From Torpedo marmorata (Eukaryota), in assembly GCA_977017645.1 (NCBI GenBank), contig OZ360219.1, forward strand, positions 179,552,001-179,616,000: a stretch of DNA of 64,000 nt. Reading direction: 5' to 3'. Positions 1-64,000 of the stretch are shown here, piece after piece. The position numbers and the translations under genes were made by a program. The first letter of the stretch is position 1, and each line of letters opens with the position of its first letter. Below the pieces are notes generated by a model that saw only the letters and a list, made by a program, of their open reading frames with translations, ran no database searches and was not told the origin of the DNA.

Positions 1-2716
1 ACTATAGTACTGCACTTGCTCTATTACCATTGTACTGTACTTGCTCTATTACTATAGTACTGCACTTGCTCTATTACTATAGTACTGCACTTGCTCTATT
101 TCTAAAGTACTGCACTTGCTCTTTTACTATAGTACTGCACTTGCTCTATTACTATAGTACTGTACTTGCTCTCTTACTATAGTACTGCACTTGCTCTATT
201 ACTATAGTACTGCATTTGCTCTATTACTATAGTACTGCACTTGCTCTATTACTATAGTACTGTACTTGCTCTCTTACTATAGTCCTGCACTTGCTCTATT
301 ACTATAGTACTGCACTTGCTCTATTACTATAGTACTGCACTTGCTCTATTACTATAGTACTGCACTTGCTCTATTACTATAGTACTGCACTTGCTCTATT
401 ACTATAGTACTGTACTTGCTCTATTACCATAGTACTGCACTTGCTCTTTTAGTATAGTACTGCACTTGCTCTATTACTATAGTACTGTACTTGCTCTCTT
501 ACTATAGTACTGCACTTGCTCTATTACTATAGTACTGCACTTGCTCTATTACTATAGTACTGTACTTGCTCTCTTACTATAGTACTGCACTTGCTCTTTT
601 ACTATAGTACTGCACTTGCTCTATTACTATAGTACTGTACTTGCTCTCTTACTATAGTACTACACTTGTTCTATTACTATAGTACTGCACTTGCTCTATT
701 ACCATTGTACTGTACTTGCTCTATTACTATAGTACTTCACTTGCTCTTTTACTATAGTACTGCACTTGCTCTATTACTATAGTACTGTACTTGCTCTTTT
801 ACTATAGTACTGCACTTGCTCTATTACTATAGTACTGCACTTGCTCTTTTACTATAGTACTGCACTTGCTCTATTACTATAGTACTGTACTTGCTCTATT
901 ACTATAGTACTGCACTTGCTCTATTACTATAGTACTGCATTTGCTCTATTACTATAGTACTGCACTTGCTCTATTACTATAGTACTGCACTTGCTCTATT
1001 ACTATAGTACTATACTTGCTCTCTTACTATAGTACTGCACTTGCTCTATTACTATAGTACTGCACTTGCTCTATTACTATAGTACTGCACTTGCTCTATT
1101 ACTATAGTACTGTATTTGCTCTCTTACTATAGTACTACACTTGCTCTATTACTATAGTACTGCACTTGCTCTATTACCATTGTACTGTACTTGCTCTATT
1201 ACTATAGTACTGCACTTGCTCTATTACTATAGTACTGTACTTGCTCTCTTACTATAGTACTGTACTTGCTCTATTACTATAGTACTGCACTTGCTCTCTT
1301 ACTATAGTACTGCACTTGCTCTCTTACTATAGTACTGCACTTGCTCTATTACTATAATACTGTACTTGCTCTATTACTATAGTACTGCACTTGCTCTATT
1401 ACTATAGTACTGCACTTGCTCTATTACTATAGTACTGCACTTGCTCTATTACCATAGTACTGCACTTGCTCTATTACTATAGTACTGTACTTGCTCTATT
1501 ACCATTTTACTGCACTTGCTCTATTACTATAGTGCTGTACTTGCTCTATTACCATAGTACTGTACTTGCTCTATTACTATAGTACTGCACTTGCTCTATT
1601 ACTATAGTACTGTACTTGCTCTATTACTATAGTACTGTACTTGCTCTATTACCATAGTACTGTACTTGCTCTATTACTATAGTACTGCACTTGCTCTATT
1701 AGCATAGTACTGCACTTGCTCTATTACTATAGTACTGTACTTGCTCTATTACCATAGTACTGTACTTGCTCTATTACTATAGTACTGCACTTGCTCTATT
1801 ACTATCATACTGTACTTGCTCTATTACTATAGTACTGCACTTGCTCTATTACTATAGTACTGCACTTGCTCTATTACTATAGTACTGTACTTGCTCTATT
1901 ACTATAGTACTGTACTTGCTCTATTACCATAGTACTGCACTTTCTCTATTACTATAGTACTGCACTTGCTCTATTACCATAGTACTGCACTTGCTCTATT
2001 ACTATAGTACTGCACTTGCTCTATTACTATAGTACTGCACTTGCTCTATTACCATAGTACTGCATTTGCTCTATTACTATAGTACTGCACTTGCTCTATT
2101 ACTATAGTACTGCACTTGCTCTCTTACTATAGTACTGCACTTGCTCTATTACTATAGTACTGCACTTGCTCTATTACTATAGTACTGTACTTGCTCTATT
2201 ACTATAGTACTGCACTTGCTCTATTACTATAGTACTGCACTTGCTCTATTACTATCGTACTGTACTTGCTCTATTACTATAGTACTGCACTTGCTCTATT
2301 ACTCTAGTACTGCACTTGCTCTATTACTATAGTACTGCACTTGCTCTATTACCATAGTACTGCACTTGCTCTATTACTATAGTACTGCACTTGCTCTATT
2401 ACCATAGTACTGCACTTGCTCTATTACTATAGTACTGCACTTGCTCTATTACTATAGTACTGCACTTGCTCTATTACCATAGTACTGCACTTGTTCTATT
2501 ACTATAGTACTGCACTTGCTCTATTACTATAGTACTGCACTTGCTCTATTACTATAGTACTGCACTTGCTCTATTACTATAGTACTGCACTTGCTCTATT
2601 ACTATAATACTGCACTTGCTCTCTTACTATAGTACTGCACTTGCTCTCTTACTATAGTACTGCACTTGCTCTATTACTATAGTACTGCACTTGCTCTATT
2701 ACTATAGTACTGTACT
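1..2716. repeat. 25-bp tandem satellite, consensus ACTATAGTACTGCACTTGCTCTATT, about 108 copies visible, runs off the window start
   Basis: Direct read of the unit; phase is kept at 1, 301, 601 ... 2701; variation is by substitution (actat/accat, tgcac/tgtac, ctatt/ctctt/ctttt). Confidence 0.98.
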
Positions 2717-4425
2717 GCCTTATACTTTTATGAACGACTGGGTGTTTAAGGTTAGCGATTTTTGCCAATTATCACCTTTAATCGGGGTTATTAACACAGT
2801 AATTAATGGGAGTGTGGTGGCTATGTGATACATATACGACGCATAAATACGAAGGTATTTGAAACTGAAAGTCATAGCCGCTGCACAAAGATGAAAACGA
2901 AAATGGGAACGTACCTTAGCTGAACAGTGAAAACACGCCTTCTCAGAAGTTTAAAAGCTTAACATTTCTTGCCATTATTGAATAGCTTGCTTTCTGCCTT
3001 ATCAAAATGCCAGAAAGCTTATAAAAAGTTGAATGGTGTATTTGGATTCCTTCATCAGTGACAGTCGTTTACACGTGAAGAGATTGTAAAGAGGTCATCA
3101 AATCTTATCAAATCATATCCAGAAGATCTGGTAGAATGTCTTGGTGAAGAATTTGTTCAGTTTGCTGAACTGCTTAAAACTGAACTTGCTTCTCATATTG
3201 GCGCCAAACAAGGTCTTGTAGAGTTATAGTTTTACCGTTTGATAACTGACAATTCTTTATCTTTGGAATCTTGTTTTCCAAATGTAAAAATTGCCTTGCG
3301 CATCTATATGTCACTCATGGTTACCAACTGCAGTGGAGAACTCTCACTTTCAAAACTGAACAGGATTAAAAATAAACTAAGGAGCACCATGGGTCAAAGC
3401 AGATTGAACAATCTCACTTTAATGATTATTGAACATGAACTTCTTCGTGAAATAGACATTTCCAGTATCATCAACAAATTTGCTCATGCTAAATCTAGAA
3501 AATGTAACTTTTAAATTGTAGTTTTGTTACTTTTGACATTTGAAATTGTCACCTACATGTAAGTAATACTATTAGTGTTATATAATGGCTGTTTGGGTTT
3601 GTGGGGGGGGATTGGTGGGAAATATGAAAGCTTAAAGAGGTGGTAGCGAAAATTATTATAACCTTTCATCAAGGATGCAATCACTGAATATATAGTGATC
3701 TGAGAAAGCTAGCATCATTTTGTTAATAATAAGTTCAATTGTTTTGAAGAGGTAATAAATGAGGTTGGCAAGGTTGGGTGAGTAAAAATGTTATAAATGT
3801 GGAAATAAAAATCATTGAGATTTCACACAAATGAATACGCAAAAAAATAGGAAAACACAAAAATAAGCATAATTTTTTAAGTCATTAGAAATTGGTAGAG
3901 TGGCCGGGAAAAGAGGTTTTCCACAAAATTTAATTGGATGAGTCGCGTTCTAATTATCTCTCTCTCCCCTCACTTGTTTCGAAGCAGCTAAAAATTACGC
4001 AATCCCCTAAGGGAAAACAATTTATCCGCCTGCTGCCTGATAAACTTAAAGCGCACGCGCACCTCCTCACTCCGCCATTCCGAAAAAAAACAATAGCACA
4101 CGGTTTGTTACGCTGCCATGTTTAGAATAGACCACGGCAGACTTTCTCCGAGTCACCAGAAAGCCGGAGGACCTATATCCTCAAGTCACCCACGTAAGCT
4201 TGTATCCATTCATAAAATGAGCAAGGCTGCATTTGCAATGATTTATCGCTTTGAGTTCATCTCTCTCCTCTGAATTTAGCTTCCCCTGGCATTTGGTGTC
4301 CTACTTGCCCCTTTCGTTCTCTCTTTTAAACCACTAGATGTTTTAATATTTATGTGTATTTTTTAAATTTAGGGCCCCTTTATAACATATGCTATAGATG
4401 CCAGCACTAGCTTAATCCGGCCCCA
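2717..4425 (+). mobile_element. 3' part of a decayed hAT DNA transposon with probable right TIR (TTAATCCGGCCCCA, 4412-4425)
   Basis: Transposase remnant at 2960-3514; terminal motif resembles the reverse complement of CAGGGCCGGATTAA-type hAT ends. Confidence 0.65.
2960..3514 (+). pseudogene. hAT (ZMYM1-like) transposase C-terminal dimerisation domain, with in-frame stops upstream
   Basis: FPNVKIALRIYMSLMVTNCSGELSLSKLNRIKNKLRSTMGQSRLNNLTLMIIE matches the hATC motif; upstream frame KAYKKLNGVFGFL...YPEDL...EFVQF is broken by stops. Confidence 0.88.
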
Positions 4426-4429
4426 AGCA

Positions 4430-4770
4430 TGCATATTAAAAGAACCATCCCACCTCCTTCAGTCTCTCTTCCTCCCCTTCCCATTGGGTGAAAGATACAT
4501 GAGTTTGAAAACACGCACGGCCAGTTTCAAGGACAGTTGCTCCTCTGCCATTATCTGACAATTGATTAGACTTCTCATAAGTAAAATAATGTCGCCTCGC
4601 ACTGTTTTAATTGAATATTTTACTCAGTGACACGATACACTACACTTTTGTTTTATTTTGCACTACTTGTTGTACACAATGATAGGTTGACTTGGCTGGA
4701 TAGCAGGCAAAACAATGTTTTTCACTGTATCTTGATGCACATGAAAATACTTCAATTCAATTCAAATTTG
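4430..4770 (+). mobile_element. Old Rex1/Babar-type LINE 3' remnant
   Basis: Degenerate version of the LP.G.RY.S.KTRT..FKDS C-terminus seen in better copies at 33107-33970 and 53984-54712. Confidence 0.6.
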
Positions 4771-5320
4771 TCAATTTGATAAATAATTCCTTTTCATGCA
4801 AATGCACTAAGCAGTCCAGTTTCCAGTTCAATTCCAGTCCAGAACAATTCTCTCTTCTTGAGTTCCTTTTTGCACTCCACCCAGGCAATACTGCATGCAA
4901 GTATTCAATTACCAAAAGCTGCTCCAACAAGCTTTCATCTCTGTGGAAAAATATAATGGAGATATGCACAGAACTTCTGACAATTTCAGGTGTGGAATAT
5001 ATGTTCAAATTTGAAGGGAACTCAGTTGAATCAGCCACTTTTCTATCATCCATTTATTAAAAGTAATTTAATAATTCTGACAAAGCAAAGTATCCTGCGG
5101 CAATCTTTCAAAAAATAGGATTAAATAAAATTACATGGAATTTTATCACACGGAAACAGCATTCAACCCAACAGATTCGTGCCAAATGACAATCCTCCCA
5201 TTTACTTCATTACTTCCTATAAACATAACATTTGATTTTGCTCTCTTATTGATGCTGCCCTTAAATGCATCTAGACTATTAACCAGAAATACTCTCTGAT
5301 TTAAAATTTCACCTAATTTA

Positions 5321-5560
5321 GGGTGGCACGTTTAGTGTAGCGGTTAGCGCAATGCTATTACAGTGCCAGCGAACTGGGTTTGAATCCGGCATTATCTGTA
5401 AGGAGTTTGTACATTCTCCCCATGTCAGTGTGGGTGCTCCGGTTTCCTTCCACCCTTCAAAATGTATGGGGGTTGTAGGTTGATTGGTGTATTTGGGGGG
5501 CACAGGCTCGTGGGCCAGAAGGGCCCGTTACCGTGCTGTATGTCTAATTTAAAAAAAAAT
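5321..5560 (+). mobile_element. HE1-type tRNA-derived V-SINE
   Basis: tRNA-like head (tagtgtagcggttagcgc ... ggtttgaatcc), V-domain (gtttgtacattctcccc ... gctccggtttcc), CR1-like tail (gggccagaagggcc ... gtgctgta), A-rich end. Confidence 0.85.
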
Positions 5561-5596
5561 CTAATTTAAAATTCCTTGATTGGATTTATATAAGGC

Positions 5597-5915
5597 CATA
5601 AGACATAGGAACAGAAATAGCCTATTCAGCCCATCGAGTCTGCTCTATCATTTAATCAAGAGCTGATCCATTTTCCGCTAAGCCCACTGCCCGGCCTTCT
5701 CCCCATAACCTTTAATGCCCCGGCTAATCAAGAACCTATCAATCTCTGCCTTAAATACACCCAATGACCTGGCCTCTATAACTGCCTGTGGCAACAAATT
5801 CCACAGATTTACCACCGTCTGGCTGAAGAAATTCCTACACATTTTTGTTCTAAGCAGATGCCCTTCAATCCTGAACTTGTCCTAGACTCTCCCACCATAG
5901 CAAACAACCTTTCTA
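5597..5915 (-). mobile_element. CR1 LINE 3' fragment
   Basis: Reverse complement of the CR1 ORF2 end and 3' UTR (aaattccacagatttaccacc, tctctgccttaaata, ccccataacc). Confidence 0.75.
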
Positions 5916-6077
5916 CAGATTATAGATTGCTATTTGATGGCAAATGTGCTATCCATCATTTCATAACCTCTTTTTGGTTATATCTCTGACTATATGAGGG
6001 ATGCAAGTCCTTGGTGTCAAAATAAAAGTTGAAATTCTCCAGATACTTAGTCAAGGGTGTTGTTCCTCTATGTTGTG

Positions 6078-6405
6078 ACCTCATATTCTGCCTGGGCAGC
6101 CAAATGATATGAACATAGAATTTTCTAATTTCAGTTCATGAGTCTCTCTTCTCCTGTATCCCTTCTGCACTTCCCCTACCGAGCCCCTTACCCATCCACA
6201 TCTCCCCTCGTCTTTGATTCCACCCTCTCCACCCCCATCTCCCCACTGGGTTCTTCTGCTCTCTCTCCACCCCCCTCCGCCTTTTCAATTGTATCTGGGT
6301 TTAGTCATTCTTTACCTCCCACTGATGCTGCTTGACCCACTGAGTTCTTCCCACAGATTGTGTTTAGTTTTGGATTCCAGCATCTGCAGTCTCCTGTGGG
6401 TTTCC
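6078..6405 (+). mobile_element. Old Penelope-like 3' remnant
   Basis: ctcatattctgcctgggcagc ... atgaacatagaattttctaatttc (LIF.LG...MNIEFSNF) plus pLTR-type tail gatgctgcttgacccactgagtt ... ccagcatctgcag. Confidence 0.6.
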
Positions 6406-7176
6406 TGTACCAATCTTTATTACTTGATTAATATTTGAAAAGGAAGATGATAAAAGGGTTTGGGAATGGGTAGGCAGCTCCAGATGAAGAGCAAGCATCG
6501 GAACAGCAATGATACTTTGACCTCCACTAGCAAAGTGTTCTCAGTCATCCAACAAGGCAAATTATTGCACTTGGGTATAAACTAGGTCTGTGGTTGGAAT
6601 GTGTGGAATAACACCTGTAAAACAGTCCATTCGAATTTCATTCTGTTCGCTAGAGGTGAGAGCATCTAATCATAGAAAATTATTATGAATGCAAAGGTCA
6701 GGATATTTTTTGACTTGGAGGCTTGCCTGCTCCGAAAATGACCAATTTGTTTTATGTATATGTGCTTTATGTATGCTATTTCCTCACAACTATGAGTTTT
6801 GTACCAAGTCTGAGGTCTTGATCTTCCAATACCCTTTTCCTCAATCTACCAAAGGCTGTGCCTGCCCAGTGAAGGGGCGGTGCATCTTGCCAAATGGTGT
6901 CTCAACATTGAGTAGGCCACACTGTTCGCATGCCTGACACCAGACTCTATTCCAAGTTCTGTCGTAGGTAGTGAAAAACACAAATGCTGGAGAATCTCAG
7001 CAGGTCAAACAGTCTTTTATGTAGCAAAGGTAGAAATACATAACCGACATTTCGGGCTTGTGCCCTTCATCAAAGTATGAGAAAATGCCGGCAGGCATCC
7101 AAACAAAAGAGTGAGGGGGGAAAGTTGGGGGGGGGGGTGGCAAAGGCTCCCTCCTTCCTCCTGCCTTTGCCACCCC

Positions 7177-7329
7177 TGTTGTATATGTAACGTATGACGT
7201 ATGACGTAATGACGTCATACGCACTATATAAAGGGTAACGCTGAATACCATTTTAGTTTAGTAATAAAGTATGAATGAAGACGGTCGTCTCGGTGTGTTA
7301 TTGTATGCTTACACCCGAAATACACAACA
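7177..7329 (+). repeat. 5' LTR of Gypsy 7177-10366
   Basis: TGTTGTA...TACACAACA; CRE TGACGTCA 7210-7217, TATATAAA 7225-7232, AATAAA 7263-7268. Confidence 0.97.
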
Positions 7330-7332
7330 GAT

Positions 7333-7350
7333 TGGCGACGAGGATGGGAT
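7333..7350 (+). promoter_or_regulatory. Primer binding site complementary to tRNA-Ser(GCU) 3' end
   Basis: TGGCGACGAGGATGGGAT, 18 nt, starting 4 nt after the LTR; complement of ...AUCCCAUCCUCGUCGCCA (tRNA sequence from recall). Confidence 0.85.
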
Positions 7351-7548
7351 GCCCTTTCTCGGTCCCCTTCGGCCTGGGGAGCTTTAGGTTGCATGTCTTG
7401 ACAAATGCCATACCTTCGTACAGTTTGCTCAATATCCATATCCAATAATAGTCCTGGCACCCCACAATAAACAACCTTCTTCAATAGTTATTTCATTCCT
7501 TCGGATATAGTAAGGTTTAAGGTCTGCCGAAATAGTGTCCCCTTCTGG

Positions 7549-10030
7549 ACTAGATGTAGGGTGCTACCTGGATGATATCATTATCACAGGACGAAACGAT
7601 ACAGAACATTTAACAAACCTGGAAAAAGTCCTAACACGACTACAACAAGCGAATGTCCGTCTGCGTCAAGACAAATGTGTATTTATGGTGCCCTCAGTAA
7701 CGTATTTAGGATTTACCATTAACAAGGAAGGCGTACAAATGAATGCAGCAGGTACTGAAGCCGTCAGAAAAGCACCTTGTCCAACCAGCAAAGCGGAGTT
7801 ACAATCGTTTTTGGGGTTAGTCAACCATTATCGAAAACACATTCCAGACATGTCTACTTGGTGCAACCCATTGAACCAGTTACTAAGAAAAGATCAAAAA
7901 TGGTACTGGAGTACAAAAGCAAATGATGCCTTTAACAAGTTAAAAAAACTATTAACTACGAGCAATAATATACTGGTCCACTACGATCCTAACAGAGAAG
8001 TAACCTTGGCGGTAGATGCCTCACCGGTGGGTCTAGGAGCAGTACTGTCACAAATAACAGAGAAAGGAGAACAACCAGTGGCGTATGCATCTCGATCCTT
8101 GACGGCTTGTGAACGCAATTATGCACAGTTAGAAAAGGAAGGACTAGCCATAATATTTGGAATCAAAAGATTCCACCAGTATTTATATGGAAGGAAATTC
8201 ACATTAGTAACGGACAACAAACCACTCAGTTTTATTTTGGGACCGAGAAAGGGCATTCCAGTATTGGCGGCAACCAGAATCCAGAGATGGGCAATAATGC
8301 TCGCCGCTTACGATTATGAGTTGAAACATAAACCAGCAACACAAAATGGACATGCCGATGCCTTGTCACGCTTACCTCTACCGGAAACGGGTCAAATGGA
8401 AGAGATAGTTCAATGGACATCAGAAGCCACAGCGATTAACCAAGAACAGCTTCGCCATCTGCCCATTACAGCCAAAATAATCAGTAAAGAAGTAAGAAAT
8501 GAACCCACACTGGCCAAGGTTTTGTATTTTACATTAAATGGATGGCCAGAAGGGGACACTATTTCGGCAGACCTTAAACCTTACTATATCCGAAGGAATG
8601 AAATAACTATTGAAGAAGGTTGTTTATTGTGGGGTGCCAGGACTATTATTCCCAGGAAATGGCAAAAGGACATATTGGCAGAACTTCATGATAACCATCC
8701 GGGAATAGTCCGCATGAAAGCGCTAGCCTGAATGCATGTTTGGTGGCCATCCATGGATATGGATATTGAGCAAACTGTACGAAGGTGTGGCATTTGTCAG
8801 GACATGCAACCTAAAGCTCCCCAGGCCGAAGCAAATCCATGGAAATGGCCGTCTCGACTATGGCACAGAATTCATGTAGATTTTGCAGGTCCATTTATGG
8901 GGGAGAATTTCTTGATTGTGGTTGACGCACACTCCAAATGGCCAGTGGTATCACAGATGCGTACAACAACAACCATCCAAACAATTGAAAGATTAAGAAC
9001 TATGTTTGCATCATATGGATTGCCAGTGGAATTGGTATCAGACAATGGTCCTCAGTTTACTTCGGATGTGTTTAAAATGTTCATGCGTAACAATGGTATA
9101 CGCCATGTACTTTCAGCACCGTACCACCCAAGTACTAATGGAGAAGCGGAGCGTTTTGTGCGAACATTTAAAAACGCAATGAAAGCAGGAAAATCGCTTA
9201 ACTTGTCGTGGAATCATAGAATAGCAAATTTCCTTGCAGGATATAGAAATACACCTCATTCAACAACTAAAAGAACGCCAGCAGAATTAATGTTTGGTCG
9301 AAATATTCGAACGTGGCTATCCGCAGTGCATCCGGATATCAGCGGTCGTATTGAACACGACACCTCACCAACTAAACCAACCCGATCTCTGGAAGTGGGT
9401 GAAAGAGTGTTGGCAAGAGATTACAGGAATAATAAGGAAACATGGATAAGAGGTGTTATCATTAAGAAGCTAAGCCCTTGCTCATATGCAATACAAGTAG
9501 AGAATAACATATGGAAACGACATATTGACCAACTGAGAGCAGTTGAAGATCCAATAATGACATTTCCCACAGATGAGCCGAAGAATTTGCCATTTTGGGT
9601 TAATGACGATGATGCTGATCTAGAAAGACAGACTAATGACGATGATGCTGATCTAGAAAGACAGACTCCAGATTCCAGTTTCCACTTTGAAGAAGATATT
9701 ACGGCAGAAAAGGCAAAGAGCCCAGAAAAGACAAAGAGTCCAGAAAAGGCAAAGAGTCCAGAAAAGGCAAAGAGTCCAGAAAAGACAAAGAGTCCAGAAA
9801 AGGCAAAGAGCCCAGAAAAGACAAAGAGTCCAGAAAAGGCAAAGAGTCCAGAAAAGGCAAAGAGTCCAGAAAAGACGAAGAGTCCAGAAAAGACGAAGAG
9901 TCCAGAAAAGACCAAGAGTCCAGAAAAGACAAAGAGTCCATTGGTTCCGACGGCTGTAGGGGATCCACCCCTAAGAAGATCACACCGTCAACGACGTCCG
10001 CCGGAACATTTGAGAGACTATGTACCCTGA
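7549..10030 (+). pseudogene. pol: Gypsy pol remnant (RT from CYLDD onward, RNaseH, integrase, repetitive C-terminal tail); single in-frame TGA at 8729-8731
   Basis: YLDD; DASPVGLGAVL and YAQLEKEGL; HPGIVRMK...CGIC; HVDFAGP...SDNGPQF...YHPSTNGEAER. ORFs 7535-8731 and 8732-10030 are contiguous in one frame (likely CGA>TGA). Confidence 0.95.
9707..9940 (+). repeat. 13 x 18-bp coding tandem repeat, EK(A/T)KSP, in the integrase tail
   Basis: Unit gaaaag(g/a)caaagagtcca; units 1-5 recur as 6-10 (AGC codon variant in units 1 and 6). Confidence 0.97.
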
Positions 10031-10213
10031 ATGATTTTTCACTATAGTGATTATCAGTATTATACGAACAGTTAGTAGTGGTAGTTTTACTTGCATGATT
10101 TTGTTTGTAGTTGTAGTTTCCCCGCTATATTCCAGTAGTTACAGTAGTTTACAAGTGATCGGGGAATATATAATCGTATAATAACAACCTATATTATGTG
10201 GGGGGGGGAAGAG

Positions 10214-10366
10214 TGTTGTATATGTAACGTATGACGTATGACGTAATGACGTCATACGCACTATATAAAGGGTAACGCTGAATACCATTTTAGTTTAGTA
10301 ATAAAGTATGAATGAAGACGGTCGTCTCGGTGTGTTATTGTATGCTTACACCCGAAATACACAACA
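10214..10366 (+). repeat. 3' LTR of Gypsy 7177-10366, preceded by a polypurine tract (about 10200-10213)
   Basis: Matches 7177-7329; PPT is a G-run plus AAGAG. Confidence 0.97.
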
Positions 10367-10869
10367 ACCCCCCTTCCCCCCCCCCTCACTCTTTTGTTCG
10401 GACGCCTGCCGGCATTTTCTCATACTTTGATGAAGGGCTCAAGCCCGAAACGTCAGTTATGTATTTCTACCTTTGCTACATAAAAGACACTGTTTGACCT
10501 GCTGAGTTTCTCCAGCATTTGTGTTTTTTACTTCAACCACGGTGTCTACAGATTTTCGTGATTTACTTCTGTCGTAGGTTGAGATTGCCAGGCATACGGC
10601 ATATGTGCTCAAAGCCTTCTTGAACCTCTGGTCAAAGTTGGCCCAAATAGATAAAAAGCACACAGGATTGGGTTTGGAAACTGGAAGCCATGCGTAATGA
10701 GCACACTGGAGACCTACACAAACAGCAGAAGGAGGGTATCACCTCACAACATTAACTACCCACCCACCAGCCTCATCTGAGGAAGAATCTGCAGTGCAAT
10801 ATTTAGCCCCAGAACCTAAAAGCCAGAGACAAAGTAAGTTACCCTCAATTCTAAGGGACTGCCAAAAAG

Positions 10870-11214
10870 GAGGAATAAGGAGATTTTCCCACAGTCTACC
10901 TACCACCCTGCACACAGCATCTTCCAGCTACTCCTGTCGGGAAAGAGATACAGGAGGATCAGAGCCAGAACCACCAGGCTGAGAAGCAGCTTCTTTCCAC
11001 GGGCAGAGAGACTGCTGAACGACTGAAGAACTGCTCATACAAACCCTCCATGACTCTGCTATTTATTTACCAATAAGATTTATTTATTTAATATTTGTAT
11101 ATACATACTGTGCATATGTATCGTTTGTCTGTATGTGTGTTATGTCTGTATGTGTTTTTGCAGTGTTTTACACCGAGAACCAGACAATGCTGTTTTATCG
11201 GGTTGTACATGTAC
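10870..11214 (+). mobile_element. Rex1/Babar LINE 3' end; its tail resumes at about 18099-18135 after the BEL insertion
   Basis: HSIFQLLLSGKRYRRIRARTTRLRSSFFPRAERLLN; 3' UTR matches 49940-50160. Confidence 0.8.
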
Positions 11215-11790
11215 TGTAGTGACTTCAATCCAACAAATAGTCACTTGGAGGCCAGGTGAGATATTTGTTCTTGACACGTTTCAATTAATTTACTAACAAG
11301 TCCAATAGGTTCAAAAAACTATATTTACACACGATGACTTGTAGCAATCTTCAATGACTTAAATATCTTCTTTAAACGAAATTTAAACAATTCTTGATAA
11401 CGATGTTTAATAAATTCCTTTAAACGATTCCTTTAACATTCACTTAAACATCCTTTAAATGGTTCCTTTAAACGTCTTTAAATGGTCGATGAAAGATATA
11501 ACCATCTCACTCACCCTCCTCTGTTGCCATATTCTAATACAACCTCTCCTCCCCCCGACTCGCGCATGCTCTAACTCGCATGCTCCACCGCGCATACTAC
11601 ACCGCGCATACTTCACCGCGCATACTGCCGTCTCTTCCCAACTGCGCATGCTCCAGCCACTTCCAACTGCGCATGCGCCCGTCAGCACTCCCGCGCATGC
11701 GCAGAGCACTAAATAGGCCCAGCACGGCCTCCTCCGAAACCCGCTGAGACCATCGGAGCGCCGCGATTAAGGTAAGTAACCAAGCTTACA
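11215..11790 (-). repeat. 3' LTR of BEL element
   Basis: TGTAGTGAC...AAGCTTACA; adjacent minus-strand PPT-like TAGGGGCTGC; homologous to 16416-16436 plus 17508-18093. Confidence 0.93.
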
Positions 11791-12014
11791 GCAGCCCCTA
11801 ATTATTATAATTAGACACAATGTCTTAAATAATAATTACACAATCAATTACAAATAACAATAACCATATAACATTCAAACAATATATAAATCTTCTTTCT
11901 TCTTTCTTCATAAGACCAGAGTTTACCATAACTCTGAATCAACAAAAGTCTGTAACCTGTGAAGTATACAACAACAAATAAAGTCAGTTTGTATTTATCA
12001 AAGTTCCTTCGTCT

Positions 12015-12180
12015 CCAACAGAAGGCAGACCTTGTTAATAGGTCTATTTAGAAAGCCGGTCTTAGTTTTAATTCGAACTTGACGCACAAGTCCTCTTTTG
12101 TCCTGAATAGTCTCAATAATTTTTCCAAGTAACCAGGAGTTTCGAGGAGCTGAATCGTCCATAATAATTACAATGTCTCC
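12015..12180 (-). pseudogene. BEL integrase C-terminal remnant (DUF5641-like)
   Basis: Manual translation: GDIVIIMDDSAPRNSWLLGKIIETIQDKRGLVRQVRIKTKTGFLNRPINKVCLLLE. Confidence 0.85.
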
Positions 12181-12233
12181 TCAAAGTTCTTTTATCTCCA
12201 GAATCTTTGAGTTGAAACGTCAACCAGTAAACC

Positions 12234-12845
12234 TCAAACCTTCCTCAGACAAAATAGATACAGTTTTTCTTCAGCATGTCGTTTCACTTTATTCCTTTCT
12301 TCAGTATTCCACTTCTTATGTGAAGAATTTAAACTCTTAGAACTAGAATTTGAATATTTATCTGATCCTCTTGATTTTAATAAACAAGTCTCCTTAACCA
12401 CTCTGGTTGCTATTGTCTTTTCCAGCAATTCCAAATCCAATTTTGCAACTTTCAATTCAGTCTTAGTTCCTTCCGAGAAATTAATAACTTGATCTGAAGT
12501 GAAAATATCATGTGATACATTGATATTTCTATTGTCAACCCTGCTGTGGTAAACTTGAAATGTTTGAATTTCTTCATATTGCTTGTTACATTTCTGCAAT
12601 GCAATATCACATTCTTTCTGCATTGTTAGTAGCTGAACATTCAATTTACATTCTTGATTGTTTTCTATAATCAACTGTTTTGTGTTATTAACCAATAACT
12701 TGTTCTCTTTCAAAATATTAATCTCTTCCTCCAACATTTTACATTTTGATAATGCTGAATCTCTTTCTTCAATAACTGTATTTATTTCTTCAGCAGTCAT
12801 TCCTTTCTTCCGCCTTTGACTTTGAGAATTTTAAATACAATTAAA
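12234..12845 (-). pseudogene. Coiled-coil coding segment inside BEL; 12543-12845 resembles vertebrate MIPOL1 (captured fragment)
   Basis: MTAEEINTVIEERDSALSKCKMLEEE...NN..QLIIENNQE...LL.MQ...EEIQTFQVYHS is collinear with MIPOL1 as recalled (TAEEM..LIEERDAALSKCKRLEQE...ENNQERALK..LL.MQ...EEIQTLRVYYS). Confidence 0.72.
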
Positions 12846-13172
12846 TCTTTCTGTTTACTGTTTTCATGATTATCTAATATTTCCAATTCTCCTTTCAACA
12901 TTTTGTTCTCTGCATTCAATTGCAGTAAATTATCATTCACATTCTTCTTTATTCCATCAGCACAATTTCCTGTGTTCTCCAGTTTTACATCTCATGCAAC
13001 ATTTCTTCATTGATTTTGTCTGTTGTAACCTCTGAACTACAAAATCTACTTTCAGATTTGTTCTCAGTCACTTGTTTTATTCTTGCCTCTGATTCAATTA
13101 CACATGAATAATCAATAGTATTATTTTAACATCTTCTAATACTTCATTTTCATCCATTTCTGATGAAAATAA

Positions 13173-15968
13173 TTATTTCAATGTTGTTTTAAATACTTTT
13201 GATTTATTTTCACATTGATCTATTTTCTTTTCTTCAAAAGTAACTTTCTTATTCACAGTCTTTTGCTCTTCCCTTAACTCATCAACTTTCACAGCCGAAA
13301 TCCTGTTAATATTTATCACTAACTGTTCCTTAGCAATATCATTATTTCTTTCTAATGGTCCATTGATTGTCCAACCAAGCTTGGTTCTAAAAGCGTAAGG
13401 TCCATTCCCTCTACTCCGTATTACTTCTAGTGGTTCCAAAACCTTTGGCACATCTGAACCAATCAGCATTTCTATCTCAGAGTTAACTTCAGGTAGACAA
13501 ACATTTTTCAGATAAGACCACCATTTAATATCATTTGGATGAGGAATGTTTCCTTCATGCACAGGCATAGTCTTCTGAGTCTATAAACTTGGAAGATCAC
13601 AAATTTCTTTTGTCATACAATCCAGCAACCTCTAAGCCTGAAACAATGCTGGTTTCAACTACCTTTTCTTGTCCCATGGTTTTCAACATAATTCTGGACC
13701 TTCTTCCTTGAATATTAAGTTTGTTCATTAGACCTTCCGTGCAAAAAGATGCAGTGCTGCCTGGGTCTAGAAATGCATATGTATATACTGTTGCATCCCC
13801 TTTCTTGGTCTTGACTTGTACAGGCACTATTGAAAGTTTGCAGTTATCCACACCGGCCCCGGTAAGACCACTTGCCTGAACCGAGGCTATAACATTGTTT
13901 TCCGATGTTTCCTTTGTTTCTGTTTGCTCCTTTTCCAATTCCTTGTTTCTTTGATGGATATGCAACATTCTAGGATGTTTCAACTTGCATATGTTACAAT
14001 TAAGTCGCTTCTTGCAGTTTTTACTGATATGCCCTTTACACAAACAACTAAAACATATTCCATTTTCCTTTAAAAAAGCGATCTTCTCATTATGTTCCTT
14101 CTTTTCCAACCGTAAACACATTTCTAAAGCATGTCCACCTTTACAGAACAAACAACTCTTCTCATTAGGCAAACTTTCCTTTTCCTTATTTACTTTGTCC
14201 TTTTCTTTATTTATAACTGACACATTAGTAGCAAAAGTACTCCTTTTCAATTTCGGACTAGGCTGTGAGTTAGACCTCCTTACATCTTTGCCCATTGGTC
14301 TCTGGTATTTCCATATATTGGATCTGTTTCAATGTACACCTGTCGTTCAAGAAAATTTACCAAGTCCTTTAAATTAGTTCTTCGACTGTAATTTTCTTGT
14401 ATATCACAAGCCAAATTTCTCCATCTATCCCACAACTTGTAAGGTAATTTTTCTAAGATGATTTGCATATTACCAGGCACGTCAAGCTCACGAATATTAT
14501 CGATATCTTCCATGGCATTACAACATCCTCTTAAAAATAGAGTATATGCTTGTAGAGCCTTTACATCATTCTGTTTTATTGATGTCCATTTAAGAGCTTT
14601 ATCCATATAAGCTAAAGCAATTCGATGCTTGTTGCCAAAATGTTGTTCTAGTAAAAGCCTTAGCTCTGTCTAATCCTCTTTCTGAGGACATATGTTGACA
14701 ACTCTTTACAAGTTCTTTTGGATGTCCCTTTGTGAACATTTCCAAATAATAAAGACATTCATCATGATCTTGGCATTTATTTTCAATATTGCGTTTGAAA
14801 GATCTCATGAACGATTGGTACTGAAGTGGATCACCATCAAAAGTTTGTATCTCTTTCTTGGGTAAAGAAGAGAGAGTCTGTAACTGATTCAATGATGTAG
14901 CAATTTCATTTTGTCTTCCTTTGTTACAGGTAATGTATCTGGAAACCTCACTGGTGTAGTTTCTCCCATATTTCTGATACTTGACTCAAATGACAAGGGA
15001 GCTGCATCGTTTGACCGAACCCAAGATGCAGCTTTGTCTTCAGATGTTACCACTGGTACATGTGACTCGATACCACTATGCTCTTGAAAGATTTGTCCTT
15101 GTATTTGCAAGTCTTGTACCCTTGGTACTAAAATATCTACACTTTTGGTTGGTTTATTTTCCTGTGACTCTTATTTTAAATATGACCTTTTATTATCAGA
15201 TACTTTAGATCAAGCACCAAATACCATTGAGCCTTCTAGTACCTCTTTTTTTGCCTTGGCAATAGTAATGTTTGCTTCCAGCTCCTGCAGCTCCTTTCTC
15301 TGCCTTAGCTGCTCCTTCTCTTGCCTTAGCTGCTCCTAGTTCTGCCTTAGCTGTTGCCATAGCTGCTCCTCGAGCTGCTCCTCCTTTTGCCTCAGCTGCT
15401 CCTCCTGTTGTTCTAAAATATGTTTATCCTTAAACGTTTTTTGTTGCGCAAGAAGAGTGGCCAAGTTAACTTCAATCTTTGTATGTGACGATGCAGAACT
15501 TGAAGTACGAGAAACTCTGGAGCTCAAACCAGAACTTTGTTTGCTTCTCCTGCTTTCAGCATTTGAGACACTGTCACATGCTTGTATTTCATCCTGCAGG
15601 TCAGATGTTATCTTTTTACTGACCTCTTTCTCCAATCCGAATTGTACATCCTTTGCATCTTCATCCTCTTTGTTTTCTTCATCATTTGATGACACAATTT
15701 CAGCCATTTCCACGTTGCTGTCTTCATGTTCATTCGTTGTCTTTTGCAATGAGTTTGCAATTTCTTCATTCCCATCAACCGAAGCCGTTTGTTCTTCCAT
15801 TGCCAGCTTCAGCCTTTCAATGAGAACCCTTTTATTTCCACTTGTATCTAGTTTCTGTCGCTTCAATTCTTCTTTAAGATCCACAACCTTCATGTCTTCA
15901 ATACGTTGGTCCTCAACAGCAACATCAGCTGCCGCTGCGTCAGCTGCTGCTGCAGCCATTTTACTCAT
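13173..15968 (-). pseudogene. gag: BEL gag-protease, broken by stops and frameshifts; N-terminal SAP domain at 15798-15902
   Basis: ORFs 15336-15968, 14599-14892, 14280-14606, 13597-14295 and 13173-13568 are collinear BEL gag/PR pieces; MKVVDLKEELKRQKLDTSGNKRVLIERL fits the SAP consensus. Confidence 0.9.
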
Positions 15969-16436
15969 CTTGTTCTACCGTCCTTCGAGCATACACAACA
16001 CTAGCCAAATCAACAGTCTCCAATGGACTAGAAGCAGCAAATCCAATCTGTGTTCAAACTTGTCAAAGATACACAGGAGTCCACAGACTTATACCTACCA
16101 CTTCAGATGACTGTAATGGGCTGCTATTCACAAACGAGTTTCCACCACAGCATCTGTCAATAATATCGCTGATTTTCAAGAAATGGTTTCTCCAACGTAT
16201 TTATAGGAAACTTTACTATACGATTTGAAGCTCTATATTCCTCTCTGGCTGTTACTCATGGCATATGGATGTGGATTACAAACTGCCACTAACTCGAGGC
16301 ATCTCCAAGATGTCCGCCATCTTATTTTAAATATCAGTCCAAAGCACAGAGATATTATTCTATCTTCTTTCCTTCAATTTTCTGTTCCAAACAATAATGT
16401 TTTCATTGACTAAAATATAGTGACTTCAATCCAACA

Positions 16437-17495
16437 AGACCAATCCAGTCCAGACCTTCTGAAATGTCTGCCTTCTTCCACAAATGTGGCTTCCCCTCCA
16501 CCACCATCAACTCAGCCCTCACTCACCTCCTCCATTTCCCGCTCATCTGCCCTGGCCCCCTCTGCCCCCAGACGCAACAAACATAGAATCCCCCTCATTC
16601 TCACCTACCACCCCAACAGCCTCCGCATCCAACACATTATCCGCCGGAATTTCCGACACATTTTTCCTTCTCCTCCCCTCTCGGCCTTCCGCAGAGACCC
16701 CTCCCTCCGCGATTCCCTCATGCACTCATCCCTCCCCACCCATCGCACCCCCGGCACCTTCCCCTGTGCCCGCAGGAGGTGCAACACCTGCGCCCACACC
16801 TCCCCCCTCACCACGGTCTGGGGCCCCAAACAGGCCTTTCAAGTGAAACTACACTTCACTTGTACATCCAGAGAACTTATTTACTACATCCGGTGCTCCC
16901 TTTGTGGCTTTCTCTACATCGGAGTGACCGATCGTAGATTGGGGGATCGCTTTGCTGAGTACCTCCTCTCTATCCGAAACAACAGCGACCTCCCAGTAGC
17001 CAGCCATTTCAATGCCGAGTCACACTCCCACACTCACATGTCTGTCCATGGCCTTATGTACTATCCCACCCAGACTACCCGCAAATTGGAGGAACAACAT
17101 CTCATTTTCCGTCTGGGCACTCTCCAGCCAGATGGCATTAACATTGACTTTTCTGCCTTCCACTAAACCTGCTTGTCTTTTCCTTCCCCTCCCCCCTCCT
17201 TCCTGTTTTTTTACACCCACCCAGCCATCCCTCCTCCCCCTCTTTGCTGCTGTCCCCTCCCTCCTTTCTCCACCTATCATCTCCTGCCTTTGCCACCCCC
17301 CCCTTCCCCCCCTCACTCTTTTGTTCGGACGCCTGCCGGCATTTTCTCATACTTTGATGAAGGGCTCAAGCCCGAAACGTCGGTTATGTATTTCTACCTT
17401 TGCTACATAAAAGACACTGTTTGACCTGCTGAGTTTCTCCAGCATTTGTGTTTTTTACTTCAACCACGGTGTCTACAGATTTTCGTGTTTTACTT
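16437..17495 (+). mobile_element. 5'-truncated Penelope (Neptune-type) copy: Cys linker, GIY-YIG and pLTR
   Basis: ORF 16420-17166 is highly similar to the C-terminus of 24511-28056; 12-bp TSD TTCAATCCAACA (16425-16436, 17496-17507). Confidence 0.94.
17348..17390 (+). ncRNA. Minimal hammerhead ribozyme-like motif in Penelope pLTR (also 10421-10460, 24327-24368, 28241-28282; minus-strand copies near 7040-7080 and 45115-45155)
   Basis: UUGAUGA-a-GGGC(ucaa)GCCC-GAAAC-GUC: core with C3>U, 4-bp stem II, palindromic ACGU; minimal hammerheads are known from PLEs. Confidence 0.65.
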
Positions 17496-18139
17496 TTCAA
17501 TCCAACATATAGTCACTTGGAGGCTAGGTGAGATACTTGTTCTTGACGCGTTTCAATTAATTTACTAACAAGTCCAATTGGTTCAAAATACTTTATTTAC
17601 ACACGATGAATTGTAGCAATCTTCAATGACTTAAATATCTTCTTTAAACAAAATATAAACAATTCTTGATAACAATGCTTAATAAATTCCTTTAAACGAT
17701 TCCTTTAACATTCATTTAAACGTCCTTTAAATGGTTCCTTTTAACGTCTTCAAACGGTCAATGAAAGATATAACCATCTCACTCACCCTCCTCTGTCGCC
17801 ATATTCTAATACAACCTCTCCTCCCCCCGATTCGCGCATGCTCCAACTCGCATGCTCCACCGCGCATACTCCACCGCGCATACTGCACCGCGCATACTTC
17901 ACCGCGCATACTGCCGTCACTTACCAACTGCGCATGCTCCAGCCACTTCCCCACTGCGCATGAGCCCGTCGGCACTCCCACGCATGCGCAGAGCACTAAA
18001 TAGGCCCAACACGGCCTACTAACTTCCGCGTCTCCTCCAAAACCCGCTGAGACCATCGGAGCGCCGCGATTAAGGTAAGTAACCAAGCCTACGGCTCTTA
18101 CATGTACAATTGAATGATAAATGAACTTAAACTAGAGTC

Positions 18140-18600
18140 AACCAATCGGCTATAGAAGGTGGCGAATGCAGCTCAGAACATCACCAAAGTTTCTCTCCCT
18201 TTCATGGACTCCATCTACATCTTCCGCTGCCTCACAAAGTCAGCCAACATACTGAAGGACCCACTACATCCCAGACACGCTCTCCTCTCCCTCCTCCCAA
18301 CAGGAGAAGGCTTAAGAGTGTGAAATCGTGCATCAACACCTTTAAAGACAGTTTCTCTCCTGCAGCTATCAGGCTCCCGAATGAACCCCACAGCAGGTCT
18401 ATCATGCTGCCCTTGCTTGGGACTAATGGATCTTTTCTTCATTGTAACCCTATACTTTAAATTGTGTTCCTGTGCTTCTACACTATTCAGCTGCACGAAT
18501 GTTAGAATTAACCTGTTAGACTGCTTGTGGAAGAATCCTTCACACTGTAAGGACTCACAGGTACAATGTGACAAATAAACTTAAATTTAAAAATAAACTT
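18140..18600 (+). mobile_element. Old Rex1/Babar-type LINE 3' remnant
   Basis: VANAAQNIT..SLPFMDSIY..RCL.KSANILKDPLHP.HALLSLLP.GEG; tail aaataaacttaaa. Confidence 0.7.
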
Positions 18601-20451
18601 AAACTAAACCAGTGAAATAATCATTCATGGCCATAATCGAAGTGTGATGCAGGTTTATCAGGTGTGGAGGTTTTTTAACCACGTACTGCCCAATGAGAAC
18701 TCTTCACACATGTTAAGGGCATTTCTCTTTAAACAGAAGTTCAAAAGTCCATAAAATTACTGTCCCAACTTTATGACTGTGAAAGCTGGGAGCTTGACAT
18801 TTCCAGAAATGATAAGTGTCTAAATCAATTTTCCTCAGAAACCTCATCATGCATGTGGATGTGAATTCCCTGCCTGTTTCGTGTTGGTCACACATCAGGT
18901 TTTGAACAAAACTAAGAAAATGCATCTGATCTCCTGACCTGGAAGGGATACATCCATCCACCTTACTAACTAGCACTGATTTAACCTTCAGTTCAACTTC
19001 ATCAGCACATGCACAATGTTCAACTATTGAACCCATACCAGGAAGTTAAAAAGTTCCACCCTACTGATCAGAAAGTGATAGGTGAACAATAGAATTCATT
19101 TGAATTCACTTATACATTCCAAGAAAATAAACTGTGACATGCTGCCAAATGAATCAAGAAACAGGTAAGTGCGTGTGAAGTTTCCTTCTGATTTGCATAT
19201 TGCTTATCATCTTATCTCTAATATTAACAGAAAAATATGCATTTTCACCACAAAAAAAACTCATTCTCCAATGAGCAGGGTACTAAATTAAACCAGGTGG
19301 ACAAAAGAAAACATTTTTAATTTTAAAAAATAGGAAAATTATGTGAGTTTTGACACATTGTTAAAGAAAGTAACAGCTTCCCTGTAATGTAAACTTTGTT
19401 ACTAAGGCGATTTGAAAAGCTTTAGCAAGTTCCAACTCAGCTGGGAGAGTTTAGCTTGAGGGTGTTACCATAGTTAAACATTGTTCAGAGCAGGTGCAGA
19501 GTGCAGAGGGTGGAGGGCAGGGCATGGGGGAGTGAAAGGCAGAACGTAAGCATCTAACGACAAGGCAACAGACACTGCTAATCAAAAATAGAAGAGAAAA
19601 ATCATAGATCAAATTATGACTGTTTCTCTGAAACAGATGCCAATAAACAGAATCTGTTTTACGTCATTGAACAATAAAAATCAATATAAAATTATAAAAC
19701 ATATCCAGTTATCATTTCAATTCATTTTGTAATGGTCCCAAGGTGATTTTCTAGTCCATTCAATATAGACAAAATCAATCAAAAGCAGTAATTTATGTGC
19801 ATACATGCAGCCTTACAAAAGAGGTTAAAAGTAGGGTTGGACACATTTAGCAGTGAGTGCCCCAGGTTGTCGTTGGGTGTTTACTGGCAATTAGCATAAT
19901 TATTGATATCCAGAATTCTTTCTGAAATGTATTTGCGCAGCACATATTTTCCAAAACAGACAGGCAATTATTAGAATGGAGAATTGAATAAAATTTTTTG
20001 CAAAAAAAATCAGAATCTCCATTTGCGATATTACGATAATAGAAGGCTGATTGAACACCAGGACCTAGATTGGGGTTTCGAGATACGTTTTAAGTTAGTG
20101 AAGTGTTTGCTTTTATTCCAGCTGTCATGCCACACAAACAAACCAAAGTAGGAGGATTTAGAAGAGGAGATAAAGAGCTGTCAAATAAAAGCTGTCAAAA
20201 TACACCATTCACTGTGCTCTGGAATTCTCTCCCCAAATCATTTCACCTCACTATCTCACTTCGGAGTCTCCTGAACACCCTTGCTTATTGACACTGATGT
20301 AGGTTTCAAAACACTTCTCCAAACCCACGCTCTATTCCAGTTATTCATTGCCAGAAATAGCTCAATGTAAACCATATCTTCCTGGAAACCAAGAACCACA
20401 CAAGACTCGTTTCTCTGTGACAACCTACCTCCTACTCCCTGCCCTCTTTCT

Positions 20452-20695
20452 TTAAACATACAGCACAATAACAGGCCATTTCGGCCCACGAGTCCGTGCC
20501 GCCCAATTACACCCAATTAACCTACAACCCCCGGTATGTTTTGAACGGTGGGAGGAAACCGGAGCCTATGGGGAAAACCCACGCAGACACGGGAGAACGT
20601 ACAAACTCCTTACAGACAGCGCGCGATTCGAACTCGGGTCCCAATTGTTGGCACTGTAAAGGCGTTGCGCTAACTGCTACACCAACCGTGCCGTC
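20452..20695 (-). mobile_element. HE1-type V-SINE
   Basis: Reverse-complement homologue of 5321-5560, with well-preserved A and B boxes. Confidence 0.88.
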
Positions 20696-20759
20696 TTTTC
20701 GCACCAAGTGTGAAGAGATTATTAATTTCATCATGGCTGTGATTGTCATAGCGGCCTCT

Positions 20760-20955
20760 AGTAAAAACACAATGCTGGAGGAACTCAGCAGGTCAAACAG
20801 TGTACTTTATATAGCAAAGATAAAGATACAAAACCAACGTTTCAGGTTTGAGCCTCCCATCAAGATATGCCAAAATGTAGGCAGGCACCTGAACAAAATG
20901 GTGGGGGTATGGGCAGGGAGAGGAGCACAGTCCCACAGGCAGGAGGTAATAGGTT
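20760..20955 (-). mobile_element. Penelope pLTR fragment, inverted
   Basis: agtaaaaacacaatgctggaggaactcagcaggtcaaacag ... gaacaaaa is the reverse complement of the pLTR. Confidence 0.8.
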
Positions 20956-21214
20956 CAAAGCGGCTTTCCATCTCGGCCCCAGCCGACCACCCCCCCCCCA
21001 CTGGAAAAACTCACCCAGTCATAGCTGCTTCTACTGCGATCTACCCTTCTCCTCTTCACTGTTGCTTTCCTTATCCATTCTCCTGCACACACTCGCTCAA
21101 ATTTCATAGGCTCATAGAACCATGGAGTCATGCAACATGGAAACATGCCCTTTGGCCCAACATCTCCATGCTGACCATCAAGCCCCACTTCTGCCAACCC
21201 TACACTAATCCTAT

Positions 21215-21445
21215 TTTATTCTCCCCACATTCCTATCTATTTCTCCCAGATTCTATCACTCACCTGCACAACAGAGGGAATTTGCAAATGGGCAGTTAAT
21301 CTACCAATTTGCATATCTTTGGAATATGGGAGCAAACTAGAGCACTTGCAAGAAACTTCACATAGACAGCATTGGAGGTCAGGGTAGAAGCCGGGATACT
21401 GGAGCTGTGAGGAAGCTGCCCTACATACCATGCCACAGTGCTGTG
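21215..21445 (-). mobile_element. Older V-SINE copy
   Basis: tttggaatatgggagcaaactagagcac ... ggaggtcagggtagaagccggg ... ctggagctgtgagg is a reversed V-domain plus tRNA head. Confidence 0.65.
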
Positions 21446-21579
21446 CTGCCATTTCACACTATCTCCAACCTCCCACAATCCCCTCAGCTCATTTGCTCCG
21501 AGACCCAGACTAACTGCTTGCCCTTCATCTACCCTATGGTTTTGCTTGGAAACAGCTTCAATGCTTATCTCTTACTTTC

Positions 21580-21805
21580 AAATCTACTATTACCCGTTTC
21601 TTCAGATCCCAGACCCATCAGTCCTCTCCAGCTACTTCCTGCCTATTGCCTGTAAACCTGTGTTCCTCCCCCATCCCCTCCGCCCTCACCCACCTTTTTA
21701 TTAGGGTGCCTATCTGAAGAAGACCCCAGGCCTGAAACGTTGACTGCCTTTTGCTTTCTCTGGATGCTGCCTGACCTGCTGTGTTTCTCCAGCTCTTTTG
21801 TGTAC
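21580..21805 (+). mobile_element. Old Penelope pLTR remnant with canonical CUGAAGA...GAAACG hammerhead-like core (21714-21742)
   Basis: ctgaagaagaccccaggcctgaaacgttgac ... gatgctgcctgacctgctgtgtttctccagc. Confidence 0.55.
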
Positions 21806-24510
21806 TGCACTTATCAATAACCACCTTAGCTATTTTCCCAGATGTATCATTAGAATATCCATTGTGCTGGTCTCTGCTCTTCTCAAAACACAGCACAGGG
21901 TCAAAAATGATATCTGCTGTGACTAACAGTAACTTTGGTTCTTACAATTCTGATCTCTTCCTCCAGAGTGCAAATACATCAGGCTTCCCTCATTTACTCC
22001 ACTCCATTCATCTTTGAAAACCTTTCCAAAACATATTAATCTAACCCTCTATATCCAATTCTGTGTTCTCATTGTGAGGTACCGTGAAGTCCCTTCTGAA
22101 TTCAAGGCACCACATTGGTGTTCTTATCAAAGAGGATTTCTGTTCCCTTGAGACTTTCTGAAGTTTGCACTTTATGGAACTCCAACTGTAGCCTGTGGCA
22201 ACATAAATTCTAGATGGAGAAGTGAACCCCTGTCTCAGAATCCCATCAGTACCATTGACTACTGACCAATCAGAAATACAGAAATTGATCAGGAACTTCA
22301 GCTTCACTCTGGTTTCTCTTCTGAAAGTTGAACACCGTTACCAGATATTATCAACCCAAAACATATTTTCTCTCTGCAGCTGTTGCATGTCCTGCTGAGT
22401 ATTTTCTGTTTTTATTTTGGATTTTTGGCATCTACAGTTTTTTTGTCAGTTTTTATGTCAGTTAATGGTAAAAGGAAAGCGAGGGACAAAATTGGTCCCT
22501 TAGAGAATCAGAGCGGAAAACTGTGTGTGGAGCCTAGAGAAATGGGGGAGATATTGAACAGTTTCTTTTCTTTGGTATTCACCAAGGAGAAGGATATTGA
22601 GATATGCGAGATAAAAAGAGCAAATTGGGTAAATATGGAGAATATAGGGATTACGAAAGATGTAGTGTTAGGGCTTTTGAGGCATATAAAGGTGGATAAG
22701 TCTCCGGGACCCGACGGGATCTTCCCCAGGACCTTGAGAGAAGTAAGTGAAGAACTAGCAGAGGCTCTGACGGTGATTTTCCAAATGTCATTAGAGATGG
22801 GGATAGTGCTGGAGGATTGGCGTATTGCGCATGTGGTTCCGTTATTTAAAAAGGGTTCAAGGAGAAAGCCTGGCAATTATCGGCCTGTAAGTTTGACGTC
22901 TGTGGTAGGTAAATTAATGGAGAAAGTTCTCAGTGATAGTACTTATAAATATCTGGATAGACAGGGTCTGATCAGGAACTCTCAACACGGAGTTGTGAGC
23001 GAAAGGTCCTGTTTGACCAATCTGATTGAATTTTTTGAAGAGGTGACTAGGAATGTGGATGAGGGTAGCACAGTGGATGTTGTCTATATGGACTTCAGTA
23101 AGGCCTTCGATAAGGTTCCGCATGGAAGGTTAGTTAGGAAGGAGCAGTCTTTAGGTATAAATTCTGAGATAGTCAAATGGATTGAACATTGGCTGGAAGG
23201 GAGAGGCCAGAGAGTGGTAGTGGATAATTGTCTGTCAGGTTGGAGCCGGTGACCAGCGGTGTGCCTCAGGGATCTGTATTGGGCCCATTGTTGTTCGTTA
23301 TATATATCAATGATCTAGATGATGGGGTGGTAAACTGGATTAGTAAATATGCAGATGATACTAAGATAGGTGGAATAGTGGATAATGAAGAAGGTTTTCA
23401 AGGATTGCAGAGGGATTTGGGCTGCTTAGAAAAGTGGGCTGAAAAATGGCAGATGGAGTTTAATGCTGATAAGTGTGAGGTGCTTCATTTTGGTAAGAAG
23501 AATCAGAACAGGACATATGTAGTAAATGGGAGAGCATTGATGAATACAGAAGAGCAGAAAGATTTAGGAATAACGGTGCATCGTTCCCTGAAGGTGGAAA
23601 CTCATGTCAATAGGGTGGTGAAGACCACCAGACACATTTTTCCTTCTCCTCCCCTCTCGGCCTTCCGTAGGGACCGCTCCCTCCGTGATTCACTCGTGCA
23701 CTCGTCCCTCCCCACCCATCGCACCCCCGGAACCTTCCCCTGTGCCCGCAGGAGGTGCAACACCTGCGCCCACACCTCCCCCCTCACCACGGTCCAGGGC
23801 CCCAAACAGGCCTTCCAAGTGAAACTACACTTCACTTGTACATCCAGAGGACTTATTTACTGCATCCGGTGCTCCCTTTGTGGCTTTCTATACATTGGAG
23901 AGACCAGTCGTAGATTGGGAGACCGCTTTGCTGAGCACCTCCTCTCCGTCCGCAACAACAGCGACCTCCCAGTAGCCAACCATTTCAATTCTGGGTCACA
24001 CTCCCACACTCACATGTCTGTCCATGGCCTCATGTACTATCCCACCCAGACTACCCGCAAATTGGAGGAACAACATCTCATATTCCGTCTCGGCACTCTC
24101 CAGCCAGATGGAATTAACATTGACTTTTCTGCTTTCCACTAAACCTGCTTGTTGTTCCCTTCCCCTCCCCCTCACCTGTCCTTCCTGTTTTTTTCCACCC
24201 AACCAGCCATCCCTCCTCCCCCTCTTTGCTGCTGTCCCCTCCCTCCTTTCTCCACCTATTATCTCCTGCCTTTCCCACCCCCCTTCCCCCCTCACTCCTT
24301 TGTTCGGACGTCTGCCGGCATTTTCTCATACTTTGAAGAAGGGCTCAAGCCTGAAACGTCGGTTATGTATTTCTACCTTTGCTACATAAAAGACACTGTT
24401 TGACCTGCTGAGTTCTCCAGCTTTTGTGTTTTTTACTTCAACCACGGTGTCTACAGATTTTCGTGTTTACTTTTGAATTCTACAACAACTCTGTGAAAAC
24501 TCTTTGAGGG

Positions 24511-27500
24511 ATGCCTACCCTGAAGAAGTTCGCCTTTGCTCTCCGAAGGGAGTTCTGTGGGATTCTCTCTCACTGCTCCCCATCTGCAACCCCTGCTGCT
24601 CTCAAGCTCTACGACCATGTACTCACCCAGACTCGATTCCACAGCCACGTTGCCTTCCTTGCTACTTGCCTCCGCCGTCATCTTGTGCCTCGTGGTTTCC
24701 AGCTTCGATTCCAGGCCTCGCAGTTTGGCCCCCGCAAAGATCTCAGGTACCTCCACAGCATCGACTGCTGCTCTCTCCGCTTCTCCCAAAGAATCCTCCG
24801 CACCACCCTCACCTCGATGCGGAGATACCAGCGGCAACTCGCCCTCTCCCTGCCACAGCTCCAGACCTCGCTAGCCATGGCCTGCAGCGGACCCCTCCTA
24901 TACTACATCCGCCGCCGGATCCACGCGTTCAACCGCCGGCTCTACACCTACCTGGCGTCCATCAAGAACCGTAAGCTTGCCTCCCTTGAAACTGCAGCCG
25001 CTGCGACCCTCCACGTGGATCCCCATCTCGGCCCCGGCCGCCTGCTCTCCGGAGCTCCCAACGCCGCATCCGCCGACCCAATCCCTGGTCCCAGCCTCCG
25101 ACTCACCGGAGCTCCCCACGCCGCAGCCGCCGACCCGAACCTGGACCCCGGCCGCGACTTACCCGAGCTTCCAACGCGACGGCTGCCGACCCGACCCTGG
25201 ACCCCAGCCACCGACTCAACGGAGCTCCCAACGCCGCAGCCGCCGACCCGATCCCTGGTCCCGGCAGCCGACTCACCGGAGCTCCCAACGCGATGGCTGC
25301 CGACCCGACCCTGGGCGCCGGACGCCGACTCACCGAAGCTCCCAACGCCGCAGCCGCCTGCTCCTACCCGCAACCCGGGCACCGACACGACGGTACTCCC
25401 GACGCTACGGCCGCCAACCCCAGCCCGGACCCCGAGCCTCTACTCACCAGAGTTCCCAATGCCTCCACCGCCGACTCCCGACACAGACTGTTACCTGCTG
25501 GAGCCTCCCACGCTGACTGCCACTGGAGTCCTCATCTCGCAACAAGATCCCACTTACCTATCCCCCTCACTACTCCTTCCTTCTCCTCCCACACCTCTCC
25601 CTACTCCACCCCCATCTCCCCCTCTCTGCCCCACTCTCCTCCCCAACCCTCAGACCTCATCCCTTCCCTTCCCTCCATCCCCCCCCTCTCTCTGGCTACC
25701 CTCCCTACCCCCCTCTCCCACCCTCCCACCTCCCCTACCCCCCACCTCCCCCCTCCGACCCCCCCTCCCCCTCCCTCCAACCTCCCCCACCCTCCACATC
25801 CCCCCTCTGACCTCCCCAACTCTCCCCCTCCCCCCAACACCCTCCACAACACCGATCCCCACTCTAACCCCTGCTTGGTTTTTACCATCCCCTCCGACCT
25901 TCCCCTCTCTGAGACGGAGCGCTCCGTCCTCAGTAGAGGCCTCACCTTCGTCCCCCTCCGCCCACACCTCAACGAATTCCGCGCACGCCATGATGCCGAA
26001 CTCTTCCTCCGTCGCCTCCGCCTCCGTGCTCACTTCCATGACCGTGATTCTCCACCCCCCCACCCAAGACCCTTTCTCCAGCTTCAAGCCTTCTTCCTCT
26101 TCCTGGACACCCTGCCCTGGCCAGCTGCCCGCTCTGGACCTTTTTATTTCCAACTGCCGCCGAGACATCAACCGTCTCAACTTCACCACCCCCCTCTCGT
26201 ATTCCAACCTCACCTCCTCAGAACGCTCTGCCCTCCACTCTCTCCGCAACAATCCCAACCTCACCATCAAACCTGCAGACAAGGGCGGTGCGGTTGTGGT
26301 CTGGCGCACTGACCTCTACCTTGCCGAGGTCAGTCGACAACTCTCAGACACCTCCTCCTACCGACCCCTCCCACAGGACCCCACCACAGCACATCAAGCC
26401 ACTGTCTCCAACACCATCTCCGACCTCATCACCTACGGTCACCTCCCCTCCACGGCCACCAACCTCATTCTCCCCCACCCCCGCACTGCCCGTTTCTACC
26501 TTCTACCCAAGATACACAAACCCAACCATCCGGGCAGACCCATTGTTTCTGCCTGCTCCTGCCCCACCGAACTAGTTTCATCTTACCTTGACTCCATCTT
26601 TTCTCCCCTGGTCCAATCCCTCCCCACCTACATCCGCGACACCTCACATGCCCTCCATCTCCTCGATGACTTCAGATTCCCTGAACCGGACCGCATCATC
26701 TTCACCATGGATGTCCAATCCCTTTATACCTCTATCCCCCACACAGAAGGTCTGAAAGCACTTCGCTTCTTCCTGGACCAAAGACCCGACCAGTCACCCT
26801 CTACCACCACTCTCCTCCGCCTGGCAGAACTTGTCCTTACTCTCAATAACTCCTCCTTCAACTCATCCCACTTCCTCCAAATCAAAGGAGTAGCCATGGG
26901 TACCCGCATGGGTCCCAGCTACGCCTGCCTGTTTGTGGGCTTTGTGGAGCAATCCATGCTGCAAGCCTACACAGGCAAGACCCCTCATCTCTTCCTTCGG
27001 TATATCGACGACTACATCGGGGCTGCCTCATGCACCCACGATGAGCTTGTCAACTTCATCCACTTCGCATCCAACTTTCACCACGATCTCAAACTCACCT
27101 GGTCCATCTCCGATAACACTCTCCCCTTCCTGGATCTCTCTGTCTCCATCTCGGGAGACAAGCTTTCCACCGACATTTACTACAAACCCTCCAACTCCCA
27201 CAACTATCTGGACTACACATCCTCACACCCTGTCCCCTGCAAGGACTCCATCCCCTTCTCTCAATTTCTCTGCCTCCGCCGCATCTGTTCCCAAGATGAG
27301 GTGTTCCACTCCAGATCTTCTGAAATGTCTGCCTTTTTCCACAAACGTGGCTTCCCCTCCACCACCATCAACTCAGCCCTCACCCGCATCTCCTCCATTT
27401 CCCGCTCATCTGCCCTGGCCCCCTCTGCCCCCAGACGCAACAAACATAGAATACCCCTCATCCACACCTACCACCCCACCAGCCTCCGCATCCAACACAT

Positions 27501-28056
27501 TATCCGCCGGAATTTCCGGCACTTGCTGCAGGATCCCACCACCAGACACATTTTTCCTTCTCCTCCCCTCTCGGCCTTCCGTAGGGACCGCTCCCTCCGT
27601 GATTCACTCGTGCACTCGTCCCTCCCCACCCATCGCACCCCCGGAACCTTCCCCTGTGCCCGCAGGAGGTGCAACACCTGCGCCCACACCTCCCCCCTCA
27701 CCACGGTCCAGGGCCCCAAACAGGCCTTTCAAGTGAAACTACACTTCACTTGTACATCCAGAGGACTTATTTACTGCATCCGGTGCTCCCTTTGTGGCTT
27801 TCTATACATTGGAGAGACTGGTCGTAGATTGGGAGACCGCTTTGCTGAGCACCTCCTCTCCGTCCGCAACAACAGCGACCTCCCAGTAGCCAACCATTTC
27901 AATTCTGGGTCACACTCCCACACTCACATGTCTGTCCATGGCCTCATGTACTATCCCACCCAGACTACCCGCAAATTGGAGGAACAACATCTCATATTCC
28001 GTCTCGGCACTCTCCAGCCAGATGGAATTAACATTGACTTTTCTGCTTTCCACTAA
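24511..28056 (+). CDS. Penelope RT and GIY-YIG endonuclease polyprotein (1181 aa; about 25160-26060 is read in a shifted frame)
   Basis: KPADKGG, LPKIHK...GRPIVS, TMDVQSLYT, GVAMG, RYIDD, LPFLD, CARRRCNTC linker, LIYCIRC...YIGETGR...RFAEH. Confidence 0.9.
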   Translation: MPTLKKFAFALRREFCGILSHCSPSATPAALKLYDHVLTQTRFHSHVAFLATCLRRHLVPRGFQLRFQASQFGPRKDLRYLHSIDCCSLRFSQRILRTTLTSMRRYQRQLALSLPQLQTSLAMACSGPLLYYIRRRIHAFNRRLYTYLASIKNRKLASLETAAAATLHVDPHLGPGRLLSGAPNAASADPIPGPSLRLTGAPHAAAADPNLDPGRDLPELPTRRLPTRPWTPATDSTELPTPQPPTRSLVPAADSPELPTRWLPTRPWAPDADSPKLPTPQPPAPTRNPGTDTTVLPTLRPPTPARTPSLYSPEFPMPPPPTPDTDCYLLEPPTLTATGVLISQQDPTYLSPSLLLPSPPTPLPTPPPSPPLCPTLLPNPQTSSLPFPPSPPSLWLPSLPPSPTLPPPLPPTSPLRPPLPLPPTSPTLHIPPLTSPTLPLPPTPSTTPIPTLTPAWFLPSPPTFPSLRRSAPSSVEASPSSPSAHTSTNSAHAMMPNSSSVASASVLTSMTVILHPPTQDPFSSFKPSSSSWTPCPGQLPALDLFISNCRRDINRLNFTTPLSYSNLTSSERSALHSLRNNPNLTIKPADKGGAVVVWRTDLYLAEVSRQLSDTSSYRPLPQDPTTAHQATVSNTISDLITYGHLPSTATNLILPHPRTARFYLLPKIHKPNHPGRPIVSACSCPTELVSSYLDSIFSPLVQSLPTYIRDTSHALHLLDDFRFPEPDRIIFTMDVQSLYTSIPHTEGLKALRFFLDQRPDQSPSTTTLLRLAELVLTLNNSSFNSSHFLQIKGVAMGTRMGPSYACLFVGFVEQSMLQAYTGKTPHLFLRYIDDYIGAASCTHDELVNFIHFASNFHHDLKLTWSISDNTLPFLDLSVSISGDKLSTDIYYKPSNSHNYLDYTSSHPVPCKDSIPFSQFLCLRRICSQDEVFHSRSSEMSAFFHKRGFPSTTINSALTRISSISRSSALAPSAPRRNKHRIPLIHTYHPTSLRIQHIIRRNFRHLLQDPTTRHIFPSPPLSAFRRDRSLRDSLVHSSLPTHRTPGTFPCARRRCNTCAHTSPLTTVQGPKQAFQVKLHFTCTSRGLIYCIRCSLCGFLYIGETGRRLGDRFAEHLLSVRNNSDLPVANHFNSGSHSHTHMSVHGLMYYPTQTTRKLEEQHLIFRLGTLQPDGINIDFSAFH
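25051..25500 (+). repeat. 57-bp GC-rich coding tandem repeat (about 8 decaying units) in the Penelope N-terminal region
   Basis: Anchors at 25051, 25108, 25164, 25221, 25278, 25335; the second unit is 56 bp. Confidence 0.85.
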
Positions 28057-29889
28057 ACCTGCTTGTTGTTCCCTTCCCCTCCCCCTCACCTGTCCTTCCT
28101 GTTTTTTTCCACTCAACCAGCCATCCCTCCTCCCCCTCTTTGCTGCTATCCCCTCCCTCCTTTCTCCACCTATTATCTCCTGCCTTTCCCACCCCCCTTC
28201 CCCCCTCACTCCTTTGTTCGGACGTCTGCCGGCATTTTCTCATACTTTGAAGAAGGGCTCAAGCCTGAAACGTCGGTTATGTATTTCTACCTTTGCTACA
28301 TAAAAGACACTGTTTGACCTGCTGAGTTTTCCAGCTTTTGTGTTTTTTACTTCAACGACGGTGTCTACAGATTTTCGTGTTTACTTTTAGTATGCTGGCC
28401 TTTATTAATCATTGCATAGAATATAGGAGTTGGGAAGTGATGTTGAGATTATATAAGGCTTTGGTGCGGCCTAATTTAGAGTTCTGTGTGCAGTTCTGGT
28501 CGCCAAATTATAGGAAGGATATCAACAGAGTGGAGAGAGTGCAGAGAAGGTTTACCAGAATGTTACCTGGGTTTAAGAATCTAGAGTACAAGGAGAGATT
28601 GAGCATATTAGGTCTTTATTCTTTGGAGCGTAGAAGGTTGAGAGGGGATTTGATAGAGGTATTTAAAATTATGAAAGGGATAGACAGAGTGGATGTGGAT
28701 AGACTATTTCCATTAAGAATAGGAGAGATTGAAACAAGAGGACATGAGCTAAGAGTTAAGGAGCAGAGGTTTAGAGGTAACATGAGGGGGAACTTCTTTA
28801 CTCAGAGAGTGGTAGCGGTGTGGAATGAGCTTCCGGGAGAAGTAGTGGCGGCAGAGTCAATTTTATTATTTAAGAAAAAGTTGGACAAGTATATGGATGA
28901 GAAGGAAGTGGAGGGTTATGGGCAGGGTGCAGGTAGGTGGGACTAGATAGGAATGTTTGGTTCGGTGCGGACTGGAAGGGCCTAATGGCCTGTTTCCGTG
29001 CTGTAATTGTTATATGGTTATATGGTTATTGTGTTGCACATGTCCTCATGGACAATTCTGCTTCGCTGAAACAGCCCAAATGATCTTGTTACCTACAACC
29101 AGACAATTTGTGAAAGGTAACTTTTCTCAGGACCAAAACCTTGTGTATACATCAATGTTATCACAAGTTTAGCTGCATATGGTGAATCTTGGAAGGTAAA
29201 TTCAACTCCAGGAGCTATCAGCACCCATCCTTATTCGATCTTCAGTCAGTGGCCACATGATAGGTTAATTTGAAAACCTTGGTCCATTTTCATCTTCCTA
29301 ATCCAGGATACTGACACCACTACTATAATCCAAGGCAAAATAATGACACAGAATGTGGGATGTTTGTGGCCTGTGCATTTCAATTGCACTACTTTGCGTC
29401 AAGAATTTGATTCTCAAAGGAGCATAAATGGTGATAAAAGTCAGCTTCTGATCTCATGTGACATTTTAATATTCTCATTTGAACTGCAGTAGCAGTGTTT
29501 AAAATCTTCTTTGAAGAAACTTGCAGTGGTTCTACAGTTATTCAGTATTACAGGCTAAGGACAAGGAACAGCAGCATCAACAAAGGAAGATGCACAGAAC
29601 ACAAAGATCCCAAGATCTAAAACTGGCAAATGTGAGATGGGATAGACGGTGGGGGGGACAAGTGGAAGAGTTTGCAGAAGCCCTTGGCCCAGTACTGTGT
29701 CTTTAATTGTAATACGACATGGTTATTCCACACTGAAACACAAGTAATGCCATGGAAGTTACAATCTATTACTGCAGAATATGCATGACGGCTATCTGAT
29801 TTCTTGTAATCCTCTTCCTAATGATCTCCAAGTAGCAGAGCCAAAAAGGCTGGTGGGTTGTTTGCAACAATTTGACGGCATTCATTAAG

Positions 29890-30290
29890 GTTAGGGTTAG
29901 ATCAATGATCTCACATCTGTGTCAAAAGGTTGTGGGTTCAAATCCTTTGCCAGGAATGTTGAGCACAAAAGTTTAGGCTGATGCTGCAGCACAGTATGGA
30001 AGTAGATTGGACTTTTCAGAGGTACTGTTTGGGAAGTGCGATTGGAGGTGTTCACTTTGCATGAAACGTTACATTAAGGCCCGAACTGCTTCATTTAAAT
30101 GCTCCCAGAACACCATTCACCTATTCCTGGTGTCCTGGTCAATTTTTGTTCCTAGTAAAATAAAAACAGGTTAATTGGCCATTATCATATTGCTAGATGT
30201 GGGAGGTTTCAGTGCAGAAATTGGCTTCCAAATTTCCCAGCATACAAAAACAATTTCTCTTTGAATTGTCTTTCTTGGTTGTCTATAAAC
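29890..30290 (+). mobile_element. SacSINE1/DeuSINE-like ancient SINE
   Basis: ggttgtgggttcaaatcc (B box), ttgagcacaaaa..taggctga, ggtgtcctggtcaat, ggccattatcatattgct, tgtgggag ... aaattggct resemble the Deu domain as recalled. Confidence 0.7.
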
Positions 30291-30477
30291 TGCTTTTTAC
30301 TGAAATCTGAAATAACAATAGAACACACCAAAATACTGATCGCATCAGACTGCACCTGTGGAGTGGGAAGCAGCTAATGTTTAATTGGTTGTAAATCAAT
30401 TTTGCAACCAGTAAGAACTGGAGCATCTTGAGCCTGTGAAAGACAGAATACAAAGCAAATCTTTATTATAATTTCTA

Positions 30478-31100
30478 TGGTCTCCTCTACATCGGAGAGA
30501 CTGGACGCAGACTGGGAGATCGCTTTGTTGAGCACCTCAGCTTTGTCCGCCGCAATAGCGTGGATCTCCCAGTGGCCACCCATTGCAATTCCCCATCCCA
30601 TTCCCTTGCTGACTATGGTCTCATGTACTGCCAGACTGAGACCACCCGTAAATTGGAGGAACAACACCTCATCTTCCGACTGGGCACCCTCCAACCCGAT
30701 GGCATTAATATCGACTTCGCTGGCTTTCGTTAAAACACCAACCCCCCACCCCCCCCATCACTTCTTTCCCCGTCACCTTCCCCCAGCTTTGCCTCCCTCC
30801 CTTTTCCCTGTCTCCTTTCACACAGACAAAATCAATTCTCACCTCTCCCCTTTCATATCCAATTAACAACTTTTGTTGGTCTGGACTCCTCCCCCAGCCA
30901 GAACTGTCTCTTTTCTGACATTTCCTGTTTTTTGCTTATTCTGCTTATTCTTTGCTTATTCCTTGAAGAAGGGCTCAGGCCCGAATCATCGACAATATAT
31001 CTTTGTCTCCTATGGACGCTGAAAGACCAGCTGAGTTCCTCCAGCATTTTGGTGTGTTTTTACTACAATCACAGCATCTGCAGACTTTCGTGTTTCACTC
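30478..31100 (+). mobile_element. Penelope 3' fragment of a related subfamily
   Basis: YIGETGRRLGDRFVEHL ... RKLEEQHLIFRLGTLQPDGINIDF, then pLTR with ttgaagaagggctcaggcccgaa. Confidence 0.88.
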
Positions 31101-31261
31101 TTTGTTATTATTATTCAGGCTCCAGCTTGGTTGTGGTGAACTACCTTAACATAAACTTCTCCAGGAACACCAAAAGATGTGTTTGCACCATTGAAACATC
31201 ACTTTTTTTCACTAACTACAACTGCAAATATCTATTTATCTATATTTTTATATTTGTAGTG

Positions 31262-32870
31262 CATCATGGAAACAGGAAACAGGCCCTTGGCCCAACTTGT
31301 TCACGCCAACCAAAATCTCCACCTGCCTGTGTTTGGCCCATTAGCCTCTAAACGTATCCTATCCATGTATCTGTCCAATTTTTTCTTAAACATTGCAATA
31401 GTACCTGCCTCAACCACCTCCTCTGGCAGCCCGTTCCATACAAACACCACCCTCAGGTTCCTGTTAAATCTCTCACCCCCTCACTTTAAATCTATGTCCT
31501 CTGGTTATTGATTCCCCTACTTTGGGAAAAAGACTGTGTGTTCACCAAATCTGTTCCTCTCATAATTTTGTATACCTCTATGAGATCACCCTTCATCTTC
31601 CTGCGCTCCAAGGAATAAAGTCCTCATCTTCTCGATCTCACCCTATAGTTCTGGCCCCTGAGTCTTGGCAACATCCTTGTAAATCTTCTCTGCACCCTCT
31701 GCAGCTTGTCATCATCTTTCCTGCAGCATGGTGACCAAAACTGAGCACGATACTCCAAATGGGGCCTCACCAATGTCTTACACAACAGTAGCATGACCTC
31801 CCAACTTCCATACTCAATACTCTAACTGATGAAAGCCAATGTGCCTTTTGACAACCTTACCTACTTGTGATGCCACCTTCAAGGTACTTTGAACCTGCAC
31901 TCCTAGATCCATCTGCTCTACAACACTCCCCAGATCCCTACAACTGTGTAGGTCCTACCCATGTTAGACCTTCCAAAATGTAACACCTCATACTTCTCTG
32001 TATTAACTTCCATCAGCCATTCCTCTGCCTGCCTGCCCAACCGTTCAAGATCCTGCTGCAATTTGTCTTCACTATCTACAATTCCTAATATTTCAGCGTC
32101 AACTACCAGCTTGCTAGTCGTGCCATGTACGTTTTCATCTAAATCATTAATTTTGATGAAAAACAGCAATGGGCCCAGCACTGAATGCACGCCGCAAAAT
32201 CACAGGCCACCAGTCTGATCAACAACCTTCCACCATCACCCTCTGCTTTCTTTCATATAGCAATTTTCAGTCGAATCTGCTATCACCTTGGACCTAACCT
32301 TCCAGAGCAGCCTACCATGTGGAAACGTATTGAATGCCTTGTTGAAATCAATATACACAACAACCACAGCTCTGCCCTCATCAACCTTCTTGGTCACATG
32401 TTCAAAAAACTCAATCAGATTTGTGAAACATGACATCCCACTAACAAAGTAAAAACACAATGCTGGAGAAACTCAGCTGGTTGAACAGTGAGTTATGTAG
32501 CAAAGATAAAGATACATAACCAATGTTTCTCCAGCATTGTGTTTTTACTTCAACCACGGTGTCTGCAGTCTTTCGTGTTTTACTTCCTTCCCACTAACAA
32601 AACCATGCTGACTATCCCTAATCAGCATTTGTCCATTTAAGTGCATGTATATCTTCATATCTTCTCTCTCAGAATACTCACTAGTAACTTAACAACCACA
32701 TATGTCAGGTTCAGTGGCCTGTAGTTTCTAGGCTTTTCCCTGCAGCCCTTCTTGAATAGAGGCACAACAATTGCCACCCTCCATTCATCACCTGTACTTA
32801 ATGACGACTCAGAAATCTCAGGCAGGGTGCCTGCAATTTCCTCTCTAGCTTCCCACAGTGTCTTCAGATA
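31262..32870 (-). mobile_element. Decayed CR1 LINE
   Basis: ORFs 32655-32915 (VPLFKKG..NYRP), 32236-32460 (TNLIEFFE..DFNKAF), 31918-32190 (SVLGPLLF..LQQDL) and CR1 3' UTR. Confidence 0.88.
32448..32588 (+). mobile_element. Minimal (about 140 bp) hairpin-shaped Penelope insertion inside CR1
   Basis: Inverted arms agtaaaaacacaatgctggagaaac / gtttctccagcattgtgtttttact plus pLTR tail; TSD TCCCACTAACAA(A) at 32436 and 32589. Confidence 0.88.
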
Positions 32871-32875
32871 TATTG

Positions 32876-33915
32876 AAAGTTCAAAGTTCAGATCTAGTGT
32901 CAAGAGTAAATACATGACATCACATACAACCCTGAGATTCTTTTTCCTGCGGGCAAGGAAGAATTACCACTTATTGGTAGTGCAAAAAAAACTGTACACA
33001 ACGTACACATGTAAACAAATAAAGGACTGTAAACAGATAATGAATATAAACAAACTACAATACAGAGAGAATTTAAAAAATCAATAAAGTGCAAAAGTAA
33101 GAGTCCTTAAAAAAGTCCCTGATTAAGTTTGTTGTAGAGGAGTCTGATGGTGGAGGGGTAGCAGCTGTTTCTGAACCTGGTGGTGCAAGTCTTGTGGTAC
33201 CTATACCTCTTTCCTGATGGTAGCAGCGAGAACAGAGGGTGTGCTGGGTGGTGTGGATCCTTGATGATTGCTACTGCTCTCCGATGGCAGCGTTCCCTGT
33301 AGATGTTCTCGATGGTGGGGAGGGTTTTGCCTGTAATGTCCTCGGCTGTGTCCACTACATTTTGCAGGGCTTTATGCTCAGGGGTATTGGTGTCCCCATA
33401 CCAGACCGTGATGCAGCCGGTCAACACACTCTCCACCACACATCTGTAGAAATTTGCCAGGATTTCTGATGTCATACCAAACCTCTGTAAACTCCTGAGG
33501 AAGTAGAGGTGCAGACATGCTTTCTTCATGATGCCATTAGTGTGTTGGGCCCAGGAAAGATCCTCCGAGATAGTGACTTCCAAGAATTTAAATTTGCCCA
33601 CCATCTCCACCTCTGATCCCCCAATGATCACTGGATCGTTCACCTCTGGTTTTCCCTTCCTGAAGTCAACAATCAGCTCCTTGGTTTTAGTTACATTGAG
33701 TGCAAGGTTGTTGTTGGTGCACCATTCAGCCAAGTTTTTAATCTCCCTCCTGTTTGCTGACTCATCACCTTTTTGTATACAACCTACTACCGTGGTATCA
33801 TCGGCAAATTTGTAGATGGTGTCATTGTCGTACTGAGTCACAGAGTCGTAGGTGTAAAATGAGTAGAGCAGGGGGCTAAGAATGCAGCCCTGTGGTGCTC
33901 TGGTACTGATGGATA
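32876..33915 (-). mobile_element. Rex1/Babar LINE 3' portion
   Basis: APQGCILSPLLYS, FADD, NVTKTKELIVDFR, LLPSGKRY in ORF 33107-33970. Confidence 0.9.
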
Positions 33916-35125
33916 CAAAAGAGAGAAATGTAAACAAACTGACTGTACAATATAGAAAATAAATATTCAATAATAAATAATGTGCAAAGTAAGAGTCATT
34001 AAGTGAGTGTCTGATTGAGTTTTTTGTTTTGCAACTGTTCCTGAACCTGGTGATACGAGTCTTGTGGCACCTACCGTATACCTTTTTCCTGATGGTAGCA
34101 GTGAGAATAGAGCATCCTGGGTGGTGTGGATCTTTGAACCTCTATCTTCAATGACCCTCACCACCCAAGCCATGCCCTTTGCTCACTGCTACCATCAGGA
34201 AGGAGGTACAGGAGCCTGAAATCACACACCCAACGTTACAAAAACAGCTTCTTACCCTCTGCTATCAGATTTCTGAAAGGACAATGAATCTATAGACACT
34301 ACCTCACTTTTTCTCTTTTTGCGTTAATTATTTATTTTAAATATTGTATTTACAGAACTGTAATTAATAACAATTTTTGCACCTGTAATGCACAATACTG
34401 CTGCCGCAAAACAACAATTGTTATGACCTGTTCATGACAATAACCTGATCCTGATTCTGATTCTGATGATTGCTGCTGCTCTTCAATGGCAACGTTCCAT
34501 GTAGATGTTCTCGATGGTGGGGAGAGTTTTGCCTGTGATGTACTGGGCAGTATCCACTACCTTTTACAGGGCTTTCCACTCAGAGGTATTGGTGCCCCCA
34601 TACCAGGCCATGATGCAGCCGGTCAGCACGCTTTCCCCTACATATCTGCAGAAGTTTGCCAAGATTTTTGATGTCATACCAAACCTCCGCAAACTCCTGA
34701 GGAAGTAAAGGCTCTGATGTGCTTTCTTCACGATAACATTCATGGATTGGGTCCTCTGAGATAGTGACTCTGAGGAATTTAAATTTGCTCACCCTTTCCA
34801 CCTCTGATCCCCTAATGATCACTGGATCGAACTCCTCTGGTTTTCCCCTCCTAAAGTCCACAATCAACTCCTTGGTTTTGGTGACATTGAGTGTGAGGTT
34901 GTTGTTGGTGCACCATTCAGCAAAGTTTTCACTCTCCCTCCTGTATGCTGACCCATTGCTCCTTTTTATACAAGCCACTACCGTGGTATCTTCAGCAAAT
35001 TTGTAGATGGTGTTAATGTTGTACCGAGCCACACAGTCGTAGGTGTAAAGCAAGTAGAGCAGGGGGCTAAGAACAGCAAGAACACCCTGTGGTGCTCCAG
35101 TTCTGATGGAGATTGTGGAGATGTT
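33916..35125. mobile_element. Cluster of Rex1/Babar fragments (minus 33916-34135 and 34465-35125; plus-strand 3' end 34140-34464 with CTGATT tail)
   Basis: GAPQG..LSPLLY, FAED, TKTKELIVDFR in ORF 34580-35281; tail ctgattctgattctga. Confidence 0.8.
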
Positions 35126-35129
35126 CACG

Positions 35130-36960
35130 TTCAAGCCAAGTTCAAGTTTATTATGATCCAATTGTCCAAGTACAACCCAACGAAACAGCGATCTCTGATC
35201 CACCGTGCAAAAACGTGCAAACATACAACCAGACATAACACAACTACAGAAAAACGATGCATATGCAGTAGGTATATACATATATAAAAATAAATAAATA
35301 TTGTTTAATAAATAGTAGAGTCTCAGAGGGTTTGTATGAGCAGTTCATTCATTCGTTCAGCAGCCTCACTGCCTGTGGGAAGAAGCTGTTTCTCAGCCTG
35401 GTGGTTCTGGTTCTGATACTCCTGTATCTCTTTCCCAACGGGAGTAGCTGAAAGATGCTGTATGTGGGTTGGAAAGGATCCTCAACAATTTTGCAAGCCC
35501 TCTTCAAACAACGATCCCAGTAGATCACTTCGATGGGGGTGAGGGAGACCCCAGTGATCCTCCCTGCCGCTTTTATGGTCCTGTGGATTGACCTCCGATT
35601 CAATGCTCTACAACAACCATTCCTCGCTGTGATGCAGCTGGCCAGGACACTCTCAATAGAGCTCCTGTAGAAAGATGACAGGATTGTGTGGTCACTGTTG
35701 GGCCTTCCTGACAAGGAGGAGATATTGTGTGTCCATGATAGGTCACTTCTTAAGTGGACTTCGAGGAACTGGTGCTCTCAACTCACTCCACTACTGAGTT
35801 ATTAATGTGTAGTGGAGGATGGTCATTCCTGGTTCTCCTGAAGTCCACAATCATCTCCTTTGTCTTGTCCACGTTGAGACTCAGGTTGTCATTCTCGCAC
35901 CATATCACAAAATTTTCCACCTCTTCTCTGTAGTGTGACTCATTGTTGTTGCTAATGAGGCCAACTACTGATGTGTCATCTGCAAACTTGATGATACTGC
36001 CGGAGCTGGATCTGGCGATGCAATTGTTGGTCAGTAGCTTGAACTGGAGCGGGCTGAGCACACAGCCCTGAGGTGCTCCAATGCTGAGCGTGATGGTGGT
36101 CGACGTTCTGTTGCCGACCCGGACATTCTGTGGTCTTTCCGTTAGGAAGTCTAGAATCCAGTTACAGAGAGGGTGTTGAGTCCCAGCGATGACTGCTTCT
36201 CCACCAGCCTCTGGAGCTGAAGTTGATGAACTGCAGCCTGGCGTATGAGGCGTTGTTCTCCAGGTGTGTGAGGATGGAGAGGAGGGGCAAGGCTATAGCA
36301 TTGCATGTGGAATGATTTCATCTATAGGCGAATTAAAATGGTTCCAGTGTCTCTGGGAGGTGCGCTTTGATGCATTCCATTACCAGACCCTCGAAATATT
36401 TCATGATAGTGGAGGTCAGTGCCACGGGGCGGTAGTCATTGAGACCTGTTACTGTCACTCTCTTTGGTACAGGTTGATGGTGGCTATCCTGAAACCCGCG
36501 GAGACAATATACTGTTGCAGTGACATGCTGAAGATGTCCGTAAGGACCTCCGTCAGTTGGTCTGCGCAGAGGTTTTTCCTTCTTCTGGTGGTCAAATTGG
36601 GGATAGAAGGATTTGAGTTCATCTGGGAGTGAAGCTATGCTGCCTTCCACTGCACTGGATTTGGTTTTGTAGCAGGTTATGTCATTTCAACCCTGCCACA
36701 GCTGTCGGGTATCCTACGTTGTTTCCATTCTCGTCCAGAATCTCCACTTCGCCCAGGAGATGGCTTTTCATGGGATGTACATGCTCCTTGTGTCGTGTTC
36801 TGGATCTCCAGACTTAAATGCCAGTGATCTGGGTCTCAGCTGGTTCCTGATATCATTGTTCATTCAGAGCTTCTGGTTGGGGAAAACCCTGAACGATTTG
36901 GTGGGGACACACTTCTCCGCAGCTGTCTTTTTAAAGTCTGTACCGGCCCCGGTGTAATCA
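35130..36960 (-). mobile_element. Rex1/Babar LINE, decayed
   Basis: [11 protein letters not shown] (36333-36650), FADD (35783-36061), RYRSIRTRTTRLRNSFFPQAVRLLN (35349-35714). Confidence 0.88.
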
Positions 36961-38275
36961 TATCTGACCAGGCCATGGAGATTTATCTACCTTTATACAC
37001 ACCAGGAACTTCAACACCTCCTCAACTGTAATACTTGACTGTTCTCAAGGCAGTACCATTATTACCTTTGCTGTCATGTGGCGCATCATGGTAATTTGTT
37101 CATGCTATTGTTGTTAGTGCATCTTAAGTATCTGTGTGGCTGCAGCAAGTAAGAATTTCTATGTATCTATATACAGAGCAACTCTCATGGGCTATAACTG
37201 TTGGCCTTATCTGAGACCCAGAATTGAACCTGATTCAGACCTTTAGTCTGCTGTAACAGTCCGATCTGACTTGAGTTGGGAGATCCTGAATTCAATTTCC
37301 TGGTTGGACTAAATTCACAGCAATGTCCACAGTGCAGAATCAATTCACACTGTTGGAAGTGCCATCGTTTGGTGAAGAAGTTAAACCAATAGGATTACAA
37401 TTTTGATCATGGCTATGGCGTGACCAATGACTGAATGACAGGGTAAGTCTGGAGGAATCCAGAGCTGGAAAGTGGAGGTCCTATGGATATTAAAAATAAG
37501 ACCTTTTCACATTTTCTCTTCTCTTTTCTGGTTGCTGGCCAGCTATCTCACTGATCCATGTTGGGCACTTTTGGGGACTCAGATGGAGGGGGGAATGATA
37601 GATCAGAGCTTGGATGAGGGATGAGTGAGGACAACAGCTTCCTCAAAGCCTGAGCTATGGGAGAGCAGGACGGTTATTTTTAGCTGACAGGCGTTTTGCA
37701 AAGGGCATTAACCTCCTGAGTTATGGTTCTTACCACTATTGTTGCAATTTTTTGAATGGTGAGATGGGATTTCACTTTTGAAGGTGATTTCAGGGTTGGT
37801 AACAGACCTGCAAATTTTTACACTGTATGCCTGAGGTGGCTGAGGCACTTCCATTCCAGGTTTACACACCAGGAGTAACATATATTGGGGCAGTTGGGCA
37901 ATGTGGCAGAAAAAAGTCTCTCAAACCTGCCAACTACTTGTGTGAGCTGCTCCAACCCATTCTCATCAGGGTGTGGCTGGGAATATCTGTCTCACTTGAT
38001 CCACCTTTGGGCAAAGTGGAAAGGACTGGAAGTGTGGAAATATACAAACCCAACTATAGTTCAGTAACTTGATGTCTACAGAATGGGATTAAAGAACAGG
38101 GCAGGGCCAAAACATGAATTAAAATTGTGTAAATAAAATAATGACTCATATGGGACCCATTCAGGAGTTAGGCAAATTGTAAATGGAGCAATCTTACAAT
38201 TATGAAATATAAATCTATTCACATGACATGAATAATATTTTGATTTTCTGCAATTTATATTATACTGTATAAAAT

Positions 38276-38392
38276 ACACACACAAACACACACACACACG
38301 TGTGTGCATACACACGCACATGCACACACGCACACTTGCACATAAACGTGCATGCACACACGTCTCACTCATTCATTCGCTCAATCACACAC
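38276..38392. repeat. Degenerate (CA)n microsatellite
   Basis: acacacacaaacacacacacacacgtgtgtgcatacacacgcac... Confidence 0.85.
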
Positions 38393-39799
38393 AGAATGGA
38401 AGATAATAGAAGAAGTCAAGCTCCAAAGTGGCATTGATCATTCCTGAGCTGATAGCCAGTAGCAGATCAGAGACAACTCTATTCTTATTCCCAATCCACA
38501 TTCCACACCTCAGTCACCTAACATTCCATTTCTTCCAGTTCCAATGGAGAGGGTTGTGAGGGTGAGGGTGGAGAAGGGGTTGGGGAGGGGTAGGGTCAGA
38601 GCATGAGTGGGGAGACGATCTGTGGATGAATGCGAAGGGATGATGGGCAGCAGTTATGATTGTCTTCTAACTAAGGGCATGCTGTTTAGGTTTGCATTTA
38701 GATATGGCAGTGAGGTTGAGATGTGTCAGGAGAGGTCTGGGCTCAGGGTCATAGTTGTGGTAAGGTAGCTCAAGGGGAGTCACAGCAATTAGGAGGCACT
38801 TACCTGCACTTGGTCACGAGCACCAGGCTCCCCAAGCTGGGGCTTACTCAGGCAACTTACTCCTCAGTCGAAGCATGCACACCACATTGCTTTAGCGCAC
38901 AGGTCAGTACTGCCAACACTGAACCACCATTCCTCCATCACCTTCCCTTGTTAACACCACGAAGGTGGAGAGGACTCAAGAATAATTTCACATACTTTAA
39001 AATATGGTAAGTATCTAATCTCATTCAGTTTCTCCAATAACATTTAACCATGATAAGCACACACACATGGCAATATGCAGTAGGGCATTGTCACTCAATT
39101 TATGGGCTGCCAGCTGATATATTGATACAGTCTGCCACTTTGAGACTGAACCAGGATGGGGTGAATCCCTCGACACAGAGCTGAGGGAAGAACTTCTCCA
39201 GGGGATTTGTTTTTGCACAATTTCCACCGAGGTCTTTGATGGTGCAGTTTACAGGTGAAGGTTAATACTCACGAGCAAGGAAATGCTTGCTGCTATGGTA
39301 GGCCTGGTGGGAAGCCTGAACTGCGCTGCAATGTCAGATCTCATTGAGAGGTTTAGGATGAACTTTGACCCAAACATTTGTGCACTGCTTGGAAGTCCAT
39401 CCTTCCCAGCATGCAATTGGTCAGCAACTCCACCAGTGGGCATGACCACCTCCAGCAGCTTGTTCCTCTGCTCCTGCTCTCTGCTCATTATCCTTCTCAT
39501 ACTCTATCCCCATATTTGCAGGATTATGTGTATTATCCATCTATTGAATTTTAATTTCATAGGACGCATAATTCCCTATTTTCTCTCTGCAATACACAAA
39601 TAGGATGGAGTAACTCAGCAGGTCATGCAGCATCCATGGAAATTGAAGGGTAATCAATGTTTCAGGCCTGGGCCCTTTGTCAGGTTTTACTGTTTAACTA
39701 GTTTCTCTCTTCTTGCTTTCTTGAATAGCAGTGGAACTTCTGTTGTCTTCCAATTCACTCAGATCATTCCAGAATCTAGGGGCTTCTGGAAGACCATCA

Positions 39800-40935
39800 T
39801 TTTTTTTTTTTTTTTTTTTTTATTTAAATTTTTAAATCACAAAATACATAAAATAATTTTGCATATATTTCAAAAATACATGTGATATACATTTTCTCCC
39901 CCCCCTTCCCACCCTCCCCTCCCTAACCCCTATATCCCCACTACTCTAAAAATAAAATATAGTAAAAGAGAGAAAGAAAAAGGAAAGATAGAAAAATAGG
40001 ATGAGGAGACAACAAACTTCAAACTAATTTACCTTAGAGGTTATTTTCGCCAGTGGGTCCGATATCTAGAGAATTTAAATTGTTAAACCCATAATCCTCA
40101 TATATGGGCCCCAAATTTTCAAGAAAGAATGATATTTATTTCGCAAATTATAAGTAATTTTTTCTAATGGTATACATGAACGTAACTCTGCATGCCATCG
40201 TTCTAAACTTAAATCCACATCTGACTTCCAAGTAATAGCTATACACTTTTTCGAAACTGCTAATACTATACGTAAAAATTCTACTTGGTACATATTTAAT
40301 CTATTTCTAATACTAAATTTTTTAATATCTCCAAATAAAAATAACATAGGATCCATTATAAATCCAACATTAAAAATTCTCTCTAAAAAATTCTTAACTT
40401 TCAACCAAAAATCTTGAATTATTGAACATAACCATGTACAATGTACAAAAGAACCTATTTCACTTTTACATCTAAAACACATATCTGATAACGCTGGATT
40501 AAATTTCTTCAATTTTTTAGGTGTTAAATATAATTGATGGAAAAAGTTATATTGTACTAATCTATATCTAACATTAATAACTTTAGTCATACTTAATTTA
40601 CATAAATCTTTCCAATGATTTTCATCTATATTAACATTTAAGTCTAATTCCCATTTTAATCTAGATTTATGTAACCCTACTTTAGACATCTTTCTCTGAA
40701 ATAATTTATACATTTGTGATATAAACTTATTAATATTAGCTTTAGTAATTAACAATTCCAATTCATTTTGTCTTGGTGCTATTAATTCATTCCCTAATCT
40801 CTCAATCAAAAAGGCTTTAACTTGAAAATAAACTAACATTGTATTATCTAATATATTACATTTTTATTTTAACCTTTGAAAAGTAATAAATCTACCAACT
40901 TCAAAACAATCCTTTAAGGTCTTAATTTCGAAGAC
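39800..40935 (-). mobile_element. L1-clade LINE 3' end with poly(A) tail
   Basis: ORF 40075-40839 has KWELDL, YRLVQYNFFHQLYLTP and CFRC..H..W.C zinc knuckle; T-run at 39800-39821. Confidence 0.88.
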
Positions 40936-42019
40936 CATCATTGATTGTATCCACTGTCCCTGCAGCCACCTCTGGTGGAGTTGATCTGACCTTGATCCAA
41001 CCAGCATCACAATCTGCTGGTCTTCTTCTGTTGCTGGGGTTATTTTACAACCAAAGTCATTAGACACATTGGGAGACATGAGGTTAGTGTGTGGGGAACA
41101 GTTGCAGCTTCACATATTATTAGTGGATTGTGATTGAGTGTTAAACTGAAATTTAAGAGGAAAGTGTTGTTCAGTCGGACTTCTATATGACCACCCAACC
41201 ACTACATGGCAAAGTGACACAACGACTGGGAGGACCTGCTTGATATAATGCTGGCAGCTCATCAGATTAAAGCCTCAAACATTCTAGCTGTGGGATTCCT
41301 GACAGCTGAACTGAGGTGGCAACACCCTTCCTCCCAAACTAAATGGGTCTTTTGTCTCTGCCATTCTGGGCTGGAAGGAACTGTCGTGTCAACAGAGAAA
41401 TTTTAATCCAGTCCTCAGTTAGCCTTCTTGAAATGGTGGGCAAGTTGCACACAAGTATCCAGCCAAAAATGCACTGCCGCCATGACAGTGAAGTGTAGGG
41501 CCAGTTACATGGGAAATGACACAATAGTAAGGCTTGGATCATGCACCTCTTCACTTGCAGTCATGGGACAACCACTGGCCAATGTTGTGTGCAAGTCAAT
41601 GCATTCCCAACCTCTGTGCCTGGGCACTGTGGAGTGTAAGTCCAGAACACACAGGAAATCAGACACCGGCACACCTGACCTCCATCTCCACTGCTAGACA
41701 GAACGCTGACTACAGCAGTGGTGGCCAGTAATACTCACTGAGGGGCTGGAAATGTTTTTATATCTGGCCCCTCAATTTTATGTCAACCGACTCTATACTT
41801 TCAATGGGCTTACAAACCCTAATGGAAAAGTAAGCAATGGTAAAAGATTTGTGTTTTCTTTTATTTTAATTAATGTTACTGTTTAATGTTAATTAATGTT
41901 AGTGTATAATGATCTACAGTCTCCTGTGGCTAAACAATGACAATGCAGAGGAAATGGATTGTGCTAAAATGTACCTGATCCATAATTACATTTCTCTCTT
42001 TATCAGTAGAAAATGAATT

Positions 42020-42900
42020 GATTATTTACAGTTTATTGTTACGTGTACCAAGGTACAGTGAAAAACTTTGTTTTGCATGCTATCCAGGTAAGTCAGCCCA
42101 TACTTAAGTACAACAGGTAGTGCAAAATCAAATTTAAGTGCAAAGTATAGTGTTACAGAGAAAAGGTTTGAACAGGGTGAAATGGTTCTTTTATTATGTT
42201 GGCTGCTTTCCTGAGGCAGCAGAAAGTGCAGACGGAGTCAATGGAGGGGAGGTAGGTTTGCATGATGGCCTGAGCTGCTTTCACACTCCCGCAGATTCGG
42301 GCAGAGCTGTTTTGATGGATCTGGACAGGATAATTTCTATGGCGCATCTATAAAAATTTGGCAGGAGACATTGGGGATGTGCCCCATTTAAGAAAGTAAA
42401 GGCAATGGTGTGCTTTCTGAGCCGTAGCACCAATGTGGTTGGAGCAGGACATTTTGTTGGTGATATTTACACCTAAAAACTTACAGCTCTCTGCCACCTC
42501 CACCTCAGCACTGTAGATACAGACCAGCAGATGTGCTCCACCCAGCTTCCTGAAGTCGATGGCCTGCTCCTTTATTTTGCTGACATTGAGTGGAGGTTGT
42601 TGACCTGAACCATGCTACAGGACTCTTCATCATTTTCCTGTGCTCCGCCTCGTCATTGAGATCCCACTTACAATGGTGATGTCACCTGCAAACTTACAAA
42701 TGAAGTTAGAGCAATATTTGGCCACAAAGTCATGAGAGTGTAATGTGCTGAGTAAGCAGCCTTACTGAGCACCAGCGTTCAGGATTATTGTGGAGGAAAA
42801 TCAGGCAGTCAAGTATCCTGTCACAGAGAGGGGTGCTGAGACCAAAGTCCAGGAGTTTGGAGAAGAATTTATTTGGAACTAAACTGAAGTTGGAGCTATA
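42020..42900 (-). mobile_element. Old Rex1/Babar-type LINE remnant
   Basis: LPSIDSVCTFCCLRKAANIIKEPFHP; SKLLDFGLSTPLCDRILDCL. Confidence 0.65.
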
Positions 42901-44670
42901 CTCAAAAAGAAACCATTCCACTGACGATGCTATAGCCTTGTCTACTCAGTTCTGATCCACCTGGAGAACGACGCCTCATACGCAAGGCTGCTGTTTATTG
43001 ACTTCAGCTTAGAGTTTAATATGATCATTCCCCAGAGGCTGGTGGAGAAGCTGTCCTCGCTGGGACTCAACACCCCGCTCTGTAACTGGATTCTGGACTT
43101 CCTTCAGAAAGACCACTGTCTGTCCAGATCGGTAGCAGAACATCGAGCACCATCACGCTGAGCACAGGCGCACCTCAGGACTGTGTGCTCAGCCTGCTCC
43201 TGTTCACGCAACTGACCCACGACTGCATCGCCAGATCCAGCTCTAAGAGTGTCTTCAAGATTGCAGATGACACAACAGTAGTTGGCCTCATCAGCAACAA
43301 TGATGAGTCGCACGACAGAGAAGAGATGGAAAATGTCTCAATATGGTGTGTTACGAACTAACAAACCTTGCTAGTACTAACAAAGCAACAGCAATGGAAA
43401 ATTCACCAGACACATCTAAATTAAAAATAATAGTTTTTATTAAACTATTAATAACATAAAATTTCTTACTTATCTCTAAACTTAACTCTAACTTAAATCC
43501 CACTATGCGCAAATGTAAATGTGTGTGTGTTAAAGTCCAAACTATGTCAGTTTAAACTTGAGTCTGAAAAGTCAATTTTAAAGTCCAGTTTCAAACTTGT
43601 TGTTGAACTTCAGTATCTTTTTAAATTGTGGTTCAGAAGTAATTATAAAGCAAGAGTGAAGCACCCGATTTCTTTCAAACTCACACGTCTTTTGATGAGT
43701 TGTCTTTCAGAGAGATATTCTTCTTCATGCGAGTGATTGCACGAACTCCCTCATCTTGCCTAAGAGTTCCGGAGTCTGTTTTCCACGATGATTTCTTTCT
43801 TAATCGAAAGTAACACACGTGGTTGCCCTCTTTTCTGAGAGGCAGTCAGAAGTGGTCTTACTTATTTAAAAGCCACTTATGTTGTGTATCTCCTATGATA
43901 AGGATGAAGACAGAACAGCATCTGCCTCTCTTTCCAGAGATTACTGCTCCAATCCTGTCTTTCCAGGATGTCAAATTTTCTTAAACTCCCCTTTGTCTCT
44001 GAGTCAATAATATATTTCTTGCACATCTCTCATGTCACATGGTATATGACATAATTTCTGTCTTTGAAGTTCATAATGTCTTCTTCACACTTATGTGCTA
44101 AAAGCATCTCAGTCCACTTAGACTCGTGATGTCTACCCACATGGACACAGAATGGATCTGCGTTTACACAGGTGCTTCTGAGCCAAAACCTGTTGTTTTC
44201 AGTATCTCAAGAACCATCATAAAGCCTTCCATCTCTTGGCTTCAACTGCAATCAGCAGACATTCTCTCTCTGCAAATGGCCATCTGCCATCTCAAAGAAC
44301 CATGTGTGTTTAAAATGGAAATGTGTTGTCTTTGTGCCCCTGAAACCACTCAAAACTAACTTACTAAGCCATCTCTGGATAAAATATAGTTTTAACATTA
44401 AACTAAAGATTAATCATAGCACATTCGTCACACCTCCTTCCACAGAGAAACACTTTGAACTTCTAAAAGGTCAAATTTTTAAAAAACTTCAATCTACAAT
44501 TTTTCTTGTAAATATTACACTCTAAAATGATACAATGCAATACAAGCAAATATAACACTTATCTTTACAATAACATTGCAAATTTAACATCGTGAAAGGT
44601 AATCAGCAATGACATTATCTTTGCCTTTAATATGAGTTATAATCAAGTCATATTCTTGCAAAATTAAACT

Positions 44671-47600
44671 TCAGTTCAATAATCGTCTATTTTTATTTTT
44701 AATTTTACTCAAAAACACCAACGGATTATGGTCATTGTAAACAATAATTGATCCCATAGCAGTGCAAACACATACTTCAAAATGTTGCAGAGCTAATACA
44801 AGGGACAATAATTCTTTCTCAATAGTAGAATAATTCTTTTGATGTTTATTGAATTTTTTAGATAAGTAAGCCACTGGATGTTCAATACCATCACAGTCAT
44901 CTTTTTGTAATAATACAGCACCTGCTGCGTCCTCACTGGCATCGACTGCTAAAGCAAATGGCTTCTCAAAATCAGGTGATTTAAGCACAGGTTTATGATG
45001 TTACAGAAGTAAATCACAAAAATCTGAAGACACCGTGGTTGAAGTAAAAAACACAAATGCTGGAGAAACTCAGCAGGTCAAACAGTGTCTTTTATGTAGC
45101 AAGGGTAGAAATACATAACCGACGTTTCGGGCTTGAGCCCTTCATCAAAGTATGATATAACATGTCTTTCAGTTGTCAAATGCTTCCTGACAAATGACTG
45201 TCTACATAAACTTCGCACTCTTTTTCAAAAGATTAGTCAGGGGAAGAGCAATGTCAGCAAAGTTTTTACAGAACTACCTATATACCCAACCATACCTAAA
45301 AATCTCCTCACAGCTTTCTTACCCGTGGGTACAGGAAATTCAGAAATTGTCTGAACTTTACCCTGAACAGGCTCAAGTTTTCCCTGGCCAAGAACATAAC
45401 CAAGATAAGTCACCTGAGCATGACAAAATTCACTTTTAGCTAAATTAACAGTAAGATTGGCTTGCAAAAGTTTATCAAACAATTTTTCTAATGCAGAGAT
45501 GTGTTCTTCCCATGTGTCATTCCATGTAACCAAGTCATCAATATAAACATCTGTATATTTTAAATCTTGAGTTACAGAATTCACCATCCTCTGAAATGTT
45601 CGTGGAGCATTCTTCATTCCAAATGGTAAAACATTGTACTCATATAAACCCAATGGGGTTACAAAAGCTGAAATTTCCATTCCTCTTTCTGTTAAGGGAA
45701 CAAACCAGTAACCTTTTAATAAATCTATCTTTGTAAGAAAGGTAACTTTTCCAATCTTATCCACACAATCATCCACCCTAGGGATAGGATAAGCATCTGT
45801 CTTTGTCACTACATTAACTTTTCTACAATCAGTGCAAAATCTGACTGTCCCATCTGATTTAGGTACCAGTACACAAGGTGAACTCCAATCTGAAGTAGAA
45901 TGTCTAATAATATTATTCTTTAACATGTATTTAATCTCTTGATCTACCTGTTTACACTTTTCAATATTCATTCTGTATAGATGCTGTTTGATAGGTTTTG
46001 CATCTCCAACATCAACATCGTGGCAAGCGATGGAAGTTCGTTGTGGCACATCCGGAAATACATTTCTGAATTTTAAAATCAACTGTTTCATTTGTTCCTT
46101 TTCCTGAGGTTTCAAATGAGCCAACTTCTCATCCAAATTAGGTAAACGAACTGGAACAATATTCTCTTTAAAATGACTCTCACAAGAATCAGCTTGTATG
46201 GTTTCATGATCCATAACCACCTTAGTTTAGTCAATAGCTATTATCTCTGGTGTAGGCTGTTTCTGGCTAACATCCAAATTCTCAAAATAAGGTTTTAGCA
46301 TGTTAACGTGGCAACTCTATGTTTTACGTCTCCTATCAGGAGATATAACTACGTAATTAACTTCATTTACCGTAGATTCTATTTCATAAGGTCCTGAAAA
46401 TTTTGCTCTAAGAGTATTAGAAATTGTTGGGAAAAGAATTAACACTTTATCCCCTGGTTTAAAAATTCTCTCACGAGATTTCCTGTTGTACCAAACCTTC
46501 AATACACCTTGAGCTGTTTTTAAATTCTCCTTAGCTATCTTACAGACCTTCTGTAAACGAACTTTGAACTTTGAAACATAATCTAACAAATTCAACTGCA
46601 CATCCTCATTAACCTACTATTCTTTCAACAACATTAAAGGTCCCCTAACCTCATGTCCAAACACTAACTCAAAAGGACTAAAACCTAACGATTCTTGTAC
46701 TGATTCCCTTACTGCAAACAAAAGTAAATGAGCACCTTCATCCCAGTCCTTCTCATTCTCACAACAATAAGTCCTCATCATAGTTTTTAAAGTCGAATGG
46801 AATCTCTCCAAAGCTCCCTGAGATTCTGGGTGATATGCAGATTATGTAATTTGTTTAGCTCCCAATTTATAAACTAACTGCTGAAATACACCTGACATAA
46901 AGTTATTCCCCTGATCTGACTGTATTTCTTTAGGCAAACCAAATGAAGTGAAAAATTTTACTAGAGCCCCAGACACAGTTTTTGCTTTAATATTCCTAAG
47001 TGGTATTGCTTCAGGAAACCTGGAAACTGTACACATAATAGTCAACAAATATTCATTTCCAGCTTTTGTTTTTGGCAATGGACCAACACAATCCACAATA
47101 ACTTTAGAAAAAGGTTCCCCAAAAGCAGGAATAGGTTTTAAAGGAGCAACTGGTGGACCCTGATTAGGTTTCCCACCAACCTGTCAGGTCGTACAAAATC
47201 TCTTAACATCTTTTCTTAAATTGTTTCATAATTTTATAGGTAGTTTTCTTTACCCCAAGGTGCCCACCTAAAGGTGTGCCATGGGCGAGGTTTAAAATCT
47301 CATCCCTATAATCTTTAGGAACCACAACCTGGTGAACAACTGCCCACTCTTCATCAGCAGGAATCTCAAGTGACCTCCATTTCCTCATTAATATTCCTTC
47401 CTTTAAATAATATCCAACTGGCACTTTCTTAATTTCCTCATCAGAGGGTGCTTTATCCCTGACTTCAGCAAGATCAATATCTTCATTCTGTTGTTCTATT
47501 AATTTTGCTCTGGATAATGACAAATCTTTTTCCAGCTGCTGTTCACTGTCACAGATTTCCAACCCTTTTAAATCATTTTGTACATCACTGTCTTCACTGG

Positions 47601-47736
47601 TAAGCTTTTTAGACATAGCTTTTAAATCAGTTTGCACAGCATTTTCTTTGCTGGCAACAATTCCCCATTTAGTTTCAAACTTATTTGGATACTTTATTTT
47701 ACCTTCTTGAAAAGGTTTGTTGGGCACAAATTTCAC
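44671..47736 (-). pseudogene. pol: Gmr1-like pol remnant (IN-RT-RNaseH)
   Basis: ORFs 47203-47736, 46842-47096, 46617-46811, 46317-46601, 45237-46220 and 44671-44988. Confidence 0.9.
45008..45155 (-). mobile_element. Penelope pLTR 3' fragment inserted between RT and RNaseH of the Gmr1-like element
   Basis: Reverse complement of 17347-17495. Confidence 0.9.
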
Positions 47737-50259
47737 ATTGTGATAGTCTTCTGCAAATGTAACAGAATTGTGTCCCTTTTTAAAAGTTTCACAGCTTTAA
47801 TTTAAGATCTGAATTTAAAAGATAATCATCTGTAAACTTAACAGAATTTTTCCAATCATCCCTTTCTCTCTCAGACTCCCTTTGTATCTCTTGTCTCCTT
47901 TGTCTAAGCTTCTCTAACTCTAGCTCAAACTGTCTTTGCCTTTCTGTTTCCTCTCTTTGTTTTTCAGCCTCATCCACCTGAATTCTCAGTATATCTAACT
48001 CATACTGTTCTTTCTCTCTCTTACACTCAATTCTAATTTTTTCTAACTCCATCTTTCTCAGCTGTAACTACTGCTCAAGAGATTTACTCTCAGGAAGTTG
48101 TTTCACCCTCTGCAAATCTGCAGAGCTTCGCAATGCCCAAAAGTTAACAAAACCCATTGCTGCTGTTTTGTTTACACACACACAAGCCTTTTAATTGGCT
48201 TTCAAAAAGAAATTTAACCAAACAAATTGAAAATTAATTGATCAAATAAGCTCTAATTAAGCTCAGAATTTTGGTCAAATCCCGACCAAAACCTTGCTAG
48301 TACTAACAAAGGAACAGCAATGGAAAATTCACCAGACACTGGTAAATTAAAAATAATAGTTTTTATTAAACTATTAATAACATAACATTTCTTACTTATC
48401 TCTAAACCTAACTCTAACTTAAACCCCACTATGTGCAAATGTAAATGTGTGTGTGTTAAAGTCCAAACTATTTCAGTTTAAACTTGAGTCTGAAAAGTCA
48501 ATTTTAAAGTCCAGTTTCAAACTTGTTGTTGAACTTCAGTATCTTTTTAAATTGTGGTTCAGAAGTAATTATAAAGCAAGGGTGAAGCACCCAATTTCTT
48601 TCAAACTCACATGTCATTTGATGAATTGTCTTTCAGAGAGATATTCTTCTTCATGCGAGTGATTTCACAAACTTGACTAAGAGTTCCGGAGTCTGTTTTT
48701 CACGATGATTTCTTTCTTAATCGAAAGTAACACACGAGGCTGCCCTCTTTTCTTAGAGGCAGTCGGAAGTGGTCTTACTTATTTAAAAGCCACTTATGTT
48801 GTGTATCTCCTATGATAAGGATGATACAAGACAGAACAGCATCTGCCTCTCTTTCCAGAGATTACTGCTCCAATCCTGTCTTTCCAGGATGTCAAATTTT
48901 CTTAAACTCCCCTTTGTCTCTAAGTTCGATAATATATTTCTTGCACATCTCTCATGTCACATGGTATATGACATCATTTCTGTCTTTGAAGTTCATAATG
49001 TCTTCTTCACACTTATGTGCTAAAAGCATCTCAGTCCACTTAGACTCCGTGATGTCTACCCACATGGACACAGAATGGATCTGCGTTTACACAGCTGCTT
49101 CTGAGCTAACACCTATTGTTTTCAGTATCTCAAGAACCATCATAAAGCCTTCCATCTCTTGGCTTCACTGCAATCAGCAGACATTCTCTCTCTGCAAATG
49201 GCTATCTGCCATCTCAAAGAACCATGTGTGTTTAAAATGCAAATGTGTTATCTTTGTGCCCCTGAAACCACCCAAAACTAACTTACTAAGCCATCTCTAG
49301 ATGAAATATAGTTTTAACATTAAACTAAAGATTATTCATAGCACATTCATCACAGGTGCAAGAGTAACAACCTGAGTCTCAACGTGGACAAGACAAAGGA
49401 AATGATCGTGGACTTCAGGAGGACCAGGAACGACCACCTTCCACTACACATTAATAACTCGCTAGTGGAGAGAGTAGAGAGCACCAGGTTCCTTTGAGTC
49501 CACTTCAGAAGTGACCTATCCTGGACAAACAATATATTCTCACTTGTCAGGAAGGCCAAACAGCGACTACACATCCTGAGAAGACAGAAGCGGGCAAGAC
49601 TACTAGCTCCATTGTGTCAACCTTCTACAGGAACTCTATCAAGTGCGTCCTGGCTGGCTGCATCACAGTGTGGTACGGTTGCGGCAGAGAATTGGATTAG
49701 ATGGCAATCTGCAGGACCATAAGAGTTGCAGAGAGGATCACTGGAGTCTCCCTCCCCCCCATTGACGTGATCTACTGGGATCGTTGTCTGAAGAGGGCTC
49801 AACAAATCGTTGAGAACCCTTTCCACCCCGCCCACAGCATCTTTCAGCTGCTCCCATTGGGTTAGAGATACAGGAGTATCGGAGCCAGTATAGCCAGACT
49901 GAGGAACATTTTCTTACCATGGGCAGTGAGAATGCTGAATGACCGAAGGAGCTACTCATACTAACCATCCGAGACTCTCATTTGTACAAAACAATATTTA
50001 TTTATTTATTTGTATCTATGAATACTTGTCCTGCATATGTATTGTTTGTCCGTATGTGTGTTATGTCTGGTTGTGTATCTGCATGTTTTGCACCGAGGAC
50101 CGGAGAACTCTGTTTTGTCGGGTTGTACTTCTGCAATCAGATGATAACAAACTTGACTTGAAATAATAGGAGTCTGACACAGCTGTCCTTGTTATCTCGG
50201 TGTTCCAGTGCAGAGTGTAAGACCTAGGAGATGGTGTGTGCTGTTTACCGCTTGCGTCT

Positions 50260-51140
50260 TGTGGACAGTGAAGAAGGTTTTCAAAGCTTGCAGAGGGATC
50301 TGGACCATCTAGAAAAATGGGCTGAAAAATGGCAGATGAAATTGAATGCAATTGTGAGGTGTTGCATTTTGGAAGGACAAACCAAGAAAGGACATACATG
50401 GTAAATGGTAGGGCACTGAGGAGTGCGTTAGAACAGAGGGATCTGGGAATACAGATACATATAATTCCCTGAAAGTGGCGTCACAGGTAGGTAGGGTAGA
50501 AAAGAGAATTTTTGGCACATTGGCCTTCATAAATCAAAGTATTGAGTATAGGAGTTGGAATGGTAAAGTTGTATAAGAGATTGGTGAGGCCAAATTTGGA
50601 GTATTGTGTGCAGTTTTGGTCACCTAACTACAGGAAAGATATCAATAAGATAGAAAGAGTGTAGAGAAGATTTACTAGGATGTTGCCCGGACTTCAGGAA
50701 CTGAGTACAGGGAAAGATTAAACAGGTTAGGACTTTATTCCCTGGAGCATAGAAGAATGAGGGAAGATTTGATAGAGGTATTTAAAATTATGAGGGAGAT
50801 AGGCAGAGTAAATACAGGTAGGCATTTTCCACTGAGGGTAGGTGAGATACAAACCAGAGGACATGGGTTAAGGGTGAAAGGGGAAATGTTTAGGGGTAAC
50901 ATCAGAGGGAACTTCTTTACACAGAGAGTGGTGGGAGTGTGGAACGAGCTGCCAGCTGAGGTGGTGAATGCGGGCTCAATTTTAACATTTAAGAAGAATT
51001 TGGACAGGTACATGGATGGGAGAGGTATTAAGGGCTACGGACTGGGTGCAGGTCAGTGGGACTAGGCAGAAAAATGGTTCAGTACGGACTAGAAGGGCCG
51101 AAGGGGCCTGGTTCTCTGCTGTAATGTTCTATGGTTCTAT
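50260..51140 (+). mobile_element. CR1 LINE 3' portion
   Basis: EGFQSLQRDLD.LEKWAEKWQM ... EDLIEVFKIM ... GNFFTQRVVGVWNELP; tail ttctatggttctat. Confidence 0.9.
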
Positions 51141-52519
51141 AAATTGTCATGGATCAAGGTTCTCTGGAAGGCTGATTGTGAGCCATGACCAATCTGTGAA
51201 AGCACTTCATGATGATGGATGTCAGGACCACTAGGCACTAATCATATAGGCATGTTACCTTGTTTTTCATTGATACTGAGATGAGAGCGATCTTCTTAAA
51301 ACAAGTGGAAACATAATCTCACAACCACCAATCTCACCTCCATGGTTTTAACCACCTCCAACCCTCCCTTGATCCATCTGTTAATGGGACCCTCGTTAAT
51401 GGCTCAATCACCGAAAACTGGATTATTCCATCACTTCCGAGGGACCTTCTTCCATGAACTTCCCTTGAAAAGCTTTTCTGCCGGAACATGGCTAGAATTA
51501 AATCCTGCTTTCCCATTATCCCTGGCCTATGTTGGCTCCCAACCTTCCAATGTTTCCTCTTTACCAGGAACAGGCGGTCACTTGGCCCTTCAAGCCTGCA
51601 CCTTCATTCAACATGATCTGCCCCAGGCTTCAATTCTTCTTCTCTCCCATTTTCCCAGAGACCACAACTCTCTGATCATTCAGAAACACAAGAATACAAG
51701 GACATATCAAATCAGACATTTCTGAGTGCTGCACCTGCACCTTCCCAGTCTCGGCTGCCTGACATGTGGTGTCTAGAAGGATGATACCTGTACTTATAAA
51801 GTCAACCCTTGAATTTCCTAGCTAAAACAGTCAAGTCACAATTGCAGGTTGGTACAAGTTGCAAAGCCATCAGCTCATTAATCATCCATCAGACTTCATG
51901 CGACAGAGAGAAATGTGAGTCAAAACATAACATCAAGACCTGATATATGGGAAAATATTAGAACCCATTGCATTCCTCCAGGAGTTAATGAATTCTTTGT
52001 ACCTTCTCTATTTAACCCTTAAAACACTGCTTCTACTGTGTGCACTTTGAAAGTTGAATGTTTTTTTTGAAAAAGGAAACATTGAGAACATCCTTCACAT
52101 TCTCTCCAATGTTCAAACCAACTTTGTACAACTGGTATACCTTGTCCGCTGTTGCCCAGTTTTCCTGAGTGATTTTATCTCTGTTTTTTTATCCATAAAT
52201 TGCCCTGTAGCATTCAAAGTAAAACTTCAATCATCTGGCTTCTGGTTGTTCAGATTGTCTGATGGTTTTGCAACTGGCTCGCTCGTGAGTCTGGAATGTC
52301 ATCTAGGGATCTAGGGTGTATCTGGGGCCGGGGTCCAGACTATGGTCTGATGTTCAGATAGAGATGGGATTAGAGTTCGGAACACCAGTGTGGGGAATGT
52401 GGATAGATTTGCGACGGGATTCAAGGTCTGCAGTGCATGCTTATTTTATACTGCCTTTAAGCTCACTAGGTTCCCCAGGAATCTGTTATCCTACTGTCTG
52501 CGTGACATGTAAAAAAAGT

Positions 52520-55500
52520 GAAATATTCCAATCTTTGCCGATAGGAGTTCCTACAATAGCATTTAAAGCTCTTGACAAATTGATATCAAAGATTCGTATG
52601 GCAAAATAAAAAACCCAGAGTTAGACTTAAGACTTTGTTATTGTCAAAACAAAAAGGGGGCCTTTATTTGCCCAACATTATTACTACTGGGCAGCACAGC
52701 TGAGGACCCTGATAACATGGATAACAAATGATATAGAAACGGATTGGGTGAGTATAGAACAAAATTCATGCCCTAGTATTTCTCTGGAAGGGCTACAAGC
52801 AGAGACTGAAGACCACAGCACCAGTGGTGAGGACGGCAAAAGTATGGTCGAGGGAGGCGGAGGAGCGTCTGCAGGACTGCTTTGAATCGGTGGACTGGAA
52901 CATATTCAAGAACTCATCCAAGACCTAAATGAATATGCAACAGGTGTCACCGAATTCATCAAGACCTGCGTGGATGAGTGTGTGCCCACGCGCAAATACC
53001 GGGTGTTCCCCAACCAGAAGCCCTGGATGAATCAGAGAATTCGCAACCTTCTGAGGGCGAGAACAAGGGCGTTTAAGGCCGGGGATCGGGATCTTTACAA
53101 GAAGTACAGGCATGACCTGCGGAAGGCCATCTCTGAAGCAAAGTGGCAATTTCGGAGGAAGCTTGAGACAGAGACAGATACACGCCAGCTATGGCAGGGA
53201 GTGCAGGCCATTACAGCCTACAAAGCGAAGGCGAACACTATAGATGGCTGTGATGCTTCACTACACGATGAGCTGAACACCTTCTATGCCTGCTTTGAGA
53301 AGAAGAACAAAACAGTGCCTACCAGAATCCCTGAAAAGGCTGAGGACCCTGTGATATCTGTCTCTGAGGGCAACGTCAGAACATCATTCTAGAGGGTGAA
53401 CCCGAGCAAGGCGTCAGGCCCTGACGGAGTACCTGGCAGGGTACTGAAAATCTGCACCAACCAACTAGCCGGAGTGTTCACGGACATTTTCAACCTCGCA
53501 TTGCGGCAGTCAGAGGTTCCCACCTGCTTCAAAAGGGCATCAATCATCCCGGTACCCAAGAAGAGTAGTGTGAGCTGCCTCAACGACTACCGCCCAGTAG
53601 CACTAACTTCTACTGTGATGAAATGCTTTGAGAGGCTGGTCATGGCCAGAATTAACACGTAACTAAGCAAAGGTTTGGACCCACTGCAATTCACCTATCG
53701 TCGCAATCGCTCCACAGCAGATGCAATATCGCTGGCTCTCCACTCGGCTATGGATCACCTCGAAAACAGCAATTCATACATACGGCTGCTCTTCATCGAC
53801 TAAAGCTCGGCCTTCAATACCATTATTCCCTCAGTGCTGGTCAAGAAGCTACAAACTCTAGGCCTCTGTACCCCCCTCTGCAACTGGATCCTTGACTTTC
53901 TCATTGGAAGACCACAGTCAGTATGAATTGGAAACAACGTCTCCTCCTCACTGATTAACAACACAGGCGCACCCCAAGGATGTGTGCTTAGCCCACTACT
54001 CTACTCGTTATACACCCATGACTGTGTGGCCAGGCACAATTCCAATGCCATCTACAAGTTTGCCGATGACACCACAGTTGTCGGCAGAATCACAAACGGC
54101 AATGAGATAGATAAGCTCGTTGAATGGTGTAACGACAACAACCTTGCGCTCAACGTCAGCAAAACCAAGAAAATGATTGTGGACTTCAGGAGGAAGTCAG
54201 GAGAACATGACCCAGTCCTCATTGAGGGCTCAGTAGTGGAGAGGGTCAAGAACTTCAAATTCCTGGGTGTCAACATCTCTAAGGATCTGTCCTGGAGCCT
54301 CCACGTTGATGCAATCACAAAGAAGGCTCGCCAGCGGCTATACTTTGTGAGGTGTCTGAGGAGATTCGGTATGTCACCGAAGACTCTCGTAAACTTCTAC
54401 AGCCAGAGCATTCTGGCTGGTTGCATCACTGCCTGGTATGGAGGCGCCAACTCTCAGGACAAGAATAAACTCCAGAGGGTTGTTAACTCGGCCTGTGACA
54501 TCACAGGCACCAGACTTCACTCCATCGAGGATATTTACATGAGGCGGTGTCTTAAAAAAGCAGCCTCTATCCTCAAAAACCCACACCACCCAGGCCATGC
54601 CCTCTTCACTCTGCTACCATTGGGAAAAAGGTACAGGAGCCTAAAGACGAGCACTCAACGGCACAAGGACAGCTTCTTCCCCGCTGCCATCAGATTCCTG
54701 AATAATCAATGAACCAAAGACACTGTCTTACTTTTCGTGCCCTATTATTTATATTTTCTTTATAGTAATGTCGTAAGATGGTTATAATATGAATGTTTGC
54801 ACTATGATGCTGCCGCAAAACACCGAATTTCATGACTTGTTCATGACAATCAATTCCTATTCTGAAATTCTGATTCTGATTCCTAAGCCAAGCAAATTGG
54901 AAGAAATTAAAAATAGATAATGAATGGATTAATTTCACAATGAAAACTTGGTTGGCTATTAGATAACAACGAAACCTTTTTATATCCAGAGCATTAAAAA
55001 TAGTAGCTATCCCAGAATTCCTACCTGGAAAAGTAGATGACGGCTTTAGAAAATGGGCGGATAAAGGGCCAACTATTGTGGATCAGCTTTTTTGTGGGGA
55101 AACTTTAAAATCATATGAACATCTTCAGATAGAATTTGGTTTGTCAGGGATGGATTTTCTTCAAGTGCGGCGCTACTTACAGACACATGCAGATTTGGAG
55201 CAGATATGTAAAAAAACATCTACACTAGAAAAGATTTTAATGCTGACTATGGTGGGAGTGATAAAGAAGAACCTGATAGCTCACTTATACAGATGGCTTC
55301 AAGATAACCTAACAGGAAATACTATGGAAATAAAACAGAAATGGGAATTAGAAATGAATATTTGTATTACAGATGAAATGTGGGAAAAGACATGCCTTGA
55401 TGGTCACAAGTTAACAAGTAGCCCAACCTGGAGGGAGTTTGAATGGAAAATTAAAATGAGAGTATTTAAGACTCCTCAGGTGTTGGCGAGATACAGTAGC

Positions 55501-56309
55501 ACCTCAGAATTATGCTGGAGAGAATGCGGGAAGATTGGCGATCATACCCATAATTTTTGGGACTGTCCCAAACTATATCAAGATTGGAGAGATATTCAGG
55601 TGGAATTTAAGCAAATCATGGGGGTAGACCTACCTTTGGAGCCAGCATATTTTATATTGGGAGTGACTCCAGAGGATATAGATACCAAAAACCAGGCATG
55701 GTTACTTGGGGTGTTGCTGTTGATCGCAAAGAAGATGATTACAGTATTGTGGAGAAATGTAAAACCACCAACTGTCCCACCAAATGGAGGGAAAGATTAA
55801 AAAGTGTATATTTGATGGCAAGCATAACAGCTAAACTGCAACTAAGGACTGATGATTTCAACATCAAGTGGTCACCGGTAATACCACAATTACCAAGATT
55901 GATTAAGGATATAACCTCTCCGTAATCTCAGTGGTGGGGAGGAGTTCGACCGGTGCACTCTACATGTAATTGGAGTAATGTATACAGATGAGATTGTGAT
56001 TGTATACAAGTGCATATATAGTGATGACACAGTGATAAATTCAATAAGATTTACTCTGACACTCTCCTATTTAAGTTCAAAAGTGTCACAATGGGCATAT
56101 GAAGAAGTGTATGGTTAAGTATATAGGTGACTGCATATTGGTTAGAATAAGGTTAATTGGGTGCCCAAATCTGTGATGCTTCTCTGAACAGAACTCGAAT
56201 AAGATAGATTGATGCATTGTATACATCTGTTATGTGATCTATGTATTTGGTTTGTATGCTCACATGATATGACTGCAGATGGAAATAAAAGTTAAGTTCC
56301 AAAAAAAAA
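52520..56309 (+). mobile_element. L1-clade LINE 3' portion, split by Rex1 at about 52808-54881
   Basis: IFQSLPI..., WQNKKPRVRLKTL..KGGLYLPN, YYWAAQL before the insertion; KQKWELEM, CWRECG..H.FWDC after it; AATAAA and A-tail at 56284-56309. Confidence 0.85.
52808..54881 (+). mobile_element. 5'-truncated Rex1/Babar LINE with RT region and CTGATT tail
   Basis: [37 protein letters not shown]; several in-frame stops. Confidence 0.92.
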
Positions 56310-57395
56310 GTGAATTTGGGTATTAACAGGAGTAACATCAATAGTTGAACAGATTTCTAATTCGGCACTACCAAAGTCCCAAATGGTGCCAGATTATCAG
56401 AATTTTACTTTGGCATCGTGTTCAGTGCGGACGTGGTCTGCTCAAGGGCCTGTTCCTGTGCTGGACTGTTATTCTACATTCTATGGACCCTCCCTCCCCT
56501 GGGCCAGATTGCTAAGTCTTAGTTGTTCTAATTCTGATGATGTCACTCTACAGTCATCATCGTTGATACGTTGTGGGACAGGCTGAGTAGTCCAGGGCTC
56601 TGAGCTGTTTTAAATCATTGCCCTCTGAACTGGGTTTGGTTCTCCAGGGTTGGAGCTGCTATACTTAGAGTTGGGTGACCCCAGTGCATTGTTGGCTTTA
56701 AGGTCTGGAGAACTAACTGACCAGCGATTGACCCATTGATGAGTGTTTTTAGCCACAACAGCAGCTGCACTTCTAGCTGTGACACTGTTTCTAATTAAAC
56801 CAATCCACCTTTTATTCTTGACTCTACTATTATCTCGAGGCTATCTCCATTTAAAAGGAACTCTCAAGAAAGATGAGTCATCATGGAATCTGGAGATCCA
56901 GGGAGAATAATCACCACATGTATCCCTGAGTGTCATGTACTCAAAGGTTGCTCAACAGGAATGGACAGTTTTGCCATTCGAACCATAGAACATTACAGCA
57001 CAGAAACAGGCCTCTTCGGCCCTTCTATTCTGTGCCAAACCTTTTTATTTTTGCCTAGTCCCACTGACCTGCACTCAATCCATAGCCCTCCATACCTCTC
57101 CCATCCATGTACCTGACCAAATTCCTCTTAAATGTTAAAATTGAGCCGCATTCACCATTTCAGCTGGAAGCTCGTTCCACACCCCCACCACTCTCTGTGT
57201 GAAGAAGTTCCCCCTCATGTTCCCCCAAAACTTTTCCCCTTTCACTCTTAACCTATGTCCTCTGGTTTGTATCTCACCTACCCTCAGTGGTAAAAGTCTA
57301 TCTACATTTACTCTGTCTATCCCCTCATAATTTTAAATACCTCTATCAAATCTCCCCTCATTCTTCTATGCTCCAGAGAATAAAGTCCTAACCTG

Positions 57396-60300
57396 TGATG
57401 AGCCCATCAATAACTTCAAAAGACTAGAAGTTGTACTTGAACTGAAAGGCTTTTATCAGCAAAAGAATGGAGCTACATCTGTGCTGGTAATCTGTCCTGG
57501 ACTGGGGGAGGAGTGGTGGCACAATGGCCTTTATTCAGGGGGTATGTGGGAGGAGCCACTGGGACAGTCAGCAGAGGGCATGTCCAGACATATCACCCAG
57601 CCACAACCTATACAAAGTGGTTTACCACATTCACCCCTCCTTTTAAAAGAGTCCCACGGGGTGAAGAGTGTAACAATATTTACAAAGAAATTACAAATTA
57701 CAGGTCGAGTCGATCAGGCGGTCGAGTCCGCCGCTGTGATCGGCGCAGTACTTGTGGTGATGGGGCAGGTAGCAGTGCTGCCTCCTGCCTGATTTGGGGT
57801 ACCAGCACGTCTGGCGTCCGCAAAACTTCGTGTGTGTATGCCAGTAAAGGGGTCTCGTTTGGTGTCAGGTTTGAATTGGGTGGTGCCTCCTGTGTGACTC
57901 TAATGGTAGGTGCGGGTGTGACAGTAACCATGGGGTGTTCGGGGGCGGGCACAAGTGCTCCTGCAGGTGCCAGGTCCCGGATAGAGACCGTGTCTTCCCG
58001 CCCATCAGGAAATCCACGTTAGCGTACTGGGGGTTCACATGTAGTAGTTGAACCCTCTCGACCATCATTGCTCCTGACATGTTTCCGGAGCAGCACTGGC
58101 CCTGAGGATGTCAGCCATGCTGGCAGGGTTATCCCGGTGGTCGACTTCCTGGGGAAGGAAAAGAGTCTCTCATGAGGGGTGGCATTGGTGGATGTGCATA
58201 GCAGGGAGCGGATGGAGTGGAGTGCCTCGGGAAGGACTTCTTGCCAGCGGGAGACTGGTAATCCCTTAGACCTGAGGGCTAAGAGTGTGGCCTTCCAGAC
58301 CGTGGCGTTCTCCCTCTCCACTTGTCCTTTCCCCCGGGGGTTATAGCTCGTGGTCCTGCTATTCACGATACCCCTGGCCAGCAGGTATTGGCACAGCTCG
58401 TCACTCATAAACGAGGACCCTCGGTCGCTATGGATATAGCAGGGGTATCCAAACAATGTGAAGAGTTTGCGTAGTGCTTTTATGACCGAAGTGGTAGTGG
58501 TATCGGGGCAGGGAATGGCGAAAGGGAACCGCGAGTACTCGTCAATGACGTTGAGAAAGTACACATTGTAGTCAGTGGAGGGGAGGGGGCCCTTAAAGTC
58601 GACGCTCAGTCGCTCGAATGGGCGGGTTGCTTTTATCAATTGTGCCTTGTCAGGTCGGTAGAAGTGTGGTTTGCACTCTGCGCAGACTTGGCAGCTCCCA
58701 GTCATCGTCCTGACCTCTTTCAGGGAGTACAAAGTGGAAAGGCCGCAGTGGAGGACGTATAACCGGTTGATCTGTGCGCTGGCGCACGTCCCCCGGGATA
58801 GAGCATCAGAGGGCTCGTTGAGCTTCCCGGGCCGGTACATGATATCATAGTTGTAGGTGGAGAGTTCGATTCTCCACCTCAGGATTTTATCGTTTTTGAT
58901 TTTACCCCACTGCTGGTTGCTAAACATAAATGCGACTGAGCGGTGGTCAGTCAGCAGGGTAAACCTCTTGCCGGCGAGATAGTGCCTCCAGTGTCTGATA
59001 GCTTCCACTACAGCCTGGGCCTCTTTCTCCACCGCTGAGTGCCAAATTTCTGGGATTTGAAGGGGACGGGAGAAAAACGCCACCGGTCTTCCCGCCTGGT
59101 TGAGGGTAGCAGCCAGTGCGAAGTTGGACGCGTCGCTCTCCACCGCGTGCATTGATGCTCTGGCAATGTCCCCTTTTATGAGGCTGAAGGCCTCGCGTGC
59201 CTCAGCTGCGAGGGGAAAAGTGGTGGACTTGACTAGGAGGCAGGCCTTGTCCGCATAATTAGGGAACCATTGTGCATAGTACGAAAAGAAGCCCAAGCAC
59301 CTTTCAAGGGCTCTGAGGATGTGGGGAAGCGGTAGTTCCAGCAGGGGGCGCATGCGGTCGGGGTCAGGGCCGATGACCCCATTCTCCACAACGCACCCCA
59401 GGATAGCGAGTCGGTTGGTTCCGAACACGCACTTATCCTTGTTATGGGTGAGATTAAGTGCTTTGGCCGCCTGGAGGAACTTCCGAAGATTGTTATCATG
59501 GTCCTGCCAGTCGTGACCGCAGATTGTAATGTTCTCTAGGTATGGGAACGTGCCTTTAATTTGCATTGGTCCACCATCCTGTCCATTGCCCACTGGAAGA
59601 CGGATACCTCATTTTTGACCCCGAAGGGGATACGCAGGAAGTGATAGAGCCTGCTATCTGCCTCGAAAGCGGTGTAGGGGCGGTCCTCCCGGCGGATGGG
59701 GAGCTGATGGTAGGCAGATTTGAGGTCTATGGTGGAGAATAACTTGTACTGAGCTATCTGGTTCACCATATCTGCAATGCGTGGTAGAGGGTACGCGTCA
59801 AGCTGTGTGAACCTATTGACGGTCTGACTATAATCTACCACCATCCTATTTTTCTCCCCATTCTTGATGACAACCACCTGGGCCCTTCAGGGACTCGTGC
59901 TCGCCTCAATGATCCCTTCCCCAAGTAACCGCTGCACCTCTGACTTAATGAATGCCCTGTCCCCTGCGCTGTATCTCCTGCTTTTGGTTGCTACGGGTTT
60001 ACAATCAGGGGTCAGATTGGCGAAAAGCGTTGGGGGCGGGATCTTGAGGGTGGGTAGGCCGCAAGTAGTGTGGTGTGACGAAATCCGTCTGCCGTTTTTG
60101 AGAAATTGGTGGTTACCGACAGTAATTGGTGGAAGGGGCCCGTCATACTCCATCGTCACACTTTGGAGGTGACTCTGGAATTCGAGCCCCAGTAGCACAG
60201 GGGCACACAGTCGGGGCATGACCAATAGCGTAAAGTCCTGATATTCAGTGTCCTGCACCACTAGCATCGCTACACAACCCCCCCCGGATGTCTGTTGTGT

Positions 60301-61763
60301 GCGACCCGGAAGCCATAGCAACCCTCTAACTTACCGGCTGTGTCTTGAGGCCGCATCGCTGTACCGTGTCTGGGTGGATGAAGCACTCTGTGCTGCCCGT
60401 GTCGAACAGGCAGTTTGTCCTGTGTCCCTCGACCAGGATGTCCATCATCGACCTGCGAGTTGGTGGGGTGCACTCTGGTCGAGTGTAACAGATGTCAACG
60501 TTGAGTCGCTGTCTTGATCCGACGCGATGGAGTGCCTGGTGTTCTGGGATGGTGGCACCCTGTGTCGGCCCGATGGCGTTGAACAAAATGGCCGCTCCCA
60601 TTACTCGCACATGTTGGCCGCGGGTAAGTAAGATGGCGGCGACGGAAGTGACGACACGCAAGATGGCCGCCCCCATGTCTCGCACATGGTGGCGGCGGAC
60701 GGGCAAGATGGCGACGGCAACATTGGCGACACCCATGCCTCGCACGCGGCGCTACTCGATCCCGCTCGTGGTTTAAACCTACAGACCTTGGCGAAATGGC
60801 CTTTCTTCCTGTAACAGGAGCATGTCGCTTCTCGGGTGGGCAACGTTTCCGGGGGTGCTTTTAGAGTCCGCAGAAGTAGCATTTCTCGGACTCGTGGCTG
60901 ACAGCAGCTGTGGTCGATTCACCGGCGAGGTGTGGGATCTGCGGTATCCATGGAGCCGGCGGGAGATCGCGTGCCTGGATAGTGTCAGAGTTCTGCAATG
61001 CGGCCTCCAGTATATCAGCCAGCTCTATCGCCGAACGGAAGGTGAGGTCAGCTTGTTCCAGCAGCCGCTGGCACACGTACACCTACCTGGTCCCCGTAAC
61101 GAAAGCGTCTCTTACTAGGAGCTCTGCGTGTTGCTCGGCTGTCAATCCCTGGCAGTCGCAGGCCCGCACGAGTGTCTGTAGGACCCGGACGAACTCCGCG
61201 CTCAACTCCCCGGGCCGCTGCTGCCGCATCGCTAGTCAGTGTCGCGCGTATACCATATTAACAGGCTGTATATATTGTCTTTGAAGGGCATTCATGGCGT
61301 CTTCGTAAGTCTGCAGATCTCGGATCATGGAGTAGACCCGTGGGCTTTACACTAGAGAGAAGGACTTAGCGTTTTGCAGCGTCTTCTTGTACCTTGATCT
61401 CCTCCAGGAACGACTCAAAGCAGGCTAGCCAGAGTTCAAAAGCGTTGCCGGCCTCTGGTGTTTGTGCATCGAGGTTCAGCTTGTCTGGTCTTAAGACATT
61501 CTCCATGCTTACAATTTTGCTAATAAAATTGATGAGCCCATCAATAACTTCAAAAGACTATAAGTTGTACTTGAACTGAAAGGCTTTTATTAGCAAAAGA
61601 ATGGAGCTACATCCATGCTGGTGATCTGTCCTGGACTGGGGGAGGAGTGGTGGCACAATGGCCTTTATTCAGGGGGTCTGTGGGAGGAGCCACCGGGACA
61701 GTCAGCAGAGGGCATGTCCAGACATATCACCCAGCCACAACCTATACAAAGTGGTTAACCACA
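57396..61763 (-). mobile_element. Mag-like Ty3/Gypsy LTR retrotransposon, near full-length, frameshifted
   Basis: 234-bp LTRs 57396-57629 and 61530-61763; PPT AAAAGGAGGGGTGAA; gag from ATG at 61506 with two Cys/His knuckles, LFDTGS protease, RT (DYSQTVN..LDAYPLP; YLEN for YLDN), RNaseH (DASNFA), IN (VDFKGP, HSDRG). Confidence 0.94.
57698..61506 (-). pseudogene. gag-pol remnant of Gypsy 57396-61763
   Basis: Collinear ORF pieces 60861-61082, 60601-60882, 60326-60745, 59887-60321, 59536-59877, 58019-59593 and 57698-57952. Confidence 0.9.
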
Positions 61764-63064
61764 TTCTGTTTAACCTTTCCCTGTAACTCAGTTCCTGAAG
61801 TCCGGAAAACATCCTAGTAAATCTTCTCTGCACTCTTTCTATCTTATTGATGTCTTTCCTGTAGTTAGGTGACCAAAACTGCACACAATACTCAAAATTT
61901 AGCCTCACCAATGTCTTATACAACTTTAACATAACATCCCAGCTCCTGTACTCAATACTTTGATTTATGAATGCCAATATGCCAAAAGCTCTCTTTACAA
62001 CCCTATCCACCTGTTACGCCACTTTCAGGGAATTATGTATCTGTATTCCCAGATCTGTTCTACCGCACTCCTCAGTGCCCTACCATTTACTGTGTATGTC
62101 CTTTCGTGGTTTGTCCTTCCAAAATGCAACACCTCACACTTATCTGCATTAAATTCCATCTGCCATTTTTCAGCCCATTTTTCCAGCTGGTCCAGATCCC
62201 TCTGCAAGCTTTGAAAACCTTCTTCGCTGTCCACAACACCTCCAATCTTAGTGTCATCTGCAAACGTGCTGATCCAATTTACCGCATTATCATACACATC
62301 ATTGATATAGATGACAAACAACAATGGTCCCAGCACTGATCCCTGAGGCACACCTCCAGTCTGAGAAGCAATCATCCACCACTACTCTCTGGCTTCTCCT
62401 GTCCAGCCATTGTCGAATCGAGTTCACTACTTCACAATGAATACCTAGCGTCTGAACCTTCCTGACTAACCTCCCATGCGGGACCATATCAAAGGCCTTA
62501 CTAAAGTCCATGTGGACAATATCCACAGCCTTTCTTTTGTCAACTTTCCTGGTAACCTCCTCAAAACCCTCTATAAGATTTGTTAAACACGGCCTACCGC
62601 GCACAAAGCCATGTTGACTATCTCTAATCAGTTTGTGGCTATCCAAATAATTGAATATCCGATCTCTTAGAACACCTTCCAATAATTTACCTACTACTCA
62701 CGTCAGGCTCACCGGCCTATAATTTCCAGGGTTACTTTTGGAACCAACGGAACAACGTGAGCTACCCTCCAATCCTCTGGCACCACACCCGTGGCTAAGG
62801 ACATTTTAAATATTTCTGCCAGAGCCCTTGCAATTTCTACATTAGCCTCCCTCAAGGTTCAAGGGAATATCTTGTCAGGCCCTGGGGATTTATCCACCCT
62901 TATTTGCTTTAAGACAGCAAGCACTTCTTCCTCTTTAATCTGTATAGGTTCCATGACATCACTGCTTGTTTTCCTTACTTCCTACGACTCTGTGCCCTTT
63001 TCCTGAGTGAATACCAATGAAAAAAAAAACATTTAAGATCTCTCCCATCTTTTTTGGCTCCATA

Positions 63065-63258
63065 CTACAGCACCAATAGCCTGAATACGACTGGGATTGT
63101 CTGATCTCGGAAGCTAAGCAGGCACAGGACTGATCAGCACTTGGAGGGGAGACCGCCTTGGAACACCAGGTGCTTTAGGTTTCTGTGAGGGGCGCTGGAC
63201 AAAATAGCGATCCTCTGCCTTACGGTAGACAAAAATGAAAGAATTTTATGTATGTTAA
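63065..63258 (+). mobile_element. 5S rRNA-derived SINE (SINE3-like): diverged 5S head 63065-63182 plus about 75-bp body/tail
   Basis: gtctgatctcggaagctaagcagg (box A), cttggaggggagaccgcc (box C) and ggaacaccaggtgctttagg match 5S rRNA; inserted in CR1 in the opposite orientation. Confidence 0.8.
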
Positions 63259-64000
63259 AGCCAACCACTCTGATCTTCAAGGGGACCAAGTTTGTCCCTT
63301 ACTATCCTTCTGCTCTTTATATACCTGTAGAAACTCATAGGATTTTTCTTCACATTGTCTGCCAAAGTAACCTCATGTCTTCTTTTATCCTTCCTGATTT
63401 ATTTCTTGAGGTTTTTCTTGCATTTTTTATACTCCTCAAGTACCTCATTTGCTCCATGTTGCCTATACCTGTTATACACCTTCCGAACCAGATCCCCAAT
63501 ATCCCTCGAAAACCAAGGTTCCCTATGCCTTCTAACCTTGCCTTTGATCCTGACAGGAACATACAAACTCTGTACTCTCAAAATTTCACCTTTGAAGGTC
63601 TTCCACTTACCTCACACATCCTTGCCCGAAAACAACTTATCCCAATCCACGCATTCTAGATCCTTTCTCATTCCCTCAAAATTAGCCTTTCTCCAATTTA
63701 GAATCTCAAACTGAGGCCCAGACCTATCCTTCTCCATAATTAACTTGAAACTAAAGGCATTATGATCACTGGATCCAAAAATTTTCCCCTACAAACCTCT
63801 GTCACCTGTCCTGACTCGTTCCCTAATAGGATATCCACTATTGCACTCTCTCTAGTTGGTACCTCCATATATTGATTTAGAAAACTTTCCTGAACACATT
63901 TGATAAACTCCAAACCATCCAGCCCTTTTACAGTATGGGAGTCCCAGTCAATATGTGGAAAGTTAAAATCTCCTATTATCACAACCTTATGTTTCCTGCA

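Follow-up and report, generated by a model that had tools for sequence, protein, structure and literature searches.

The element at positions 11215-18102, on the minus strand, of the window (the whole stretch of 64,000 nucleotides of Torpedo marmorata DNA that was analysed) would be, with a probability that we place at about 0.78, a dead copy of a BEL/Pao family of several thousand copies, in which pol has been replaced by spliced BRCA1, back-spliced MIPOL1 and Elongin A (ELOA) sequences that would have been captured by template switching, and which would have been mobilised by sister elements that retain the reverse transcriptase (RT). The initial annotation of this DNA had described a non-autonomous family in which host sequence stands in for pol and shares a single frame with Gag-protease, and this description has held; the back-splice junction and the scale of the family were absent from it.

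Anatomy of the element

The element has TG..CA ends, is flanked by a 5-bp target duplication and carries the two LTRs that had been recognised at first sight, which differ by 5.8%. The left end proposed at that time stands, while the right end, placed at 18093, moves to 18102 in view of the TG..CA ends and the duplication (11210-14/18103-07). Its parts are as follows:

11210..11214 (no strand): left copy of the 5-bp target-site duplication
11215..11790 (-): 3′ LTR
11791..11997 (-): 3′ untranslated region and polypurine tract, also in RT-bearing sisters
11998..12181 (-): last ~55 integrase codons (DUF5641), behind a fixed stop; duplicate of the integrase end, non-coding
12182..12202 (-): last integrase codons and stop, fused in frame to the Elongin A piece; the family frame ends here
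12203..12399 (-): Elongin A (ELOA) pieces, two exons, 82-87% identical to the host exons
12399..12543 (-): MIPOL1 upstream exons, Narcine residues 295-322 and 350-374, with an internal in-frame deletion, positioned after the downstream exons
12543..12544 (-): back-splice junction, from the donor after residue 553 to the proximal AG of the tandem acceptor before residue 295
12544..12845 (-): MIPOL1 downstream exons, residues ~450-553, three, intronless, 83-87% identical to the host exons
12841..13267 (-): BRCA1 pieces, two spliced exons (four in older copies), 74-80% identical to the host exons
13263..13944 (-): BEL/Pao protease region, 88% identical to an RT-bearing sister
13945..15806 (-): BEL/Pao Gag, with coiled repeat, DUF1759 and Cys/His knuckles; stops and frameshifts in the window copy
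15807..15990 (-): SLTM exon-1-derived 5′UTR, start codon (15959) and SAP domain (15807-15902)
15991..16414 (-): leader, common to RT-bearing sisters
16415..16437 (-): 5′ LTR, inner end
16438..17495 (+): later Penelope-like 3′ fragment with a ~12-nt duplication and a weak GIY-YIG match (E 0.02), private to the window copy
17496..18102 (-): 5′ LTR, rest
18103..18107 (no strand): right copy of the 5-bp target-site duplication

The Pfam matches above cut-off in the element are SAP (PF02037, E 7e-10), with which Gag begins, as had been seen, and DUF5641, the integrase tail (E 2e-13); those to DUF1759 and, weakly, to the aspartyl protease lie below it. The Gag-protease, whose retention had been reported, is of BEL type, with 83-88% DNA identity to loci that carry Peptidase_A17 and DUF5641. 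Pfam found no RT in the element, and the RT, the RNase H and the integrase core that mark an autonomous member are indeed absent, 3,189 nt of an RT-bearing sister copy being missing, so that we are dealing with a non-autonomous BEL/Pao derivative. The replacement segment (12203-13267) is same-strand and AT-rich and of the ~1 kb described, but instead of the single coiled coil that had been read into it, it contains three genes. The last ~55 integrase codons are preserved, but not, as had been thought, as part of the polyprotein, because they follow a stop that is fixed in 25 of 25 copies of the window form; the open frame whose extent from SAP to this tail had been put forward for testing ends at the last codons of the integrase, before the 55-codon tail. 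This copy, with its many stops and frameshifts, is dead, as had been concluded, and its 5′ LTR is interrupted by the 1.06-kb Penelope-like piece (16438-17495). No canonical primer-binding site was recognised, there being no TGG-type site after the 5′ LTR when this region was viewed without a tRNA set.

Elsewhere in the window, a 25-nt satellite occupies positions 1-2712 in 108 copies, and a Gypsy-type pol remnant lies at 7514-10030 (+), with an integrase tail in which an 18-nt repeat codes for a run rich in Lys-Ser-Pro-Glu. The stretch at 24508-28056 (+), open for 1,182 codons, is one that we take, from its motifs, to be a Penelope-like element, and ahead of it (22332-24142) lies what is presumably a CR1-like fragment joined to the 3′ end of a Penelope.

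Origin of the host-gene cargo

Homologue searches of the replacement identified MIPOL1 (E 4e-34), Elongin A (E 7e-71) and BRCA1 (E 2e-74), the closest named proteins being those of the electric ray Narcine bancroftii, and this clear similarity settles the question, raised at first, of whether the segment resembles host genes at all; host capture had been proposed for two pieces, SAP and the coiled coil, and the cargo comes from three genes. The Elongin A piece is also matched by Pfam Elongin_A, while the MIPOL1 and BRCA1 pieces are unnamed by Pfam; a search of solved structures returned generic SAP matches only, and an Atlas look-up gave MIPOL1 clusters and no fused cluster, a blank that is uninformative there.

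After the protease, the cargo runs through four BRCA1 exons, two successive sets of three MIPOL1 exons and then five ELOA exons, up to the integrase end, and introns are missing at 3 BRCA1, 5 MIPOL1 and 4 ELOA junctions, which shows that all the pieces are of spliced origin. Identity to the host exons is ~90-100% in the copies with the longest cargo (B, defined below) and 74-87% in the window copy. At non-CpG sites the B copies differ from the host by 4.2-6.7%; and because B shares 3 of the 11 host-derived residues and 1 of the 29 Narcine-derived ones, the capture is placed, from these sequence comparisons, on the T. marmorata lineage, early after or near its split from Narcine.

The four capture joints other than the back-splice fall in mid-exon. 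Microhomology of 1-4 nt is found at BRCA1|MIPOL1 and at most deletions, fillers of 11-20 nt occupy three joints, and the ends of the cassette have neither poly(A) nor a target duplication. ELOA is separated from the MIPOL1 stub by a 14-nt filler (B/I copies, for example L024:6912-6930) whose first 10 bases are those that begin the LTR of the same copies, which could reflect auto-integration or a switch of the plus-strand primer. As an observation apart, a Narcine BRCA1 isoform (P0213) starts with ~190 Gypsy-like Gag residues where the RING domain should be, and is probably an annotation artefact.

The back-splice junction of MIPOL1

In the cargo, MIPOL1 residues 437-553 run straight into residues 295-385. 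The host gene has a GT donor directly after residue 553 and, 206 kb upstream, a tandem acceptor directly ahead of residue 295; the copies read the donor and the proximal acceptor of the tandem, exact to the base. Each of these exons is single within the 330-kb host region, the remaining matches being copies of the element. Linear mRNA contigs of another organism leave the cassette at this point into the next exon, and enter it from the previous exon. The exons beyond the circled block match the host gene only and have not been retro-copied, the forward junction after residue 553 gave 0 matches, and the missing arc of the circle (residues 382-418) matches the host gene only and is nowhere retro-copied; the absence of both forward junction and arc is as for a single captured arc. 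The cargo thus has a non-colinear junction at splice sites and nothing from outside the circled exons, the two marks of a circRNA-derived pseudogene.

The circled exons are flanked by introns of 50 kb and 62 kb, and long flanking introns favour back-splicing. Both ends of the circled block (residues 295-553) are in phase 2, so the circle would be a stop-free frame, and the back-splice would be in frame without selection for this same reason. In mouse, an exonic circ-Mipol1 is listed (PMC9888537), in passages that do not give its exons. From the arrangement of the sequence, a circular RNA is the likely and simplest template for the permuted MIPOL1. No RNA source was listed for the junction. The junction contigs, from runs presumed to be of RNA, resemble element copies, no circular RNA being observed among them, and in two distant organisms only pieces of host mRNA were found at the junction, which is no proof of absence. 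Rolling-circle copying was considered and rejected: the three-fold repeat of MIPOL1 (405 nt, in frame, in the copy L032) has mid-exon joints, as befits a local duplication, and the missing arc is nowhere retro-copied.

Size, variants and age of the family

The possibility, raised at the outset, that the cargo was a later insertion private to the window copy is contradicted by a search of the 6.2-Gb genome with the replacement segment, which gave 5,134 first-look candidates, 40 of which were scored and contained 41 matches at 90-100% identity. A 19-mer spanning the back-splice has 4,707 exact matches in the genome, and its reversed control has 0. This number is a floor; the copy number is estimated at ~8,000-12,000, because the exact 19-mer is present in only 26 of 44 copies chosen without that pattern and in 2 of 5 located in introns of the host genes. 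These 5 cassette copies in 560 kb of host-gene DNA are well over the 1-2 per Mb implied genome-wide, and four cassette copies (L054, L055, L063, L070) lie in introns of MIPOL1 itself.

Seventy-seven copies were mapped: that of the window, 20 found by DNA likeness, 23 found by protein or gene searches, which favour open frames, and a further 33 taken from the pattern list, of which 13 were chosen for a junction variant and 20 spread over the list. They form a ladder of deletions, with B (22 copies, the longest cargo), an intermediate form (20) and A (34, the window type), one tandem-repeat copy being excluded from these counts. Median LTR-pair divergence is 8.0% in B (n=8), 8.6% in the intermediate form (n=12) and 5.25% in A (n=22), a few of these pairs being non-LTR repeats; none of the sampled cargo copies lies below 3.4%. 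Target duplications of 5 bp flank 11 of the 17 copies whose two ends could be located by motif, and the switch points are shared among copies, as in secondary transposition. Some cassette elements are doubled or nested (L026, L110, L147), and a variant carries the 5′ part of the large ELOA exon ahead of BRCA1 (L109:5750-6123, L110:5936-6221), in frame in both; the displaced piece of L109 starts at the exon's first base and adjoins a LINE insertion, so that an ELOA back-splice cannot be judged there.

The cassette is also found on contigs of two other organisms, and in one of these, where a contig spans the BRCA1|MIPOL1 joint and the back-splice, the host MIPOL1 differs at 2 of 30 bases from that of T. 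marmorata; judging by these contigs, the cargo family probably spans more than one species.

RT-bearing sisters and the SLTM-derived start of Gag

An autonomous partner, for which a search had been recommended, was sought with the PF05380 profile, which yielded 6,618 candidates in the genome. Among the 20 loci fetched, five consist of one ORF of 2,018-2,134 codons with SAP, RT, RNase H and integrase, the domains of these sisters being DUF1759, DUF1758, RT, Peptidase_A17, integrase and DUF5641. RT-bearing loci of the same genome share the leader, the Gag-protease and the 3′ end with the window at 83-86%, as well as the LTR ends; the LTR pairs of eleven of them are 0-2.4% apart, in a sample biased to young loci. 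In a protease tree of 59 rows (12 A rows and the window kept; midpoint root, no clade test), RT-bearing rows are nested among cargo rows at three places. The sisters would thus be the helpers that mobilise the cargo elements in trans, and gag-protease may have been exchanged repeatedly between the two.

The closest single-domain relatives of the element's SAP are SLTM/SAFB proteins. Over 185 nt, including 5′UTR and start codon, a B copy is 80.5% identical to exon 1 of the host SLTM (E 7e-44), and the window copy 69.6%; the copies continue into SLTM exon 2 without an intron. These alignments show that the start of Gag and its SAP derive from SLTM exon 1. Because the divergence of this part in B (13.7%) exceeds that of the cargo, the SLTM capture is the older. 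SAP is close in 14 of the 20 RT-bearing loci, diverged in 3 more, and none was found in 3, which overturned a provisional idea that sister lineages lacked it; since 17 of 20 begin Gag with SAP, this domain, host-derived as had been supposed, was taken up by the parent lineage and is not cargo of the derivative. The SLTM-derived start of Gag is then a separate, lineage-wide capture. The pN/pS of SAP is 0.41-0.50 against the host (33 codons, small numbers that include change in the host), and in 4 of the 7 B-copy starts that were read SAP has been lost in frame with the SLTM start kept. SAFB and SLTM act as suppressors of both L1 and LTR elements (Ilik et al. 2024, PMC10901741); here it is SLTM that has given the element its start codon and SAP, and the element took the DNA-binding SAP part only, with no RRM.

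Reading frame and selection

Of 317 splice junctions, 308 are in frame, as is the back-splice in 75/75 (74/75 with stricter windows). Among the recurrent non-splice junction types, 13 of 14 keep the frame in the majority of the copies that carry them (binomial p 6e-6 against 1/3), types that are not fully independent and were defined after the first frame data had been seen; the bias also holds in the 33 copies chosen by DNA pattern alone. The 14 do not count types known from two copies (of which four keep the frame and one does not), a pair of mixed groups at the ELOA end, one containing the shift of the window copy itself, or the joint that follows the fixed stop. The type that departs from the rule is the last B-type junction, in frame in 2 of 13 copies and frame-breaking in 11, and one type is in frame in only 29/42. 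An apparent +1 shift at BRCA1(306)|MIPOL1 was discarded as an alignment artefact, 44 of 49 being in frame. Private indels of the cargo are multiples of three in 15 of 84 cases; among small indels shared by at least 3 copies 7/17 are and 10/17 are not (low counts, with one artefact), and among those in at least 7 copies all are bar one artefact.

In the passage from B to A, the lineage-fixed codon changes of the cargo include 0 stops in 96, against ~4.5% of private changes (p 0.012). Fixed changes in the cargo have an N:S of 61:25, no different from private ones (p 0.29), and in Gag-protease of 108:84 (p 5e-8 against private); pN/pS is 0.70 and 0.49, respectively, with a neutral yardstick of 0.81-0.84. 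The cargo amino acids are thus drifting almost neutrally and Gag-protease is constrained, a constraint that may have been imported from the helper via recombination. Variants shared among B cargos, with N/S of 1.33 versus 3.14 (p 0.025), hint at constraint at the protein level. In one natural copy, 1,261 codons can be read without interruption from SAP to Elongin A, and in two others 1,061 and 907; none of the natural copies examined was open as far as the final stop. Among the window-type copies, 8 of 34 have a stop close to where the ELOA piece ends; it is not clearly tied to any sub-lineage (the best of 159 tests gave p 0.009) and its frequency falls in the range of decay at other mutable sites, although it may be inherited. 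From the kept frame, the lack of fixed stops and the near-neutral amino acids it would follow that selection favours the readability of the RNA more than the cargo protein.

Possible origins of the cassette and of its frame

In the RT-bearing particle, the reverse transcriptase would have switched templates onto co-packaged host RNAs, that of MIPOL1 being likely a circular rather than a trans-spliced RNA, and the resulting cassette would have replaced pol in frame with Gag-protease. Mass copying in trans by the sisters, exchange of gag-protease with them, and successive deletions that kept the frame would then have followed. The frame would be preserved as the RNA must be translated nearly to its end, whether because an early stop would expose it to nonsense-mediated decay or because it has to provide Gag-protease in cis, and would not be due to a job for the cargo protein.

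A linear template for the permuted MIPOL1, through trans-splicing, a tandem exon duplication since lost, or a switch between two linear mRNAs at exon edges, appears quite improbable to us: the exons are single-copy in the host gene, both ends lie at splice sites to the base when the four other capture joints are mid-exon, the long introns that favour back-splicing flank the block, and a circular Mipol1 has been reported in mouse. It is true that less than one turn of the circle is present in the copies and that the three middle bases of the joint also occur at both linear MIPOL1 junctions; a switch between two linear mRNAs could yield these three bases too, with a chance of ~0.2% on a crude estimate, and there is also the warning that non-colinear junctions can arise by other routes (PMC4897178). 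That the cassette was first built by a LINE, as a chimeric retrocopy, or at the DNA level, and only later entered the LTR element, seems very improbable. LINE-like ORFs are abundant in the window and in the loci, and the LTR-like 14-nt filler suggests more than one step; against this, the cassette ends without poly(A) or target duplication and contains internal coding exons only, that same filler points to the machinery of the LTR element itself, and short microhomologies at some of the joints fit the template-switch model of PMC5131818.

As regards the frame, it could have been kept since the fused protein serves the element, for instance if the MIPOL1 coiled coil dimerised the protease or docked the particle. 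The lack of fixed stops, a pN/pS slightly below the yardstick, the depletion of amino-acid changes among shared B variants and the MIPOL1 core found in every copy studied would all agree with this; yet the last is built in, the copies having been found through that core, the fixed changes are indistinguishable from neutral, and in successive variants each of the three cargos loses much of its length, the Elongin A domain being among what is deleted, so that we hold it to be unlikely. Rather doubtful, too, is a bolder scenario, in which the LTR lineage took a start codon and a constrained SAP from SLTM, of a suppressor family, in order to tether itself to chromatin or compete there, the fusion of ~1,300 residues from circRNA, BRCA1 and Elongin A worked for the element and out-copied its helper, and some ten thousand antisense or decoy templates were left against three host genes. 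Selection for a readable RNA, in an element built by template switching and copied by its sisters, is the reading that we prefer.

Comparison with known systems

The initial annotation knew of no description of such an element. LTR-mediated capture of several genes and exon shuffling have in fact been described, with a template-switch model and multi-gene chimeras such as maize Bs1, of 1-5 copies (Tan et al. 2016, PMC5131818), which carries three captures (PMC13317346). In searches of the main text of open-access papers, no report was found of this family, of back-spliced cargo in a BEL/Pao element or of an SLTM-derived Gag start, nor any published case that unites multi-gene LTR capture and a circRNA pseudogene at such scale with a kept frame.

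With autonomous BEL/Pao elements (Belpaoviridae), the family shares the LTRs, the 5-bp duplications and a single ORF with DUF1759 and DUF1758, and differs in that Gag in this lineage starts with a captured SLTM exon (SAP) and that the derivative is without pol. Like the cases of LTR-mediated retroposition and Bs1 in PMC5131818, where one mosquito example involves a BEL element, it has partial intronless pieces from several parents between LTRs, microhomology at some of its joints and non-autonomous secondary transposition; unlike them, it counts at least 4,707 copies, against the 1-5 of Bs1, has graded deletion variants that keep the frame, and has one cargo that is back-spliced, the string "circ" appearing nowhere in the main text of that paper.

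The mouse circRFWD2 pseudogenes, with 33 high- and 9 low-confidence copies, are associated with LTRs by a mechanism called "mysterious" (Dong et al. 2016, PMC4897178), a study that left open how circular RNAs without poly(A) enter the genome. Our family resembles them in the non-colinear exon junction in genomic DNA, the lack of poly(A) and the LTR association, and differs in that the junction is embedded in a full element that has LTRs, target duplications, Gag-protease and a helper, and is fused to two further genes. A base-exact back-splice within a complete LTR element, amid mid-exon switch points, is the footprint expected of copying in an LTR particle. The thousands of dated copies, with their deletion ladder, amount to an extensive natural experiment on what makes non-autonomous LTR elements preserve an open frame, and, as look-alikes of BRCA1, MIPOL1 and ELOA, will confuse gene annotation, the mapping of reads and the calling of circRNAs in these rays. 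The family thus links LTR-mediated retroposition with circRNA-derived pseudogenes, and does so on a scale that exceeds the published cases by two orders.

Follow-up and report, generated by a model that had tools for sequence, protein, structure and literature searches.

The DNA considered here, a 64,000-nucleotide stretch of the Torpedo marmorata genome hereafter called the window, raises the question of how a piece of a host gene came to stand where a mobile element should encode its reverse transcriptase (RT), and of which kind of RNA was copied to bring it there. The initial annotation had reported a MIPOL1-like fragment at 12543..12845, captured from spliced mRNA by template switching and then diverged under an A-rich bias. 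The analysis presented below leads to a broader reading, namely that the element is likely a BEL/Pao chimera that acquired pieces of spliced BRCA1, of spliced Elongin A (ELOA) and of back-spliced MIPOL1 by template switching, is copied in trans and carries this cargo as an in-frame filler.

The minus-strand peptide is indeed encoded at this place, which is that of the missing RT, and the frameshift noticed near 12815 corresponds to a 1-nt deletion between 12814 and 12813 relative to the host exon. When the open reading frame 12234-12830 was searched against proteins of 348-2000 aa (1085 candidates, cut-off E<=0.001), MIPOL1 was the significant best match: the best of the 92 matches, from Narcine bancroftii, reaches E 3.8e-34 with 60% identity, all 92 share the same two Pfam families, and they are named MIPOL1 apart from a few that are unnamed or 'hypothetical'. 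The window frame itself gave no match in Pfam. A generic coiled-coil match was rejected, since all 92 matches are of the MIPOL1 type and the DNA aligns with single exons of the ray's own MIPOL1 gene at 83-87% identity. At the protein level, most MIPOL1 exons of the host share 86-96% identity with Narcine and its large BRCA1 exon 84%, which would fit a ray close to the electric rays. The Narcine protein matches the window twice, by residues ~460-553 and then directly by residues ~295-376. The interval first proposed was too short, as MIPOL1 sequence runs from 12848 to 12399, its part from 12543 to 12399 coming from exons located further upstream. Two more host genes adjoining the fragment and a family of ~24,000 copies had also been missed.

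Architecture of the element and its host cargo

The element extends on the minus strand from 18102 to 11215, with paired LTRs and a 5-bp target-site duplication, GTACA (18103..18107 on the 5' side, 11210..11214 on the 3' side). The 3' LTR (11215..11790) is 576 bp long and has TG...CA ends. The 5' LTR (16416..18102; 616 bp), 94.6% identical to it over 576 aligned columns, ends in TA, like several copies of the groups B and C described below, and is interrupted by a truncated GIY-YIG element inserted later on the plus strand (16437..17495; weak GIY-YIG match, E 0.02) with a 12-bp duplication. This insertion, which we take to be Penelope-like, is matched at 91-93% by 23631-24484 and 27305-28388. 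Between 24508 and 28056 lies an open frame of 1,182 codons that combines RT-like and GIY-YIG-like parts and is presumably Penelope-like as well; truncated 3' ends of the element bearing it form the insertion at 16437-17495 and others within the window. The window also includes a Gypsy-like pol remnant (7514-10030; RT, RNase H, integrase) ending with a KSPEK-type repeat (DUF1388, E 1.7e-16), a perfect 105-bp inverted repeat (7444-7548/8546-8650) and, at 1-2900, a 25-bp satellite of more than 100 units.

The 5' part of the internal region is a BEL/Pao gag-protease backbone (13263..15965, minus strand) that comprises a SAP domain (E 6.9e-10), a DUF1759 gag, zinc knuckles and an aspartic protease. 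In the window copy it is interrupted by stops and frameshifts, and its DUF1759 (E 0.029) and Asp_protease (E 0.023) matches are both under the cut-off. It is colinear with, and 83-88% identical in DNA to, that of RT-bearing BEL/Pao copies, which carry PF05380 (Pao RNase H) and also begin with a SAP domain. As intact relatives start with the same domain, a fourth host capture corresponding to the SAP domain is unsupported. The SAP domain of the intact family (window 15807-15902), which we take to resemble that of SAFB/SLTM, is possibly an older host capture.

The RT, the RNase H and the integrase core are absent, the integrase being reduced to its last ~60 codons located after the stop of the chimeric frame (11998..12181, minus strand); none of 20 young copies contains any RT-integrase sequence. 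In place of the RT, the RNase H and most of the integrase stand three host pieces in the order BRCA1-MIPOL1-ELOA, and one reading frame passes through the gag-protease and all three of them. Among 14 RT-bearing relatives, mostly picked for long frames, eight have a single frame of more than 2,000 codons. Judging from its sequence, the element is a non-autonomous BEL/Pao LTR retrotransposon derivative, in which intron-less host RNA replaces the internal ORF between two LTRs, as in an LTR-mediated retrocopy.

All three pieces are on the minus strand and derive from spliced RNA. The BRCA1 piece (12849..13268; 8/8 matches BRCA1, best E 5.3e-71) retains one exon joint in the window copy and three in fuller old copies, the host gene having four corresponding exons on contig C61; it matched no protein of 326-1040 aa, BRCA1 being recovered in a longer size range. 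The ELOA piece (12203..12399), shortened by in-frame deletions, matches PF06881 (E 6.7e-16) in an old copy and PDB 8oev (E 7.5e-37). Its donor is a gene with five host exons on contig C41, to which the window copy is 82-87% identical. A second intron-containing Elongin A-like gene (C25:175318134-175337048) is 78% identical to the cargo, against 92-98% for the C41 donor.

The MIPOL1 piece was aligned with 320 kb of the host gene (contig C40, 64321501-64641500), in which seven exons labelled b to h measure 136, 106, 130, 34, 171, 108 and 95 nt (780 nt in all, with a stop-free frame). Introns of 29 and 78 kb are absent between the exons of the window copy, which indicates capture at the RNA level. 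Part of exon f followed by g and h, spliced in normal order, forms 12544..12848, and parts of b and c form 12399..12543, where an 81-nt in-frame deletion is common to the lineage. At 12543..12544, the donor of the late exon h is joined directly to the acceptor of exon b, which lies 206 kb upstream in the host gene. Exon h ends with TACTACAG before gt and exon b begins with CAGGGCTG after ag; the joint reads TACTACAG-CAGGGCTG in the least-diverged element copies (230 exact matches in the genome, control 0) and TACCACAG-CAGGGTTG in the window copy (12544/12543). A search of the ray's own genome found this reversed exon order at dozens of loci.

Spread of the family and maintenance of its reading frame

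Pattern searches of the 6.22-Gb assembly gave 3,803 occurrences of the exact 18-letter joint of the window type and 23,728 of a wider 20-letter joint pattern with at most one mismatch (control 279), which recovers 19/19 window-like loci and the four copies present in the host gene. The RT-site pattern of the helper family, i.e. the RT-bearing relatives, occurs 2,669 times (control 0), a ratio of 9 to 1 that is rough as the two patterns differ in degeneracy. The MIPOL1 piece was found in none of 20 evenly picked 10-kb stretches, where 0.8 would be expected, so that the four copies in 320 kb of host gene overstate the density; an estimate drawn from that region was dropped in favour of the whole-genome count. 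The family is composed of at least 23,700 dispersed copies that belong to a single lineage and have LTR pairs and target duplications of their own. Its expansion as a non-autonomous BEL/Pao family is almost certain, and its share of the genome would reach up to about 2% provided that the copies are mostly full length.

Copies were sampled non-randomly, as the best matches to the MIPOL1 protein (group A), the best matches to the window (group B) and the first listed on one contig (group C). Their identity to the host MIPOL1 exons is 95.3%, 85.0% and 81.8% for A, B and C, respectively (19, 17 and 20 copies), and the cargo tree is a ladder leading from the host exons to A, then to B (including the window copy) and then to C, A and C each forming one branch with 100% support. 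LTR-pair identity is 90.6-95.0% in A (9 pairs) and 92.2-97.8% in B (11 copies), and at least 98.9% in 6 of the 12 pairs found in C, reaching 100% in the youngest. The youngest insertions carry the most diverged cargo, which is what repeated copying of one lineage by RT would produce. In the protease tree (10 of 51 rows omitted because of short matches; one A row actually a nested B-type copy), A adjoins an old RT-bearing copy and the young intact family branches from within B, which would reflect that the chimera still exchanges sequence with the intact family and makes use of it.

Several copies deserve mention on their own account. Four lie in introns of the parent MIPOL1 gene (C40:64321501-64641500), three of them in sense orientation, and one has LTRs that are 99.7% identical. 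A recent tandem array (C1:1498502-1518377) shows five joint matches, one every 4,964 bp, in units that are 99.8-99.9% identical. One young copy of type B (L074) sits within an old A-type copy or next to it. At L081:6576-7695, the joint is repeated three times through internal tandem repeats whose other ends are off splice sites, and an origin of this triplet as a rolling-circle product was rejected on that ground.

The A-rich drift initially proposed is real as a shift towards A/T (110 shared changes from G/C to A/T, 31 in the reverse direction); it consists mostly of a loss of C and G, the A content rising only from 40.4 to 42.7%. Private changes of B-type copies show, on the sense strand, an excess of G>A over C>T in the MIPOL1 piece (17 vs 1) and in the protease region (32 vs 16), small numbers that may reflect editing or an RT bias.

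During this divergence, the reading frame was maintained across the module joints, in 16/17, 23/23, 19/19, 21/22, 8/8, 6/7 and 19/19 copies; three single-copy joints of other kinds were scored separately, and two of them are out of frame. All nine indels present in at least five copies are multiples of three, versus 20 of 84 private ones, some of the former being possibly host-side changes. Two frameshifting indels occur in three copies each, and in group C the nine indels found in at least three copies are all in frame. The 155 shared changes in the cargo of the B lineage produced no codon that is a stop in at least 30% of the copies, for 10.0 expected under the same spectrum. Group C has a single shared stop codon, present in 79% of its copies and located close to the end of the ELOA piece. 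In 6 of 20 young copies the joint is spanned by open frames of 1,060-1,348 codons; the window copy itself is interrupted by several stops and frameshifts. The gag-protease has a dN/dS of 0.28-0.64 against one intact relative, a value that is not assignable to the branch of the chimera.

No purifying selection on the captured protein was seen in the B lineage, which displays 112 non-synonymous and 42 synonymous changes for 37.2 synonymous ones expected, i.e. a synonymous count at the neutral level. Taken together with the lack of shared stops and the in-frame indels, this implies that the frame matters and that the protein sequence does not; selection would, with high probability, act on the open frame only. 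The cargo could instead have been kept for a function of the chimeric protein, for example as a particle-assembly coiled-coil (the MIPOL1 part would presumably be one) or as a decoy against host defence, the origin of the element being as proposed here. A frame open over the whole ladder and the rough 9 to 1 excess of the chimera over the RT site would fit such a function, which we regard as improbable given that amino-acid changes accumulate at the neutral rate, that successive deletions (24-291 nt) keep reducing the cargo and that B and C have lost the conserved Elongin A domain.

Selection for an open frame with neutral cargo may have its cause in a need of the element RNA for translation in cis, whether for packaging by its own Gag or for escape from nonsense-mediated decay, an explanation that we favour with moderate confidence.

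Origin of the reversed joint

Back-splicing is the common source of joints between the end of an exon and the start of an upstream one. Since the joint of h to b falls at exact donor and acceptor sites, the template of the MIPOL1 piece is likely a 780-nt circular RNA rather than a linear mRNA, and a circular origin appears very likely from the sequence evidence as a whole. The initial proposal of capture from spliced mRNA stands as regards the RNA level, and probably fails as regards a linear template, as the back-splice joint scrambles the exon order. Old copies contain 587 nt of the circle (75%), which run from the end of f through g, h, b and c into the first bases of d, hence six exons with four normal joints and the back-splice joint. 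In the 37 copies compared, only exons of the circle are present, and the next exon outside was found once in the genome. The acceptor of exon b is a tandem one, used here at its first AG, and the CAG that follows the joint is its optional part. Introns flanking the circle share 47 inverted-repeat matches versus 56 same-strand ones.

Contigs of the sequencing run X12, taken by guess to be RNA, depart from the copy exactly at the joint, either into the exon after h or from the exon before b, and linear MIPOL1 mRNA therefore has the normal exon order. X12 and the host gene disagree at 2 of 30 letters. Other X12 contigs, also of guessed RNA status, bridge the joint; they resemble element copies and depart from the copy in about 8-11% of positions. 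Both observations make it likely that the family is present in at least one other species.

A joint produced by splicing within linear RNA, either because two pre-mRNAs were trans-spliced or because exons b to h were once duplicated in tandem and the duplication was then lost, would look the same in DNA as a back-spliced circle, and the copies hold less than one full turn (587/780 nt). Nevertheless, this origin is highly improbable: in the 320 kb of host gene from one assembly, all seven exons are single, in normal order and bounded by AG/GT, without any tandem duplication, and four MIPOL1 proteins of cartilaginous-fish type contain no repeat. Furthermore, a circular Mipol1 RNA is listed, its exons not being given, in mouse macrophages (PMC9888537). 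A backward jump of the RT on linear MIPOL1 mRNA that met two splice sites by chance is extremely unlikely, even though the element went through several switches, the two mRNA positions at the joint have three letters in common and non-colinear joints can arise by other routes (Dong et al., PMC4897178), because only 9 of 18,811 backward jumps with at least three shared letters (0.05%), and 27 of all 862,851 possible jumps, hit an exact donor and acceptor, because the other cargo ends (MIPOL1, BRCA1 and ELOA) all fall inside exons, and because an optional CAG of a tandem acceptor after the joint is what splicing would leave.

Starting from a circular template, the origin of the family could be described as follows. 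Back-splicing of MIPOL1 would give the 780-nt circle of exons b to h, and the RT would switch template inside the particle between the element RNA and host RNAs packaged with it, the circle among them. The resulting chimera would then be copied with the RT and integrase of intact relatives, with which its backbone would be exchanged. The cargo would act as a filler, selection keeping the frame open to near the native stop and not the host protein sequence. For BRCA1 and ELOA, circles were rejected, as both pieces have the normal exon order and no reversed joint. The switch between BRCA1 and MIPOL1 shows only two exact shared letters, and two other switches contain 11-20 unassigned filler letters, in a comparison made with no donor element of matching age.

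Implications and comparison with known systems

The first paper to describe genomic copies of circular RNAs left open by which route they arise. Here the back-spliced piece lies inside an LTR element whose two switch points, donor gene and helper family can be read together with a dated series of copies, which points to capture in LTR-element particles. A neutral protein in a protected frame amounts to a natural experiment that makes the cis-translation of LTR RNAs testable. The family is also a fossil record of a specific MIPOL1 splice isoform, likely present in the germ line. It constitutes a hazard as well, since in these fishes DNA copies of the back-splice joint and of BRCA1 and ELOA exons will lead circRNA calling and gene annotation astray. 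A further-reaching scenario, which we consider rather unlikely, is that a packaged circRNA now belongs to one of the dominant mobile families of the genome, that this family makes a Gag-protease-BRCA1-circMIPOL1-Elongin A fusion, and that small RNAs targeting these 24,000 copies act on the BRCA1, ELOA and MIPOL1 messages of the host too; if this were true, silencing the element would cost the host.

A search limited to the open literature (supplements and repeat databases apart) recovered no account of this element family; several known systems resemble it in part. BEL/Pao elements share with it the LTRs, the target duplication, the DUF1759 gag and the DUF1758 protease (PMC3118150) but, unlike them, it is devoid of RT, RNase H and integrase core. 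The largest BEL/Pao family reported in the part of the 2011 survey that bears on copy numbers has 397 copies (PMC3118150). As a lead only, A-rich element sequence has been linked to SAP-domain SAFB proteins in the relevant section of another study (PMC10901741). Maize Bs1 is likewise an LTR element with pieces of three host genes and a hybrid reading frame; it differs as a plant element that forms a new chimeric gene, for which the passages concerned mention no back-spliced piece (PMC13317346, PMC5131818), whereas amino acids drift neutrally in the ray element.

LTR-mediated retrocopies, in which spliced host RNA replaces part of the internal ORF, can involve several genes and go through further non-autonomous rounds, and one mosquito case uses a BEL element, according to the sections of Tan et al. 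(2016, PMC5131818) that treat them. Partial spliced host RNA in the ORF and several parent genes are therefore common to both systems. The terms 'circular' and 'circRNA' are absent from the main text of that paper, whose supplements may hold scrambled cases. According to the same sections, such retrocopies occur in few copies and the frame is lost in 14 of 21 older ones, whereas the frame is kept over 15-20% divergence in the very large family described here.

The closest precedent that we found is provided by the circRNA-derived pseudogenes of mouse circRFWD2, with 33 high-confidence copies, LTR-rich flanks and a mechanism given as unknown (Dong et al. 2016, PMC4897178). Like the ray family, these pseudogenes display a reversed exon-exon joint, no poly(A) tail and LTR sequence in their flanks. 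In contrast, the ray family has about 23,700 copies, ~700 times more, and was active recently, and its back-spliced piece is located inside a complete LTR element, where it replaces pol, in frame and together with pieces of two more host genes.
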